Shown here: positions 1 through 64,000 of the stretch, one piece after another
Position numbering within the stretch: the stretch's first letter is position 1
Layout: each line of letters begins with the position of its first letter
Source: Obrimoposthia wandeli
Taxonomy: Eukaryota
DNA: 64,000 bases
Direction: 5' to 3'
NCBI GenBank assembly: GCA_977020255.1
Contig: CDROCS010002866.1
Location: forward strand, 434,001-498,000
Translations under genes and position numbers: made by a program
The notes under the pieces: generated by a model
What the model saw: the letters and a program-made list of their open reading frames with translations, nothing else
The model's database searches: none
What the model was told of the DNA's origin: nothing

Positions 1-861
1 TTTAGTCCCTGACCCAATAGAGAAATGTGCAGTAGCTGCAGCATCACCCATTAGCACTACATTTTCATGTGACCATCTTTCGCACAGTACACGCGGAAAA
101 TTAATCCATGCTGAGCCGCGAACATGATTCGCATTGGTGAGTAAACTTTCACCTTGTAAATGCTTGGCAAAGACTTTTTCACACACCGCGATTGACTCAG
201 CTTGTGTCATTTCATCGAAACCATAATTGCGATGCGTTTCGCTACTGCACTCTACAATAAAAGTCGCATGCTCATCATCAAATTGGTAAGCGTGCGCCCA
301 AAGCCAACCTTTGTCCGTTTTTTCAAAAATGAAGGTGAAAGCACCATCAAATTTTTGTTTAGTGCCATACCAAATAAACTTACAGTCACGTACATCTATA
401 TCAGGTTTAAAAAACTCTTCATATTTAGTGCGTATTTTGGAGCGTAAACCATCGCTGGCGATCACTAAATCATATTCTTTTTGATAGCGTTCAATATCTA
501 ATGCTTCGGTTTCAAAGCGTAAATCAACTCCCAATTCAGCTGCACGCTGGTGTAATAAAATGAGTAGCTGCTTGCGCCCTATTCCACAAAAACCATGCCC
601 AGTTGATAAAGTACGAGTACCGCCATGAACCACGGCAATATCATCCCAATAAGCGAAGTGCTGGCGAATGGCAGCGGCGCTTACAGCATCATTTTCAGCA
701 AAGTTATCCAAGGTTTCATCAGAAAACACTACACCCCAGCCAAAAGTATTATCGGGTTTATTGCGCTCTATCACTGTTATTTGATGGGATGGATCACGTA
801 ATTTCATGCTGATCGCAAAATACAAACCGGCGGGGCCACCACCTAAACACGCTACTTTCAT
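1..861 (-). CDS. FAD-dependent monooxygenase, AbmA/salicylyl-CoA 5-hydroxylase family (probable anthraniloyl-CoA monooxygenase/reductase), 5' part only; runs off the left edge
   Basis: Not in the ORF track (no stop inside the window). Manual translation from ATG at 861 gives MKVACLGGGPAGLYFAISMKLRDPSHQITVIERNKPDNTFGWGVVFSD (Rossmann GxGxxG plus the family TFGWGVVFSD motif). Positions 60-1 read VVLMGDAAATAHFSIGSGTK in the same frame. Confidence 0.88.
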   Translation of the reverse strand, partial: MKVACLGGGPAGLYFAISMKLRDPSHQITVIERNKPDNTFGWGVVFSDETLDNFAENDAVSAAAIRQHFAYWDDIAVVHGGTRTLSTGHGFCGIGRKQLLILLHQRAAELGVDLRFETEALDIERYQKEYDLVIASDGLRSKIRTKYEEFFKPDIDVRDCKFIWYGTKQKFDGAFTFIFEKTDKGWLWAHAYQFDDEHATFIVECSSETHRNYGFDEMTQAESIAVCEKVFAKHLQGESLLTNANHVRGSAWINFPRVLCERWSHENVVLMGDAAATAHFSIGSGTK

Positions 862-1154
862 TATTTTAATCCCCTCATTCATTAACCCGTAGATAGAAAA
901 CGGTCGCTGATAATTATTCTCTATTGTCTATTTTAAATTCTATTGTTTATTACATTTTCATATTTGAACTGCAGCATCTTTAAGAACCTTTACTTATAAC
1001 TAGCACTTAAAATTAATAGTTAATCTGCATGCTTATGCCTTAAACTTATCGCTAAAACTAGCAACCTTAATTGGAGTACTATCGCTTAAGTTTCATAATA
1101 ATAGCGGCGCTGTAATGCAACTTTAATTCAATATATTGCCTCGCTTTAAAATAT

Positions 1155-1182
1155 ATTTCAAGCTTAAAGCTTTAAATATAAA
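1155..1182. promoter_or_regulatory. Candidate transcription-factor operator (two 14-bp units) in the divergent abmA-like/gcdH intergenic region
   Basis: ATTTCAAGCTTAAAGCTTTAAATATAAA is 23/28 identical to 19167-19194 upstream of kynA. Confidence 0.55.
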
Positions 1183-1364
1183 ATTTATTTTCTTATAGCA
1201 TAGAATTCCATTAGCGCTTGTGTCAGGATTAATACAATAAAGTTACATTTTTTGATTCTTATCTACACAAAGTTAGTTAAAACAGTTTATTGTCTATATG
1301 CTGACGTTTGTTAGTAGAAAAATCATATATTTAGTAACACCTTTTTTTACCTAGGAGAAACTCG

Positions 1365-2570
1365 ATGACCCCGGAACAAGCTAGATCAAAGCCTGCTAAT
1401 GTGCAGTGGGATGATATTTTTTTACTCGATGCACAACTTAATGACGAAGAGCGCATGGTAAGAGATGCAGCTAATGCATACTGCCAAGATAAGCTTGCCA
1501 CACGGGTTATTGAAGCGAATCGCAACGAAGTATTCCATCCGGAAATCATGACGGAACTTGGCGAACTTGGCATGTTAGGCCTAACACTTCCAGAAACATA
1601 CGGCTGTGCTGGCTTATCTTATGTCTCTTATGGGTTAGTGGCACGTGAAGTAGAGCGTGTTGATTCTGGTTATCGCTCTGCTATGAGTGTGCAATCATCT
1701 TTAGTAATGCATCCTATTTATGCTTATGGGACTGAAGAACAACGCCAAAAATATCTTCCTAAATTAGCGACTGGCGAAATGATTGGCTGCTTTGGTTTAA
1801 CAGAGCCTGATCACGGTTCAGACCCTTCAGGTATGCTCACTAAAGCTAAGAAAGTAGACGGCGGTTATCTTATAAGTGGCGCTAAAAACTGGATCACTAA
1901 CTCTCCTATTGCCGATGTATTCATTGTGTGGGCAAAATCAGATGAACATGACAACAAAATCAAAGGCTTCATTCTAGAAAAAGGTATGAAAGGATTAGTA
2001 GCCCCTAAGATCGAGGGTAAATTTTCTTTACGCGCATCAATCACTGGTATGATTATGATGGATGAAGTGTTTGTTCCCGATGAAAACTTATTACCTAATG
2101 TAGCAGGACTTGCCGGTCCTTTCGGCTGTTTAAACAAAGCACGTTTCGGTATTGCATGGGGCTCGTTAGGCGCCGCAGAAGATTGCTGGCATAAGGCTCG
2201 CACTTATACTCTTGATCGTAAGCAATTTGGTAAACCACTGGCTGCTAATCAGCTGATTCAAAAGAAACTGGCTGATATGCAAACTGAAATTAGCCTAGGC
2301 CTTCAAGGTGCTTTGCAAATGGGCCGCCTAATGGATGCCGGTAATGTCAGCGCTGAACTTATCTCGCTAATGAAGCGTAATAACTGTGGTAAATCACTTG
2401 ATATTGCCCGTACTGCTCGTGATATGCACGGTGGTAATGGCGTAAGCGACGAATACGGTGTTATTCGCCATGTAATGAATTTGGAAGCCGTAAATACTTA
2501 TGAAGGTACTCATGATATTCACGCGTTGATATTAGGGCGCGCTCAAACAGGTATTCAAGCTTTCCAATGA
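1365..2570 (+). CDS. gcdH: Glutaryl-CoA dehydrogenase
   Basis: Acyl-CoA dehydrogenase motifs [23 protein letters not shown] and [25 protein letters not shown], typical of GCDH. Confidence 0.93.
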
Positions 2571-3403
2571 TAGACCAACAACTTTACCCTATTAAAGATT
2601 GGGATGATGCCTATGCTAATGCAAGCCACATCCCTAATGGCTTACAATATTTAGATGCTTGGGCCACTGATGCTGCAGCCTTTCGCCGGGAGCAGCAAGC
2701 ACTTGGCAAAGCAGACCTAGATATTAGTTATGGGCCCAAGGAGCGCAATAAGTTTGATCTTTTTCATCCAAAAGGAGAAAGCAAAGGCTTAGTAGTATTT
2801 GTGCACGGTGGGTTTTGGCTAATGCTCGATAAGAACGCTTGGTCCCACTTAGCAAAAGGCAGTTTAGAGGCAGGTTTTAGTGTAGCGATGCCCTCTTATA
2901 CCTTGTGCCCACAAGCTTCAATTAGTGACATTGTTGCTGAAATTGGCGCAGCTATTGAGGCTGCAGCTAAGCTCGTTAACGGTGAAGTCCGCCTCACTGG
3001 ACACTCAGCTGGCGGTCACTTAGTAACAAGTATGCTCTGCGAAGATAGCCCTTTAAGCCTTAAGGTGTTAAAGCGCGTTGTAAAAACAGTTTCGATTTCA
3101 GGGGTACATGATTTACGCCCGTTGCTTAATACTGCTATGAATGAAAAATTGCAGTTAACAACTGAGCAAGCAACTACCTTAAGCCCCGTTTTGAAAAGCC
3201 CTGCACATTTAGCGCCTTTCACCTGTTGGGTAGGCAGTGACGAGCGCCCTGAGTTTCTGCGCTTAAATAAACTGCAAGCTCAAATTTGGCAGAGCTTTGC
3301 ATTACAAACAGATTGGGTTGAAGAAAAAGGGAAACATCATTTTAATGTAGTCGATGGTTTAATGGATCAAAAACACCCTTTGATGCAATCTTTGCTGGCT
3401 TAA
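2567..3403 (+). CDS. Alpha/beta hydrolase, probable arylformamidase/kynurenine formamidase (AFMID-like)
   Basis: HGGFW oxyanion motif, GHSAGG nucleophile elbow and C-terminal HHF. ATGA overlap with the gcdH stop. Tryptophan-catabolic context. Confidence 0.7.
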
Positions 3404-3653
3404 AGCTTGATACCTCTCATAAAGGAAAAAGGAAAAAAGTGAAATTTTGTTTTATTTCATCTTTAGCTAGTACATAATCACTTTAGAGGCTTTCGTAAAA
3501 TGTAGCGAGCAATGATAAAGCGGGGAAAAACGACGCCATTACCAGATTTATACTTATAAATCAGTATAGTGGATCGATTCTTAACCCATTGTTATTGAGT
3601 GCTATAATTTTGCATTACCCCTCTTTATTAATATAAGGTTTAAGGGAATACTC

Positions 3654-3932
3654 ATGGTTTCAACAATTGTTTTGATGAATGTAGCACGTGGTCAATCGAG
3701 TAACGTTGGTGAAAAACTGGCGGCAATGAATGGCGTAACCGAAGTATATTCAGTTGCCGGAGCTTACGATATCGTCGCACTGGTTAGAACTGAAAACAAT
3801 GAACAACTCGCTGATTTAGTATCGACAGAAATTGGCAAGATAGATGAAATCACTGCGACACAAACAATGATCGCATTTAAAACTTTCTCAAAGTTTGATT
3901 TAGATTCAATGTTCTCTATCGGTATGGATTAA
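3654..3932 (+). CDS. Stand-alone Lrp/AsnC ligand-binding (RAM) domain protein, no HTH
   Basis: 92 aa; GVTEVYSVAGAYDIVALV pattern of the Lrp C-terminal domain; followed by a terminator. Confidence 0.8.
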   Translation: MVSTIVLMNVARGQSSNVGEKLAAMNGVTEVYSVAGAYDIVALVRTENNEQLADLVSTEIGKIDEITATQTMIAFKTFSKFDLDSMFSIGMD

Positions 3933-3945
3933 AAATCCATTTACT

Positions 3946-3970
3946 AAAGCCCGCTTAAGCGGGCTTTTTT
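3946..3970 (+). terminator. Rho-independent terminator
   Basis: AAAGCCCGC-TTAA-GCGGGCTTT followed by a T run. Confidence 0.85.
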
Positions 3971-4085
3971 ATGACCTAAAATTTTACTTTTTACGGTTTA
4001 ACCTATATTTTTCAACTGTATTCTTTCATTACATTACTTCAGTACATTATTTTATTACTTAAAGACACTTCCTGGGCAAAATATC

Positions 4086-5573
4086 ATGAGCAACATAGAT
4101 TTCAGTAAAAAGATTCACGCCCAAAGACCTTTTGGTAAAGATGCAGCAACCAAAGAAAACATACCTAAAAAAACACCACAGCAATTGCAACGCAGTTTTG
4201 AAAGCGATCGTGGACGCATTATCAATAGCGCCGCTATTCGCAGGTTACAGCAAAAAACACAAGTATTTCCACTTGAAAAAAATGCCGCAGTTCGCAGCCG
4301 TCTTACTCATTCTATGGAAGTGCAGCAAGTAGGCCGTTATATAGTACAAAGTATTTTTACTAAGCTCAGCGATGCACAATTAAAGGAATTTGGCTTAACA
4401 GGTTTAGAGCGCTGTATTGAGTCACTGGTTGAAATGTCATGCCTAATGCACGATATTGGCAACCCCCCTTTTGGTCACTTTGGCGAACAAGCAATAAATC
4501 AATGGTTTATTAACAACTTAGAATCTCTGACGCAAACACATAATAGTGAAGGGGTGAAAATTAGCCTTTTTCAAGATCGCCCTGAGCTCGCCCGTGATAT
4601 TCAACAGTTTGAAGGTAACGCACAAGCCATTCGCTTAATTCACTGCGTCCTTAATTTAAACCTCACATACAGCCAAGCGGCGGGAATATTAAAATACACT
4701 CGCCCAGCCACTTTAGAGAAAAGTGCAGTCAATACCGATAAAAGCTACTTGATGAAAAAGGTTGGATACTATTTTAGCGAAACTAGTTTCATAGAAGAGA
4801 TGTCTAACAGCCTTCAGCTTGAACAAGGTTGCAGATTTCCACTGTCTTATATTATGGAAGCGGCTGATGATATCTCTTATTGCTTAGCCGACATTGAAGA
4901 CGCTGTTGAGAAAGGTATTTTGAGCACTGCACGTTTGTCTCAGCTACTAGAGCAAACTTATACTGATGTGCTAAAACATAAATTTAAAATCGACGATCCC
5001 AGTGCCATAACAAGGATGCAGAAATATCTCAAAGATGCCCAACAAAGCAGCAGTTTCTTTATCAGTTTAAGAGTGTCTCTATCACATCCTCTAGTGAAGC
5101 ATGCCACGCAGCAGTTTATTCAAAATATTGATCAAGTATATCAAGGTAGCTATAACAATGCCCTGCTAGAAGATAACAGCTGCTTTCATGCCATTATTGA
5201 AACCCTCAAAAAAGTGGCTATCAACTATGTATTTTGCCATCCAGAAGTTGAAAGACTAGAGCTACAGGGATATCGCATCATAAGTGGGTTACTTGACTGC
5301 TACAAACCTTTGTTAGCGCTGCCTCATGCCCAGTTTGCACTGACCTTAGCTAACAAAAAAGAAGCGCCGTTAATCGCTAAACTGTTGGCTAAAAAACTGC
5401 CTGCCCGCCACGTTTCAACTTATAGCGAAGCGATAAGAAAACTTGAGCGTGATCAAGCTGACTTTCTTAGTTTAGAATTTTATCATCGCTGTCGTTTAAT
5501 CCAAGATTACATTAGCGGCATGACAGATCAGTTCGCCTATGATGAATATCGTATGATGATGGTGATTGACTAG
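4086..5573 (+). CDS. dgt: dGTP triphosphohydrolase (HD domain, long ~500-aa Dgt type)
   Basis: RRLQQKTQVFPLE, RSRLTHSMEV, CLMHDIGNPPFGHFGE, FEGNAQ, IMEAADDISY and DYISGMTD motifs. Confidence 0.92.
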   Translation: MSNIDFSKKIHAQRPFGKDAATKENIPKKTPQQLQRSFESDRGRIINSAAIRRLQQKTQVFPLEKNAAVRSRLTHSMEVQQVGRYIVQSIFTKLSDAQLKEFGLTGLERCIESLVEMSCLMHDIGNPPFGHFGEQAINQWFINNLESLTQTHNSEGVKISLFQDRPELARDIQQFEGNAQAIRLIHCVLNLNLTYSQAAGILKYTRPATLEKSAVNTDKSYLMKKVGYYFSETSFIEEMSNSLQLEQGCRFPLSYIMEAADDISYCLADIEDAVEKGILSTARLSQLLEQTYTDVLKHKFKIDDPSAITRMQKYLKDAQQSSSFFISLRVSLSHPLVKHATQQFIQNIDQVYQGSYNNALLEDNSCFHAIIETLKKVAINYVFCHPEVERLELQGYRIISGLLDCYKPLLALPHAQFALTLANKKEAPLIAKLLAKKLPARHVSTYSEAIRKLERDQADFLSLEFYHRCRLIQDYISGMTDQFAYDEYRMMMVID

Positions 5574-5592
5574 CGCGGTTTTATAGCTTTTA

Positions 5593-5612
5593 ACAGAGCT
5601 TTTTAGCTCTGT
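5593..5612 (+). terminator. Hairpin downstream of dgt, probable terminator
   Basis: ACAGAGCT-TTTT-AGCTCTGT perfect 8-bp stem about 20 nt after the stop. Confidence 0.5.
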
Positions 5613-5736
5613 GCTTACTGCCTTCCAAGTCTTTTAGCTTTTTTTGCTCCCTACTTTCGGTTTTTCATCCCCACTACCGTTTTCTTTTCAAATTAGAATT
5701 TAAAATCCCCAGAATTAATCTGGCATTCACCTGTGC

Positions 5737-5773
5737 CCAGTTAAATTTTTGTTGCTCTTTAACTCATTGATTT
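5737..5773 (-). repeat. Copy 1 of a dispersed 37-bp repeat containing an IHF-consensus core
   Basis: Reverse complement AAATCAATGAGTTAAAGAGCAACAAAAATTTAACTGG matches 58933-58969 at 33/37. Confidence 0.65.
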
Positions 5774-6013
5774 CAAGTTAACTATAAATGTTATTTAGCT
5801 TAAAAATCCAATTAACTATGCTAGAAAACCACAAATCAATGAGTAAAGAGCTTACACTTTTTAGCCGAACAGCAATGACTTACATGCAAAAAAACTAAAG
5901 AAAATGAGAGTTTTTAGCTTTTGCTGGCACAACATTAAGTAACCAGCTTTTGCATAAATATGTTCAAGCACATCAATATTAAATCCAGCTTACTCTTCTT
6001 AAGGAAGCGATTT

Positions 6014-6829
6014 ATGCCTTTAACTAATATCCCTCACTTTATGGTTGTTCACGGTGTGCAAACCGGCACTGATGATGATATTGAAAGCGACTTGCAAATT
6101 AAGAAGCTACTACACAAACAATTAGATAATATTGATTTGCATGTAGATTTTGAAGTTATAGGGGTTACCTATGAAGATATCAATGATGAAGCGCAAAGAC
6201 CTTACCAATGGCTGTTAGAAGCATTAGTAAAAAGTACTCCTTTAACTTCTTTACTATTAAGCAGAATTGCCGATGTAGTTGGCGATGTGTATAGCGCATC
6301 TAAAGGGACTAAAACCGCCAATAAAATTCGCGCTAAAATAAAAAAACGTATTTTGAAATCTTTCAATGCCGGTCACCCTGTCTACCTTGTCGCACATAGT
6401 TTAGGCACTGTTTACTGCTTGGATGTATTGTGTGAACTTATGCAAGAAAGTGATTATTTCTCGCACAACAGCTTAGATTGCTGGCCAGTGCATAGCTTTA
6501 TTTCTATGGGTAGTCCTTTAGGTTTAACCTCTATTTTTAAACAGCGAGAAATTCCACCTATCCGGCAGCCTTTAGCTTTTCCTTTTAGTTGGCATAATTT
6601 TCATCACCCTTTAGACCCAGTTGTTTCTGGTAATGCCTTTGGCGCGCCCACTAAATATAAAGGCGCGCTAGGCCCTGTAGAAAATACCTATAAAGAAGCG
6701 GCCAAAAGCGCTCACTGGTCGATTGAGGGTCATAGAACAGTACAAAGTGCACAGTGGCTTATTGCTCATATAAGTTATTGGCAAGAGCCTATCATAGGCG
6801 ATACTTTAATCGACATCGCTTGGGGATAA
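6014..6829 (+). CDS. Hypothetical alpha/beta-hydrolase (lipase-like) protein
   Basis: VHG motif near the N-terminus, AHSLG elbow, MGSPLG, D and C-terminal H. ATG 6014 chosen because AAGGAAG lies at 6001-6007 (the track starts at 5960). Confidence 0.7.
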   Translation: MPLTNIPHFMVVHGVQTGTDDDIESDLQIKKLLHKQLDNIDLHVDFEVIGVTYEDINDEAQRPYQWLLEALVKSTPLTSLLLSRIADVVGDVYSASKGTKTANKIRAKIKKRILKSFNAGHPVYLVAHSLGTVYCLDVLCELMQESDYFSHNSLDCWPVHSFISMGSPLGLTSIFKQREIPPIRQPLAFPFSWHNFHHPLDPVVSGNAFGAPTKYKGALGPVENTYKEAAKSAHWSIEGHRTVQSAQWLIAHISYWQEPIIGDTLIDIAWG

Positions 6830-6831
6830 AT

Positions 6832-7410
6832 ATGCTACAACACTGCGTTTTACGTAAAAGAGTTATTTTTATGGGTTTATTAGCTTCACTACAAGCTTGT
6901 TCTTCCAATCAAAGATTCAGTGCCTCAGGCCCTGTCACTATGCCTGATCAATCACTATCAGTGGCGATTATTTACTGGGACAAGCTGGTAGGCCGCACGT
7001 GGTATGGAGCTAAACTTAATATTGTACAATCAGATGTTAGATTAAGAGTGTGCCAAAAAGGGGCCATTGTTAAACGTTTTGATGAAAACAATACTAGTCA
7101 AACCTTGCAGCTTAAAAAACGCGCCGGTGACACAAAAATACTGAGGCTAAACGATTTAGGCCAACTGATAGATAACACACCTGATGCTCCATCTACATCT
7201 GTAACAGAGCAAAATAATTGTGCTAAAATTTTAGTCGATAATAAAAACGCTAAACAGCAGGAACTCATCGTCAATACCGCCCCTAGCTTAGCGATCACTT
7301 GTCAAAGCGTGAAACAAAACCGCTACCCTAAACCGGGTTTGTACCCACTGGGAAAAATTAGCAAAAGCGATATAGAGCCTGATGCAAAAGCGAACCTGTG
7401 CCCTAAGTAA
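6832..7410 (+). CDS. Hypothetical lipoprotein
   Basis: ATG 2 nt after the upstream stop; basic N-terminus, hydrophobic stretch and LQAC lipobox. The track ORF starts at 6754, overlapping the upstream gene. Confidence 0.6.
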   Translation: MLQHCVLRKRVIFMGLLASLQACSSNQRFSASGPVTMPDQSLSVAIIYWDKLVGRTWYGAKLNIVQSDVRLRVCQKGAIVKRFDENNTSQTLQLKKRAGDTKILRLNDLGQLIDNTPDAPSTSVTEQNNCAKILVDNKNAKQQELIVNTAPSLAITCQSVKQNRYPKPGLYPLGKISKSDIEPDAKANLCPK

Positions 7411-7412
7411 TA

Positions 7413-8732
7413 TTAATCTCTACTAAAACGTTCAGTGCGTATTTGCGCATCCGCAATTTTTAAATGCTTTGCAATGCTATGTAGCTCTTCCATTAAAGTG
7501 GGTGGGCCGCATGCATAAATGACCGTATCAGGTTGAATACCGGCTAGTAGCGCCGCTAGTTTTAATCGATTATCAGCAGCAGAGCAATAGAGCGTTATTT
7601 GTTTATCAAAACGCTCTAACAACTCATCAACAAACGCCATTTTATTTACTTCACGCCCCGCATAATGCAACTGCGCCTCAACTCCATTTTGGTTAAAACT
7701 TTCTAGCATTGCTTTAATCGGTGTAATGCCAATGCCCGCTGCTATTAATAGCGCTGGGCGCTTATCTAAATGAATCCGGAATTCATTCAATGGATTGGCA
7801 CAATTGAGCACGCTACCTAATTCTAGTTGCTGGTGAATTGCTTGTGAGCCGCTTTCTCCCTTAATTTCACTCTTGCCTTTCCCGTTGCTTTCACATTGCA
7901 CTGCTATATCGTAGTACTTTCGTTGGTGAGGGTTAGAGCAAATCGAGTAATCACGTACACTAATTACTCGTTTAGTAAGTGCCGTGCTTTCTATTGCCAC
8001 AGGCACTCGTAAATGTGCGCCTGCTTGTACTTCAGGTAGTAGCTGACCGTTTACTTGCTTTAAACGATAGCTTCTAATTGTGGGGGTTAATTGGCTAATA
8101 GCGCAGACAACTAAAGATAACGGACCATTACCAAACTCATTTACCTTACTTGGCAATGCCGAGCTACCTTGAGTGGTGTGCGATGCCATTAGCACTTCTA
8201 CTTGTGCTTGGTTATATCTAGGGCTGATAAATTTAGGACAATTCCAGTCAAAAGCGATGACCTCAAGTACGAAAGCGCGTTCTACATTGGCTCGATAGTC
8301 ACCAATGGCAAGCTTTGCTAATAGAGTGGTCTCATCACTTCTCAGTTGCCGTATTTTACCTAATAATTTCAATCGAGTTTGATTAACGTAATCCATAAAA
8401 AACAACGCAACTTTATCGTTATTTTTAAAGTTTGCAGTGCTCACATACTGCCTATTGCCACTAAAATCGGCAAAACCAAGTGTTTTTTCATCAAGGATAC
8501 GCATAAACCCAACGGGGCCACCACGGTGCTGTATATATGGCCACTGCGTTTCACTGACACTGGCCATATAAAAGCTATCTCGTGCTGCAATAAATTCGGT
8601 TTCTGCATATCCTAATTGATGATTGTAATCAGGCCCTTCATCCATACTAGCATATCCACGGCGACTACCTAATTCACTTTGCACCTCTCGCACTGCGTTA
8701 GTGAAAGCTATTTCGGCAAATTTATGACCCAT
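7413..8732 (-). CDS. Pyridoxamine 5'-phosphate oxidase-like FMN-split-barrel domain fused to an FAD/NAD-binding ferredoxin-reductase module
   Basis: PYIQHRGGPVGF and ADFSGNRQY (PNPOx-like); RDYSICS, GSQAIH, IAAGIGITP and YACGP (FNR/PDR). Start at ATG 8732 (MGHKFAEIAFT). Confidence 0.85.
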   Translation of the reverse strand: MGHKFAEIAFTNAVREVQSELGSRRGYASMDEGPDYNHQLGYAETEFIAARDSFYMASVSETQWPYIQHRGGPVGFMRILDEKTLGFADFSGNRQYVSTANFKNNDKVALFFMDYVNQTRLKLLGKIRQLRSDETTLLAKLAIGDYRANVERAFVLEVIAFDWNCPKFISPRYNQAQVEVLMASHTTQGSSALPSKVNEFGNGPLSLVVCAISQLTPTIRSYRLKQVNGQLLPEVQAGAHLRVPVAIESTALTKRVISVRDYSICSNPHQRKYYDIAVQCESNGKGKSEIKGESGSQAIHQQLELGSVLNCANPLNEFRIHLDKRPALLIAAGIGITPIKAMLESFNQNGVEAQLHYAGREVNKMAFVDELLERFDKQITLYCSAADNRLKLAALLAGIQPDTVIYACGPPTLMEELHSIAKHLKIADAQIRTERFSRD

Positions 8733-9099
8733 ATTCTTATCCTTTAACTGATTACAAATTACAATTACACGCGCTAATTTGTACATTAAACCCTACAAAC
8801 TATTTAGCGGTTTTGAATTTTAGGCACAACGTATCAAGGGCTCTCAAACAATACAAAATCGGCGAAATAGCGTATCTATTTTACGAAACTGCTGGTGTAA
8901 AAAAACTAACAGCTGTGTAATGAAGCCTTGGTTCACACTGCAGCTTATTACTACCCTTGCAACTACACTCATTTTCACAACCAATTCCATAAATGTAATC
9001 CCGGAAAACTTCTAAGCAATGAAGGATACAACAGATCACACAAAGACAAGTGTCGGCCCTTAACTTCACCTCCTCACCACATTAAGAACAACGCTATCA

Positions 9100-9555
9100 T
9101 TACAAATAAACTTGCCAGTGCTGTAGACCTTTGAGCATTATTTGATGATCTTCAAAACCACAAGATTGGTAGAGCGATTTAGCCACGATGTTATCGTCAT
9201 CTACTTCTAAGGTAACCTTCAGGTAATTTTTGGCGCGACTCTCACTCAACACCGCTTCTAATAATATTCGACTAAGGCCACTGCCACGAAATGCTTTTGC
9301 AATCATCAAGTCATGAATATTTAAAAAGAATTGCTGGCGATAAGTAGAAAAAGATTCATAACACAATGCAAAACCAGCTGCTTGATTATCCTGATAGCAC
9401 AAAAAGCCTTTCAAAAACGGCAATGTAAACAAGGTATCCACAACACTAGCTTCTATTTTCACAGGCAATTCATCACTGTACAGCGTAAACAGTGTTTTTA
9501 AATCCGTTTTATGCACTTCACTTGTGCAATCAAGAGCGATTATTGAAACTGTCAA
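9100..9555 (-). CDS. GNAT family N-acetyltransferase
   Basis: NIHDLMI...FRGSGLS acetyl-CoA motif A, LEVDDDNIVAKSLYQSCGF. TTG start with an AGGAGG RBS. Confidence 0.85.
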   Translation of the reverse strand: MTVSIIALDCTSEVHKTDLKTLFTLYSDELPVKIEASVVDTLFTLPFLKGFLCYQDNQAAGFALCYESFSTYRQQFFLNIHDLMIAKAFRGSGLSRILLEAVLSESRAKNYLKVTLEVDDDNIVAKSLYQSCGFEDHQIMLKGLQHWQVYL

Positions 9556-9865
9556 ATTTTCCTCCTCAGGTTTAATTCACACACTATCGTTATTAGATTA
9601 ACGATATCTGTATAATTCATTAATTGTTCGACTATTATCAAATGTAATCTGCTCATTCAATACTCAATAACAATATAAAACACTCATACCATTAATTACA
9701 CAACAATAGTTTTTTCAACTAGTTATCTAATAGCACTCTCAAAAATTAAAATTTCACTTTGATTACCTAAAAAATAGCTACCTCTAGATTTTATAGCTTT
9801 GTTAGCTATATCTATTCAAAATTTCGCCTTGTATGCCACTTAGAGGCAAAATCTTTGCCTAAGGT

Positions 9866-10774
9866 TCAGCCAGTCTTAGTATTTTTCAAATGCATTTTGG
9901 TTTCAACGAAGTCCAAAAAACAATCAATTTTTCGGGAAGTTGTTCTAGGTTGTCGATACAGAGCACTCACATGGTAAGTTGCTTGCGGGTAATCAGTCAG
10001 TATTTTAACCAGTCTTCCCGATTCCACATGGGCGTCACTAAAAAATGAATAAACATTGGCTATCCCTACGCCTGAAAGGGCTGCTTCAAGCAACATAAAA
10101 GAATTATTACTTTGAAAAGCGCTTTTTAGAATAATTCTCTTATCTAAAAAATGCCAGTGATTACGCTGATCTTCCCTCGATTTAAATACTATAAGCTGGT
10201 GATTGTGCAACTCATCAATAGAGGTGGGCGTCCCCCAAGTATTCAAATATTCAGATGAAGCAATCAGGTTTAAAGACATTTTCATTAAGTCGATTTTATA
10301 AAGTGGTGAATCATCAAAAGTGGACCAAGTACGAAATGCGATGTCGATATCGTCTTCGATCATATCCAACACTTTATTGGATAAAATAAGCTCTACTTCT
10401 ATTTGTGGGTAAGCCACCATAAACTCGCAAACTATCTTCCCAAACAGATGTTGCCCAAGGACAACAGGGCAAGTGATGCGTAAGATGCCTTGGGGAGAGT
10501 GGTTAAGTTCCGTTATTTGTGTATCTAGCTCATGCCATTCTTGAAGTAACTTCTTTCCTTTTTTGTAATACAGTTTACCTGCGTCGGTCAAAGTCATAGC
10601 TCTAGTTGTCCTATAGAGCAGCGACTGTCCTAAATTAGCTTCAAGTTGACTTACCGCTTTGCTAACAGAAGAGCTTGGTTTTTGTAGATACGCAGCAGCT
10701 TTTGCAAAAGATTGGTGATCTACAACTAAGCAGAATATTTTGAGTAGATGATATTTATCAGTCGAACGACGCAT
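9866..10774 (-). CDS. LysR family transcriptional regulator
   Basis: SFAKAA...SSVSKAVSQLEANLGQSLLYRTTR HTH; divergent from an MFS gene. Confidence 0.92.
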   Translation of the reverse strand: MRRSTDKYHLLKIFCLVVDHQSFAKAAAYLQKPSSSVSKAVSQLEANLGQSLLYRTTRAMTLTDAGKLYYKKGKKLLQEWHELDTQITELNHSPQGILRITCPVVLGQHLFGKIVCEFMVAYPQIEVELILSNKVLDMIEDDIDIAFRTWSTFDDSPLYKIDLMKMSLNLIASSEYLNTWGTPTSIDELHNHQLIVFKSREDQRNHWHFLDKRIILKSAFQSNNSFMLLEAALSGVGIANVYSFFSDAHVESGRLVKILTDYPQATYHVSALYRQPRTTSRKIDCFLDFVETKMHLKNTKTG

Positions 10775-10881
10775 TTTGATTCTTTTAAAGAAAGAGTATC
10801 TTTAATTTTAGAACATTTAATAACTTTATGGAATCAGTAAAATAACCGGCCTCTATCAATTTTCTTTGTTTAAGGTCAATT

Positions 10882-12126
10882 ATGTCTAGTAAATGGTTTT
10901 TTGGTTCACGCTTCGCGATGTCTCTTGCGGATCAATTTTTGCTATTTGTGGTACCCATAATGGTTTTCCAATTCACACAAAGCATCGCCTGGTCTAGTTT
11001 TGCCTTTGCTTTAGAGACACTACCTAGAGTTATTGCCTATCCACTCGCCGGATTAATCAGTGATCGCTATCCCTGTATAAAAATGGTTAGCCTTAGCCTG
11101 TGGTTTAGATCTATCACTTGTACTTGCGCTATTCTTATTACTTGGATTTTAGGTGAGCACTTAGTCCTGAGTATTGTTATCACCTTGTCAGCCGTTTCAG
11201 GTGTTGCCTCTGTACAAGGTTTTATGTCGAGTGAAGTGCTGCTACCTGTGTTATTCAAAAAGCTTCCTTTCGCAACAGTGCAAGCCAAAGTACAAAGCGT
11301 TGATCAAATGTCCATTATAGGCGGGCCTTTATTAGCTGCTTTGGTGCTGCAGTACTTAAATTGGCAATCAGTACTGATAGTAGCAGGAGGTTTGTTCGTG
11401 CTAGCTCAAGCTTTATTTTCTTTGAGCCTTAAGTCTTTAACAGCTGATGCAGAACCTAGATCGTCAGTACTCAATGACAAATTCCCGATGGAATCAGTAC
11501 TGGACTTAAAGTTGATTACACAGCAACTTAAGCAATCATATCACCTAATAATTAATAATAACTCGCTATTAGTCGTTATAGCGCAAACAGCACTCATCAA
11601 CCTTATCTTTGGGGCTGCGCTCGCGACAGGTGCAGCTTTTGTTGCAGGAAAGTTCCAATTGCCTGCTACCGCTTATGGCTTTTTACAAATGATGGGAGCC
11701 TCTACCTCTGTGGTGGTACTGAGTTTAACAGCCGTTTTAGCTGCACGTTTGCGGCTTAAAACAATAGGCATTATTTCCTTTTTCAGTATTTGTTCAGGGG
11801 GTATCGTTTACTCGCTAAGTGAAAGCTACAGTATCTTCGTTATCGGTTTTATGATTATTCTAGGTTTCGATGGCATGTTCAATGTATACATACGCACTAT
11901 AAGGCAAACGGTTATACCCGCAGTTGATTATGGAAAAGCTACCGGTATGATTATTTTCTTTAACAGCCTGACTAAACCTGTGGCCGGCCTTTTAATAGCG
12001 GCTTTTAGTAGTTGGTTGAGTGCGCAGTGGGTGATTCTAGCGCTAGTTATCTTGACGGCCACTCTAGGCATTTTTTTATTTAAAGCTTCACCTAGTGTTT
12101 GTAATCTGCGTGAGGCAAAGTTTTAA
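10882..12126 (+). CDS. MFS transporter (efflux-type)
   Basis: 414 aa, about 12 hydrophobic segments, AGLISDRY motif A. Confidence 0.85.
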   Translation: MSSKWFFGSRFAMSLADQFLLFVVPIMVFQFTQSIAWSSFAFALETLPRVIAYPLAGLISDRYPCIKMVSLSLWFRSITCTCAILITWILGEHLVLSIVITLSAVSGVASVQGFMSSEVLLPVLFKKLPFATVQAKVQSVDQMSIIGGPLLAALVLQYLNWQSVLIVAGGLFVLAQALFSLSLKSLTADAEPRSSVLNDKFPMESVLDLKLITQQLKQSYHLIINNNSLLVVIAQTALINLIFGAALATGAAFVAGKFQLPATAYGFLQMMGASTSVVVLSLTAVLAARLRLKTIGIISFFSICSGGIVYSLSESYSIFVIGFMIILGFDGMFNVYIRTIRQTVIPAVDYGKATGMIIFFNSLTKPVAGLLIAAFSSWLSAQWVILALVILTATLGIFLFKASPSVCNLREAKF

Positions 12127-12375
12127 AATAAATATAATTTCGATGGCCTATGTGGGATGAAATCAGACTAAGTTGGCAGGTAATAATGATCGCTGAGCTA
12201 CTAAAAATTCAGGTTACCCCTGCTATGAAAGAATCAATGCGGCCAAAATAGAATGGTACTTAGTTAAACCCTATCTTTTTTATTCAATTTATATTTTTTG
12301 CATCCCCGCTGATCATTAGATCTTCAACGGATTTAGTCCGCTGCACAGTGAGTAACTTATAACTTTTAAACCATA

Positions 12376-12401
12376 ATTTCATACTTCGAAGTTATATTTA
12401 A
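12376..12401. promoter_or_regulatory. Degenerate copy of the candidate operator, with no gene start nearby
   Basis: ATTTCATACTT is identical to 19167-19177; 21/27 overall with one gap. Confidence 0.3.
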
Positions 12402-12563
12402 CCAGACCTAACGCCAATTTTACTCAATGAGGTCAGCTTAAACATATTAAGCAAAATTGAATAACTAGTGTTTATTTCGGTAGATAACACCCTCTATTTT
12501 CTCGGTAAAAAGACTGACTATTAAAGCTTATTTATAGAGTTATGTAGCTATTTCAAATGAAAA

Positions 12564-12980
12564 CTAGCGACAATAGCTTTGCATATTTTGTCGTAACCCT
12601 TCATCCCAAGGTATCGATTTAGGTGTAGTTTGGGCAAGGCTTACAAATACTAACGTAAGCTCAGTGGTTAAGCGCAGCTGCTCTTCACAATGCACTTGTA
12701 TAGTAATATCGGCACTTTTAGTGCCAATTTTTATAACGCTTAATGAGAAATCTAAACGGTCTTCTAAAAAGCTTGGCGCTTTAAAGCTGGTTTCAATCGC
12801 CGCGGTCGGCACCCCTACTTTTTCAGTTAAATGCATCTTTGCAAAAGAGTAGCCTAGTTCATCAGCAAACCATTGCTCAACGGTGGCGTTTATCATTTCA
12901 AAATAACGCGGGTAGAAAACGATTCCAGCAGGATCACAATGTTGGAATAACACCCGTTGTTGAATTTGATAAACACTCAT
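12564..12980 (-). CDS. Acyl-CoA thioesterase (4-hydroxybenzoyl-CoA thioesterase/hot-dog family)
   Basis: FQHCDPAGIVFYPRYFEM signature. Confidence 0.9.
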   Translation of the reverse strand: MSVYQIQQRVLFQHCDPAGIVFYPRYFEMINATVEQWFADELGYSFAKMHLTEKVGVPTAAIETSFKAPSFLEDRLDFSLSVIKIGTKSADITIQVHCEEQLRLTTELTLVFVSLAQTTPKSIPWDEGLRQNMQSYCR

Positions 12981-13032
12981 ATTTCACTCCGAATTTAATC
13001 TCGTTGTTTGGTTTAAACATACGTAATTGTAA

Positions 13033-13737
13033 TTAAACACCTAAATATTTATTTTGGATATCCGCTAGCATTTTATCAGGCGCATCATCGAACACTGTTC
13101 TTCCACGCTCTAAAATAACGCAATGATCAGCAATAGGTAATAGCTCTTTTAAGGTTTTATCAACAATTAAAATTGATTGCCCTTCGTTTTTCAGTAATTT
13201 TACGGCTCGCCAAATTTCTGCTCTGATGACGGGTGCTAGCCCTTCTGTCGCTTCGTCTAAAATTAGCAATTTAGGATTGGTCATTAAGGCTCGTCCTACC
13301 GCTAGCATTTGCTGCTCTCCACCTGATAAGGTATTTGCATTTTGCTCGCGCCGCTCAGCTAAGCGCGGAAACAGTTGTTCTACGCGCGATAAATCCCAAG
13401 CTTGATGATCAGTTGTATTATCTCTAGCGGCGACTAGTAAGTTCTCTGTGACGGTTAAATTACTAAAGCAGCGGCGCCCTTCTGGTACTAACCCTATACC
13501 CAATTGTGCGATTTTATGCGAAGCCATTTTGCTAATATCAGCACTATTAAAATGCATGCTACCTGCCGCTATTTTAGACATCCCACAAATAGAGCGAATA
13601 GTGGTGGTTTTACCCATGCCATTGCGGCCCATTAGCGCGACGACTTGCCCTTCATTGATCGTTAAATCAACGCCAAATAAAGCTTGCGAGTGCCCATAAT
13701 AAGTTTGTATCGCTTGTATATCTAACAGTGTGCTCAT
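13033..13737 (-). CDS. Liv-type ABC transporter ATP-binding subunit (LivF-like)
   Basis: GRNGMGKTT Walker A, LSGGEQQM, LILDE. Confidence 0.92.
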   Translation of the reverse strand: MSTLLDIQAIQTYYGHSQALFGVDLTINEGQVVALMGRNGMGKTTTIRSICGMSKIAAGSMHFNSADISKMASHKIAQLGIGLVPEGRRCFSNLTVTENLLVAARDNTTDHQAWDLSRVEQLFPRLAERREQNANTLSGGEQQMLAVGRALMTNPKLLILDEATEGLAPVIRAEIWRAVKLLKNEGQSILIVDKTLKELLPIADHCVILERGRTVFDDAPDKMLADIQNKYLGV

Positions 13738-13738
13738 G

Positions 13739-14485
13739 TTATTCCTCCCCCAAATACGCTTCGCGTACTAAAGGATCATTACGTACTTGCTCGACACTAC
13801 CTGTCATAATTATTTTTCCATATACCAGCACAGAAATTCGATCAGCAAGGGAAAAAACCGCATCCATATCATGTTCAACTAATAAAATGGGCGCTTGGTG
13901 GCGTAGCGTATCGAGGAACTTCGTTAGCTTTGCTGATCCCTCTGGCCCCATTCCAGCCATCGGTTCATCGAGCAAAAAGGCTTTAGGCTTTAGTGCCAGC
14001 ACCACCGCTATTTCTAGCTGGCGACGCTCGCCGTGAGAAAGCTCTGCTGCGCAAACATTAGCACGCCTTTCCAAACCTACTTGTAATATGTACTGCATCG
14101 CAGTATCGCGTAGTAGCTTATCTTTAGCGATAGATTTGAAAAAGTGATAACTGCTACCTTGTAGCGCTTGCACTGCTAGCATGACATTGCGCAGCGCTGA
14201 ATATTCCATAATCAATGAAGAGATTTGAAAGGTGCGCCCCAACCCTAAGCTTGCTCTAGCGGCGACATCTAAATGGGTAATATCACCGTTTAAAAATTCT
14301 ATGCAGCCGCTATCGGGTGTTAGCTCGCCACAGATTTGTTTAATCAAGGTAGACTTACCTGCACCGTTAGGTCCGATAACCGCGTGTATTTCACCTGGTT
14401 TAAGTGTCAGGCTTACGTCATCAGTGGCTTTTAATTCACCGAACTTTTTTACTAAGTTATGAATTTCAAGAATATGCTCAGTCAT
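13739..14485 (-). CDS. Liv-type ABC transporter ATP-binding subunit (LivG-like)
   Basis: GPNGAGKST, LSHGERR, LLDEPMAG, VEHDM. Confidence 0.92.
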   Translation of the reverse strand: MTEHILEIHNLVKKFGELKATDDVSLTLKPGEIHAVIGPNGAGKSTLIKQICGELTPDSGCIEFLNGDITHLDVAARASLGLGRTFQISSLIMEYSALRNVMLAVQALQGSSYHFFKSIAKDKLLRDTAMQYILQVGLERRANVCAAELSHGERRQLEIAVVLALKPKAFLLDEPMAGMGPEGSAKLTKFLDTLRHQAPILLVEHDMDAVFSLADRISVLVYGKIIMTGSVEQVRNDPLVREAYLGEE

Positions 14486-15470
14486 GTTTCAGTTCCCCTG
14501 CAAGTAAACCAACAATTCCGCCACGAGCAAATAACACTACCGCTAATAGAACAACACCTAAAAAAAGTGCCCAGTGTTCAGTAATGCCCCCTAAGTAATA
14601 TTCAAATAAAATGAACAGCGCAGCACCCACTACCGGGCCAAATAACCGCCCTACTCCACCTAAAATAACAAAAATCATGATTTCGCCAGAGGTGTGCCAG
14701 GAAAGCATATCAGGACTAACAAAACGATTTAAATCTGCAAATAGAGCACCGGCGAGCGCGGTAATCATCGCCGATATTATAAAGGCCGTTAATTGAATAC
14801 CAAAGGGTTTAATGCCCACCGCCGCTAAGCGTTGCTCGTTTTGTCGAGATGCTTGTAACGCCGCGCCAAAATGTGAATTTTGTACTACATGCACTAAATA
14901 TAAGCAGGCCAATAATAAGCTGCTACAAATAGCAAAAAACACAATTGGATCAAGTGTATTAAACCCCACAAACCCATTGCGGACATAGATAGAAAGACCA
15001 TCTTCACCGCCGTATGTCGGCCAAGAAATTGCAAAATAATAGATCATCTGCGCAAAGGCTAAAGTGAGCATAATAAAATACACGCCTTTTGTGCGTAAGC
15101 TAAAGTAGCCGATAAGCGCTGCGATTAGGCCACTGATTAAAATAGCAATTAGCCAGATAAACAGCATATTGGTACTGCCACTTATATCCATCCCAAACAA
15201 GCTAAAGAGTATTTCATCGTTTAAGACATGAGAGGCTAAAATACCTGCAACATAACCGCCTATGCCAAAAAATGCGGCGTGCCCAAATGAGATTAATCCA
15301 CCCAAACCTAAAGCTAGATTCAAACCCACCCCTGCTAAAGCTAAAATCACTACTTTAGTAAGTAAAGTGATATAAAAAGGTTCATCAATGGCCAACGCTA
15401 AGCAAGGGAGAACGACTAATAAAACAAGTATGACAATATTGAGAATTTGCTCTTTATTAAGACTGTGCAT
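14478..15470 (-). CDS. Liv-type ABC transporter permease (LivM-like)
   Basis: GLISFGHAAFFGIGGY, YFIMLTLAFAQM, VILGGVG motifs. Confidence 0.9.
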   Translation of the reverse strand: MHSLNKEQILNIVILVLLVVLPCLALAIDEPFYITLLTKVVILALAGVGLNLALGLGGLISFGHAAFFGIGGYVAGILASHVLNDEILFSLFGMDISGSTNMLFIWLIAILISGLIAALIGYFSLRTKGVYFIMLTLAFAQMIYYFAISWPTYGGEDGLSIYVRNGFVGFNTLDPIVFFAICSSLLLACLYLVHVVQNSHFGAALQASRQNEQRLAAVGIKPFGIQLTAFIISAMITALAGALFADLNRFVSPDMLSWHTSGEIMIFVILGGVGRLFGPVVGAALFILFEYYLGGITEHWALFLGVVLLAVVLFARGGIVGLLAGELKHD

Positions 15471-15471
15471 T

Positions 15472-16395
15472 TCAGCTTCCCGCCCCTTTAACTAACCCTT
15501 TTGGCTTCACGATTAAAATAACAGCCATGAGTATGTAAATTGCCACTGATGATAATGCGCCACCGATATCGGTCGCCGCTTGTGGCGTCAGTATTAAACC
15601 TAATATATATGGCAATAGAAAACGGCCCATGGTGTCGACAATACCCACCAGCAACGCGCCAATAAAGGCACCTTTAATGGACCCAATCCCTCCGATGACA
15701 ACGACGACAAAAGCCAGAATGAGTACTGAATCTCCCATACCCACTTCTACTGATTGCACCGCGCCTAATAAAGCACCCGCTAATCCGGCTAAGGCCGCAC
15801 CTAAAGCAAAAACCAAAGTGTAAAGCGTGCGTATATCTACCCCTAATGCAGCAATCATTTCTCTATCGGATTCTCCTGCGCGAATGCGCATCCCTAAGCG
15901 TGTTTTCGCGATCAGTAGGTACAAACCAACCGCAACGGCAACACCCACTAAAATAATAAATAGTCGATAGCTTGAGTAATCTAATAACCCAAACAGGCTG
16001 ACAGGTTTAGAGAGAAACTCTGGCACATCTAAATAAAGTGGAAATGAGCCAAATAACCAACGGGTACCCTCTGAGAAAATTAATATAAGCGCATAAGTGG
16101 CTAGCACTTGATCTAAATGATCTCTTTTATACAGCCTGCGTATTACACCGACTTCCACCAGCGCTCCGGCCATTGCCGCTGCGATTAAACTAGCAAGTAA
16201 TCCCAGCCAAAAAGATCCTGTGATCCCAGCGACGATAGCACAGGCAAATGCGCCAACCATGTAGAGCACACCATGGGCTAAATTGATTAACCCCATCACG
16301 CCAAAAACTAGCGTTAGGCCCGCTGACATCAAAAACAGCATCATACCGAACTGAACGCCATTTAATAGTTGTTCAAATATTAAAGTGAGTGTCAT
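15472..16395 (-). CDS. Liv-type ABC transporter permease (LivH-like)
   Basis: GLTLVFGVMGLINLAHG, TRLGMRIRA, VVVIGGIGS motifs. Confidence 0.9.
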   Translation of the reverse strand: MTLTLIFEQLLNGVQFGMMLFLMSAGLTLVFGVMGLINLAHGVLYMVGAFACAIVAGITGSFWLGLLASLIAAAMAGALVEVGVIRRLYKRDHLDQVLATYALILIFSEGTRWLFGSFPLYLDVPEFLSKPVSLFGLLDYSSYRLFIILVGVAVAVGLYLLIAKTRLGMRIRAGESDREMIAALGVDIRTLYTLVFALGAALAGLAGALLGAVQSVEVGMGDSVLILAFVVVVIGGIGSIKGAFIGALLVGIVDTMGRFLLPYILGLILTPQAATDIGGALSSVAIYILMAVILIVKPKGLVKGAGS

Positions 16396-16485
16396 ACGTT
16401 TTCCGACAAAGTATTTTGTACTAAGGGTACAAGGCCAATAATTTGACCAAATTAAACATATAGAGGTCTATAAAAGCGCCATGAA

Positions 16486-16544
16486 ATTTAAAGCATGTGA
16501 TTTAAAAATATAGAATTTAAAAGCACATAATTTAAAAGCAAGCA
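16486..16544. repeat. Four degenerate tandem 14-15-bp units (ATTTAAAAGCA-like)
   Basis: ATTTAAA starts at 16486, 16500, 16515 and 16530. Confidence 0.45.
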
Positions 16545-16720
16545 CTGCTATAGAAAAGCTTAACGCCATAGGTGTAAAGTTGAACGTTGTTGTTAACGGG
16601 TAATAACATTAAGAGTGCGGTTGAATATGAAAATGCGCTTTAGCAATACTTTAATAGACGCTCATAATAGTGCTTCATAAACGTCAGCTAAATTGCATTC
16701 TCAATATTCTAATCGCTTTT

Positions 16721-17866
16721 TTATAGTTTACATTCGCTAGCGTAAACATCACTATGATTTTCAAGCGCTGTGCTAATGATTTTATTAGTTAACACACCGT
16801 TTTCTTCAATCACTTCACGTACATAGATATTTTGAATTGGATGTTGATTAGAGGCAAACTTAAAGTCGCCGCGCACTGACGAGAAATCAGCTTTGTTTAA
16901 AGCCGCTCTAAACGCATCTCGATCCTTAACATCAGCTACTTTCATTGCAGCAAGGATCAAGTTGGCAGTATCAAATCCTTGGCTGGCATACAGTGATGGC
17001 AATCGATCATATTCGGCGCTAAAAGAGCTAACAAACGCTTTATTTGCCGCGTTATCTAAATCTTTGTTCCACTGTGATGAATTTTTCACCCCAAGTGCTG
17101 CCTTACCCACTGCTTTTAAAATACCTTGATCGAACGAGAATGCAGGCCCCATGATAGGTAACCTAACACCGGATTGTGTATATTGCTTCATAAACGAAAT
17201 ACCCATCCCACCAGGTAGGAAGAAATAGATACTATCGGCACCCGATGCACGAATTTGTGCAATTTCAGCGGCGTAATCTTTTTGCCCAAGCTTAGTGTAA
17301 GTTTCCCCTGCTAAACCACCTTTAAACATGCGCTTAAAACCAGTTAAAGCATCTTTACCTGCTGGGTAGTTTGGCGCCAAAATGTAAGGTTTGCTGTAAC
17401 CTGTTTTGGTGGCGTAAGAGCCCATTGCTTCATGTAAATTATCATTTTGCCAAGCAACGTTGAAATAATTCTCATGGCAGCGTTTACCGGCTAACGCAGA
17501 TGGTCCTGCATTGGGAGATAAGTAAAATTTATTTTGTGCAACAGCGCTTGGCACAACGGCCATCGCCAAGTTTGACCAAACAATACCGGTTAAAATATCC
17601 ACTTTTTCACGCTGAATCATCTTATCGGCTATTTGCACTGCTAAAGGCGGTTTGCGTGCATCATCTTCAATGACAACACTTAAATCTGCATTTCCAGCTT
17701 GTTTAACGGCGAGCATAAAGCCGTCACGTATATCTATACCTAAACTAGCGCCACCGCCTGTAAGGGTAGTTATCATCCCTACTTTTACAGGTGCGGCGAA
17801 TAAAGCCGCACTACTAAATGCCGTCACACTTAAACCTAGAGCTACTGCTATTGCTGTTTTTTTCAT
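16721..17866 (-). CDS. Liv-type ABC transporter substrate-binding protein (aromatic-acid-binding clade likely)
   Basis: Signal peptide, VKVGMITTLTG, EDDARKP, YILAPNYPAGKD; type 1 periplasmic binding fold. Confidence 0.88.
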   Translation of the reverse strand: MKKTAIAVALGLSVTAFSSAALFAAPVKVGMITTLTGGGASLGIDIRDGFMLAVKQAGNADLSVVIEDDARKPPLAVQIADKMIQREKVDILTGIVWSNLAMAVVPSAVAQNKFYLSPNAGPSALAGKRCHENYFNVAWQNDNLHEAMGSYATKTGYSKPYILAPNYPAGKDALTGFKRMFKGGLAGETYTKLGQKDYAAEIAQIRASGADSIYFFLPGGMGISFMKQYTQSGVRLPIMGPAFSFDQGILKAVGKAALGVKNSSQWNKDLDNAANKAFVSSFSAEYDRLPSLYASQGFDTANLILAAMKVADVKDRDAFRAALNKADFSSVRGDFKFASNQHPIQNIYVREVIEENGVLTNKIISTALENHSDVYASECKL

Positions 17867-18233
17867 TAGTTTTTCCCCATTAAATTATTGTTATTTTGTC
17901 GATAAAAAACGATTCATGAAGCTTTTATGTAACTCCTTTACTTTAAAGCACCTCTCTACTTAAACCTTTGATTAAATGGCAAAAGTCTACATAGATATTT
18001 GTATTTAGCAACGCTTTTGAATTCAAATTTCCTATTGGGAACTATATTGTCCATTAATAAGCTGGTACTGAAGTGCTTCATTGTTTAGTAACTTCAAATG
18101 TAAAATCGTCATTTTTGAAATTACTAGTAGGCAAACTTACTCAATATATTTAGCACGACTTGGCAAAAACATGCAATTAGTACTCAATCTCATAATACTA
18201 AGAAATCACTCTTTACATTCATTATAGTCAACC

Positions 18234-19070
18234 TTACAGCTTTGTCCTTACTGTCCAAAGTTCAGGGAACAAGATAGTGTCTAGCATACGTCTTAGATAT
18301 GACACGCCTCCAGTACCGCCTGTCCCTCTTTTCAATCCAATAATGCGCTCCACTGTTGTAACATGATTAAAGCGCCAGCGTCTGAAGTAATCTTCGAAAT
18401 CTACCAGCTTTTCTGCTAGTTCGTAGAGCATCCAATGCTCTTCTGGGTTTGTATATACTTGTTGCCAAGCTGCTTCTACGACTTCACTGTGCTGATGGTT
18501 ATCGCGCCATTTTCGATTATCTAAAACACTTGATAAATCAAAGCCGTTACGATGCATAAGCAATAATGTTTCATCATACAAACTAGGCATAGCTAAAATA
18601 GACTCTAACTGCTGTGTTACTTTATCATCGTGATCATGGGGTTTAAGCATCGCCAGATTACGATTACCCACCACATATTCCACTACTCGATATTGATAGG
18701 ATTGAAACCCAGATGATTTACCCAGTGAGTCTCTGAAAGTAGTATATTCACTTGGCGTCATAGTACGCAGTACATCCCAAGCGCTATTTAATTGCTCAAA
18801 AATTCTGGAAACACGAGATAAGTGTTTAAATGCCGGTCTTAAATTATCAGTTCTAATTTCTTTTAGCGTCGCTTGCATTTCAATGATGGCTAATTTAAGC
18901 CATAGCTCTGATGTTTGATGCTGAATAATAAACAGCATTTCATCATGTGCTGCAGACAAAGGCTTTTGACTATCTAAAATACTATCAAGTTGCAAGTAAT
19001 CTGCGTACGACATTTTGTCATTAAAATCCATTTCTGCACCATCTGATGCTGGATTGTAGGGGCAACTCAT
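18234..19070 (-). CDS. kynA: Tryptophan 2,3-dioxygenase
   Basis: [46 protein letters not shown]. Confidence 0.96.
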
Positions 19071-19152
19071 GATATTTAATCCTCAACATTTTTAGTTTGC
19101 TGCATATAGAAAAATAACAGCGATAAACTAATACTGCCAATAATCAATAATA

Positions 19153-19194
19153 ATTTCAACCTTAAAATTTCATACTTAAAGCTTTATACTTAAA
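19153..19194. promoter_or_regulatory. Candidate operator: three tandem 14-bp units upstream of kynA
   Basis: ATTTCAACCTTAAA / ATTTCATACTTAAA / GCTTTATACTTAAA at an exact 14-bp period, 83-124 nt upstream of the start. Confidence 0.6.
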
Positions 19195-19448
19195 ATAAAT
19201 TAACAAACCTCTTTTTCCAATTTCAAATCACCCCAATAATCTCAGATTTATAATGCTCAGGCTGAACCAATAAAAGCTTAGCAGCAATGCTTAAACTGGC
19301 TGGTCATCAGTTGTTTTTTGAAGGAAAAGATAGAGATTAAGACAGCAGCGCAATGGAGTAGGAATTAATATTAAGCTAGATTATAAGTAGTGTAGCAATA
19401 CTCACACAAGAAATGTGCGCTTATCAAAGAAATAGCAGCGCGCTATTA

Positions 19449-20234
19449 TTAAACTGATTGCTTGATTCTATACCAGTATTCATAACTTTGAGTGTAACCC
19501 AGTTTGGTATATAGTTTGACAGCGGCTTGGTTACTTGCAACAACTTGTAAATAACTTTGACTAGCACCGTTTTCTTTTGCCCAACTAAACAATCCCTGTA
19601 ATAACTGACTAGCGTAGCCTTTGCCGCGATGTTGCTGCCCTGTTAAAATATCAAAAATACCGAGATATTGATTATGGATGACACCTAAACCACAAGCAAC
19701 TTCAACGCCATCTTCCACCAGCACAGCAAAAATCGTTTTATCTTTAATTCTTTGTAAAATAGCTAAGTGAGCATTGTGTTCTGCAATCTCGCTATTATTT
19801 AAAGCACAAAAACTGTCTAACCACTTACTGGGGCTTTTATAAATAATAGTACTGTTTACACTTTCCTCTTGCTGAGCCTGGTTTGATAAAGGCATCTCTA
19901 GCACCAGCGTCTTATCTTGGTATTGATAACTTTGAGCCGCCAAAAATTGATCAAATAAATCAGCACCTACAAAAGAGGGAATGCGAATAATGCTGGGCAA
20001 TTGCTTAATAGCAAAATAGTTTTCTATTTTGCTCAATGTCTGCAAATAATGCTCTTTCGCTACTAATGTTAAGGTGTTTGCATCATAAGATTCGATTTGC
20101 AATATATTCGCAGAATTAGCTCTTTTGGTATAGCCATGTGCATAGCGAAATACTACTCCTTGATCTTCTAATTCCTGCTGAGCTGGCCAAGCTTTGAAAG
20201 CTGCTCTTTCAAGGATTTGATAATGCGTGTTCAT
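19449..20234 (-). CDS. GNAT family acetyltransferase (two-domain)
   Basis: HGYTKRANSAN, HRGKGYA, YLQVVASNQAAVKLYTKLGY. ATG 20234 preceded by AGGGAG (the track starts at 20294). Confidence 0.85.
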   Translation of the reverse strand: MNTHYQILERAAFKAWPAQQELEDQGVVFRYAHGYTKRANSANILQIESYDANTLTLVAKEHYLQTLSKIENYFAIKQLPSIIRIPSFVGADLFDQFLAAQSYQYQDKTLVLEMPLSNQAQQEESVNSTIIYKSPSKWLDSFCALNNSEIAEHNAHLAILQRIKDKTIFAVLVEDGVEVACGLGVIHNQYLGIFDILTGQQHRGKGYASQLLQGLFSWAKENGASQSYLQVVASNQAAVKLYTKLGYTQSYEYWYRIKQSV

Positions 20235-20298
20235 CTCTGCTCCCTTTGTTACGCTTTTCGCTAACTTCACTAAAATATTAATTGAGGCAGTCAAATGA

Positions 20299-20502
20299 TT
20301 ATTGTTCTGCTAAATAACGCTTTTCCACTTTCACTAAAACAGCTTTTTTTTGAGCTTCACCATACAACCCCCACTCAGCTATTTCGATACCTGACCTTTT
20401 GCAAGCAATACATAAATCTTGATTGTCTAAACAGCAAACACCCATGCAGGGATTTCTGACAGGAGTAGCGACTTCTTTAGCTTTAGATAGTTTATTTATC
20501 AT
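20299..20502 (-). CDS. DUF1289 family small Cys protein
   Basis: NPCMGVCCLDNQDLCIACKRSGIEIAEW pattern. Confidence 0.8.
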   Translation of the reverse strand: MINKLSKAKEVATPVRNPCMGVCCLDNQDLCIACKRSGIEIAEWGLYGEAQKKAVLVKVEKRYLAEQ

Positions 20503-20974
20503 AAATTCTTCATATGGAAATAGAGGGTTGTGATTTCTTTAAATTATATATCAATCTTAATAAAGCTAAAAATCAAAATGTCGCATCATATCTTAAGCTA
20601 ACATTCTTCACAAAAGAAGATTGGATGAATTAAAAGAGCACGACTGTCCAGTTGCAAAAAAAACAGACCTTAAAGATGTTTACCCCCTATGGCTTACATC
20701 AAATAAACAATAACTAAGAGGCTGTTGAACTTAACGCTAATCTTCAATAAAAAATTACGTTCCACAAAAATGCCTGCCCAATGATAGAAAGCTAATTGAT
20801 CATCGCACACTCACTAAAGTAATTGCATAACACCTGAGCCGTTCAACGGTTACTTGTTAACCTTTAAATATATTGAAACATGCACCTCTTAAGATGTAAT
20901 TATACGTCCATTCTAGTAAACTCACTGCCCCCAAGTTTACTTATGGGGATCCATTCTATTTTTAAGGAAAATTT

Positions 20975-21871
20975 ATGCCTTGGCTACAAGTTAAAATTGA
21001 TATCAAACCTGCACTAGCCGATTTATTTGAAGATCTTTTATTAAATGCTGGGGCGCTATCTGTTACTTACCAAGATAGTTTGGATCAACCTATTTATGAA
21101 CCAGAATTAGGCACCACTCCACTTTGGAGCAATACCACTATCAGCGCTTTATTTGATGCACAAAATGATATGCAAACCATGAAAGAAACGTTACGTTTAT
21201 CTTTTGATCAATTAGCGACCAAAGAAAGCTTCCCCGATCTATCCATCGAAATACTAGAAGATAAAGATTGGGAAAGAGAGTGGATGAATTCTTATAAACC
21301 CATGAAATTTGGTGAACGCTTATGGGTTTGCCCTAGTTGGTGCGAAACCCCTGAGCCCAATGCCATCAATTTAATGCTGGATCCCGGATTAGCCTTTGGC
21401 ACAGGGACTCATCCAACAACTGAGCTTTGCCTGCGTTGGTTAGATAGCATTGACACCCTAAACAAAACAGTGACCGATTATGGTTGTGGTTCTGGAATTT
21501 TAGGTGTTGCAGCTCTTTTATTAGGTGCTAAATCAGTATTAGCTGTTGATATAGATAAACAAGCATTACAAGCGACTAATACAAATTTAGAACGTAATCA
21601 AATTGCATCGGATCGATTACAAGCATATTTACCTGAACATGCACCACAACTGACAACCGATATTCTGGTTGCTAATATTTTATCTGGACCTTTAGTTGAA
21701 TTAGCTCCTGTGCTAGCACAGCGCATCAACAGTGGTGGTTTACTCGCCCTATCTGGTTTATTAGCTGATCAAGAGCAAGATATTATCCAAGCCTATTCTC
21801 CCTGGTTTCATCTAGAGCCTGCGATAGCCCTAGATGGATGGATCAGAGTAACCGGAACTAGAAAACAATAA
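20975..21871 (+). CDS. prmA: Ribosomal protein L11 methyltransferase
   Basis: MPWLQ start, LDPGLAFGTGTHPTT, DYGCGSGIL, ANILSGPL. Confidence 0.96.
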   Translation: MPWLQVKIDIKPALADLFEDLLLNAGALSVTYQDSLDQPIYEPELGTTPLWSNTTISALFDAQNDMQTMKETLRLSFDQLATKESFPDLSIEILEDKDWEREWMNSYKPMKFGERLWVCPSWCETPEPNAINLMLDPGLAFGTGTHPTTELCLRWLDSIDTLNKTVTDYGCGSGILGVAALLLGAKSVLAVDIDKQALQATNTNLERNQIASDRLQAYLPEHAPQLTTDILVANILSGPLVELAPVLAQRINSGGLLALSGLLADQEQDIIQAYSPWFHLEPAIALDGWIRVTGTRKQ

Positions 21872-22624
21872 ATGACGGCACCTTACTCTACGCACTGCCC
21901 TAGTTGTCACTCGGGTCAATTAGTCAATCCGAGTAAATTCATATTGGCTGCGGGCAAAGTTCGCTGCTCGAAGTGTGGCTGCATGTTTGATGCTCAAAAA
22001 CACCGCCAGACAACACCAACAAGCGCAGCAAACAAGCGCTTAACCCTCAGTACAAAACAGCGTAAAAGTCTGCGACAGCCTGTTCAACCTGCCGCTAGAG
22101 AAATTAAATCGAACCACACTTTCTCCAATAAGCTAATTGGCCTCGCTTGTGTTTTGCTTATATTGCTATCCATATTGCAATTAGCGTACTTTAATCGTAC
22201 TAATTGGATAAATATAGCGTGGCTAAAACCTTTATATACCAAGGTGATTAACCCTTTAAGGCCTTCTTCTACCATTAATCAAGCAGCTGAAAACTTCACT
22301 CAATTATCGTTAGTCATTCAACCTGCTGTTACTATTAAAAATGCGTTGTCGATCAATTTTAGTTTTCAAAATACCAGTAAAAAAACCCAGAACCTACCTT
22401 TAGTTGAGCTAGTTTTTAGTGACCTAAAGGGTAAATTAGTCGCTCAGCGCATTTTCAACCCTGTGCAATACCTAAATATTGATGCTAAACAAGTTACACA
22501 ACTCGCACCTCAAGAAATTGTTAAAGGTGAATTGAGTATATTACAAACCGCTCAACGCGGTTTAAATTATCAAGTATTACTAATTAACGAAAACTCCCCT
22601 CTTACCCTCCCTACGCAAAAATAA
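21872..22624 (+). CDS. Zinc-ribbon + TM + DUF3426 domain protein
   Basis: CPSC...VRCSKC zinc ribbon, a single TM and the conserved position between prmA and dusB. Confidence 0.8.
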   Translation: MTAPYSTHCPSCHSGQLVNPSKFILAAGKVRCSKCGCMFDAQKHRQTTPTSAANKRLTLSTKQRKSLRQPVQPAAREIKSNHTFSNKLIGLACVLLILLSILQLAYFNRTNWINIAWLKPLYTKVINPLRPSSTINQAAENFTQLSLVIQPAVTIKNALSINFSFQNTSKKTQNLPLVELVFSDLKGKLVAQRIFNPVQYLNIDAKQVTQLAPQEIVKGELSILQTAQRGLNYQVLLINENSPLTLPTQK

Positions 22625-22872
22625 TTACTCGCAGTACACAAACTAAAAATTAGTAGCTTTTCAGCTAAACCGCTGCTTCTAGTTTAATCATAGTGATATT
22701 CTAAATTGGCAACTTGGATAATAGTCAAGACAATTAGATCAAAAAACACCCTAAAAATCGTGGTGAATTACTTGAAAAGTGTGTAAAATTCGCCCCCTTC
22801 TCAAACTGAATAGCCATTCTCTCAAATGCTATTGTATCGTTTGAGTTAAATTTAAATATTTATGGACCTTTC

Positions 22873-23859
22873 ATGTTTCAAATTGGCCAATACACTATAG
22901 ATAGCAAGGTTATCCTCGCACCTATGGCAGGTATAACAGATTTACCATTTAGACGTCTGTGCAAACAATTGGGAGCTGGATTAGTCGTTTCCGAAATGGT
23001 GACAAGCGATACCAAGTTATGGAACTCCCGTAAATCAAGTTTTCGTTTAACTCAAGATACCGACATTGAACCGAGATCAGTGCAAATTGCCGGTGGCGAT
23101 GCTCAGATGATGGCTAGTGCTGCCAAAATGAATGTAGAACGTGGCGCACAGATTATTGATATTAATATGGGATGCCCTGCCAAAAAAGTATGTAACAAAG
23201 CTGCTGGTTCTGCTCTTTTAAAAGATGAATCATTAGTGCGTGAAATATTACAAGCGGTAGTTGTTGCTGTAGACGTACCTGTCACACTTAAAATAAGGAC
23301 AGGTTGGGATAAGCAGAATATAAATGCTATCACTATTGCAAAAATGGCGGAAGATATTGGTATAAAAGCTTTAGCGGTACATGGTCGTACTAGAGCTTGC
23401 GCTTTCAAAGGTGACGTTGAATATCAAACGATGGCAGATATTGCACAAGTTATTGATATTCCTTTGTTTGCTAACGGAGATATTGATAGCCCTGCTAAAG
23501 CACGCCAAGTGTTAGATTTCACCAACGCAGATGCAGTTATGCTTGGGAGAGGAGCACAGGGACGCCCTTGGATATTCAGAGAGATAGATCACTTTTTAGC
23601 AACTGATGAGCATTTGCCCACGATTGCTGTAGAAGAGATAAAGCAGATTTTAATTAGTCATTTACATGCACTTCACCAGTTTTATGGTGATTATTTAGGG
23701 GTGCGTATAGCTCGTAAGCATGTAAATTGGTACTTACAATCTGTACAAGAGAACAAACTATTTCGCGCTGGTTTTAACAAACTAGATACAAGAGATAAAC
23801 AATTGGCAGCAATTGAACAGTATTTTACGACAGTTCAATTAAATAGCACTGCCGCTTAA
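22873..23859 (+). CDS. dusB: tRNA-dihydrouridine synthase B
   Basis: LAPMAGITD, IDINMGCPAKKV, AVHGRTR, ARKH; upstream of fis. Confidence 0.96.
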   Translation: MFQIGQYTIDSKVILAPMAGITDLPFRRLCKQLGAGLVVSEMVTSDTKLWNSRKSSFRLTQDTDIEPRSVQIAGGDAQMMASAAKMNVERGAQIIDINMGCPAKKVCNKAAGSALLKDESLVREILQAVVVAVDVPVTLKIRTGWDKQNINAITIAKMAEDIGIKALAVHGRTRACAFKGDVEYQTMADIAQVIDIPLFANGDIDSPAKARQVLDFTNADAVMLGRGAQGRPWIFREIDHFLATDEHLPTIAVEEIKQILISHLHALHQFYGDYLGVRIARKHVNWYLQSVQENKLFRAGFNKLDTRDKQLAAIEQYFTTVQLNSTAA

Positions 23860-23876
23860 CATTTTAATATCGGAAT

Positions 23877-24176
23877 ATGCATCAAGTGAACATTATAGAA
23901 AACCAACCAGCCAGCTTCGTCCCTGCCACTAACCCTACTGTAACTCAAGGTCAAACTTTGAGAGACAGTGTTGAAACGTCAATGAACAATTACTTTACGC
24001 AGTTAGACGGTCAACCAGTGACAGATGTTTATAAAATGGTACTTGCTGAAATAGAAGCGCCTCTTTTAGAAACAGTTATGACTTACACTAAAGACAATCA
24101 AACAAAAGCGTCTGAATTATTAGGCTTAAACCGTGGAACTTTACGTAAAAAGTTAAAAGAATACGGTCTATTATAA
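23877..24176 (+). CDS. fis: DNA-binding protein Fis
   Basis: [25 protein letters not shown]. Confidence 0.96.
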
Positions 24177-24197
24177 TTTCGATTTGGTAAAAAAATA

Positions 24198-24228
24198 GCA
24201 GTTGCAAGCTTTATCGCTGACAACTGCT
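24198..24228 (+). terminator. Hairpin after fis
   Basis: AGCAGTTG...CAACTGCT stem. Confidence 0.5.
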
Positions 24229-24441
24229 GCTTTAGCTAGAGGACAGATTGAGAATTGACTATGGATAATTTATTTTCCACTATTCACAGCTCCATCCATT
24301 TACGCCCATACTCACAAACTAATTCCCTCTCGTTATCTGCACTTTTTAAAACTCCTTTAGCTATAACCAATACACAGTTACCACAAACGCATTCCCAAAT
24401 TGACCTTAATCCATCCTTTAATTAGAGATAATGGCATACAT

Positions 24442-26049
24442 ATGGCAGAGCTAACTTATACCCCTATTCGCAGAGCACTTATCAGTGTTTCAGATAAAAC
24501 TGGCATCGTTGAGTTCGCTAGTATTTTAGAGCGCCACGGTGTTGAAATTTTATCTACCGGTGGCACCTACAAATTGCTGCAAGATAATAATATCGCAGCC
24601 ATAGAAGTATCTGATTACACAGGCTTCCCTGAAATGATGGACGGGCGAGTTAAAACCTTGCACCCAAAAATCCACGGTGGAATTTTAGCCCGCAGAGGCA
24701 TCGATGAAGCAGTAATGGCTGAACATGATATCAATGCTATCGATATGGTTATTGTTAACTTATATCCTTTTAAGCAAACCATCGAACGTGATGATTGCAC
24801 TTTACCTATGGCGATCGAAAATATCGATATCGGCGGCCCTACCATGGTTCGCTCTGCAGCTAAAAACCATAAAGATGTCGCTATAGTGGTCAATGCCAGT
24901 AGCTATGCTCATATCGAGCAACAATTAGCTACAAACAGCGGTTTAACCATTGCCGATCGTTTTGATTTAGCAGTACAAGCGTTTGAACATACAGCTGCTT
25001 ACGATTCAATGATCGCCAATTATTTAGGCGCTGTGATTGAAGGACCAACCGCTGCCGATAACACTGATGCTCCTGTCGATACCTCTGCTTTTGCGCGTAC
25101 ATTTAATAGTCAGTTTATTAAGTCGCAAGATATGCGCTACGGTGAAAACAGCCACCAGCGTTCTGCTTTTTATGTTGAAAGCAATGCAACCGGCGCGTCT
25201 ATTAGCACAGCTAAACAGTTACAAGGTAAAGCGCTTTCTTATAACAACGTCGCCGATACAGATGCCGCACTTGAGTGTGTAAAATCGTTTGCAGAGCCTG
25301 CTTGTGTAATTGTTAAGCACGCTAACCCCTGCGGCGTAGCAATTGCTGATAATATTCACGCAGCTTATGATCTAGCTTATGCAACAGACCCTACTTCAGC
25401 ATTTGGTGGCATCATTGCTTTTAACCGCTCTTTAGATGCGACAACGGCTAGCGCCATTATTGAACGCCAATTTGTAGAAGTTATTATTGCACCAAGCATC
25501 GACGAAGAGGCGTGTAAAATACTCGCCAGTAAAACTAATGTTAGAGTACTTATTTGCGGAGAGCTTAGCGATACAGCTATTGCTAGCTTAGATTACAAAC
25601 GTGTTAATGGCGGCTTACTTGTGCAAGATCGCGACATGGGTGAAATTACCGCTGATGACCTTAAGATCGTCACTAAAGTACAGCCAAGCACCGAGCAAAT
25701 TAAAGATTTATTATTTTGCTGGAAAATTGCTAAATTCGTAAAATCCAATGCCATTGTTTACGCTAGAGATGGGCAAAGCATCGGAATTGGCGCAGGGCAA
25801 ATGAGTCGAGTTTACAGCGCTAAAGTAGCCAACATCAAAGCCGCTGATGAAGGCTTACAAGTTGCTGGATCTGTTATGGCATCGGATGCATTTTTTCCCT
25901 TTAGCGACGGAATTGAAGCGGCGGCAGAGGTTGGTATTAGTGCAGTAATCCAACCAGGTGGCTCTATGCGTGATGATGAAGTCATTGCCGCTGCGGATAA
26001 AGCTGGTATAGCAATGGTCTTCACAGGCATGCGCCACTTTAGGCACTAA
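24442..26049 (+). CDS. purH: Bifunctional AICAR transformylase/IMP cyclohydrolase
   Basis: [43 protein letters not shown]. Start adjusted from 24400. Confidence 0.97.
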
Positions 26050-26097
26050 TAAATTTCTCACTGTGCCGGATAGCAGGCACAGTTTTTGGAGTGAAAA

Positions 26098-27378
26098 ATG
26101 AATATACTAATTATTGGATCTGGCGGCAGGGAACACGCCCTAGCTTGGTCTGCAGCTAAAGATAACAACGTTGCTAAAGTGTTTGTAGCACCGGGTAATG
26201 GTGGCACCGCAACTGAACCAAAAATGCAAAATGTTGCTTTAGATATTATGGATTCAGCGGCGCTTATCGAATTTGCACAAGAAAATGACGTTGCTTTAAC
26301 TATCGTCGGCCCAGAAGCACCATTAGTCGCTGGAGTCGTTGATGATTTTCGCGCAGCCGATTTAGCCATTTTCGGCCCAACGGCTGCTGCAGCACAACTG
26401 GAAGGCTCAAAAGTTTTCAGTAAAGACTTCCTTCAGCGCCAAAAAATCCCAACCGCAGCTTACCAAAACTTCACCGAGATAGCTCCTGCACTTGAGTATC
26501 TACAAAAAGTTGGCGCACCTATTGTGATTAAAGCTGATGGGTTAGCAGCTGGTAAGGGTGTTATTGTCGCTACGAACCTGGCTGAAGCAGAAGATGCCGT
26601 TCGCGATATGCTAGCGGGAAATAAATTTGGCGACGCCGGATCTAGGGTTGTTATTGAAGAATTCCTAACCGGCGAAGAAGCTTCTTTTATTGTTATGGTT
26701 GACGGCGATAACGTATTACCAATGGCTACTAGCCAAGATCATAAACGCGTCGGCGATGGAGATACTGGCCCAAATACTGGCGGGATGGGAGCTTATTCGC
26801 CAGCACCTGTGGTTAGCGATGAAATTCATCAACGCATTATGGAGCAAGTTATTTTGCCTACTGTGCAAGGCATGAAAGATGAAGGCAATCAATACACTGG
26901 ATTTTTGTACGCAGGTGTAATGATAGATAACACCGGCCAGCCTAAAGTTATCGAGTTTAACTGCAGATTTGGCGACCCTGAAACTCAACCAATCATGCTG
27001 CGTCTACAAACTAGCATCGTTGATATGTGCCAAGCTGCGCTTAATAAAGATTTCGATAGCATTGATGTTAAGTGGGACCCTCGACCAGCTGTTGGTGTTG
27101 TAATGGCAGCAGGGGGCTATCCCGATAGCTACGCAAAAGGCACACTAATCACCATAGAAGACAACCAACAAAGTGACACAAAAGTATTTCATGCCGGCAC
27201 TCAATTACAAGATAATAAGCTAGTCACCTCTGGGGGAAGAGTCCTTTGTATTGCCTCTCTTGGCGAAAACGTCACCCAAGCACAACAAAAAGCTTATGCC
27301 GGTGTTGCTAATATCCATTGGGATAAAGCATTTTATCGCAGCGATATCGCGTATCGTGCAATTGATAGGGAAATGTAG
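26098..27378 (+). CDS. purD: Phosphoribosylamine-glycine ligase
   Basis: [40 protein letters not shown]. Confidence 0.97.
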
Positions 27379-27820
27379 TTAATAGCTATACTTAACCAGT
27401 ATTAGATTTAGTTCTCAAGCATGAATAAATCCCCTCAAAAGCGTTTTGTTATGAACAAGACGCTTTTATCCTCATCTGTTCATAAAAGATTACTGGGCAT
27501 CTTCACAATATCCGGAAAATACAGTTAGTGACACTCTCTGGTACAAACCGGTTAGCCCTATACCTAAAGTTAAATATACAAGTACTTTACTCTCGCAATT
27601 TACCTAGATATTATAGTTTTTAATTTATAATAAAATATTTTCTGCATAGATAACTTTTAACTGAAATTGTTATTCGCACAGACAAGTTAATGGGAATTAT
27701 AGTGAATTCTACAGGTGACTAAGTAGTTGTAATGATTATAGCTATACTCAATTTAATAATGCATTATACTAAGCTCATAAACTTTTACACTTTCTATATT
27801 ATGGATTTGATGTGCTTTTC

Positions 27821-29290
27821 ATGGATTTCAAACGAACTAAACTGACCGTACTCATCACTGCTATTATTGCTACCGGCTGCAGTGCAAATAAACTAGAATC
27901 AAACACAGATGATCAAGGGTATTGCCGTAACGGTGGAGCCTCAAATGATTTCAGCTGTAATGACACCAAAACTAATACGAATACAACAAACGGTGCTGAG
28001 AATCCAGTTACTGTTAACAATCCAAATACAGAAGCATGGATGAATTCAAAGCTTTCCGATATTAAATCCTGGTTAAAAACCATTAAGGAAAACCCGAATT
28101 CACAGATTACCAATCCTAGCACTTCCAATGCAGCATTGATGGTACGAAATCCTGCAGCTACAAATCCTGAGCTTAGGCAAATTGAAGCACTCACTCAACG
28201 CAAAGATAATCGCGCTGCGATGGCTGCAATCAATACCTTCTTAGCAGACAATCCTAATAATTTAGAAGCAGAGCTCACTAAAGGCTTAGTACTAAGTAAT
28301 ATGGGAGAATCGAAAGAGGCAGAATCTTTACTTAGAAATGCAATCACTCGCCACCCTACCTCTCCTGAGCTCTATAATAATTTAGCTGTTTTATATTCAG
28401 ATCAAGGCGACTATGGAAGGGCAATAGAAACTCTACTACTCGCTTTTTCAACACACCCTAGTTACGCTCAAGTCAATGAGAACTTAAGGGAGGTTTATGC
28501 ATCGGTTGCCTCTTTAGCTTATAATCGTGCGCTAGATTTAGATTCAGATAATAAACTAACTCCTGAGCTAGTGACACTAAGAAGAATCTCAACTCCAGGA
28601 TTACCCGCGGTAGCCACTTCCAGTTTAAGCACCAGTATTGCAGCGAATAGCTCGCTCGACACTGTTGCACGTAGCAGTAAAAAAATTAGCACTAATGCTG
28701 CTGTAAAGCCGCTATTAAAAGCCAAACAGCCGGTCTTAGATAAAGTTGAAACGGCTGGGACTAAAGTCATTACAACTCCCACCAAGAAAATCAACCTGCC
28801 GCTTCCAAAACTTAAAGATTCAAAGCCTGCGATAGAGATCGCTAAAATAGCTATCAAACCTAAAATTACTCGCAAACCAAACAAAGTAAAAACAAGTATT
28901 GTACGGGTTGATAACAACCAAGCCCCTAAAACAGCTAAAGCCTCTGGCAGCAGCACATTAGCAGCAATTAAAGCGGTGAACCGCTGGAGCTGGACTTGGA
29001 CATCGCAAAACGTGAGCGCTTATATTGGTTCTTACGTACAAAACTACTCACCTAAAGCCAGCGTTAAACATTCACAATGGCGTAAATTGCGCTCTTTAAG
29101 ACTGACAAAACCTTCTTTCATTAAAGTAGAACTTTCTAACGTGAAAAGTAAAAGAATTGGGAATAATCTAGTTGAAGTAACGTTTTTACAAAAATACCAA
29201 GCAAATACCTACCGGGACCAAACTAACAAACGCCTTGTAATGAAAAAAGTTGGTTCTAGATGGTTAATTAGCCAAGAGAAGAATATTTAA
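27821..29290 (+). CDS. Lipoprotein with TPR repeats, low-complexity linker and C-terminal NTF2-like (Cds6-type) domain
   Basis: IATGC lipobox; PELYNNLAVLY TPR; K/P/T-rich linker; W...WTSQNVSAYIGSY...F.QKYQANTYRDQTNK.L. Confidence 0.75.
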   Translation: MDFKRTKLTVLITAIIATGCSANKLESNTDDQGYCRNGGASNDFSCNDTKTNTNTTNGAENPVTVNNPNTEAWMNSKLSDIKSWLKTIKENPNSQITNPSTSNAALMVRNPAATNPELRQIEALTQRKDNRAAMAAINTFLADNPNNLEAELTKGLVLSNMGESKEAESLLRNAITRHPTSPELYNNLAVLYSDQGDYGRAIETLLLAFSTHPSYAQVNENLREVYASVASLAYNRALDLDSDNKLTPELVTLRRISTPGLPAVATSSLSTSIAANSSLDTVARSSKKISTNAAVKPLLKAKQPVLDKVETAGTKVITTPTKKINLPLPKLKDSKPAIEIAKIAIKPKITRKPNKVKTSIVRVDNNQAPKTAKASGSSTLAAIKAVNRWSWTWTSQNVSAYIGSYVQNYSPKASVKHSQWRKLRSLRLTKPSFIKVELSNVKSKRIGNNLVEVTFLQKYQANTYRDQTNKRLVMKKVGSRWLISQEKNI

Positions 29291-29697
29291 ACGCGCTCAC
29301 TTATTATAATTTATTTTAACAATAATCGATGCGGTAACTTAGGCAGTAAACAGTCCCTCAGTTATCAAGTCGATTTAGATCTTGTTAATAGATAACCACT
29401 ACTATTAACTATTTTCCTTCCCTTTACTAACCTTTTAGTTACTGCGAAATACTCACCAACATACACGACAGTGCATAAAAAATTGGCTTTGCTCTAAAGG
29501 ATAATTTTTAAGCGTACTAATGCCCGTAGCTGCAGTGAAACACAAGGCTAGCTTATTGATTTCTCTTTTTGAAGAGATAAAAATCCAAAAGTACTTGAAT
29601 AGCACAGGATAAGTTAATTGCACATTATGTGCAGCTAACTAAATAGCTTAATAAAAATTAATTGAATTGTACAATCAATGAAGAACAGCCCGTTATC

Positions 29698-29958
29698 TTA
29701 AGTCATTACACCAGGGCGGAATGGTTTATTGGCTTGATTATTCTGATAGTTATTTTTACTTTGCGCCATAAGCTTAACATTCTTTGCAATAAGGCCGCGT
29801 TTGTCAATATGACACTCAAATTCGACGGTAACCCCCACCTTTAAGAACTGGCAATTTAATAAATCAGCTTTATAAACGATGATATCTTTACCACTGCCAT
29901 TTTCAAGAAAGCCAGACTCTTTATCACGAAACCATTTTTTAACAACTGTTTGCAACAT
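29698..29958 (-). CDS. Atypical cold-shock-domain protein
   Basis: VKKWFRDKESGFL...IIVY...LKVGVTVEF...GLIAKNV follows the CSD pattern with altered RNP motifs. Confidence 0.7.
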   Translation of the reverse strand: MLQTVVKKWFRDKESGFLENGSGKDIIVYKADLLNCQFLKVGVTVEFECHIDKRGLIAKNVKLMAQSKNNYQNNQANKPFRPGVMT

Positions 29959-30513
29959 TTACTCCTTACAACACACGGCCGAATATAACTATAATTAGCT
30001 TCAAAATTGAATATAATTAGCCTCATGGACTGATTAACTAGCTACAGAACTACAAGATATTGAGGGATTGAATTGAATCTTAGTCATAAAACCTAAAACA
30101 GGTTTGCAGACCATAAATATAGCATATTTTTTTAGTTATTGGATACTTCAGATTTAAGTTCTTGCTACTTTTAAACAAGAAACGACTTAAAATGATGAAA
30201 GTAGCTTATTACAGCTAAACCGATAGGCTATAAACCACTCGATCTATTCAATACTTGGTGCGCAGTCTCATTAAAGAGTATTCTTAAGAGTTACAAAACA
30301 ATAAATAATAATTTCTTTAAGCTGAATTAATAAATTATTATTTTAATCACTAATTTTTGTTAAAGAAGTGTTAAAATGATAATACTTTATTTCTGCACGC
30401 ATTTCTTGCAATGAAAACGACTTAAGATTGAACATAGCAATAATATTAGCATTTTCTTAACTGGAACTTGACCTAATTACTAACACTTGTCCCATAAACA
30501 ACACTGGATAACG

Positions 30514-30825
30514 ATGAAAAAGACCATAGCTTTAACCCATCCCAAATTAAAATTAGCTAGATTAGTTGATTCAATAAAACATGATGTTAAAAAATACATC
30601 AAAAGAGAGCGTAATAAACAACTACCCGCTGATGTAGATTACTGGGATTTTGCGTGCAAATTTGGCGCAGATGAAGCTCAGGCACAAACCGTTCATTTAT
30701 CACAAGTCAGCAAATCAATTGATCAAGCCGCCGCAACTGGCTTGGAATCATTTTACTTAGAAATCATTGCCATTCACGGTATTCGCCAAAGCTCAACACA
30801 AAACCCTTGGTCCCTAGACAGCTAA
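30514..30825 (+). CDS. Conserved hypothetical protein (DUF6172-like)
   Basis: MKKTIALTHPKLK...IKHDVKKYIKRER...DYWDFACKFG. ATG 30514 preferred over TTG 30487. Confidence 0.7.
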   Translation: MKKTIALTHPKLKLARLVDSIKHDVKKYIKRERNKQLPADVDYWDFACKFGADEAQAQTVHLSQVSKSIDQAAATGLESFYLEIIAIHGIRQSSTQNPWSLDS

Positions 30826-30849
30826 ACATTATTAGTATAATGCTCCTCA

Positions 30850-30884
30850 ATCATAAGTGCCTCACTAAGCGCTGCACTTATGAT
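30850..30884. terminator. Bidirectional hairpin between convergent genes
   Basis: ATCATAAGTGC...GCACTTATGAT 11-bp stem. Confidence 0.6.
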
Positions 30885-30921
30885 GCGTAAAAGTACTACC
30901 TTAAGCTCTAACTAACAACGA

Positions 30922-31848
30922 TCAATCTACGCTGCCTTGACTGATAAAATCAATAGCCGCTTTGACAGCGGTTACTTGTGCAAGAATACAAGTTTCATCA
31001 TCAGCTTTAGCGCTGTCGGGATAGACTTCAGTAGTGCAGTTAAATTGTGCATCGCTAAATCCAGCACACAACCCTAAAGCTTTTACAGGATAGTTTATAA
31101 CTCCATACTGCGTAATGGAAGTACCTATAATACAGCCTTGCTCATCTTCAAGTGCTATATGTGTCACTTTAGCAACCTGCTTTAGAATGAAAGCAAACAA
31201 TTTATCACTATCGATGCTTTCATCGCCCACTAGGTAAAAACCATCTGGCGTTTCACTATATGCTGTTAACGTTGCATCTCTTGCATCTTTAGCAGGTACA
31301 AACTTTGTATTATCGGTATCAGTGGTCTCATGTAAGTCCATGTGCAGCTGAATATCAACATTTAATAATTTGATTGCAGCCATTAATAAAACAGCCTCTT
31401 CACTACTACCCTCTTCATTAAAAGAGCGGTTAGGATCGATACACTGAGCGTTCCATCTATTTATAGTTTCATAGCCCCAAGGGCTAATACAAGGCGCGAC
31501 AACTATATTATATTGCTCCGTGTAGGCTAGAGCTTCACTTTGCAAAAACCTAAGCGCACCTTGCACTCCGCTAGTTTCATAACCATGAACGCCACCTGTG
31601 ACCAAAATAGTACGAGCATTTTCACACCATTGCTTATTTTTCACTAGAAATAGCGGATACCGCTCGGTATCAATTGAAAGTTCGCCATATTTAACAACAT
31701 CAAAGCTCTCACTAAGACTTTCTATTTTACTCAGCACTTCATCGGCGTAACTTCGCTTAAATTTTTGCCTAGAGAACCACAGCTCTTTTTCGGCCCCTCC
31801 CCATGGCTGCTTAGTTGTTTTCAATGCTATTAGTGGGCTGTTTTTCAT
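30922..31848 (-). CDS. M14 family metallocarboxypeptidase (succinylglutamate desuccinylase/aspartoacylase-like)
   Basis: GGVHGYETSG, DPNRSF, DLHETTD, TTEVYP. Confidence 0.85.
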   Translation of the reverse strand: MKNSPLIALKTTKQPWGGAEKELWFSRQKFKRSYADEVLSKIESLSESFDVVKYGELSIDTERYPLFLVKNKQWCENARTILVTGGVHGYETSGVQGALRFLQSEALAYTEQYNIVVAPCISPWGYETINRWNAQCIDPNRSFNEEGSSEEAVLLMAAIKLLNVDIQLHMDLHETTDTDNTKFVPAKDARDATLTAYSETPDGFYLVGDESIDSDKLFAFILKQVAKVTHIALEDEQGCIIGTSITQYGVINYPVKALGLCAGFSDAQFNCTTEVYPDSAKADDETCILAQVTAVKAAIDFISQGSVD

Positions 31849-32093
31849 TAAAATCTCCTACTCTGACACTATGAACCTTCATCCATACAAAAATAGCTAG
31901 CCTGTGTTTATCATGTTCATAGCATGGTTTGATTTAGATATAGAAAGAAGAGTTTTTATAACGAGAATGCGTCACAAGAATACGCCTGAATATAGTTAAA
32001 TTCAGTAGGGAAAAAATCGCTATGTATTGAAAAATCACTTTAAGCCATTAAAATTCACATATCATGAGAGATTTTAATGGCTTAGCTGGCTTA

Positions 32094-33197
32094 TTACTTC
32101 TCGATTAAACCATAATCACGATCTAAAATTTCAAGTATTTCCGCCTTGGGGTCAGCTGGAACTATGACTGCTTCACCCGTGATAGTTTGTGCGATACTTG
32201 TATAGGTATTACTCACCGCTAGGATATCTTGTTCACTAAGCAAAAATTCACTTGCCATTGCCAAACGCTCTGCCATTTTGTCTTTAGCTAACAATAACTC
32301 TGGAATAGGTACTGATTTAAGTAGCATTTGGCGAAAACCTTCCTTAGAGTTTTCAACAATAGCACCCTCATCGTAAGCTTTCGCATCCCATATTCTAGAT
32401 GAATCGGGAGTACCTACTTCATCAATATAAATAAGTTCGTCATTACCTACCAAATCTTTTACGTAGCCAAATTCAAATTTTGTATCGACGAAAATTTGCG
32501 ATACTGCCGCCAGCTGTTCTGTGATTAAATTAAACCCTTCACTTAACAGCTTTTCATACAGATCAACATCTTCAATAGAATTAAATTTAAAGGCTGTTAA
32601 ATTATTCACTATGTTTTCACGGCTGATATTCACATCGTCGATTTCAGGGACTTCAGCAACACCGGTAATAATGCCTTTTGTAGATGGCGTAATTAAAAGC
32701 TCATTTAGCTTTTGATTAGACTGTAAATTTTCTTCAAGCGCTATGCCACAAAAGTCTCTGGTACCTTTAGAGTAAGCCCGCCACATACTACCTGTAATGT
32801 AGTTACGGGCAATAGCTTCAACCATAACAGGCTTTGCTTGTCTAACGATCCAAATATAAGGGTGAGGTACATCTACAATGTGATTGCCAGCAAGGCCTGC
32901 TTCATCAAAACACTTAAACCAGTGCGCTGAAATTGCATTAAGTGCAGCGCCTTTGCCCGGAACGCCATTTAAGCCATTTTCACCTTTCCAAATACATTCA
33001 AAAGCTGAGATTCTATCGCTAATAATCATAATTGCCAGTGGTGTATCAGAAGCAATTTTATAACCTTTCTCTTGAATAAGGCGCCGGCTATCTGCAGCTG
33101 TTAACTTATAGACAGATCTGACTTTACCACTGTGAACTTCTCCACTGACTCTGATATTCAAGTCATTGTTTACATCCATTACTTTATAAGCGCTCAT
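32094..33197 (-). CDS. purC: SAICAR synthetase, long (367-aa) type
   Basis: [35 protein letters not shown]. Start adjusted from 33269. Confidence 0.93.
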
Positions 33198-33423
33198 TGA
33201 TACTCCGGTGTTATGCAAAAAATCTAATTTTCTAAGGTACAGTGCTAATGTGACGCCACTATCCCTCATTACTGTTAATCTGTATTTGGAATGACAAAAC
33301 TATTCAGGGCATATTATTTTAATGTTCAAAATCATCTATGAAAGACTGCTATTTAGTGGTCTCAACTAACCATTAAAATAAAGAAAATTGCTTCGACCGT
33401 TTTACCTTTGCCACATTTAAAAA

Positions 33424-33441
33424 CACCCACAAAAGTGGGTG
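33424..33441 (-). terminator. Terminator hairpin after bamC
   Basis: CACCCAC-AAAA-GTGGGTG with an A run on its left. Confidence 0.6.
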
Positions 33442-33458
33442 CTATTATTTATAATAAA

Positions 33459-34889
33459 TTATGCTCTTGGGATACTGTCTTTAATTCTCCACAGCAACTC
33501 TTCTGCAGGGACAGTAGCCGCTTCTTTACCCTCTTTATCCATCACAGTTATGAAAGTTGCTTTACCACGGTGTGTTAACCTTAACTGATATCCAGCGGTA
33601 ATTTGGTACATGTTTGTATCAACATTAAAGAAGCCCTTGTTAAAACCTCGATTAAAGTTATATATAACTTTTCCAGCTAGCCATACTTTAAAACCTTCTT
33701 GGTTCGCCGGATGGTTCGGATCGGTGAATGCTAACTCTTTATTTGAATCTATTTGCCCTTTTGAACTATAGCTAATATTTTTATCCGTGGTACCAGGACT
33801 GTCATCATTAAATCCAAAAGTTGATAATGTAATAGGCCCACGTTCACCATGCAACCAGTCGAGGAAGCTTTCATCGTTTTCTTGCAATGGCGTTAATGAA
33901 GTAAATGTTAAATAAAACGTGTTTGCTGTTCTATCTTTGGTTCCTACATCTATTTCGTTAGCATTAAGCGCATTTTCAATTAGTGTCCAGGCATTGTCTA
34001 AACTACCAGAAATTTTTAGGGCTGGCTTTCCATTTGCATTACGACCAAATAATACTGCACCAACCCTTTGTGAGCGTTTAAAATTACTCGCTAACAAAGT
34101 ATTACTTTGAGCACTATTCGTTGTCTTGCTCATAAAGCGCAGTAGTTCATATAACATATCTGTTTTATAAGAAATATTATTCGCTTCACTTTCCCAATTT
34201 ACATTATCAACTTGTTGATCTACACCATAACGAACATGCGCCATACTAATAATAGTGCGCCACGGGTTCTTTATATCTGTCGTTAACTTAATGCGGATTT
34301 TATTTTTATTGTCGCCTTTCACTTTCTGAAAGGTCAACTTTTTGAGCCAACTGTCAACGACTCCAACCTGGTCAGCTTTTACTATGATCCAATCACTTTC
34401 TATCGTACCTTGCTTCGGGTCTAATTGGGTGATGCCCAAGTTATTAAACTTCATAAACTGCTGAGCTTTAGGCCAAATTTGACTGATAGGGGCATCAACG
34501 ATCAATACTTTACCAGTACCATCTTGCTTAAAATTAACTGTCTCAGACCCCGAATCAGCATAGAAATATTCTGGTCTTTTAACTGTGTCAACCGCAATAG
34601 ATTTCTGGCTATCAAGCTGCGGAATGTCCATTAAATCTTGTGTTTGTTTAGCATTAAGCTGTTCAGGGATACGTAAACGAGGATTTGAAGCGACTTGCTG
34701 ATACTCTTTACTGCGATCGCGGATCAGGCCATCTTTTCCATATAAGGCATTATCTGATAAAGTGCTGCAGCCTACTAAAAACGCAGAACTAAGTACAACA
34801 CTGATTCCCACATTACGTAGCGATATATTTTTTTTGAGTGAAACCATTAAAGCTTCTCTTGAATTGTTATTTAACTGCTGGTATCTCAT
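33459..34889 (-). CDS. bamC: Outer membrane assembly lipoprotein BamC/NlpB (unusually long)
   Basis: FLVGC lipobox, GLIRDRSKEY, IESDW; directly downstream of dapA. The start may be 34847. Confidence 0.78.
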   Translation of the reverse strand: MRYQQLNNNSREALMVSLKKNISLRNVGISVVLSSAFLVGCSTLSDNALYGKDGLIRDRSKEYQQVASNPRLRIPEQLNAKQTQDLMDIPQLDSQKSIAVDTVKRPEYFYADSGSETVNFKQDGTGKVLIVDAPISQIWPKAQQFMKFNNLGITQLDPKQGTIESDWIIVKADQVGVVDSWLKKLTFQKVKGDNKNKIRIKLTTDIKNPWRTIISMAHVRYGVDQQVDNVNWESEANNISYKTDMLYELLRFMSKTTNSAQSNTLLASNFKRSQRVGAVLFGRNANGKPALKISGSLDNAWTLIENALNANEIDVGTKDRTANTFYLTFTSLTPLQENDESFLDWLHGERGPITLSTFGFNDDSPGTTDKNISYSSKGQIDSNKELAFTDPNHPANQEGFKVWLAGKVIYNFNRGFNKGFFNVDTNMYQITAGYQLRLTHRGKATFITVMDKEGKEAATVPAEELLWRIKDSIPRA

Positions 34890-34938
34890 ACGCCCTCAAA
34901 TTTTTATACAATAAATTTCTAACAAATTGCAGATAATA

Positions 34939-35817
34939 CTAAAGAAGAGAATGATCTTGCAAAGCTGATATTAATGAACCTTTATATTTTTCAGATAAAG
35001 GGGTTAAAGGCAATCTAATACCTTCACCCATCAATCCTAATTGAGCAACGGCCCATTTCACAGGAATAGGATTAGACTCTATGAACAGCTGATTATGTAA
35101 GGTCATTAGACTATTATTTAATACTCTTGCTTGCTCAGTTTCTCCTGCTATTGCCAAACTGCACAATTTGGACATCAGCTTAGGTGCAACGTTCGCCGTG
35201 ACAGAAATATTGCCATGACCACCTGCTAACATTAATTCTACTGCTGTTATATCATCGCCTGAATACACCGCAAAACCCGGTGGAGCATTTTTCACCAGTG
35301 AACGATTACGTTCAACATCGCCAGTAGCATCTTTAATACCAACTATATTTGAAACATCTCTTGCTAGGCGTAACGTTGTTTCCTCTTGCATATCAGCCAT
35401 TGTTCGACCAGGAACGTTGTATAATATATGTGGAATATCTACCGCTTCTGCAATTGCCTTGAAGTGGAGATACATGCCCTCTTGTGTCGGCTTATTGTAA
35501 TAAGGAACCACAGACAGAGAGGCATCAGCACCCATAGCCTTTGCTTCTTTAGACAAGTAAATTGCTTCTTGAGTATTGTTTGCACCAGTTCCTGCAATAA
35601 CAGGAATGCGTTTAGCAACAACTTCTACAACACGTTTTATTACTGCACAGTGCTCTACAGGTGTTAGAGTAGCAGATTCACCTGAAGTCCCTACTGCTAC
35701 TATTGATTTAGTTCCGTTTTTTATATGGAACTCAACCAATTTATCTAACGCTGGCCAATCGATATCGCCATTTTCTGTCATAGGTGTAACTAGTGCAACA
35801 ATACTGCCGGTAATCAT
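34939..35817 (-). CDS. dapA: 4-hydroxy-tetrahydrodipicolinate synthase
   Basis: [40 protein letters not shown]. Confidence 0.96.
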
Positions 35818-36186
35818 TCTTATCTCCATTTCTGACCAATAGTCATATTATACTACGATCATTATATCTACTATTTGGTTAAAGCTAGTTGTAAAATTTC
35901 TGCTGTAGGCAAACAGATACGCCTAGCGTTAGTGCTATTATTCTATAATTAAACTGTAAATATAAAGCACAGATACCCCTATCCGATACTTTTAAGCAGA
36001 AGATATTCTATATTAATTTCGGGGTCAATGCGTTGTTTAAGCACCTATTATTTACAGATATTTATACACATTTTTCAATAATTTTAACCAATAGCGAAAA
36101 CAAGCTGAATAAATCCATTGTTTAACGCTTAATACATTGTAATATAGCTAGTATATTTATTAAATTTGTACTGAACCGGAGTATAC

Positions 36187-36639
36187 ATGACCTTAGCCGT
36201 CGGCGACAAAGCGCCTCTTTTTAGCTGTTTAAACCAATCTGGACACAATGTCTCTTTAGCTGACCTAAAAGGGAAGAAAGTTATTTTATATTTTTACCCT
36301 AAAGATTCAACCCCTGGATGCACAGTACAAGCTTGCAATTTACGTGACCATTTTGAGCAACTTAGTGAATTAGATTACCTAGTGTTTGGTGTAAGTAGCT
36401 GCTCTGCTAAAAGGCATATGAATTTCATTGAGAAAAACAACTTGCCTTTTGACTTACTACTTGATGAAGAACAAGTATTACAAAACAGTTACGGTGTTTG
36501 GCAACTTAAGAAAACTTTCGGTAAAGAGTACATGGGAACCGTTAGAACAACTTTTGTTATTAATGAAAACGGTATTATCCAGCAAATTATTAACAAGGTT
36601 AAAACTAAAGCACACTGGGAACAAATTGAACAACTATAA
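36187..36639 (+). CDS. bcp: Thioredoxin-dependent peroxiredoxin Bcp
   Basis: YFYPKDSTPGCTVQAC. Confidence 0.92.
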   Translation: MTLAVGDKAPLFSCLNQSGHNVSLADLKGKKVILYFYPKDSTPGCTVQACNLRDHFEQLSELDYLVFGVSSCSAKRHMNFIEKNNLPFDLLLDEEQVLQNSYGVWQLKKTFGKEYMGTVRTTFVINENGIIQQIINKVKTKAHWEQIEQL

Positions 36640-36840
36640 ATAACCAACAAAAAAATATGATGGGTAGCTGCAGCTATCTTGAGCGATCTTAATACGGGGT
36701 CAAAAACCTGTAATATTGCTGAATCAATGTATTTCTTTTTAGCGGTTGGTAACTTTTATCTGCGTAATAGTGCGCACATTGATATTGTCTTTTAGACTTT
36801 TTGCTAAAGCCTCAAGATACTATTGAAAAGGAAAGCATTA

Positions 36841-37068
36841 ATGTTAAAGATTGACAGTACTGGGAATGTGATTGCCGCACTGTGCAATGTATTTATTCCT
36901 GGTTTGGGGCAACTCATACAAGGAAGATTACTATTAGCTATTATTTTTTTCTGTGCTGTCACTGTAGGTTATTGGTTTTGGTGGTTTTTTATATTCCCGG
37001 CTATCATTGGAGGACTATTTCATTTGTTTAGTATTCTCAGCGCTGCCACTTACAATCCAAACAGATAA
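36841..37068 (+). CDS. Small hypothetical membrane protein
   Basis: 75 aa, hydrophobic, FIPGLGQL motif. Confidence 0.65.
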   Translation: MLKIDSTGNVIAALCNVFIPGLGQLIQGRLLLAIIFFCAVTVGYWFWWFFIFPAIIGGLFHLFSILSAATYNPNR

Positions 37069-37119
37069 ATACTAATGCTGTTGATTAAAACTTTAGCAAC
37101 CCAATAACTAAGAATATTT

Positions 37120-40100
37120 CTATTGAGTAACTTTTGGAGCATTGTTATCTGTTGTTTGCGTAACCGGTTTAATGATGGGTTCTAACCAGGAGCCCGTAAT
37201 ACCATAACGAAGCGCGGTTAATTTAGCTAACTTATTCCCAAGCAACTTGTCGAATACAAATGCTATTCCCGCCACTTGAGGAGATGCCAATAATAAAGCG
37301 ACAATTGGTGCATTACTGCTTAAAGGAATGGCAACATACATTTTTTGGTCTAGTACTTTGGTTGCTAAATTAATACTTCCTGTCATTTCAATGTTTGCGG
37401 AATCCCCTGCTAACTTTAAAGGCTCAAGGTTAGTAGCAACTCCATTTTTCAAGTCATATTTTGCTGTCACTTTATCAAAAGCCACACCCGATTTTAATAA
37501 ATCGGAAAAATCCAACTGCAAACGTTTGATGACTGTATTTAAATTTAGAATACCAAATATTCGTAAAAAGCTTGCAGAGTTACCCGCTTCAATAATGCGT
37601 CCCTTTTTAAGTTCAAATTGCATTTTCCCATCGAGCATTCCCTGGGAAAAATCCCAGGGATATCCTCGCCAAGATAGCTCGGCCTGTAAACTTCCTGATT
37701 TATTTTCCAATACTTTCGCTTGCCCTAATTGAGCTAGTACAGCGCCGAAGTCCCCACCCTTAGCGGTCAAATCAAACGAAGTTCTAACATTATCCAGCCC
37801 TCCTATCCATATTAGGTTAGCTTCAAAATTTGTTTCCGCAATTCCTCCCTTGATATCTCTGGCCATATAACCGTGTTTAACAGGAGTTAATTTGGCACTC
37901 CAATTGCCTATTTCCAAATCATTCATTATCAACTGATCAATAGTCACTGCGACTTTAGGCCATTTATTGGTATCATAATACCTGCTCTTTTTAGATTTTT
38001 TCGCTAAGGTGGAAGCGCTTTGCTTAGGATCACCACCCAACACTAATTTACTAAGGTGTAAATTTACTTTTGTTTCAACACCTTCTGTTACTGCAAGCTC
38101 ACCGCGAGCAATACCTAAATCAAAATGGCTATTCCAATGTGTTTCGCTGTGTTTAAGATTGATCCGACCACTAGGAATTTTGTTATCCAATAAACTAACA
38201 TTAACAAGCTCTAAATTAATTTCTTTGAGTGCATTTAAGTTACTATCACTCTTTTCAGTGATGGCTTTAGTACCTTTTGAGTTACTATCTTTCGAGCTCT
38301 GCTTAATAACCTTCTCTGTATCTTTTGCTAGTGTTGAACTGCTAGCACTATTGTATAAGTCGATTAATTTATTTAGGTTAACCGCCGCTAATTTACCCTT
38401 AATGTATATACCGGGAGATTCTACGAGTTTTGGCCTTTCACCGCCTAATACTATGCTTGTAAATGCGTTTGATAAACCATCATCAGCTGCTTTAAATTTA
38501 CTGACTCCACGCACAATATCCGCATAGTTGTATCGCCATATAGTGCCATTTATTCCTGTTCGATTACTAACCAATTGAAACTTTCTAGGCTGCTTTGGCG
38601 ATTTCCCCCACGGAGCAGGTAAATCGATACTCATGCCAACTAAATCTGAGTTAACCACTAGCTGATTACAACTAGGTAAAGCAGAACAAAGGTCTAATCT
38701 TGCGCTGTAGCGGCTATCACCCTTCATTTTTTCTAGCTGATTTGTTTCTAACCAATCAGATAATTGTTGTGCTTTAATTCTCCCGTCTAGCGCTATACTG
38801 GTTTTGAGAGCTTTATCAACCGTACTGCTAACGATGGAAAGCTCGGCGGGAAAGCCGAAAGCTTCTAGTTTCAAAACACTGCTCTTTAAGCCTTTTTGTG
38901 AGCTGTAAAACACTTGTCCGGTAATTTTATTAAACTTTAACTTCAATCCAGCATCTACTAATTGTGCGTTTTGTAGCTTACTGGCAACGTCTATTTTCAA
39001 CTCTGCATCGGTTACTTTATTAGTTGCCAGTTTATCTTTATTCTTTTCACTATTTGGCGTTTCCACATCTGTTTTTTTAATGACTAAGGGGAGCTCTAGA
39101 GCTAAAGTAGATACGTGTTTCCCGCCTAAAGCCCAAGTTTTAAGCTCATCAGGAAAATAATCAAACGCTGGTTTTTTGCGCAGGTTAGTGTACAGCTTAT
39201 CAAGCTCACCGGTAATTTTTACATCTACCTCTATAATAGAGCGGTTAGCTACTTTAGTTACTTGTAAATCGCTGGTTTCGTTTGATGCAATTGACCCATG
39301 TTTGGATTTTACCGAAATATTTTCATTATCAAGAATAAATGTAAGATCTCGCGCGAGGTAATTTGGCCAATTTTGATCAAAATTAATTTTTGCCTGTGTC
39401 GATTTCAAATAAACTTGCACACTAGGGTTTATTTTTTGTGTCAGGTTTTTACGAAATCCAGTGCGTAAAACAACTGCCGCCTCTTTTACCTGTGCATCTA
39501 ATACTGCTTTATTAATCCACTGCGACAAAGGCTCTCCTATCACTTTAGGAGGGATATAGCTCAATAAAGTATCAGCCTCTGTATTTTGCATGCCTATCAT
39601 TAAAATAAGCTCAGTTTGCCGCTCCTTATCAAAGGGAATAATTACGCTAAAACGGCCATTGGCATGCATTTTAGCGTCTTTTATTGATAGCAATTGCGAG
39701 TTTACTATTACCCTGTCGGGCCTCCCTTCTTTGTGTTTTATCTCCCATGAAACACGTCCTTTTGCTGTTTCATATTGCCATTTATTCTCGAATAACTGAG
39801 GGAAGAACAATCCGAAATCGGTTGTATTTAAATCAATACTTCCCCCACTAGCATTCATTTCAAGTAATCCTGTGACTCCCGATAATTCAGGAGCACCTGA
39901 GTAGCTATCAACTGATACGTTTTGTAAATCCGCTTTGAGTTGAAAAACAGATAAATCACTACCCTCCCAATAAACAGATATATTTTCAACCAATCCTTTA
40001 GCGTTTAAACTTTCAGTAAGCGCTTTAAGCTCTTTATCTAGCAAAGGCTGCTTTAATAGCTCTTTAGTAATTTTACTTAGGTTTATAGAAGATAATGCTA

Positions 40101-41142
40101 TTTTCTCTATAAAGCCTTCTCTTCCTAGTCGATATGTGGCACTCGCTTGAGGTATTTTTAAGTGTGTTTCACCATTAAATAAATCAATATCTGATAAATT
40201 AATATATTGTTTATCTGCAATTTTTTTCATACTAAAGTTTAATTTCGAGGCTGTTATTTTTGGATAATTTGGATTAATAAAATTTAATTTATCAACATCT
40301 AAACTTCCTGAAACATTTGAAATAACTCCTTTTTTCAAGGTAGCCCAAACTTCAGAGCTTAAAGATAGATCTGCTATTTTCACGCCTGTATTAATTAAAT
40401 TAAAAGCCAACAGTCGCTGTGATAAATTTTCAAACTTGGCGTATAACTGATAAGAAGTGTCTAGAATAAGGGGAGCAAATTTTTCAGTTTGAAGCGCAAA
40501 ATCAACAGAGGATTTCTTACCATAATTGGTGAGCTTGGCCTGCCCGCTAAGCTGATGCATATCTCGGGTATTCTCCATCAAAAAGTCGATGGGCCCCACT
40601 GCTCTAAAAGGCCTATTTTGCGGTTTTAGTTTTAAATGAGCATTACTAAAACTAACTTTTGACTGAGCTGCTAATACGTGTAAAAACCGATTCAAGGCTA
40701 GCTTCTCATCACTAGCAGCTAATTTTTTAGCATCAACTGCACCAGGAGAAAAAACAGTTAGCCATTGGGAATTAACTTGTTCAACCTCAGCAACAAGCCC
40801 ATTAACTGATAAGTGTTTAAAAATTGGCGCGAAACTAATGACACTTTGAACAACATCTAACTCGGCTTCAATTTGGTCTATTTGGATACTGCGCCGATTA
40901 AAATTTGTATCGTTAATACTAACATCTGATATATAAAATTGAGGCTTTGCTTTTACCCAAACGGCTTTAATACTACCAATAGAGATATCTACTTGTAATT
41001 TTGTGGATAGATATTCAGCAATTTCAGCTTTATATAAACCTATTTTAGGTAATGAGATACGCACAGTAATAACAATACTAGCAAATAAAAAAAGCACTCC
41101 AATTATGGTAACTAATACCCAACTACTCGTCTTTTTTATCAT
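37120..41142 (-). CDS. yhdP: YhdP family (AsmA2-like) intermembrane phospholipid bridge protein
   Basis: 1340 aa, N-terminal TM, C-terminal RRLQLDFSDL-like KRLQLDFSDL and YGITGSWLEP; downstream of rng. Confidence 0.88.
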   Translation of the reverse strand: MIKKTSSWVLVTIIGVLFLFASIVITVRISLPKIGLYKAEIAEYLSTKLQVDISIGSIKAVWVKAKPQFYISDVSINDTNFNRRSIQIDQIEAELDVVQSVISFAPIFKHLSVNGLVAEVEQVNSQWLTVFSPGAVDAKKLAASDEKLALNRFLHVLAAQSKVSFSNAHLKLKPQNRPFRAVGPIDFLMENTRDMHQLSGQAKLTNYGKKSSVDFALQTEKFAPLILDTSYQLYAKFENLSQRLLAFNLINTGVKIADLSLSSEVWATLKKGVISNVSGSLDVDKLNFINPNYPKITASKLNFSMKKIADKQYINLSDIDLFNGETHLKIPQASATYRLGREGFIEKIALSSINLSKITKELLKQPLLDKELKALTESLNAKGLVENISVYWEGSDLSVFQLKADLQNVSVDSYSGAPELSGVTGLLEMNASGGSIDLNTTDFGLFFPQLFENKWQYETAKGRVSWEIKHKEGRPDRVIVNSQLLSIKDAKMHANGRFSVIIPFDKERQTELILMIGMQNTEADTLLSYIPPKVIGEPLSQWINKAVLDAQVKEAAVVLRTGFRKNLTQKINPSVQVYLKSTQAKINFDQNWPNYLARDLTFILDNENISVKSKHGSIASNETSDLQVTKVANRSIIEVDVKITGELDKLYTNLRKKPAFDYFPDELKTWALGGKHVSTLALELPLVIKKTDVETPNSEKNKDKLATNKVTDAELKIDVASKLQNAQLVDAGLKLKFNKITGQVFYSSQKGLKSSVLKLEAFGFPAELSIVSSTVDKALKTSIALDGRIKAQQLSDWLETNQLEKMKGDSRYSARLDLCSALPSCNQLVVNSDLVGMSIDLPAPWGKSPKQPRKFQLVSNRTGINGTIWRYNYADIVRGVSKFKAADDGLSNAFTSIVLGGERPKLVESPGIYIKGKLAAVNLNKLIDLYNSASSSTLAKDTEKVIKQSSKDSNSKGTKAITEKSDSNLNALKEINLELVNVSLLDNKIPSGRINLKHSETHWNSHFDLGIARGELAVTEGVETKVNLHLSKLVLGGDPKQSASTLAKKSKKSRYYDTNKWPKVAVTIDQLIMNDLEIGNWSAKLTPVKHGYMARDIKGGIAETNFEANLIWIGGLDNVRTSFDLTAKGGDFGAVLAQLGQAKVLENKSGSLQAELSWRGYPWDFSQGMLDGKMQFELKKGRIIEAGNSASFLRIFGILNLNTVIKRLQLDFSDLLKSGVAFDKVTAKYDLKNGVATNLEPLKLAGDSANIEMTGSINLATKVLDQKMYVAIPLSSNAPIVALLLASPQVAGIAFVFDKLLGNKLAKLTALRYGITGSWLEPIIKPVTQTTDNNAPKVTQ

Positions 41143-41456
41143 TCATTAACCAGTTATTATCATTTTATATACACAAAACAAACTAACAGTTTAAAATCTA
41201 TTTGAGAAGAATAATCAGCTTCACAATTCAACTTAACAACTATTACTAGCTAACCAAAATCATTTCCTAGTGAGAGAAAATCTAGGCTTGGTCGGTTATC
41301 TGTGCAAACTAGAATTGATATAGTTCTTGTATATTCGAGGTAAAGAGCTTGTTTATAATCCAGAAAAACAATTGCTCTCAATCTATTATTTATTTACGCA
41401 GAACATAAGCGCTTAGCCCGCAAACTCCAATACACTTCAACCAGTAAAGCAATGGA

Positions 41457-42935
41457 CTAGCGCAAGACAACGTCAAAATGTTCAGGACCATAATGAGAAT
41501 CCGCCGAAAACTGGATAGCCTTACTGATAAATGTTTCCAATTCAGCTAGATGATGCGATGCTTCATCAGTCACATATTCAACCACAACTGCAGAGGCTAA
41601 CACCAGATAAGAATCTGTATCATAAGCACGGTGCTGGCGTAATATTTCTCTAAAAATTTCATAGCAAACGGTTTCCGGAGTTTTAATAAAACCTCGGCTT
41701 TCACACTGAGAACATGGCTCGCAAAGAATATGCTCAAGACTTTCTCTGGTTCTTTTTCGGGTCATTTCAACTAACCCTAATTGCGAGACTCCCATAACTT
41801 TACATTTAGCATGGTCTTTTTCCAACACTCTCTCTAAAGCTCTTAAAACTTGTCGCTGATGATCAAGAGACTCCATATCAATAAAGTCGAGAATAATAAT
41901 CCCTCCTAAATTTCTAAGTCGCAGCTGTCGACCAATTGAAGTCGCTGCTTCAAGATTTGTTTTAAAAATAGTTTCTTCTAAATTGCGATGCCCGACAAAC
42001 CCACCGGTATTAACATCTACCGTCGTCATCGCCTCTGTTTGATCTATAATCAAATAGCCTCCTGACTTTAGATCAATCTTTCTACCAAGGGCACGCTGCA
42101 TTTCCTCTTCAACATTATACAAATCAAAGATCGGGCGCTCACCTGGATAGTACTCAAGTCGATCAATTAGTTCAGGTACTAGAGCACGCGTAAAGTCTTG
42201 CGCTTTATTATAGGTCTCTCTTGAATCTATACGAATACGCTCTATGCCAACATGAGCCATATCTCTTAATGCTCTCATATTAAGTGGCATATCTTCATAA
42301 ACAACTTTCGGTGCTGATACCCTTTTAATCTCTTTTTCGATACTTACCCATAAGCGCTTCAAAAAACGAATATCAGACTTCAGCTCTATTTCACTTGCAC
42401 CTTCCGCGACAGTCCGCAGTATATAACCGCCTTTTTCAACGTCATCCTCACCCAGTGTATTGATAAGCGTAGTGCGAAGCCTTTCGCGTTCAACTGGATC
42501 TTCTATTCGCTGGGAAATTCCCACATGAGTACTATTGTGCATATAAACTAAATAGCGTGAAGGAATAGAAATATGAGTGGTGAGCCTAGCACCTTTTGTT
42601 CCTAATGGATCTTTTGTTACTTGCACAAGCAACGTCTGACCTTCACGCAATATATGCGCAATCGAGCTCCTATTTTTTTCATCAACACTAGGATTGGTGC
42701 ATATCACCTCGTCTACATGAATAAAAGCTGCTTTTTCTAATCCTATTTCAACAAACGCCGCTTGCATCCCAGGTAAAACTCTAACAACTTTGCCTTTATA
42801 AATGTTTCCAACGATGCCTCTTTTACTAGTGCGCTCAACATATATTTCTTGAGGCATACCATTTTCTATAATAGCGACGCGCGTTTCCATCGGAGTAAAG
42901 TTTATCAGTATCTCTTCACCAATTGTTGTTGCCAC
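41457..42935 (-). CDS. rng: Ribonuclease G
   Basis: GNIYKGKVVRVLPGMQAAFV, EAMTTVDVNTG, RLRNLGGIIILDFIDM. Confidence 0.96.
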   Translation of the reverse strand: MATTIGEEILINFTPMETRVAIIENGMPQEIYVERTSKRGIVGNIYKGKVVRVLPGMQAAFVEIGLEKAAFIHVDEVICTNPSVDEKNRSSIAHILREGQTLLVQVTKDPLGTKGARLTTHISIPSRYLVYMHNSTHVGISQRIEDPVERERLRTTLINTLGEDDVEKGGYILRTVAEGASEIELKSDIRFLKRLWVSIEKEIKRVSAPKVVYEDMPLNMRALRDMAHVGIERIRIDSRETYNKAQDFTRALVPELIDRLEYYPGERPIFDLYNVEEEMQRALGRKIDLKSGGYLIIDQTEAMTTVDVNTGGFVGHRNLEETIFKTNLEAATSIGRQLRLRNLGGIIILDFIDMESLDHQRQVLRALERVLEKDHAKCKVMGVSQLGLVEMTRKRTRESLEHILCEPCSQCESRGFIKTPETVCYEIFREILRQHRAYDTDSYLVLASAVVVEYVTDEASHHLAELETFISKAIQFSADSHYGPEHFDVVLR

Positions 42936-43044
42936 AACTACATCCTTTTAAGATAATTCCGCTTCAACTGAATCCTGTATCAGTAAATGGATCAGTACAT
43001 TATGTAATATTTAAAACATAAAGTTAGCGATTATATTTATAAAT

Positions 43045-43064
43045 TAGCCAGACTAATCTGGCTA
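43045..43064. terminator. Hairpin after maf
   Basis: TAGCCAGA-CTAA-TCTGGCTA. Confidence 0.5.
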
Positions 43065-43068
43065 CAAA

Positions 43069-43647
43069 TTAAAATTTCCAGAAATCTATTTCAAATGCCG
43101 ACAGCAGTTCTGCTGTTTCAGCAACAGGCAGCCCCACAACAGCTGAAAAACTACCATTTATCTGCCTAACAAAACGCCCACCAATTCCTTGAATAGCGTA
43201 GCTGCCAGCTTTATCTTGTGGCTCACTGGTTTGCCAATACGCGTTGCAAATTTGCTCGTCAAGATGGCAAAACTCCACTTCCGTAGACACTAAAGTTTGC
43301 CTGATATTGTCTTTACTAATCACAGCAACAGCTGTTAGTACCTGGTGCCAACGTCCAGATAAAGAAAGTAACATTTGTAATGCATCTGCTTGTGACTCAG
43401 GTTTACCCAAAATTTTATGATCTATAACTACACAAGTATCAGCACCTAATACAACACTATGCTCGTTAACAGACAATACCTTTTGTGCTTTTTGTAGCGC
43501 TAAGCGACTTACATAATTCGCTGGTTGCTCATTTTTTAAAACAGCTTCATCAATATCTGCACTTACGACACAAAAGCTCACCCCTAAATCAGTTAACAAT
43601 TGCTTTCTACGAGGAGATGCAGATGCAAGAATTAAGTTATTTTGCAT
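43069..43647 (-). CDS. maf: Maf family nucleoside triphosphate pyrophosphatase (YhdE type)
   Basis: LILASASPRRKQLL, VLGADTCV, DKAGSYAIQG. Confidence 0.94.
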   Translation of the reverse strand: MQNNLILASASPRRKQLLTDLGVSFCVVSADIDEAVLKNEQPANYVSRLALQKAQKVLSVNEHSVVLGADTCVVIDHKILGKPESQADALQMLLSLSGRWHQVLTAVAVISKDNIRQTLVSTEVEFCHLDEQICNAYWQTSEPQDKAGSYAIQGIGGRFVRQINGSFSAVVGLPVAETAELLSAFEIDFWKF

Positions 43648-43701
43648 ATTTAACTCCTTATTTTAAGATTTTCTAAGATCGCATATAATTGTTATATATA
43701 A

Positions 43702-44190
43702 TTACGATATTTTAAAAGTTCGCCTAATGCTGCGCAACATGACAAATGTCCAAGGCCATAATAAAGCACTAATCAACGCCGGCGTTAAAAACTGTAAACT
43801 ACCCGCCGTTGTTCCTGCTAGTGCTTGAAACCAATAGAATATAAACTGATTAACAACTATTAATAAAAACACCACGAAAGCCTGCTGCCAAAGCGGATAC
43901 ATACGCATGCGCTTATGCATTAACAGCGTACTAAAGGCAATGATTGTTAATGCAAGCGCGTTGATACCCAGCACAGATCCTTTTAAAACATCCAGCATAA
44001 ACCCCATAATCCATGCGGACCCCACACCAAAGCGCTGCGGCAATGCCAAAATCCAATAAATAACAAATAGGGCGACGAACTCTGGCCGCCACCACTCCAA
44101 AATTGTCGGTAAGGGTATTTGCGAAAGCATCAAAGCAACAATAAAAGTACCAAAGATTATTAATAATCCACCTGGGCTATGCTTACTCAT
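43702..44190 (-). CDS. mreD: Rod shape-determining protein MreD
   Basis: RPEFVAL..IYW, GFMLDVL.G..LG; follows mreC. Confidence 0.93.
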   Translation of the reverse strand: MSKHSPGGLLIIFGTFIVALMLSQIPLPTILEWWRPEFVALFVIYWILALPQRFGVGSAWIMGFMLDVLKGSVLGINALALTIIAFSTLLMHKRMRMYPLWQQAFVVFLLIVVNQFIFYWFQALAGTTAGSLQFLTPALISALLWPWTFVMLRSIRRTFKIS

Positions 44191-44196
44191 ATGTAA

Positions 44197-45087
44197 TCAC
44201 TCATCAGGATTTCTTACCGCTTGACCATCTACTATCTCACCCGCTAAAGCGCGGCTCTTTGGATTATTAGCTGGATTCTCTCCCACCATCAGCACATAGC
44301 GGCTGTTATTGAGCCTAGCTAAAGGCTTTGCTTTAACAATCATAAATTTTCGACTAGGATCGCGCTCTACAAAAACCACCTTAGCCAATGGATAGCCGTA
44401 GGGAAATCTACCACCTAATGCTGATGTAACAAGTAAGTCACCCACTCTAATATCTGCATTATCTGGAATATGAGTAACATCCAACTCACCGTGATTGCCT
44501 TTACCCAGAGCAATAGCACGCATTCCATTTCGTACTACTTCAATCGGCAGTGCATGACGCCCATCCGTCACTAACATCGCTCGATTTGTATAAAGCGAAA
44601 CTTCTACGACTTGCCCCATCACCCCACCAGCATCTAGCACTGGTTGGCCAATATAAACTCCGTCTTCAGTGCCTTTATCTAGGATAACTTGGTGCTGGAA
44701 AGGATCCGGGTTTACCCCGATAAGCTCTGCCAGCAATACTTTATCGTCCACAGCAGCACTGGCATTTAACAATTCACGCAAGCGAATATTTTCAGCACGT
44801 AGCACCATCATCTGCTGTACTTTCCGCTCTAATATAATAGAACTGGATCTAAGCTGATTATTATCTTTAACTAAAGCTGCACGCTCTACCAAAACCACTG
44901 AAATATCATCGGCAAGGCTAGATGGAATATCGACAAGCCACTGGACGGGGGTTAATACAACCGAAATCACTGAGCGTAATGTACGTAGGGAATTGCCCTG
45001 TAAATCTGTAACCAGAATTCCCAGAGCAATTAAGATAAGCAATATAAAGCTGAAGCGCGGTAGACCGCCTCTGAAGATAGGTTTCAA
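44197..45087 (-). CDS. mreC: Rod shape-determining protein MreC
   Basis: N-terminal TM, LRAENIRLRELL, LDKGTEDGV, TSALGGRFP. Confidence 0.94.
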   Translation of the reverse strand: MKPIFRGGLPRFSFILLILIALGILVTDLQGNSLRTLRSVISVVLTPVQWLVDIPSSLADDISVVLVERAALVKDNNQLRSSSIILERKVQQMMVLRAENIRLRELLNASAAVDDKVLLAELIGVNPDPFQHQVILDKGTEDGVYIGQPVLDAGGVMGQVVEVSLYTNRAMLVTDGRHALPIEVVRNGMRAIALGKGNHGELDVTHIPDNADIRVGDLLVTSALGGRFPYGYPLAKVVFVERDPSRKFMIVKAKPLARLNNSRYVLMVGENPANNPKSRALAGEIVDGQAVRNPDE

Positions 45088-45190
45088 TTTAACTTCCCTG
45101 TATACGGGAAGTTAGGAATTGATTTTTTAACAATTTACTAAACAGGTATAACACTTAAACACCTATAACCTTTGGCTTAAAACTGGAAAT

Positions 45191-46270
<1,080 letters not shown>

Positions 46271-46471
46271 TTAAAAACAGCCAACTTTAACAACGCAACG
46301 CAATTAGAGCAAGAAACAATTAGTGTATTGTGCATTTCTTTGCTAAATTTAGCGTTTTATTTGCATACACGAACTTGGATAGCATCGCGCACCTTCAGAC
46401 GGACGCAACCCAGTGCAATTGATATTTGTGGCATTGCTCACTCGCAAGTTTAATTAACAGAGAATTTACAC

Positions 46472-46759
46472 ATGGCACTAGACAAATCCGATGTCGAAAA
46501 GATCGCACATTTAGCGCGAATCAACATCGAAGAGCAAGATATTCCAGAATACCTAAGCAATTTAACTAGCATTCTTGATTTAGTTGATCAAATGCAAGCT
46601 ATTGACACGCAAAATATTGAACCACTATCACATCCCTTAGATGCCGTTCAACGGTTGCGTGCAGATGACATTAGCGAACGCAATCAGCGCGAATTACTGC
46701 AAACTGTAGCCCCTGCCGTCGAAGACGGACTATTTCTAGTACCCAAAGTTATTGATTAA
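46472..46759 (+). CDS. gatC: Asp/Glu-tRNA amidotransferase subunit C
   Basis: [19 protein letters not shown]. Confidence 0.95.
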
Positions 46760-46780
46760 TCGCCAGTAGGATTTTAAAAA

Positions 46781-48232
46781 ATGTTTAGTAAAACCATTGC
46801 CCAACTTTCTAGTGGGTTAAAAAAAGGTGAATTCAGTAGCAGTGAAATCACTCGCGATTATCTTGATCGCATTAAAGCCCATGATGGAAAATACAATAGC
46901 TATATTACCGTCACCGAAGAGCAAGCCTTGTCACAAGCCAAAGATGCCGATGCTGTAATCGCCTCTGGAAATGCTGTCGCTATGACTGGCATCCCCATTG
47001 CACATAAAGATATCTTTTGCACTAAAGGTGTTCGCACTAGCGCTGGCTCGAAAATGCTAGATAACTTCATATCCCCCTATGACGCCACTATTATTGAAAA
47101 ATTCAATGCAGCCAATACTGTTAGCTTAGGCAAAACAAACATGGACGAGTTTGCTATGGGCTCATCCAATGAAAATAGCTTTTACGGAGCGGCGATCAAT
47201 CCTTGGGGCCAAAATCGCGTCCCTGGTGGATCATCAGGCGGCTCAGCCGCTGCAGTAGCTGCACGTTTGGCACCCGCTGCAACAGGTACCGATACTGGCG
47301 GCTCTATACGCCAACCTTGTGCTTTAAATAACTTAACCGGTATAAAGCCAACTTATGGCCGTGTATCTCGTTTTGGCATGATCGCTTTTGCCTCTTCTTT
47401 AGATCAAGCCGGCCCTATTGCAAAGACAGCAGAAGATGCTGCCTTAATGCTCAATGTAATGGCAGGGTTTGATCCAAAAGACTCTACCAGCGCGCAGCAA
47501 CCTGTCGCTGATTTTACTGCAAGTTTAAACCAACCTTTAAAAGGCTTAAAGATTGGCCTACCTAAAGAATTTTTTAGCGCGGATCTAAACCCAGATATTG
47601 CCACCAAAGTACAAGCGGCTCTTAAAGAATACCAAGCACTAGGTGCAGAGCTTAAAACCATTAGTCTGCCTAATACTGCACTTTCAATTCCTGCGTATTA
47701 CATAATCGCCCCAGCTGAAGCTTCGTCTAACTTATCGCGTTTTGATGGCGTTAAATTCGGTTACCGTTGTGAGGGAGCAAAAGATATTGAGGACCTTTAC
47801 AAGCGAACCCGCGGTGAAGGGTTTGGTAAAGAAGTGAAGCGTAGAATATTAGTGGGCACTTACGCGCTTTCTGAAGGGTTTTACGATGCATACTACAAAA
47901 AAGCTCAGCAGATCAGACGCTTAATTCAGCAAGATTTTATCAGCGCACTCGAAGAAGTTGATGTCATCATGGGGCCTACCACTCCGCAGCCCGCCTTTAA
48001 AATTGGTGAGAAAACCGCGGATCCTATAGAAATGTACATGGAAGATATCTATACGCTATCGTTAAATTTAGCAGGATTACCAGGCATGTCTATTCCCTGT
48101 GGACAAATAGATGGCTTACCGGTAGGACTACAAATTATCGGCAACTACTTTGCGGAAGAGCGCCTATTAAATGTCGCCCACATGTTCCAGCAAGCCACCG
48201 ATTGGCACAACAATTCAGCCCCTGGCTTATAA
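46781..48232 (+). CDS. gatA: Asp/Glu-tRNA amidotransferase subunit A
   Basis: Amidase signature [22 protein letters not shown]. Confidence 0.97.
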
Positions 48233-48242
48233 GGAGAACAGT

Positions 48243-49697
48243 ATGGAATGGGAAGCTGTTATCGGGCTTGAAATACACGCCCAACTTGCAACCAAAACAA
48301 AAATTTTTTCTGGTGCTAGCACTGCCTTCGGCGCTGAACCAAACACTCAGGCATGCGCCATTGATTTAGCATTACCTGGAACCCTGCCGGTTTTTAATAA
48401 AAAAGCATTAGAAATGGCTGTAATGTTCGGCACTGCTATCAATGCTGATATCGGCAAAACATCTGTTTTTGATCGCAAAAACTATTTCTACCCAGATTCG
48501 CCTAAAGGCTATCAAACCAGCCAACTATTTTATCCTATAGTAGGTTTTGGTGAGCTTGAAATTAATTTGCAAGATGGGAGCACTAAGGTAATTGGTGTCA
48601 CTCGTGCACATCTAGAAGAAGATGCAGGCAAGTCACTACATGAAAAATTCGCCAATATGTCAGGTATTGATTTAAACCGCGCGGGAACACCGTTACTCGA
48701 AATCGTTTCCGAACCGGACATGCGCAGCGCAGAAGAAGCCGTTGCTTACGCTAAAAAGATTCATGCCATTGTTACCAGCATCGGCATTTGTGATGGCAAC
48801 ATGGCAGAGGGCTCATTTCGAGTTGATTGCAATGTATCCGTGCGCCACAAAGGCGCTGAACAACTTGGGAATCGCACCGAAACTAAGAACATTAACTCTT
48901 TTAGATTTATCGAAAAAGCGATTAAGGGTGAAATCATTCGTCAAATCGAGACATTAGAAGATGGCGGTCACATTACACAAGAAACCCGCCTTTACGATGC
49001 CGATAACGACACAACACGCACTATGCGCAGCAAAGAAGAAGCCAACGATTACCGCTACTTCCCCTGCCCAGACTTGCTACCTATTGTGATCGAAGATGAT
49101 TATATTGAAGCCATTCGCAATGCTCTCCCAGAACTACCTGATGCCCGTAATCAGCGTTTTGTTAAGCAATACGCACTTAGCGAAAAGGACGCCAACACTT
49201 TAAGTGGTAACAAAGCACAGGCTGACTTCTTTGAAAACCTAACTGAGCTCAGCAAAGACGCAAAACTCTCTGCAAACTGGCTGCTAGGCGAAGTTGCTAA
49301 AACATTAAACCAAACGGATTCGAGCATCGAAGAATCCCCTGTTAGCGCTACACAACTCGCCGAACTACTCATCCGCATAAAAGACAATACCGTTGGCACT
49401 AATGGCGCGAAGCAAGTATTTGAAGCGATGTGGAACAATGAAGGCAGCGCTGATCAGGTCATAGCTGAAAAAGGCTTAAAGCAGGTCACTGATACAGGCT
49501 CGATTGAAAAAATAGTACGCGAAGTTGTCGCTAAAAATGATAAACAGGTTCAACAGTACGTTACAGCCGAACCTGATAAACGTGGAAAAATGCTAGGATT
49601 CTTCATGGGTCAAATTATGAAAGCTTCTGCAGGAAAAGCAAATCCCGGGCAAGTTCAAAGCTTACTCAAACCCATACTAGACGAACTTTGCGACTAG
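48243..49697 (+). CDS. gatB: Asp/Glu-tRNA amidotransferase subunit B
   Basis: [45 protein letters not shown] 48243 with an AAGGAG RBS. Confidence 0.97.
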
Positions 49698-49707
49698 TAT
49701 AGACCGA

Positions 49708-49740
49708 GATCTTTGCACAACAATAATACGTGCAAAGATC
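49708..49740. terminator. Hairpin between convergent gatB and plsB
   Basis: GATCTTTGCAC-11 nt-GTGCAAAGATC perfect 11-bp stem. Confidence 0.65.
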
Positions 49741-49893
49741 CCACTTTTAAATAAGACAACGCCCATGAGGAACAGCATTATTACAAAATGAAAAGGATTA
49801 GACTGACTAGATTTCATAGCTTGAAGAAAAAATTAAACACTCAATCTAGAGACCTAAAAGAGCAGTCAAAATAAATCGCTTGCTAAATATCAA

Positions 49894-52185
49894 TCAGTGC
49901 TTACGGATATTATTATCAATCAACAATACATAGTGAGGTAATAGAATTTGCTTTGATCTATTCATTAGGCCACTTGCATTAACTTTTGCATAAACCACCT
50001 TGTCATCAGTCACATCTAAAACTTGCTGTTCTTGCATTGCTTTAACAAAACTAGCTATTCCTTTAGAGTCAGTATATTCAGGCGAGTTAAAACCAAATTC
50101 TAAATGCAGTAGTTTCGCCAATCGAATAGTTTCCTCAATTAAGTCTTTTATCGAAAGATCCTTATATTCATCCAATAACCTAAAGACAATATAGTAACGT
50201 AACAAATAAGGTTCCACTGTTTGCATTAGCGTTACCGATAATGCAGTATTTCTAACCTGCAAGCATTTATCATGCTCAATTAACAACTGCTGATCAATCA
50301 ACAGCTCTCTAATTTGCTTTAGCGCTTTATTAACTTCAATCCCTTGCCATTGCCAATATAACTCTTTTGCTAAATAAGGATATACAGCTTTGATAAGTTT
50401 TGGCACTGTTTGCACTAATGGTTTTGGGTATCTTTTAGCGACAAGCAAAAACAACCCCACCAGCAGTGTTATGTGATGAATCTGATTTCGGTAGAAAGTC
50501 ATTTCACAAGCCTGCTCTGTCGTGAGGAATACATCTGTACCACTCACTGACAATTGCGATCTAGCTTGAGCATCATTAATCCACTCATCGACACTACCCA
50601 TCGCAATACCTTTCGGTGCATTGGGCATTTTAACCAATACTGATGAAAGCAAATTAACCCTCTCTATCAACTGCACTCTAGTTAAATGCAATCTTGGTTG
50701 AGACAACAACACTGTTGCCAGTAAGGCACTTTCATTAACGTAACATGCATTGTTTATGCCTTGCATTACCTGGTCGGCCAAAAAACTACTTTTTGCTTTT
50801 AAATTTTCATATTTAGAAACTTTATTATCCAACAAAATAGGATCTGCATAGCTCACCACTGCATCGCCAAACTTTCCTTTGAATACTTTTAAACTGTTCA
50901 GAAAACCAAATAATGATTCTGGTACTTTGTCTTCACTCGACAGCTGCTGCGAATAGCTCTTTGATTCCACTAGCTTATCGTAACTTACCCACACAGGCAC
51001 CAACGCTATAGGCTTAATACCATTTTGCAAAGAAGCTTCCAGTGTCATTGACAACACACCAGTTTTAGCCGGTAATAGACGCCCTGTACGTGAGCGCCCC
51101 CCTTCAATGAAGTACTCCAAAGCATGGCCGTTTTTATGCAATTGCTTTATATAACTCTTAAATAATAAACCATAAAGAGGATCTTCATAAAAAGAGCGTC
51201 GCATAAACACTGCACCACCTAACTTTAATCCACTACCCAGCACTGGGGCATTCAAGTTATCCCCAGCAACAATATGCGGAATAACTAAACCTTGGTTATG
51301 CAAGCTCCAAGATATCAATACATAATCCATATGACTACGGTGGCAAGGCAAAAAGACCAACTGGTGATCTTTTGCAAGCTGCCTAATTTTGTGAATCCCT
51401 TGGATCTTTACTTGTCGATATATGCGCTGAAAAAACCAACTGGCAATACTGCTAGAAAGACGTACAAAACTAGGACTTAAGTTGGTTGCTATTGCACTCA
51501 ACTGCTGTTTTGCATATTTCTCAGCTTGCTTAACATCAATCTGATTATGCAGTGAATAAGTGTGTATTTGTCGCTGAACATCTGGCTGGCTAATAATTTT
51601 TAGTATTAGATGCTTACGGTTAGAAAGATTAGGACCAAAAATAGCGACACGTCTTTGCTTAAAGTGCTCACGAAGAACATTGACTATTTTTAATGCACCA
51701 GCACCCGCAGGCTGATCGCCACCTTCAGTAATTAGTTCTTTAAGCGAAAACGGACTATCTAGCTGTAATAACGTGCGCCGACCATTAATAATTAACTGGA
51801 TTAACCTACACCACCAACCTTTGGTGCCCCATCGTTCTGAAAACGCTACGCGCCACCATGAAGATTCTCTGTTCGGAAGATGACCATGTAATATTGTAAC
51901 TGGCACAATTTTTATATCACACCCTGGCTCACTGAACTCCAATTTTTCGACTAGAGACTCTAGCCGGTAATTTAAAGCTCTAACTGATTTTTCATCCGAA
52001 GATAACAGACAGCGATCCGCTACTTTGTTACCTTGCTTTTCAAGGGATAGCTTTAGTAAAGCTAAGTGCTCTGAACGCGAACTCTCCAGTACATAAATAG
52101 CATCTGCATCAATACGTAAGTGTTCGTCACCTATAATCTTTGCACTGACAAACAACTTATTGAGAAGCTTCCCTATAAAATTCAT
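49894..52185 (-). CDS. plsB: Glycerol-3-phosphate 1-O-acyltransferase
   Basis: PCHRSHMDY (HxxxxD), YFIEGGRSRTGRLL. Confidence 0.88.
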   Translation of the reverse strand: MNFIGKLLNKLFVSAKIIGDEHLRIDADAIYVLESSRSEHLALLKLSLEKQGNKVADRCLLSSDEKSVRALNYRLESLVEKLEFSEPGCDIKIVPVTILHGHLPNRESSWWRVAFSERWGTKGWWCRLIQLIINGRRTLLQLDSPFSLKELITEGGDQPAGAGALKIVNVLREHFKQRRVAIFGPNLSNRKHLILKIISQPDVQRQIHTYSLHNQIDVKQAEKYAKQQLSAIATNLSPSFVRLSSSIASWFFQRIYRQVKIQGIHKIRQLAKDHQLVFLPCHRSHMDYVLISWSLHNQGLVIPHIVAGDNLNAPVLGSGLKLGGAVFMRRSFYEDPLYGLLFKSYIKQLHKNGHALEYFIEGGRSRTGRLLPAKTGVLSMTLEASLQNGIKPIALVPVWVSYDKLVESKSYSQQLSSEDKVPESLFGFLNSLKVFKGKFGDAVVSYADPILLDNKVSKYENLKAKSSFLADQVMQGINNACYVNESALLATVLLSQPRLHLTRVQLIERVNLLSSVLVKMPNAPKGIAMGSVDEWINDAQARSQLSVSGTDVFLTTEQACEMTFYRNQIHHITLLVGLFLLVAKRYPKPLVQTVPKLIKAVYPYLAKELYWQWQGIEVNKALKQIRELLIDQQLLIEHDKCLQVRNTALSVTLMQTVEPYLLRYYIVFRLLDEYKDLSIKDLIEETIRLAKLLHLEFGFNSPEYTDSKGIASFVKAMQEQQVLDVTDDKVVYAKVNASGLMNRSKQILLPHYVLLIDNNIRKH

Positions 52186-52266
52186 AAAAACTCATACCTA
52201 AATAATCAGAAACACACTACCAACCAATCAAAAACTAAATAAACGTCAAGTTTAAAAAACGTTGTT

Positions 52267-52470
52267 TTAATAGTGTGGCGGCGGTACATCAACACTTTCA
52301 AACAGACCCTCGCTAGACTCAGTTTGATTAACTTTTTGATGCAGCATTTCCACCACACGCGATAGATCAATTAGCATTTTATCTTGCTTAGCTACCACAT
52401 CATTTAACTGATCTATTAATTGCTCTTGAAAAGCGATTCTAGATTCTAACTCAGTAATCCTATCTTCCAT
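52267..52470 (-). CDS. slyX: SlyX family protein
   Basis: RITELESRIAFQE...PPPHY. Confidence 0.93.
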   Translation of the reverse strand: MEDRITELESRIAFQEQLIDQLNDVVAKQDKMLIDLSRVVEMLHQKVNQTESSEGLFESVDVPPPHY

Positions 52471-52739
52471 TTATACCTCAAAATATTCGCTGCACTTATT
52501 CTTTGAACTAAAAAAGCACGCAAATAAAATTCTTAAAAAACATCTCAGCTATTTTAGCCTCATACCCGTTGATTACCTATAAATTAACACCAAATATCTT
52601 ACTTTTTTCCCCACTAAATTTACGTTTTATGCACAATTATCAACACAGTTTCCTAACCAACTCGAAAAGCACATTCTTTAACTAGAATAGTTAGCCCAGT
52701 TAACAGACTTTACATTGATATAGCGCATACAGATTTCTA

Positions 52740-52755
52740 TGGCAAATCTATTGCA
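52740..52755 (+). promoter_or_regulatory. Possible sigma-54 -24/-12 promoter
   Basis: TGGCAAATCTATTGCA: GG-N10-GC spacing is correct, but the consensus C at -21 is absent. Confidence 0.3.
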
Positions 52756-53056
52756 ATTAAAAACTCACCTCAGCTCACTTTAAACCACCTAAACAATTGT
52801 TTTAAAATATAATATATTATTAAGCTCATTCGTATTATTTAATGATTCAATTACCAGCATTGCTCCATCACTACTACCCAACACAAAACAGGGGGCTTGC
52901 ATTAATAATTTCATTGAATTTCAATACAAAACTGTGTATACCTATCACCTTCCGTTACATTAGCTCAGTCCAATTTTTTGTTTATGTCGGACTGATCTTA
53001 AACGGATTTTTTATGTCATTAATTAATTAATTTTTAACTATATAAGAGAATATTAG

Positions 53057-53518
53057 ATGAGTGGTAATCAAATTTTTCGCAGCGTCATCGCCAGTGCTAT
53101 TGCTGCAGCTTTAATCCCCTTTTTATTAACCAAATTCGCCGGAGTTAACGTTCCATATGAAATCAATATTTTAGTCATCATTTTTGTCGTTACACTTGCT
53201 TGTTGTGCTTTATCCGCTTTTGGAACGAAAGCAGATACTGATTTAAGCACTTCGGCAGAAAGAGAAAATGGTGCCGAATACGACGATGAAGATGAGTTCG
53301 AAGACGATGATAGGGAGCATGGCACCGTCAAATGGTTTAACGTATCTAAAGGGTTTGGCTTTATAACCCGTGAAAACGGAGATGATGTCTTTGTTCATTT
53401 CAGAAACATTCGCGGTAGAGGACATCGTTCATTAAGTGAAGGTCAACAAGTGAAATTTCACACACGTGATAGCGATAAGGGCCTTCAGGCTGAAGATGTG
53501 TCTATTCTAAGAACATAA
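53057..53518 (+). CDS. Membrane-anchored cold-shock-domain protein
   Basis: Two N-terminal TMs, an acidic linker, then a canonical CSD ([21 protein letters not shown]). Confidence 0.88.
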
Positions 53519-53540
53519 TTTTCACGTTAGGCAGAAAACT

Positions 53541-53576
53541 AAAATGCGCAATGTTTATCATTTGCGCATTTTTTTT
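53541..53576 (+). terminator. Rho-independent terminator
   Basis: AAAATGCGCAA...TTGCGCATTTT followed by more Ts. Confidence 0.8.
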
Positions 53577-53658
53577 GTTTTAAAAGCTAATATCAAAATA
53601 GCAGATTGAGTCATTTATAAACGCGCTGTTATTAGATGCAGCGCCACTTACAGTTTTA

Positions 53659-54507
53659 TCAAAACAAACTTGTTTGAATTTTTTCTTGCTCCCACAAAGA
53701 CAATACTTGAATATCAGACCTGTACTGATTCAACAGCTGGCTAAAATACTTTGCGAACAAAGGCGCTTCAACATTATCTGGAGTATGAAAAAAGAAGTAA
53801 GGCGTTAAGCCATCATCCATCCATTGCGCTGCCTTGAGCACCCATTGCATGATTACTTTTTTGGCTAGAGACCTGTGCATAGGAATAATGATACGTACGA
53901 ATGGGCTTTGCCCAGTAGCTAACACATGAGCAGGTACTTTTGGTTTTACTCTTAGCGCTTCTATGGTGGCAGAATCCGTTAACTGGTTATTTGAAAACAA
54001 ACTTCGCGTATCGAAAATTACTCTATTAATCCTATACTGATGTAATAGCTGATTAAATTGCTGCTCTATCGGATCTTTACGATAAAAATCCAAACTACGT
54101 ACTTCTACCGCATAATTAAAGTCATTTGGTAAATGTTCTAAAAAACGGCGCAATGTTGGCAATTCATTGGCGCCAAAATATTTATCTAGCTGCAGCCAAA
54201 CAATTCCCAATTGATGCTTTATTAACGAGATACGGTTCAGGAAATCTGTTACCTGCTTTGAACAATGGGTAAGACATTGCTGATGTGAAATTTCTTTCGG
54301 AAATTTGAAACAGAACCGAAACTGTTCAGGTACTGTTTCACTCCAGTTGCGCAAATTACTTTCGCTGGGTAATCCGTAAAAAGAAGTATTTCCCTCTACA
54401 GAGGAAAAACAACTAGAATACTGCTGTAAAGACTGATTAGATGACGATTTAAAAGGATACCATTTGTTATGATGCCATTGCGCTAAGCCTAAATAAACTT
54501 TTGTCAT
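53659..54507 (-). CDS. DUF72 (YecE-like) protein
   Basis: SVEGNTSFYGLP, FCFKFPKEISH, YFFFHTPDN. Confidence 0.88.
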   Translation of the reverse strand: MTKVYLGLAQWHHNKWYPFKSSSNQSLQQYSSCFSSVEGNTSFYGLPSESNLRNWSETVPEQFRFCFKFPKEISHQQCLTHCSKQVTDFLNRISLIKHQLGIVWLQLDKYFGANELPTLRRFLEHLPNDFNYAVEVRSLDFYRKDPIEQQFNQLLHQYRINRVIFDTRSLFSNNQLTDSATIEALRVKPKVPAHVLATGQSPFVRIIIPMHRSLAKKVIMQWVLKAAQWMDDGLTPYFFFHTPDNVEAPLFAKYFSQLLNQYRSDIQVLSLWEQEKIQTSLF

Positions 54508-54642
54508 AAATACAACTTAACAATCCATTTAATTTAAATTAATAATAACCTATTAATTTAATAACTAACTAATATACATTTACACTATTTAAATAAAATA
54601 TTTGAAATTACTCCAACAACGATAATAAGGTATTTTTATAAA

Positions 54643-55410
54643 ATGGATTTCGCTTCACTGATCGGCATTATATCGGGTATTGCCTTGATTGTATCGGCTA
54701 TCTTTTTGGGCGGTACACCTGATGTATTTTTAAATATACCTGGTATGATGATTGTTGGTGGCGGTACATTGGCCGCTACCTTACTGACCGTCCCTTTTAA
54801 GGATGTTTTAAATGGTATGAAGGCTGCCTATATCGTGTTCGCTAGGGATAAAACCAACCCTTCCGATATGATAGATACCATGATAGAACTCAGCAAAATA
54901 AGCCATCGTCATGGTCTATTAAAAATGACTCATATCAAAACGGAGTCGAAAGTACTTAAACGCGCTTGTAATTTATTGGCAGAAGCCGCCTCAGAACAAG
55001 TGATTCGTAACACACTACAAAATGAAATAGATTCACTCATTGCTCGCCACTTTGCTGTTCAAGATGTTTTTAAAAAAATGGCAACTTACGCCCCTGCCTT
55101 TGGTATGCTGGGTACGTTGATTGGCTTGATTCAAATGCTTAGTCAACTGGACAACCCCGAAACTATTGGCCCAGCAATGGCCGTAGCACTGTTAACTACT
55201 TTTTACGGCTCTCTTTTAGCAACGATGGTATTCACCCCTATCGCCGGAAAACTTAGAGCAAGAACACTTACAGAGGTCACTAACTTACAAATTATCCGCG
55301 AAGGCAGCATTAGCATTTTAACTAATGACCAATGGGCGCATGTGTACGAACAACTTTCAGCATACCTGCCAGAAAACAAACGCAACTCTATCTACAATAC
55401 TGAAGAATAA
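54643..55410 (+). CDS. MotA/PomA-family stator A subunit (divergent cytoplasmic loop)
   Basis: Four TMs; APAFGMLGTLIGLIQML and IGPAMAVALLTTFYG are collinear with PomA. Confidence 0.9.
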   Translation: MDFASLIGIISGIALIVSAIFLGGTPDVFLNIPGMMIVGGGTLAATLLTVPFKDVLNGMKAAYIVFARDKTNPSDMIDTMIELSKISHRHGLLKMTHIKTESKVLKRACNLLAEAASEQVIRNTLQNEIDSLIARHFAVQDVFKKMATYAPAFGMLGTLIGLIQMLSQLDNPETIGPAMAVALLTTFYGSLLATMVFTPIAGKLRARTLTEVTNLQIIREGSISILTNDQWAHVYEQLSAYLPENKRNSIYNTEE

Positions 55411-55420
55411 CGGGTAGCAC

Positions 55421-56287
55421 TTGATGAAACATACAATTGATATCTATGAAGATAGCGACGACAACGGCTGGATAGTTACTTATGCTGATCTAGTCACTTT
55501 GCTATTAGTATTTTTCATATTACTTTTTTCGGTATCAACTATTAAAGAAGAATCGTTTGAAGAGACAATTGATTCTGTTAAAACGGCATTAAAAGGAACC
55601 GGCAAAGGTTCAAACCAAGGAGCTGGATCCGGCAGTAAAGATGATAAAGATTCGACCAAAGTCGAAACAGGGACGGTACCCACTGATTCTTTAGATCCAT
55701 CGACTGAAACAGGCGACAAACAACAAGCGCCCTCCGAGGAAGAGAAACCCTTGATCACTACCCCTTTTGCTCTGCTACCCGTTCAGCAGGCGACTCCTCA
55801 ACCTGATACTCGAAAAGAGGAGAGACAGAAAAAACAGGAGATGGCACGCGTCACAAGCGAAGTCACAAAACTATTAAAGAAAGCCGCTAGTGACAACGAT
55901 GCCAAAGTATCCGCAAATAAAGATGATAGAATCGTTATCAATGTGCGTGGAGATGTCTTTTTCAATCCAGGATCCGCCCAGTTCAAAAGAGAGGCAATGC
56001 CGATTATGGATGGCATAGGTAATATTATACGCAAGAATAATGCTTTCAATCTTGCGGTGGGTGGACACACGGATAACAGCCCGATAAGCACCAATAGATA
56101 CCCATCAAACTGGGAACTCTCCGCTATCAGAGCGACCACTGTATTACGTTATTTTGTACGCGGCGGCATGAGCCCTGATAGAGTTACTGCAACAGGTTAT
56201 GGCGAGTCGACTCCAATAGTAGCCAACGACACTGAACAACACCGTGCTGATAATAGAAGAATTGAATTTGTACTAGAGCGGAAATAA
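55421..56287 (+). CDS. MotB/PomB-family stator B subunit with OmpA-like peptidoglycan-binding domain
   Basis: WIVTYADLVTLLLVFFILLFS TM with the conserved Asp; GHTDN, NWELSAIRA, NRRIEF. Confidence 0.9.
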   Translation: MMKHTIDIYEDSDDNGWIVTYADLVTLLLVFFILLFSVSTIKEESFEETIDSVKTALKGTGKGSNQGAGSGSKDDKDSTKVETGTVPTDSLDPSTETGDKQQAPSEEEKPLITTPFALLPVQQATPQPDTRKEERQKKQEMARVTSEVTKLLKKAASDNDAKVSANKDDRIVINVRGDVFFNPGSAQFKREAMPIMDGIGNIIRKNNAFNLAVGGHTDNSPISTNRYPSNWELSAIRATTVLRYFVRGGMSPDRVTATGYGESTPIVANDTEQHRADNRRIEFVLERK

Positions 56288-56289
56288 CA

Positions 56290-56655
56290 ATGAAAAAACC
56301 ACTATTTGAAATAGAGAATCTAGACGACACAAACCGTGATGAATATCGACTTTCTCCATCAGATGAAGATAACCTTAAGCTAGTCATTGCTGGCAAAGAA
56401 GTTGAAGTCGTAAATATATCTGGCAATGGCATTGCTTTTAAATTTACGGGTAATGTCAAAAAAGCGACCTATAAAGTTATTTTAGAGTTCACTGCAGAAG
56501 AGAAACACCATATTGAATGTGCCTTAAAAGTATTGCGCCAGGATCCTCCGGTCTATAGTGGAACGCTAATAGATCTCACTCCTCATGATCTACGCGCTAT
56601 AGGACAACTCATCATAAACAGCCAAAAAAGAGCAATCAGAAGAGGCAGAGGTTAA
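56290..56655 (+). CDS. Stand-alone PilZ-domain (c-di-GMP-binding) protein
   Basis: RDEYR (RxxxR) and NISGNG (D/NxSxxG) motifs; begins 2 nt after the motB stop. Confidence 0.75.
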   Translation: MKKPLFEIENLDDTNRDEYRLSPSDEDNLKLVIAGKEVEVVNISGNGIAFKFTGNVKKATYKVILEFTAEEKHHIECALKVLRQDPPVYSGTLIDLTPHDLRAIGQLIINSQKRAIRRGRG

Positions 56656-56686
56656 ACTCAAATAAAACCCTCTTGCTTAGACTTGC

Positions 56687-56792
56687 CTTCACTGTGTGAA
56701 GCGCAGTATTTGTGTTACTGCAAATGAAAAAACATTCGCTCTAAGGAGCGGGCTGCTCACCCTTGGATGATTTAGGTTTCGCCTAATTCATC
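56687..56792. other. Cluster of five adjacent hairpins; possible structured RNA or REP-like element
   Basis: Stems CTTCAC/GTGAAG, GCAGTA/TACTGC, GCAAATG/CATTCGC, AAG-GAGC/GCTC-CTT and GATGA-TTAGG/CCTAA-TCATC. Confidence 0.35.
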
Positions 56793-56853
56793 TCTAATAA
56801 ATTGCGGTAAAAAAGCTGATTTAGATAAATACAGATTATATATTAAATAGTTG

Positions 56854-56888
56854 TTGCAGCACCTCCAGAAGCCTGTATAATTCGCCTC
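56854..56888 (+). promoter_or_regulatory. Stable-RNA-type sigma70 promoter for the tRNA-fMet array
   Basis: TTGCAG-16 nt-TATAAT followed by a GC-rich discriminator TCGCCTC. Confidence 0.7.
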
Positions 56889-56957
56889 TCAGTTTTAGAG
56901 GACATATATTTAAATTTTTATTTAAATAAATCAAGAATTTAGATCAATGTTTGTTGA

Positions 56958-56974
56958 TGCGGGGTGGAGCAGCT

Positions 56975-57032
<58 letters not shown>

Positions 57033-57034
57033 CA
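56958..57034 (+). tRNA. tRNA-fMet (CAT), initiator, copy 1
   Basis: 77-nt cloverleaf, CAT anticodon, GGG/CCC anticodon-stem pairs, 1:72 mismatch, encoded CCA. Confidence 0.97.
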
Positions 57035-57095
57035 TTATAATAAATATAGTTATATATTAATTATTACTCAACTTTCTAAACACTGATTTCTTTGA

Positions 57096-57112
57096 TGCGG
57101 GGTGGAGCAGCT

Positions 57113-57170
<58 letters not shown>

Positions 57171-57172
57171 CA
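57096..57172 (+). tRNA. tRNA-fMet (CAT), copy 2
   Basis: Identical to copy 1. Confidence 0.97.
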
Positions 57173-57262
57173 AAAGAAATAACATGTAATTTGCAGTCTT
57201 CAGTTCTCATTTTACATTAAAGATTATTAAATTTAATAATCTAACTAAACTGGTATTTTTGA

Positions 57263-57279
57263 TGCGGGGTGGAGCAGCT

Positions 57280-57337
<58 letters not shown>

Positions 57338-57339
57338 CA
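57263..57339 (+). tRNA. tRNA-fMet (CAT), copy 3
   Basis: Identical to copy 1. Confidence 0.97.
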
Positions 57340-57434
57340 AAAGAAAAGAATGTAATTTTTAGTCTCAGTTCTAATTTTACATTCAAGATTTAAGATTATT
57401 AAACTTCATAATCTAATTAAACTGATATTTTTGA

Positions 57435-57451
57435 TGCGGGGTGGAGCAGCT

Positions 57452-57509
<58 letters not shown>

Positions 57510-57511
57510 CA
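57435..57511 (+). tRNA. tRNA-fMet (CAT), copy 4
   Basis: Identical to copy 1. Confidence 0.97.
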
Positions 57512-57978
57512 AAATTTCTAATATCCAATATTTAACACCCCTCAATTCACAATTCTACACTGTCAACTTTATAATCCCTCAGTAACTACTCTAACGTAAG
57601 CAGCAACATCAGGCTAACACCGAACGATATTCAACTAAATCATCGATATAAAACGACAACTCGGCTTATAAGAGCCAACCTAACCTCCCCCCAGCTGTTA
57701 CATATATAAAACATATAACTTACGCTCTATTCACAGCAGTCTCTCAATGGAACAAAACCGCTTAGCGTGAAAATTACTACACAAAACGCCAACACAACCC
57801 ATAGCCACACTCTATAAAAACGTAATACACTGTCGGCTAGTTACAGGCAAACCTACCGCCGCTTTAAGCCTGCAAGACACACAAAAACGATTATTGGACA
57901 AATGATAACACAGACAAATTAAAGCTACTTTCTACCTACTTACTATCTACTTTAAGCAGCATATTCAAGAGAGAAAAT

Positions 57979-58827
57979 GTGAAAATCATCCATTTAGACC
58001 AACCCATAGATGATAAACAACGCGCAGAGCTTTTGTTTTCGGGTCATTTATTAATCCACCAACAACGCCAATCAATGCTCGAACTTATAGAGTTCACCAA
58101 AGACCTGCTCAAGCAACACCTAGGCGATTTAAATCCCGCCGATGCACAACGCGCGCTTAATCAACAATCCTTTCTAAGCCTTACTGGTGCAGCACAACAC
58201 CAATTTAGACATAGCGCACAAGCTCGTGAATTATTTTTTAAAGTACTTATTGAGTGCGGCGTTAACACGCAACTAAGCTATTATGACCACTTTCCTTTAC
58301 GCGTAGTTCCATACGCTAATAAACACCATGGAGCACATCGTGCTGCAATTGGACACCATAGAGACACCTGGGGGAGTAATATTCATAGCCAACAAAATTG
58401 GTGGGCACCTATTTTTGACATTACAGCGCAACGCACTCTTGCTATCTACCCCGATTATTGGAAAAAACCATTAGCCAATACAACAGCTACATGGGATTTT
58501 GAAATGTTTTTAGCACAGCGCAACATGACTGAAATTGAGCGTTATGTCGCTTATCCAAGCGCTCCCACACCAACAGAAAAGATTAATGAGTCCGCTGTAG
58601 TTAAGGTGATCTTAGAGCCTGGAGATGTATTAAACTTTGCAAGCGCACATTTACACGCAAGCGTACCCAATACCAGCGACGCTACGCGCTATAGTGTAGA
58701 AATGCGGACTATTCATCTAGATGATTTAAAACGACAACGACAAGCCCCAAATATCGACAATAGTGGCAGCGAACCAATGTACAAATGGTTTAAACATATA
58801 CAAAATAAACACAAACTTCTTACTTAA
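57979..58827 (+). CDS. Hypothetical protein, probable Fe(II)/2-oxoglutarate dioxygenase
   Basis: HRD (HxD), PGDVL.F..AHLH (distal His) and TRYS (RxS) in the expected order; GTG start. Confidence 0.65.
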   Translation: MKIIHLDQPIDDKQRAELLFSGHLLIHQQRQSMLELIEFTKDLLKQHLGDLNPADAQRALNQQSFLSLTGAAQHQFRHSAQARELFFKVLIECGVNTQLSYYDHFPLRVVPYANKHHGAHRAAIGHHRDTWGSNIHSQQNWWAPIFDITAQRTLAIYPDYWKKPLANTTATWDFEMFLAQRNMTEIERYVAYPSAPTPTEKINESAVVKVILEPGDVLNFASAHLHASVPNTSDATRYSVEMRTIHLDDLKRQRQAPNIDNSGSEPMYKWFKHIQNKHKLLT

Positions 58828-58932
58828 CACCTATTGAGCTGAGAATACCACAATAGTGATGCTTTCTATATTTGCTATCCGGTTAAAAAGTGCAAGCTCT
58901 TTAAAAGGAAGGTAGTGGATCTTTTAAAACTA

Positions 58933-58969
58933 AAATCAATGAGCTAGAGAACAACAAAAATTAAACTGG
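58933..58969 (+). repeat. Copy 2 of the dispersed 37-bp repeat
   Basis: AAATCAATGAGCTAGAGAACAACAAAAATTAAACTGG; 33/37 to the reverse complement of 5737-5773. Confidence 0.65.
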
Positions 58970-59070
58970 AAACTAATGATTTGTTATATTTAAGGCAGAA
59001 CTCTACTCACATACTGCCGTCATTCTAGGTATTGATGACTATATGCGTATTAGTAATTATTGTTCTTGAT

Positions 59071-59337
59071 TTAATTTCTTTTGAGCGATCTTTGTTGGTT
59101 AGCATGGCGCTCATTACCACGCTTGTAGTTACCTGTTAACCTTGCCATCAGTTGCTGCTGATCACTAAAATCGGCGTGCAGTATATCCTCGCAAAATTCT
59201 TTTGCTTTATTCCCCCTGAGCACCGTCGCTTTAATTGAACCATGATATATTTCAATACAACCATTCGCTTCTTTGTAGCTAAAATTCAAATCTAACAAAA
59301 CACTCTCCTGTTTAAGTTTTAAGTCTAGCTTATTCAC
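59071..59337 (-). CDS. Small hypothetical protein
   Basis: 88 aa, GTG start with a GAGG RBS; C-terminal LMARLTGNYKRGNER looks like a conserved motif. Confidence 0.65.
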   Translation of the reverse strand: MNKLDLKLKQESVLLDLNFSYKEANGCIEIYHGSIKATVLRGNKAKEFCEDILHADFSDQQQLMARLTGNYKRGNERHANQQRSLKRN

Positions 59338-59384
59338 TTAACCTCGCGACGACCACAAAAACTAAATAATTAGGCTTTTCAGGC

Positions 59385-59410
59385 AAAAAAAAGCCCGCTA
59401 TTAAGCGGGC
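59385..59410 (-). terminator. Rho-independent terminator of clpX
   Basis: GCCCGCT-ATTA-AGCGGGC with an A8 run on its left. Confidence 0.85.
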
Positions 59411-59425
59411 CTCCTGCACTAAAGA

Positions 59426-60715
59426 TCACTCTTCTGAAGCAGCTTTTTTCTCATTTTCGTAGATTAATATAGGCTCGTTGCTACCATCGATAACACCTTT
59501 ATCTATCACTACTTTGGAAACATTTTCAATAGAAGGAAGCTCATACATTATATCTAATAACGAGCCTTCCAATATTGAGCGCAAGCCACGAGCACCTGTT
59601 TTACGCTCCAAAGCATGCTCTGCTATTGCCAATAGCGCTTCTTCTCTGAAATCTATCTCGGCGCCTTCAATTTCAAACAATTTGCTATACTGGCGGACCA
59701 AACTATTCTTCGGCTCCGTCAATATTTGAATCAGCGCTTCCAAATCAAGCTCTTCTAAAGTAGCGATCATCGGTAAACGACCAACAAACTCAGGGATCAA
59801 GCCAAATTTAACTAAATCTTCCGATTCTATATTTAATAGTGTCTCAGTAAGCGATCGAGAATCATCCTTGCTTTTAACGACGGCATTAAAACCAATTGAA
59901 CTCTTTTCCGACCTATCACTAATTATCTTCTCTAAACCAGAAAATGCACCACCGCATATGAACAAGATGTTTGATGTATCTACTTGCAAAAACTCTTGCT
60001 GAGGGTGCTTACGCCCGCCCTGAGGAGGCACTGATGCTACAGTACCTTCAATAAGCTTAAGCAATGCTTGCTGCACACCTTCGCCAGAGACATCACGGGT
60101 AATAGATGGATTATCTGACTTTCGTGAGATCTTATCAATTTCATCTATGTAAACAATACCGCGCTCTGCACGCTCAACATCATAATCACATTTCTGCAAT
60201 AATTTTTGCACAATGTTTTCAACGTCTTCACCCACATAACCCGCTTCAGTTAAGGTTGTAGCATCCGCGATTGTAAATGGCACATTCAGCATACGCGCTA
60301 GTGTTTGCGCTAGTAGCGTTTTACCACTACCTGTAGGGCCGATTAACAAAATATTACTTTTATTTAATTCAACGCCACTTTCTTTATCTGATTTTTCAGC
60401 CTGAAAACGCAAGCGTTTATAATGGTTATATACCGCTACAGACAACACTTTTTTAGCCTTTTCTTGGCCAATAACATAATCATCAAGCTTAAGACGTATT
60501 TCTTTTGGTGTTGGTAGCTGATCAGACTCTTGTGGCGCTTCTTCTGAGCTGGTTATTTCTTCACGAATGATGTCGTTGCATAAATCGACACATTCATCAC
60601 AGATGAACACAGAAGGTCCAGCAATCAGTTTCTTAACTTCATCCTGGTTTTTTCCACAAAAAGAGCAGATTAACTTACCGCTGCCTTTTTCTTTTTCGTC
60701 GATGTTATCGCTCAT
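59426..60715 (-). CDS. clpX: ATP-dependent Clp protease ATP-binding subunit
   Basis: CSFCGK zinc finger, [19 protein letters not shown]. Confidence 0.98.
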
Positions 60716-60884
60716 TCGACTTCCTCTTTAACAATGCTATCACTAGATCCAATTAATATTTGGATTCTATCATTTACGATCCAAATATTCACCGGAGACT
60801 CTATCACATATTTATAGAATAAATTTTTTAGATAAAGTTTCTATTTATGTGATAGCGATTATTTTTTGATATTTGTTTATAGAA

Positions 60885-61520
60885 TTACTCGCTAACAGGA
60901 CGTTTTTCAATAACTTTATCGATCAAGCCATACTCGGCAGCTTGCGATGCCGTCATAAAGTTATCACGATCTGTATCGCGCTTAATCACATCGATATCTT
61001 GCCCTGTATGCTTAGCCATTAGATTATTTAATTTTTCTCTAATTGCCAGTATTTCTTTAGTATGAATTTCAATATCCGACGCTTGACCTTGGTAACCGCC
61101 AAGTGGCTGATGAATCATAACGCGTGCATTAGGTAGTGCAAAACGCTTACCTTCAGTACCAGCGGTAAGCAAGAAAGCTCCCATACTTGCCGCCTGCCCC
61201 ATACAAATAGTACTAACGTTTGGTCTTATAAACTGCATTGTATCGTAAATAGACATACCCGCAGTGACTGACCCACCAGGTGAGTTTATATATAAGTGAA
61301 TATCTTTATCTGGATTTTCTGCCTCTAAAAACAACATCTGCGCCACAATTAAGTTAGCCATATGATCTTCTACTTGGCCCACTAAAAAGATGACACGCTC
61401 TTTAAGCAAGCGAGAGTAAATATCGTAAGATCTCTCACCTCGAGCAGTTTGCTCAACCACCATTGGAACTAGAGCAGCACTAGGATCAAAACTAGCGTTA
61501 CTTTGGTAAATTCCGGACAT
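60885..61520 (-). CDS. clpP: ATP-dependent Clp protease proteolytic subunit
   Basis: [31 protein letters not shown]. Start adjusted from 61559. Confidence 0.98.
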
Positions 61521-61697
61521 GTATTTCTCCTTTATTAAGCTTTTGAATAAATTAAACATTTCCTTGCAGGTAATTAAAATCTCATACTATGGTTAAAGAT
61601 GACGATTCCATTCCAAGCAATCTATCAAAGGATATAAGCTATTAAATACTTACCCTCTAGAGCAATGCAACTTGTTCAAACACTCCTTAGCTAATAC

Positions 61698-61734
61698 AAA
61701 AAAACGATAGCCAGCTTTCACTCACTATCGTTTT
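61698..61734 (-). terminator. Terminator after tig
   Basis: AAAACGATAG...CTATCGTTTT stem with an A run. Confidence 0.65.
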
Positions 61735-61772
61735 ATATATAAAATTAACCAATGCACAATAAGTGCATATAA

Positions 61773-63110
61773 TTACGCTTCGTCAGTAGCTTCATCAGCT
61801 TGTGGTTGCGCAGCAGGCTTAATAGCCTCTTCGTAACTCACAGCAGTTTCACTAACTTTAGCAGAACTTAACAAATGATCAATGACTTGATCTTCAATTA
61901 CCAAGCTTTTAACTTGGTTTAGCATATCTTCATTACCATAGTAATAATCGATTACTTCTTTAGGATCTTGGTAAGTTTGCGCCATCTCTTCGATAGTGCT
62001 GCGAACCTTGTCGTCATCTGCATTAATTTCGTTAACTTTGATGATCTCTTGCACTAATAAACCAACAGATACACGACGCTTAGCCTGATCTGTAAACATT
62101 TCTTTAGGCAACATATTGAAATCTAAGTTAGCGCCTTCACCACCGTACTGCTGTACCGCTTGCTTGCGAAGGTTATCAATTTCACCATCAACTAAAGCTG
62201 TTGGCACTTCAATTGAATTCAACTCAATAAGTTTAGCAAATACTTGATCTTTGAGCTTACCTTTTAATGCTTGCGTCATCTCACGTGACATGTTCTTTTG
62301 AACATCAGCTTTAAAACTATCAAGATCAGCTGAATCCATACCAAACTTCAAGAAAAACTCTTCGTTTAGCTCAGGTAGTGATGCAGAAGAAACTGAAGTA
62401 GCTGTGGCTTTAAAAACCGCATCTTTTCCTTTAAGGTTTTCAGCTTGGTAATCAGCTGGGAATGTAACGGCGATTTCAAAAGCTTCACCCGTCATTTTGC
62501 CAAGTACAGCTTCTTCAAAGCCAGGAATCATAGAATTAGAACCTAATACTAAATCAACACCCTCACCTTTACCGCCTTCAAAAGCTTCGCCATCAATAAA
62601 GCCTTCAAAATCAAGAACAACTTTATCGCCATCGGCAGCTGCACGCTCAACTACTGTCCATTCAGTTTGCTGCTTACGTAAAGACTCAACCATTACAGTT
62701 AAATCTTCTGCATTAATCTCAGCCGTTTCTTTATCTATTTCAACAGCAGAAAAATCAGCGAGCTTAATTTCAGGGTATACTTCAAACGTTGCTACAAACT
62801 CAACATCTTTACCAGCTTCATCAGTTTTCATCTCAATACTAGGGCCGCCAGCTGGAATCAATTTTTCCTGCTGCACTGCTTCGTAAAAACTCTGCTGCAA
62901 TACTTCACTAACAACATCTTGACGAATACCAGCACCGTAACGCTTTTGTACAACTTTTAAAGGCACTTTACCTGGGCGAAACCCATCGATACGTACGCTT
63001 TTAGACGCTTGTTGTACTTGTTTCACAACATCGTTATCAATACGATCCGCTGGAATTGTAATAGTCATTTGACGCTCTAAAGCGGATTTCGTTTCAACAG
63101 AAACTTGCAT
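61773..63110 (-). CDS. tig: Trigger factor
   Basis: MQVSVET, IDGFRPGKVP, FKBP domain MIPGFEE. Start adjusted from 63188. Confidence 0.97.
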   Translation of the reverse strand: MQVSVETKSALERQMTITIPADRIDNDVVKQVQQASKSVRIDGFRPGKVPLKVVQKRYGAGIRQDVVSEVLQQSFYEAVQQEKLIPAGGPSIEMKTDEAGKDVEFVATFEVYPEIKLADFSAVEIDKETAEINAEDLTVMVESLRKQQTEWTVVERAAADGDKVVLDFEGFIDGEAFEGGKGEGVDLVLGSNSMIPGFEEAVLGKMTGEAFEIAVTFPADYQAENLKGKDAVFKATATSVSSASLPELNEEFFLKFGMDSADLDSFKADVQKNMSREMTQALKGKLKDQVFAKLIELNSIEVPTALVDGEIDNLRKQAVQQYGGEGANLDFNMLPKEMFTDQAKRRVSVGLLVQEIIKVNEINADDDKVRSTIEEMAQTYQDPKEVIDYYYGNEDMLNQVKSLVIEDQVIDHLLSSAKVSETAVSYEEAIKPAAQPQADEATDEA

Positions 63111-63446
63111 GGAATTCCTCACAAATAAATACTTAGTGTTCATTCTATCCCCTTCAAACCCATTGTTTAGGGCTGGAGACAGATGCAATATGCCTAACGT
63201 CAGTGCTAACCATTCAAAGGCACGCCAACTGAACAGGCGAAATTATAAAGGCGGGAATTTTCCGCCACTTAAATCAAATAGTCAAGAACTAACAATAAGT
63301 TTACTAAACTAGCTGCATAATTATAACTAGGTTAATGGGGCCTGTTTGCCAAAAATAAAGAGTAATTGTTAAAAAAATTAATAAAAAAGGTAAGCGCAAC
63401 TGATTGTTTACGAGTTAATAATAGAGAGGAAATTTTCTAATATAAA

Positions 63447-63523
63447 TGGGGTGAACGACGGGGTTTGAACCCGCGACCGCCGGAATCACAATCCGGAGCT
63501 CTACCAACTGAGCTACGCTCACC
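63447..63523 (-). tRNA. tRNA-His (GTG)
   Basis: GGTGAGCGTAGCTCAGTTGGTAGAGCTCCGGATTGTGATTCCGG...CACCCCA, with G-1. Confidence 0.96.
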
Positions 63524-63539
63524 ACTGAGCAATATAAAA

Positions 63540-63624
63540 TGGTGCGGGAAGAGAGACTCGAACTCTCACACCTTACGGCACTAGAACCTAAATCTAGCGT
63601 GTCTACCAATTCCACCACTCCCGC
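63540..63624 (-). tRNA. tRNA-Leu (TAG)
   Basis: 85 nt with a long variable arm, anticodon loop TTTAGGT, CCA end. Confidence 0.96.
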
Positions 63625-63692
63625 GTGGCTCAACAAAACCTATATCAGAGTTTTGTATCTTTATTGCATTTATACTGCGCAATAACAGTAAA

Positions 63693-63777
63693 TGGTGCGG
63701 GAAGAGAGACTCGAACTCTCACACCTTACGGCACTAGAACCTAAATCTAGCGTGTCTACCAATTCCACCACTCCCGC
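63693..63777 (-). tRNA. tRNA-Leu (TAG)
   Basis: Identical copy. Confidence 0.96.
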
Positions 63778-63842
63778 GTGGTTGTTTCTATATAAAATAA
63801 AAACTTTTGCTGCTTTTTTGATAACTGTGCAAGCTCAGTTAA

Positions 63843-63927
63843 TGGTGCGGGAAGAGAGACTCGAACTCTCACACCTTACGGCACTAGAACCTAAATCTAG
63901 CGTGTCTACCAATTCCACCACTCCCGC
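63843..63927 (-). tRNA. tRNA-Leu (TAG)
   Basis: Identical copy. Confidence 0.96.
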
Positions 63928-63971
63928 GCGGCCTTACTTTCAAACTTATCATTTATTCAGTTAAAAATAAA

Positions 63972-64000
63972 TGGGGTGAACGACGGGGTTTGAACCCGCG
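63972..64000 (-). tRNA. 3' end of a second tRNA-His, cut by the window edge
   Basis: Identical to 63447-63475. Confidence 0.85.

What the first reader, a model, noticed from the sequence alone, without database searches (positions are those of the whole stretch)
54643..56655. Orphan Na+-type stator that keeps its ion channel but lacks the rotor-contact residues, co-encoded with a PilZ protein
Seen: motA-motB-pilZ are tightly packed (10- and 2-nt gaps) between yecE and a tRNA array, with no flagellar gene in the window. MotA aligns without gaps to Vibrio alginolyticus PomA as I recall that sequence. Channel residues P151, T158, T185 and T186 are kept. The charged FliG-contacting cluster R88/K89/E96/E97/E99 reads H88/R89/T96/H97/K99, so all three acidic residues are gone. 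The LLVDG motif becomes LLAEA and the C-terminal GxNP motif becomes NDQW. MotB keeps T20/D23 and has the MotS/PomB-like LVFFILLFS (Leu) signature associated with Na+ coupling. The PilZ protein has both c-di-GMP motifs. Known: PilZ proteins FlgZ (Pseudomonas) and MotI (Bacillus) bind stators, and MotAB-like 5:2 motors also power non-flagellar machines (ExbBD, TolQR, ZorAB). Inference: this is a c-di-GMP-gated ion-driven rotary unit not meant to turn FliG. It could be a decoy/brake stator, an envelope or surface sensor, or the motor of an unknown machine.
Basis: partly seen in the sequence, partly recalled or inferred. Interest (0 to 1): 0.8.

Follow-up and report, generated by a model that had tools for sequence, protein, structure and literature searches.

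The report
Stator genes hard-wired to a PilZ
This is a three-gene operon for a flagellar-type, probably sodium-driven, membrane motor unit plus its own c-di-GMP-binding PilZ protein; it belongs to a widespread, very conserved and so far undescribed subfamily that has lost the usual acidic rotor-contact residue, but whether it still turns the flagellum could not be settled here.

Summary
Window 54643-56655 encodes MotA-like (255 aa), MotB-like (288 aa) and a 121-aa PilZ protein, 10 and 2 nt apart, between yecE and four tRNA-Met genes. All 48 larger ORFs in the window are housekeeping genes. MotA aligns without gaps to Vibrio PomA and reads H88/R89/T96/H97/K99.

It is not a one-off. At least 595 species carry the same module. 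It is basal in Desulfobacterota and Nitrospinota, with one nested gammaproteobacterial clade. A PilZ ORF with both c-di-GMP motifs follows motB in 71 of 73 informative loci. No other neighbour is shared.

The defining change is loss of the acidic residue at PomA E96 (1 of 61 family members against 104 of 119 canonical stators). R232 and GxNP are also changed. D114, R89, the Na+-type threonines, the plug and the peptidoglycan domain are kept.

"Not meant to turn FliG" is not shown. E97 and E99 are not conserved in ordinary stators, Vibrio pomAB is equally orphan, and one PilZ-less subclade has consensus sigma-28 promoters.

Best reading (about 0.5): an accessory flagellar stator with a built-in c-di-GMP clutch, like motAB-motL. 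A non-flagellar role remains possible (about 0.27). I could not test whether canonical stators occur in the same genomes.

The parts
54508..54642 (+). Intergenic region between divergent yecE and motA; presumed promoter region of the operon
   Evidence: A sigma-70-like match, TTAACA-18-AATAAT, lies at 54517-54546, but such matches are no more frequent here than in shuffled sequence. The best sigma-28 match scores 12 of 17, which is background level. No sigma-54 motif was found. The sequence is shown.
54643..55410 (+). motA-like gene: A subunit (255 aa) of a PomA/MotP-like, flagellar-type 5:2 stator. It has H88/R89/T96/H97/K99, E114, T158/T185/T186 and NDQW at 228-231.
   Evidence: Pfam MotA_ExbB E 4.9e-26. 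The NCBIfam PomA model scores 209.5 bits against a cut-off of 341. Gapless alignment to PomA of PDB 8bri. AlphaFold2 model pLDDT 77, and all 23 Foldseek hits at E < 1e-3 are flagellar stators. Family alignment A1.
55421..56287 (+). motB-like gene: B subunit (288 aa). It has a TM helix with D23, a plug, a long S/T/P/E/K-rich linker and an OmpA-like peptidoglycan-binding domain.
   Evidence: Pfam MotB_plug E 8.5e-16 and OmpA E 1.1e-18. The best NCBIfam model is MotD at 190 bits against a cut-off of 283. PDB matches to MotB, MotS and PomB. Alignment with PomB and MotD.
56290..56655 (+). Stand-alone PilZ gene (121 aa). RDEYR lies at 16-20 and NISGNG at 42-47. A C-terminal helix (98-120) carries the family-invariant Q112-K113.
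   Evidence: Pfam PilZ 20.3 bits, below the 22.5 cut-off. A family profile hits the Alg44 PilZ domain (E 3e-9), PP4397 and YpfA/MotI in the PDB. AlphaFold2 pLDDT 84.9 with a beta-barrel plus helix. Foldseek top matches are Alg44 PilZ with c-di-GMP (TM 0.67-0.78) and MotI. Conservation.
56691..56707 (+). Terminator-like hairpin 36 nt after the pilZ stop; probable end of the operon
   Evidence: Consensus scan only: a stem of 7 pairs followed by a weak T-tract. Not otherwise tested.

Best explanation
The locus is a three-gene operon, motA*-motB*-pilZ. It encodes a complete flagellar-type 5:2 stator unit, PomA/MotP-like with Na+-type signatures, together with its own stand-alone c-di-GMP receptor.

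It belongs to a distinct, slowly evolving stator subfamily. The subfamily arose among Desulfobacterota-like bacteria, entered Gammaproteobacteria once, and has since been inherited vertically in Nitrincolaceae (including Osedax-symbiont relatives such as this organism) and in Marinomonas.

Most likely mechanism. MotA*5MotB*2 is an accessory (supernumerary) stator for the flagellar motor. Its engagement or ion flow is controlled one-to-one by the co-translated PilZ protein. When c-di-GMP binds the RxxxR and DxSxxG motifs, the PilZ C-tail helix (invariant Q112-K113) and the RxxxR arm dock on the MotA* cytoplasmic domain at or near the remodelled rotor-facing surface (residues 88-99, 228-232). 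Docking would either uncouple the stator from FliG (a clutch or brake, as with MotI, FlgZ, YcgR and MotL) or be needed to hold it there (as with FlgX).

Shown here: gene order and its conservation, the folds, the ion-path, plug and peptidoglycan-binding residues, invariance of the c-di-GMP motifs, and family-wide loss of E96.

Inferred, not shown: PilZ-MotA* binding, the direction of the effect, Na+ coupling, and action on the flagellum.
For: 1. Flagellar-type architecture.
- The alignment to PomA is gapless.
- All Foldseek hits at E < 1e-3 are flagellar stators, with TM 0.74-0.84. TolQ and ExbB reach only TM 0.3-0.5.
- The B subunit has a plug, the Asp and an OmpA domain.

2. Na+-type signature.
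- T158/T185/T186 are present, as in PomA. H+-driven MotC has A158/A185 (rule from PMC10374538).
- The B subunit has Leu eleven residues after the Asp, as in PomB. MotD and B. subtilis MotB have Val.

3. A conserved module.
- At least 595 loci were found in the genome collection.
- motB follows motA in 79 of 81 loci.
- A PilZ ORF with both motifs follows in 71 of 78 loci. Five of the seven without it are truncated contigs.
- No other shared neighbour exists, and the neighbours are housekeeping genes.
- The sister lineage in Solidesulfovibrio also has motA-motB-PilZ.

4. Selection.
- MotA is 56-98% identical across three phyla and forms a single cluster at 50% identity.
- PilZ averages only 21% identity, yet R16, R20, G47 and Q112 are invariant, S44 is 96% and K113 is 88% conserved.

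5. Precedents.
- MotL is a 144-aa stand-alone PilZ protein encoded 34 bp after lateral motB. It regulates that motor with c-di-GMP (PMC8203827).
- YcgR binds MotA through RxxxR and the PilZ C-tail helix (PMC10140304).
- FlgX, a PilZ-family protein, binds the stator cytoplasmic domain (PMC11725899).

6. Links to the flagellum.
- Subclade L063/L075/L054 has TCAAG/TAAAG/TAAAC-N14-GCCGATAA/GCCGATGA promoters. About 0.4 loci scoring 15 or more were expected; 5 were seen, and none in the reverse-complement control. L075 has no PilZ.
- Extra motA and motB copies occur in 60% and 53% of the cases tallied in Pseudomonadota genomes (PMC13063649). Desulfovibrio species have 3-4 stator sets (PMC9039648).
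- Vibrio pomAB is also located outside flagellar clusters.
Against: - The universally conserved acidic rotor-contact residue (PomA E96, E. coli MotA E98) is absent in 60 of 61 non-redundant members.
- R232 is lost. GxNP is altered in the Nitrincolaceae and Marinomonas branches.
- In the window R88 is His, and residues 96-99 carry net positive charge.
- Hu et al. found the charges of R88, E96 and D114 indispensable for PomA-driven motility (PMC10374538).
- The quintuple PomA mutant AAQQQ does not rotate in the E. coli hybrid motor (PMC6079164).
- No sigma-28 or sigma-54 promoter is seen upstream in the window or in most loci. In Neptunomonas a conserved extended -10, sigma-70-like block is present instead.
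- No flagellar gene lies within 10 kb in any of 81 loci.
- I could not show that the host genomes have flagella, a canonical stator, or a FliG with compensating charges.
Confidence: 0.5

Rival explanations
1. Non-flagellar use. MotA*B* would be a c-di-GMP-controlled 5:2 motor or gated Na+ conduit that no longer engages FliG. It could act as a decoy or sink for a motor regulator, as an envelope or surface sensor, or as the power unit of an unidentified machine. PilZ could be its switch or even its driven partner.
For: - E96 is lost family-wide, and R232 and GxNP are altered.
- The window's own variant has no acidic residue at 96-99 and has H88.
- The module always stands alone among housekeeping genes, with no flagellar neighbour in 81 loci.
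- Most loci lack a FliA promoter.
- PilZ is nearly obligatory, unlike in ordinary stators.
- NCBIfam scores are well below every flagellar equivalog cut-off.
- Conservation of MotA is unusually high, which suggests a constrained partner surface.
Against: - Every known non-flagellar relative (ExbB, TolQ, AglR, GldL, ZorA) has a different, condensed cytoplasmic domain (PMC12505986). This protein keeps the full four-helix flagellar-type domain, the plug and the peptidoglycan anchor.
- No candidate partner gene is conserved next to it.
- Family-specific invariant residues do not cluster on the cytoplasmic domain, and none lies in 85-100.
- D114, R89 and K203 are kept.
- A subclade carries sigma-28 promoters.
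- Every named genus carrying it that I know is described as flagellated. This rests on my own knowledge and was not checked here.
Confidence: 0.27
2. An ordinary principal stator. This would simply be the organism's PomAB orthologue, with drifted surface residues compensated in its FliG. The PilZ gene would be a conventional brake that happens to be adjacent.
For: - The alignment to PomA is gapless and all channel residues are kept.
- Vibrio pomAB is likewise orphan.
- Sigma-28 promoters occur in the L063/L075/L054 subclade.
- Single, double and triple charge-neutralising PomA mutants still rotate (PMC6079164).
Against: - The gammaproteobacterial clade is nested inside Desulfobacterota and Nitrospinota sequences (supports 100/97 and 100/99). 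The gene therefore arrived by transfer into a lineage that presumably already had stators.
- The PomA model scores 209 bits against a cut-off of 341.
- The family sits on a long stem apart from 139 canonical representatives.
- The window and most loci have no FliA promoter.
- Whether another stator exists in the same genome was not testable.
Confidence: 0.12
3. A decaying remnant or chance arrangement: a pseudogenised extra stator next to an unrelated small ORF.
For: Only that the rotor-contact residues are non-canonical and that the PilZ protein scores below the Pfam threshold.
Against: - All three ORFs are intact, and the order is conserved in 71 of 78 loci across three phyla.
- MotA is 56-98% identical across those loci, and the window's HRH-THIK signature is identical in all seven closest relatives.
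- The PilZ c-di-GMP residues are invariant.
Confidence: 0.01

Closest known systems
MotAB-MotL of the Shewanella putrefaciens lateral flagellar system (PMC8203827)
   Same: The gene order is the same: motA, motB, then a stand-alone PilZ gene a few tens of bases downstream. MotL is 144 aa and 34 bp after motB. The Marinomonas member of this family is 144 aa and 37 nt after motB. Both c-di-GMP motifs are intact and there is no YcgR_N domain.
   Different: MotL lies at the end of a lateral flagellar gene cluster and serves an H+-dependent lateral stator. Here the module stands alone among housekeeping genes. The stator is PomA-like with Na+-type residues, and E96 is missing. Sequence homology between this PilZ and MotL was not tested, because no MotL sequence was available to the tools.
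Vibrio PomAB, the Na+-driven polar stator (PDB 8bri/8brd; PMC10374538)
   Same: The alignment is gapless over 247 residues at about 35% identity. T158/T185/T186, P151, the glycine zipper, D114 and K203 are shared. The B subunit has the Asp, the plug and an OmpA domain, and Leu eleven residues after the Asp. Both lie outside flagellar clusters.
   Different: R88 is His, E96 is Thr, E97 is His, E99 is Lys, R232 is Ala and GQNP is NDQW. The PomA equivalog model scores 209 bits against a cut-off of 341. A PilZ gene is attached. No sigma-28-like promoter was detected in the window, whereas V. parahaemolyticus pomA has TAAAA-N14-GTCGATAC.
Stator-binding c-di-GMP effectors YcgR (E. coli), MotI/DgrA (B. 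subtilis) and FlgZ (Pseudomonas, specific for MotC)
   Same: These are PilZ proteins that act on a stator A subunit. YcgR uses RxxxR and the PilZ C-tail helix to bind MotA. MotI is among the closest structural matches of this PilZ protein. FlgZ shows that such effectors can be specific to one stator.
   Different: All three have two domains (YcgR_N plus PilZ) and are encoded away from the stator genes. Here the PilZ protein has a single domain and is co-translated with the stator.
Supernumerary stators: S. oneidensis MotAB, P. aeruginosa MotCD and MotAB, B. subtilis MotPS, Aeromonas PomA2B2, and the 3-4 sets in Desulfovibrio (PMC9039648)
   Same: These are extra stator sets, sometimes acquired by horizontal transfer and encoded outside flagellar clusters, that compete for a single rotor.
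   Different: The characterised examples keep the R90/E98-type charges and have no dedicated PilZ gene.
Non-flagellar 5:2 motors (ExbBD, TolQR, AglRQS, GldLM, ZorAB)
   Same: They share the same superfamily (Pfam MotA_ExbB) and the 5:2 ion-driven principle.
   Different: They have a condensed or otherwise different cytoplasmic domain and lack the MotB plug with OmpA anchor. The structural match is poor (TM 0.3-0.5), and the TolQ model gives E 0.0027.

Membership tests
Flagellar-type stator A subunit (FIT clade, TGI4 type: PomA/MotP/MotC-like; PMC12505986) | Four TM helices plus a large four-helix cytoplasmic domain between TM2 and TM3, and a continuous TM3 | tested here: met
   Gapless phmmer alignment to PomA over residues 1-247. 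The AlphaFold2 model has helices 73-90, 92-97, 103-113 and 118-167. Foldseek matches PomA at TM 0.80-0.84 and only flagellar stators at E < 1e-3.
Flagellar-type stator A subunit (FIT clade, TGI4 type) | Adjacent B subunit with a TM Asp, a plug helix and an OmpA-like peptidoglycan-binding domain | tested here: met
   motB starts 10 nt after motA. D23 is present, and Pfam finds MotB_plug and OmpA.
Flagellar-type stator A subunit (FIT clade, TGI4 type) | Conserved charged rotor-contact pair (PomA R88/E96, E. coli MotA R90/E98) | tested here: not met
   The window has H88 and T96. In the family, position 96 is acidic in 1 of 61 members against 104 of 119 canonical representatives. Position 88 is Arg in 31 and His in 29 of 61. 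D114 is kept as Asp or Glu in 61 of 61.
Flagellar-type stator A subunit (FIT clade, TGI4 type) | Generates torque on FliG and is required for or contributes to swimming | not testable with these tools
   Needs genetics or complex modelling. The only indirect hint is the sigma-28 promoters in subclade L063/L075/L054.
PomA equivalog (NCBIfam NF006527) and MotP, MotA, MotC equivalogs | Whole-protein score above the curated cut-off | tested here: not met
   PomA 209.5 against 341, MotP 187 against 394, NF006583 154 against 237. For the B subunit, MotD 190 against 283.
Na+-coupled stators (PomAB/MotPS) | Thr at PomA 158, 185 and 186 forming the Na+ site | tested here: met
   T158/T185/T186 are present. 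H+-driven P. aeruginosa MotC has A158/A185 in the same alignment. The rule comes from PMC10374538. Caveat: almost all of the 150 nearest representatives also have these threonines, so the test does not discriminate strongly.
Na+-coupled stators (PomAB/MotPS) | Leu rather than Val in the B-subunit TM helix, eleven residues after the Asp | tested here: met
   Leu in the window, the family and PomB. Val in MotD and B. subtilis MotB. That this position correlates with the coupling ion rests on my own knowledge (Terahara et al. 2008), not on a paper read here.
Na+-coupled stators (PomAB/MotPS) | Actual Na+ dependence, phenamil sensitivity, and MotX/MotY partners | not testable with these tools
   This needs experiments. 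The presence of motX and motY elsewhere in the genome could not be checked.
[quoted passage not shown] | RxxxR motif and [D/N]xSxxG motif at the usual spacing | tested here: met
   R16-R20 and N42-S44-G47 are present, with 21 residues between the motifs. R16, R20 and G47 are invariant and S44 is 96% conserved across 73 orthologues.
[quoted passage not shown] | [quoted passage not shown] | tested here: met
   The AlphaFold2 model has pLDDT 84.9, six strands and a helix at 98-120. Foldseek matches Alg44 PilZ with c-di-GMP at TM 0.67-0.78, and also MotI, MapZ and the YcgR PilZ domain.
[quoted passage not shown] | Pfam PF07238 gathering score | tested here: not met
   The window protein scores 20.3 bits against 22.5. 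The family profile nevertheless hits solved PilZ domains at E 3e-9. The Solidesulfovibrio and several Marinomonas orthologues do carry a Pfam PilZ hit.
[quoted passage not shown] | Binds c-di-GMP | not testable with these tools
   Needs ITC, DRaCALA or a similar binding assay.
MotL-type arrangement (Shewanella lateral motAB-motL) | A stand-alone PilZ gene directly downstream of motB on the same strand | tested here: met
   The gap is 2 nt in the window. The arrangement is conserved in 71 of 78 loci.
MotL-type arrangement (Shewanella lateral motAB-motL) | Located in a (lateral) flagellar gene cluster, with an H+-type lateral stator | tested here: not met
   No flagellar gene lies within 10 kb in 81 loci or anywhere in the 64-kb window. 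The stator is PomA-like with Na+-type residues.
MotL-type arrangement (Shewanella lateral motAB-motL) | Sequence homology of the PilZ protein to MotL | not tested
   No MotL sequence was available. The word-indexed profile search returned only 50 close relatives.
YcgR/MotI/FlgZ brake proteins | N-terminal YcgR_N (PilZN) domain preceding PilZ | tested here: not met
   The protein is 121 aa with a single domain, and residues 1-14 are disordered.
Non-flagellar MotA/ExbB/TolQ-type motors (GIT clade) | Condensed two- or three-helix cytoplasmic domain, and a B subunit of the ExbD/TolR type without plug and OmpA domain | tested here: not met
   Foldseek gives TolQ and ExbB TM 0.3-0.5 at E around 1e-2. 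The TolQ model gives E 0.0027. The B subunit has a plug and an OmpA domain.

The most novel reading that the evidence does not exclude
The MotA*B*-PilZ module is a self-contained, non-flagellar, c-di-GMP-operated 5:2 nanomachine that evolved from a flagellar stator. The PilZ-c-di-GMP complex, rather than FliG, would be the element that docks on the remodelled cytoplasmic face and opens the plug. The second messenger would then switch on a peptidoglycan-anchored Na+ conduit or rotor, for example for envelope or surface signalling, or to power a partner encoded elsewhere. This would be the first flagellar-clade (FIT) stator recruited to a non-flagellar job.
Probability: 0.25. Interest if true: 0.85.

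Novelty: new variant of a known kind. Interest (0 to 1): 0.55.

Why it matters
How c-di-GMP stops or remodels flagellar motors is known only from a few unlinked brake proteins. Here the stator and its receptor form one operon in hundreds of species from three phyla, and the stator's rotor-facing surface has changed in a consistent way.

If the unit still drives the flagellum, two things follow. The supposedly universal E98-type contact would be dispensable or replaceable. The module would also offer a clean one-stator, one-effector system for working out clutch against brake mechanisms, with Marinomonas mediterranea as a candidate host.

If it does not drive the flagellum, it would be the first member of the flagellar stator clade working outside the flagellum. 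That bears on how 5:2 motors get recruited to new machines.

Either way, database names such as 'motility protein A', 'MotP' and 'hypothetical protein' hide a coherent family. It could be recognised by S5, G34, S102, S190, Y235, the absence of an acid at position 96, and a downstream PilZ gene with a QK helix.

Tried and rejected
1. Do family-bearing genomes also encode a canonical stator or flagella? Not resolved.
- The single genome-contig scan went on the family census.
- I looked up 30 of the nearest canonical representatives by cluster. I also ran a homologue search with the Desulfobacterales 'PomA' P0125, hoping to match organism names or replicon lengths. None could be tied to a genome that carries the module.
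- NCBIfam typing of 10 representatives found no strict PomA or MotC equivalog to use as a better query.
- Supplements of two survey papers did not list the relevant genera.
- Two literature searches on Osedax symbionts and one on Nitrospinae motility gave nothing usable.

2. A second stator within the fetched loci: none in 81 loci.

3. A conserved fourth gene or partner: none. Neighbours differ by lineage and are housekeeping genes.

4. Sigma-28 and sigma-54 promoters as a link to the flagellar regulon.
- They are absent in the window and in most loci.
- The 15 of 17 match in Neptunomonas L012 and L028 is not conserved in L011 or L016 and probably lies in yecE.
- The positive control, V. parahaemolyticus pomA, scores only 14 of 17, so the scan is not sensitive.

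5. A new conserved surface patch on the MotA cytoplasmic domain: rejected. The 15 family-specific invariant positions are scattered and none lies in 85-100. Relative relaxation of 85-100 is modest.

6. An automatic MAFFT column for position 96 in a large mixed alignment was unreliable. I replaced it with a count anchored on the G91-L95 motif.

7. My first ORF-based count under-called PilZ (53, then 66 loci). In Desulfobacterales the PilZ frame overlaps the end of motB by 23-65 nt. A stop-to-stop search gave 71 of 78.

8. Plasmid carriage of the family: none. Plasmid hits are all below 45% identity.

9. The PilZ profile search in the large protein database was limited by its word index to 50 close relatives and did not reach MotL.

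10. Complex modelling (MotA5-PilZ, MotA-FliG) is not possible with the single-chain predictor provided.


Full report
**1. What is at the coordinates**

Three ORFs lie head to tail on the + strand:
- 54643-55410, 255 aa.
- 55421-56287, 288 aa. It starts with TTG, and an ATG lies one codon later.
- 56290-56655, 121 aa.

The gaps are 10 nt and 2 nt. Upstream, on the opposite strand, is a DUF72/YecE gene at 53659-54507. Downstream are four tRNA-Met(CAT) genes at 56958-57511.

Pfam assigns MotA_ExbB to the first ORF, MotB_plug plus OmpA to the second, and a sub-threshold PilZ match to the third (20.3 bits against 22.5).

I ran all 48 non-overlapping ORFs of at least 100 aa in the window through Pfam. 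They are housekeeping genes: purine synthesis, mreBCD, gatCAB, plsB, clpXP, tig, a branched-chain amino-acid ABC transporter and yhdP. None is flagellar, chemotaxis or GGDEF/EAL.

The window has 39% G+C. Over a 13-kb syntenic stretch it is 86% identical in DNA to a MAG named Oceanospirillaceae bacterium 9NakV-11. Its MotA is 94% identical to that of the 'Osedax' symbiont Rs2.

**2. The residue-level claims hold**

phmmer against all PDB chains aligns MotA residues 1-247 to V. alginolyticus PomA residues 1-247 without a gap (E 6.5e-45). In that alignment:
- PomA R88/K89/E96/E97/E99 are H/R/T/H/K in the window.
- P151, T158, T185, T186, P199 and K203 are kept.
- LLVDG reads LLAEA, so the acid at 114 is kept as Glu.
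- GQNP at 228-231 reads NDQW.
- R232 is Ala.

An AlphaFold2 model has pLDDT 77. It matches only flagellar stators at E < 1e-3: PomA at TM 0.80-0.84, then Paenibacillus, Clostridium, Aquifex, Campylobacter and Bacillus MotA. TolQ and ExbB reach TM 0.3-0.5.

MotB has W17, T20 and D23, a plug, a roughly 75-residue low-complexity linker and a complete OmpA-like domain.

I recovered reference sequences through a tblastn search of the plasmid collection. These are V. parahaemolyticus pomAB and P. aeruginosa motCD.
- In one alignment the H+-driven MotC has A158/A185. PomA and the whole family have Thr.
- In the B subunit, the residue eleven positions after the Asp is Leu in the window, the family and PomB. 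It is Val in MotD and B. subtilis MotB.
- Hu et al. describe T158/T185/T186 as the Na+ site conserved in all Na+ stators and replaced by Ala in H+ stators (PMC10374538).
- Na+ coupling is therefore a reasonable inference. However, nearly all of the 150 nearest representatives share the threonines, so the test is not very selective.

The PilZ protein has RDEYR at 16-20 and NISGNG at 42-47.
- Its AlphaFold2 model, built on a 73-sequence alignment, has pLDDT 84.9. It shows six strands and a C-terminal helix at 98-120.
- Its best structural matches are Alg44 PilZ bound to c-di-GMP (TM 0.67-0.78), Lpg0364, MotI, the cellulose-synthase PilZ domain and MapZ.
- The family profile hits Alg44 PilZ at E 3e-9, PP4397 at 4e-5 and YpfA/MotI at 9e-3.

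**3. It is a family, not an oddity**

- The word-indexed protein search found 120 clusters at 60-95% identity. They come from Neptunomonas, Nitrincola, Marinobacterium, Pontibacterium, Pokkaliibacter, Balneatrix, Motiliproteus and Marinomonas, and also from a Thermodesulfobacteriota MAG.
The best 80 are at 57-98% identity. They add Neptuniibacter, Chromatiales, Desulfobacula, Desulfotignum, Desulfobacterium, Desulfamplus and Nitrospinota.
- In the exhaustive search of 1.84 billion representatives, the whole family collapses into one cluster at 50% identity (334 bits). Next come a Solidesulfovibrio lineage (49% identity, 261 bits), two Desulfobacterales lineages (45% and 44%), and then the continuum of canonical stators near 40%.
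- A maximum-likelihood tree puts the family plus the Solidesulfovibrio sister on a long stem (100/99), apart from canonical representatives. A delta-like MAG, Nitrospinota and Desulfobacterales are basal and paraphyletic. All gammaproteobacterial members form one nested clade (100/97). Its internal branching follows taxonomy: Chromatiales, an uncultured marine group, Marinomonas, then Motiliproteus and Nitrincolaceae.
- The simplest history is an origin outside Gammaproteobacteria, one transfer in, and long vertical retention.

**4. The three genes travel together and nothing else does**

- Clustering all ORFs within 10 kb of motA in 81 loci gave only three universal clusters: motA (81 loci), motB (79) and the small downstream ORF (66).
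- Counting stop-to-stop frames raises the third to 71 of 78 loci with RxxxR and [DN]x[SG]xxG. In Desulfobacterales this frame overlaps the end of motB by 23-65 nt.
- Five of the seven loci without it are contigs that end too soon (L031, L036, L037, L046, L054). Only L065 and L075 truly lack it.
- The Solidesulfovibrio sister also has motA-motB-PilZ, with a Pfam PilZ hit. Its MotA still has E96, so the PilZ link is older than the loss of E96.
- The other neighbours are lineage-specific housekeeping genes: yecE and a CSD gene in the window's group, lptD-surA-pdxA-rsmA-apaG in Marinobacterium and Nitrincola, an RND pump and purF in Marinomonas, and dinB in Desulfobacula.
- No second MotA homologue lies in any locus.

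**5. Rates of change differ sharply between the three proteins**

Compared with the window:
- MotA is 56-60% identical in Desulfobacterota and Nitrospinota members and 57-63% in Marinomonas.
- MotB is about 31-42% identical.
- PilZ is 12-23% identical outside the Nitrincolaceae, with a mean column identity of 21%.

Within PilZ the invariant positions are R16, R20, G47 and Q112. S44 is 96% and K113 is 88% conserved. Q112-K113 sit in the C-terminal helix within a [IL]xx[FYL][VI][LIV]xxQKxx[IL][RK] pattern. [quoted passage not shown] This is the basis for inferring that this PilZ docks on MotA* in a c-di-GMP-dependent way.

**6. What is really different about the stator**

A count anchored on the conserved G91-L95 motif compared 61 non-redundant family members with 119 canonical representatives.

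| Position | Family | Canonical |
|---|---|---|
| 96 acidic | 1 of 61 | 104 of 119 |
| 88 | Arg in 31, His in 29 | Arg in 104 |

- Positions 97 and 99 are not conserved in canonical stators. Position 97 is acidic in about 30%, and position 99 is mostly hydrophobic. Their loss in the window therefore means little.
- Many family members keep D97 or E99, for example HRH-GDVE in Marinobacterium and Nitrincola. The Desulfobacterales read RRQ-SKIK.
- D/E114 is kept in 61 of 61, R/K89 in 58 of 61 and K203 in 61 of 61.
- R232 is lost: family members have A, L, M or I, while 48% of canonical sequences have Arg.
- G115 is Ala in the gamma branch.
- GxNP is NNNP in basal members and N-D-H-Y or N-D-Q-W in Nitrincolaceae.
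- The window's subclade (HRH-THIK, LLAEA, NDQWA) is the most derived. Its signature is identical in all seven closest relatives.

Two papers bear on what these changes mean.
- Hu et al. report that the charges of R88, E96 and D114 are indispensable, and that R232 is important, for PomA-driven motility.
- Onoue et al. report that single, double (AA) and triple (QQQ) neutralisations still rotate in a hybrid motor, while the quintuple AAQQQ does not.

The surface change is therefore real and consistent with weakened or altered FliG coupling. It does not prove that coupling is absent.

Family-specific invariant residues (S5, S11, N31, G34, T49, Q140, D141, S190 and others) are scattered and do not outline a new cytoplasmic patch.

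**7. Evidence for or against a flagellar connection**

Against:
- No flagellar neighbour lies near the module anywhere.
- No sigma-28 or sigma-54 motif is seen upstream in the window or in most loci.
- Neptunomonas species share a conserved extended -10, sigma-70-like block instead.

For:
- Orphan location is normal for pomAB. V. parahaemolyticus pomAB sits between xseB-ispA-dxs and thiI.
- One gammaproteobacterial subclade has near-perfect FliA promoters at the right distance. L063 has TCAAG-N14-GCCGATAA, L075 has TAAAG-N14-GCCGATGA and L054 has TAAAC-N14-GCCGATGA. Five loci scored 15 or more out of 17, against about 0.4 expected from shuffles and none in the reverse-complement control.
- L075 is abundant in marine metagenomes (193 index blocks). 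It has motA-motB followed by lpxC and no PilZ. This subclade keeps the family signature (no acid at 96; M96-D97).
- Extra motA and motB copies occur in 60% and 53% of the cases tallied in Pseudomonadota genomes (PMC13063649). Desulfovibrio species carry three or four uncharacterised stator sets (PMC9039648).
- All characterised PilZ-stator links are flagellar: YcgR, MotI, FlgZ, MotL and FlgX.

**8. Mechanism proposed**

MotA*5MotB*2 is most likely an accessory stator that competes for the flagellar rotor. The co-translated PilZ would be its private c-di-GMP switch. On binding c-di-GMP it would dock through the RxxxR arm and the Q112-K113 helix on the remodelled rotor-facing surface. It would then either release the unit from FliG (a clutch or brake) or be needed to keep it there.

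The sequence and structure data show the parts. The docking, the direction of the effect and the target are inferences. I put this at about 0.5.

The rivals are:
- An ordinary principal stator, about 0.12.
- A decaying remnant, which the conservation excludes.

**9. Comparison with what is known**

- The closest precedent is motA-motB-motL of the Shewanella putrefaciens lateral system. MotL is a 144-aa stand-alone PilZ encoded 34 bp after motB (PMC8203827). That module lies inside a lateral flagellar cluster and uses an H+ stator. FilZ of Pseudoalteromonas is a further single-domain PilZ protein encoded in a lateral flagellar cluster (PMC10304486).
- In the scheme of Puente-Lelievre et al. the protein has the flagellar (FIT, TGI4) architecture, not the condensed domains of non-flagellar relatives (PMC12505986).
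- In the papers I searched and read, I found no description of a stand-alone PomA-like stator subfamily that lacks E96 and is fixed to a PilZ gene.
- Source databases label its members 'motility protein A', 'MotA/TolQ/ExbB family', 'MotP', and 'hypothetical protein' or 'PilZ domain protein'.
- I rate it a new variant of a known kind.

**10. Limits**

The key discriminating test is whether carriers also have canonical stators, flagella and an ordinary FliG. I could not run it, because the genome-collection scan and the cluster look-ups were exhausted without linking any canonical stator to a carrier genome. Multimer modelling was not available. The sigma-28 scan has low sensitivity: the Vibrio pomA control scores 14 of 17.

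Noticed in passing
L063:9936-9964; L075:9925-9951; L054 (about 79 nt upstream of motA): One subclade of the family, in uncultured marine Gammaproteobacteria, has consensus sigma-28 (FliA) promoters upstream of motA. L075 lacks the PilZ gene (motB is followed by lpxC). L054 and L063 are truncated, so their PilZ status is unknown. The L075 protein is very common in marine metagenomes (193 index blocks).
   Followed up: partly
window 53057-53518 (+): This 153-aa protein has a C-terminal cold-shock domain. Before it come a hydrophobic, probably membrane-spanning N-terminus and a very acidic linker ([12 protein letters not shown]). It is conserved next to yecE in the close relative L001. Membrane-tethered CSD proteins are unusual.
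   Followed up: no
window 56958-57511 (+) and 63447-63927 (-): Four tandem tRNA-Met(CAT) genes lie directly after the operon. One tRNA-His(GTG) and three tRNA-Leu(TAG) genes lie further on. The close relative L001 has a dksA-type zinc-finger gene after pilZ where the window has the tRNA-Met array, so this junction is variable.
   Followed up: no
L050-L085 (Desulfobacterales loci), end of motB: In Desulfobacterales the PilZ reading frame overlaps the 3' end of motB by 23-65 nt, often without an obvious ATG. It starts with a conserved LFWKKK-like peptide. This suggests tight translational coupling, and gene callers may miss it.
   Followed up: partly
L088:8001-10382 (Desulfobacteraceae MAG CP070700.1): A second, different orphan stator pair (the P0125/P0352 type, named PomA by NCBI, with E96 kept) is followed by a 273-aa ORF with no Pfam hit and then pfk. 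It is another uncharacterised stator module in Desulfobacterota.
   Followed up: no
L092 (NZ_CP131792.1, P. aeruginosa 'plasmid' p2014S05-249-1, 847 kb): A record typed as a conjugative plasmid carries fleN-fliA-cheYZAB-motCD-parA-cheW. Their protein accessions are the WP_0030830xx type, which I recall as typical of chromosomal P. aeruginosa genes (not checked). It may be a cointegrate or an assembly artefact. Likewise, a 31.8-kb V. parahaemolyticus 'plasmid' (L093) carries dxs-ispA-xseB-pomAB-thiI.
   Followed up: no
window 5960-6829 (+) and 6754-7410 (+): Two adjacent ORFs of 289 and 218 aa have no Pfam match at E <= 1e-6.
   Followed up: no
L011, L012, L016, L028, about 30-100 nt upstream of motA: Four Neptunomonas loci share a strongly conserved block, TATGGTGTAC...CTGCTATACTCAAG. 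It looks like an extended -10, sigma-70-type promoter, possibly with an operator. The window does not have it.
   Followed up: partly
L057, L070 (Nitrospinota): My ORF call gives a 474-aa MotB in the Nitrospinota members, against 240-290 aa elsewhere. The ORF starts 36-37 nt after motA. The extra length was not examined.
   Followed up: no
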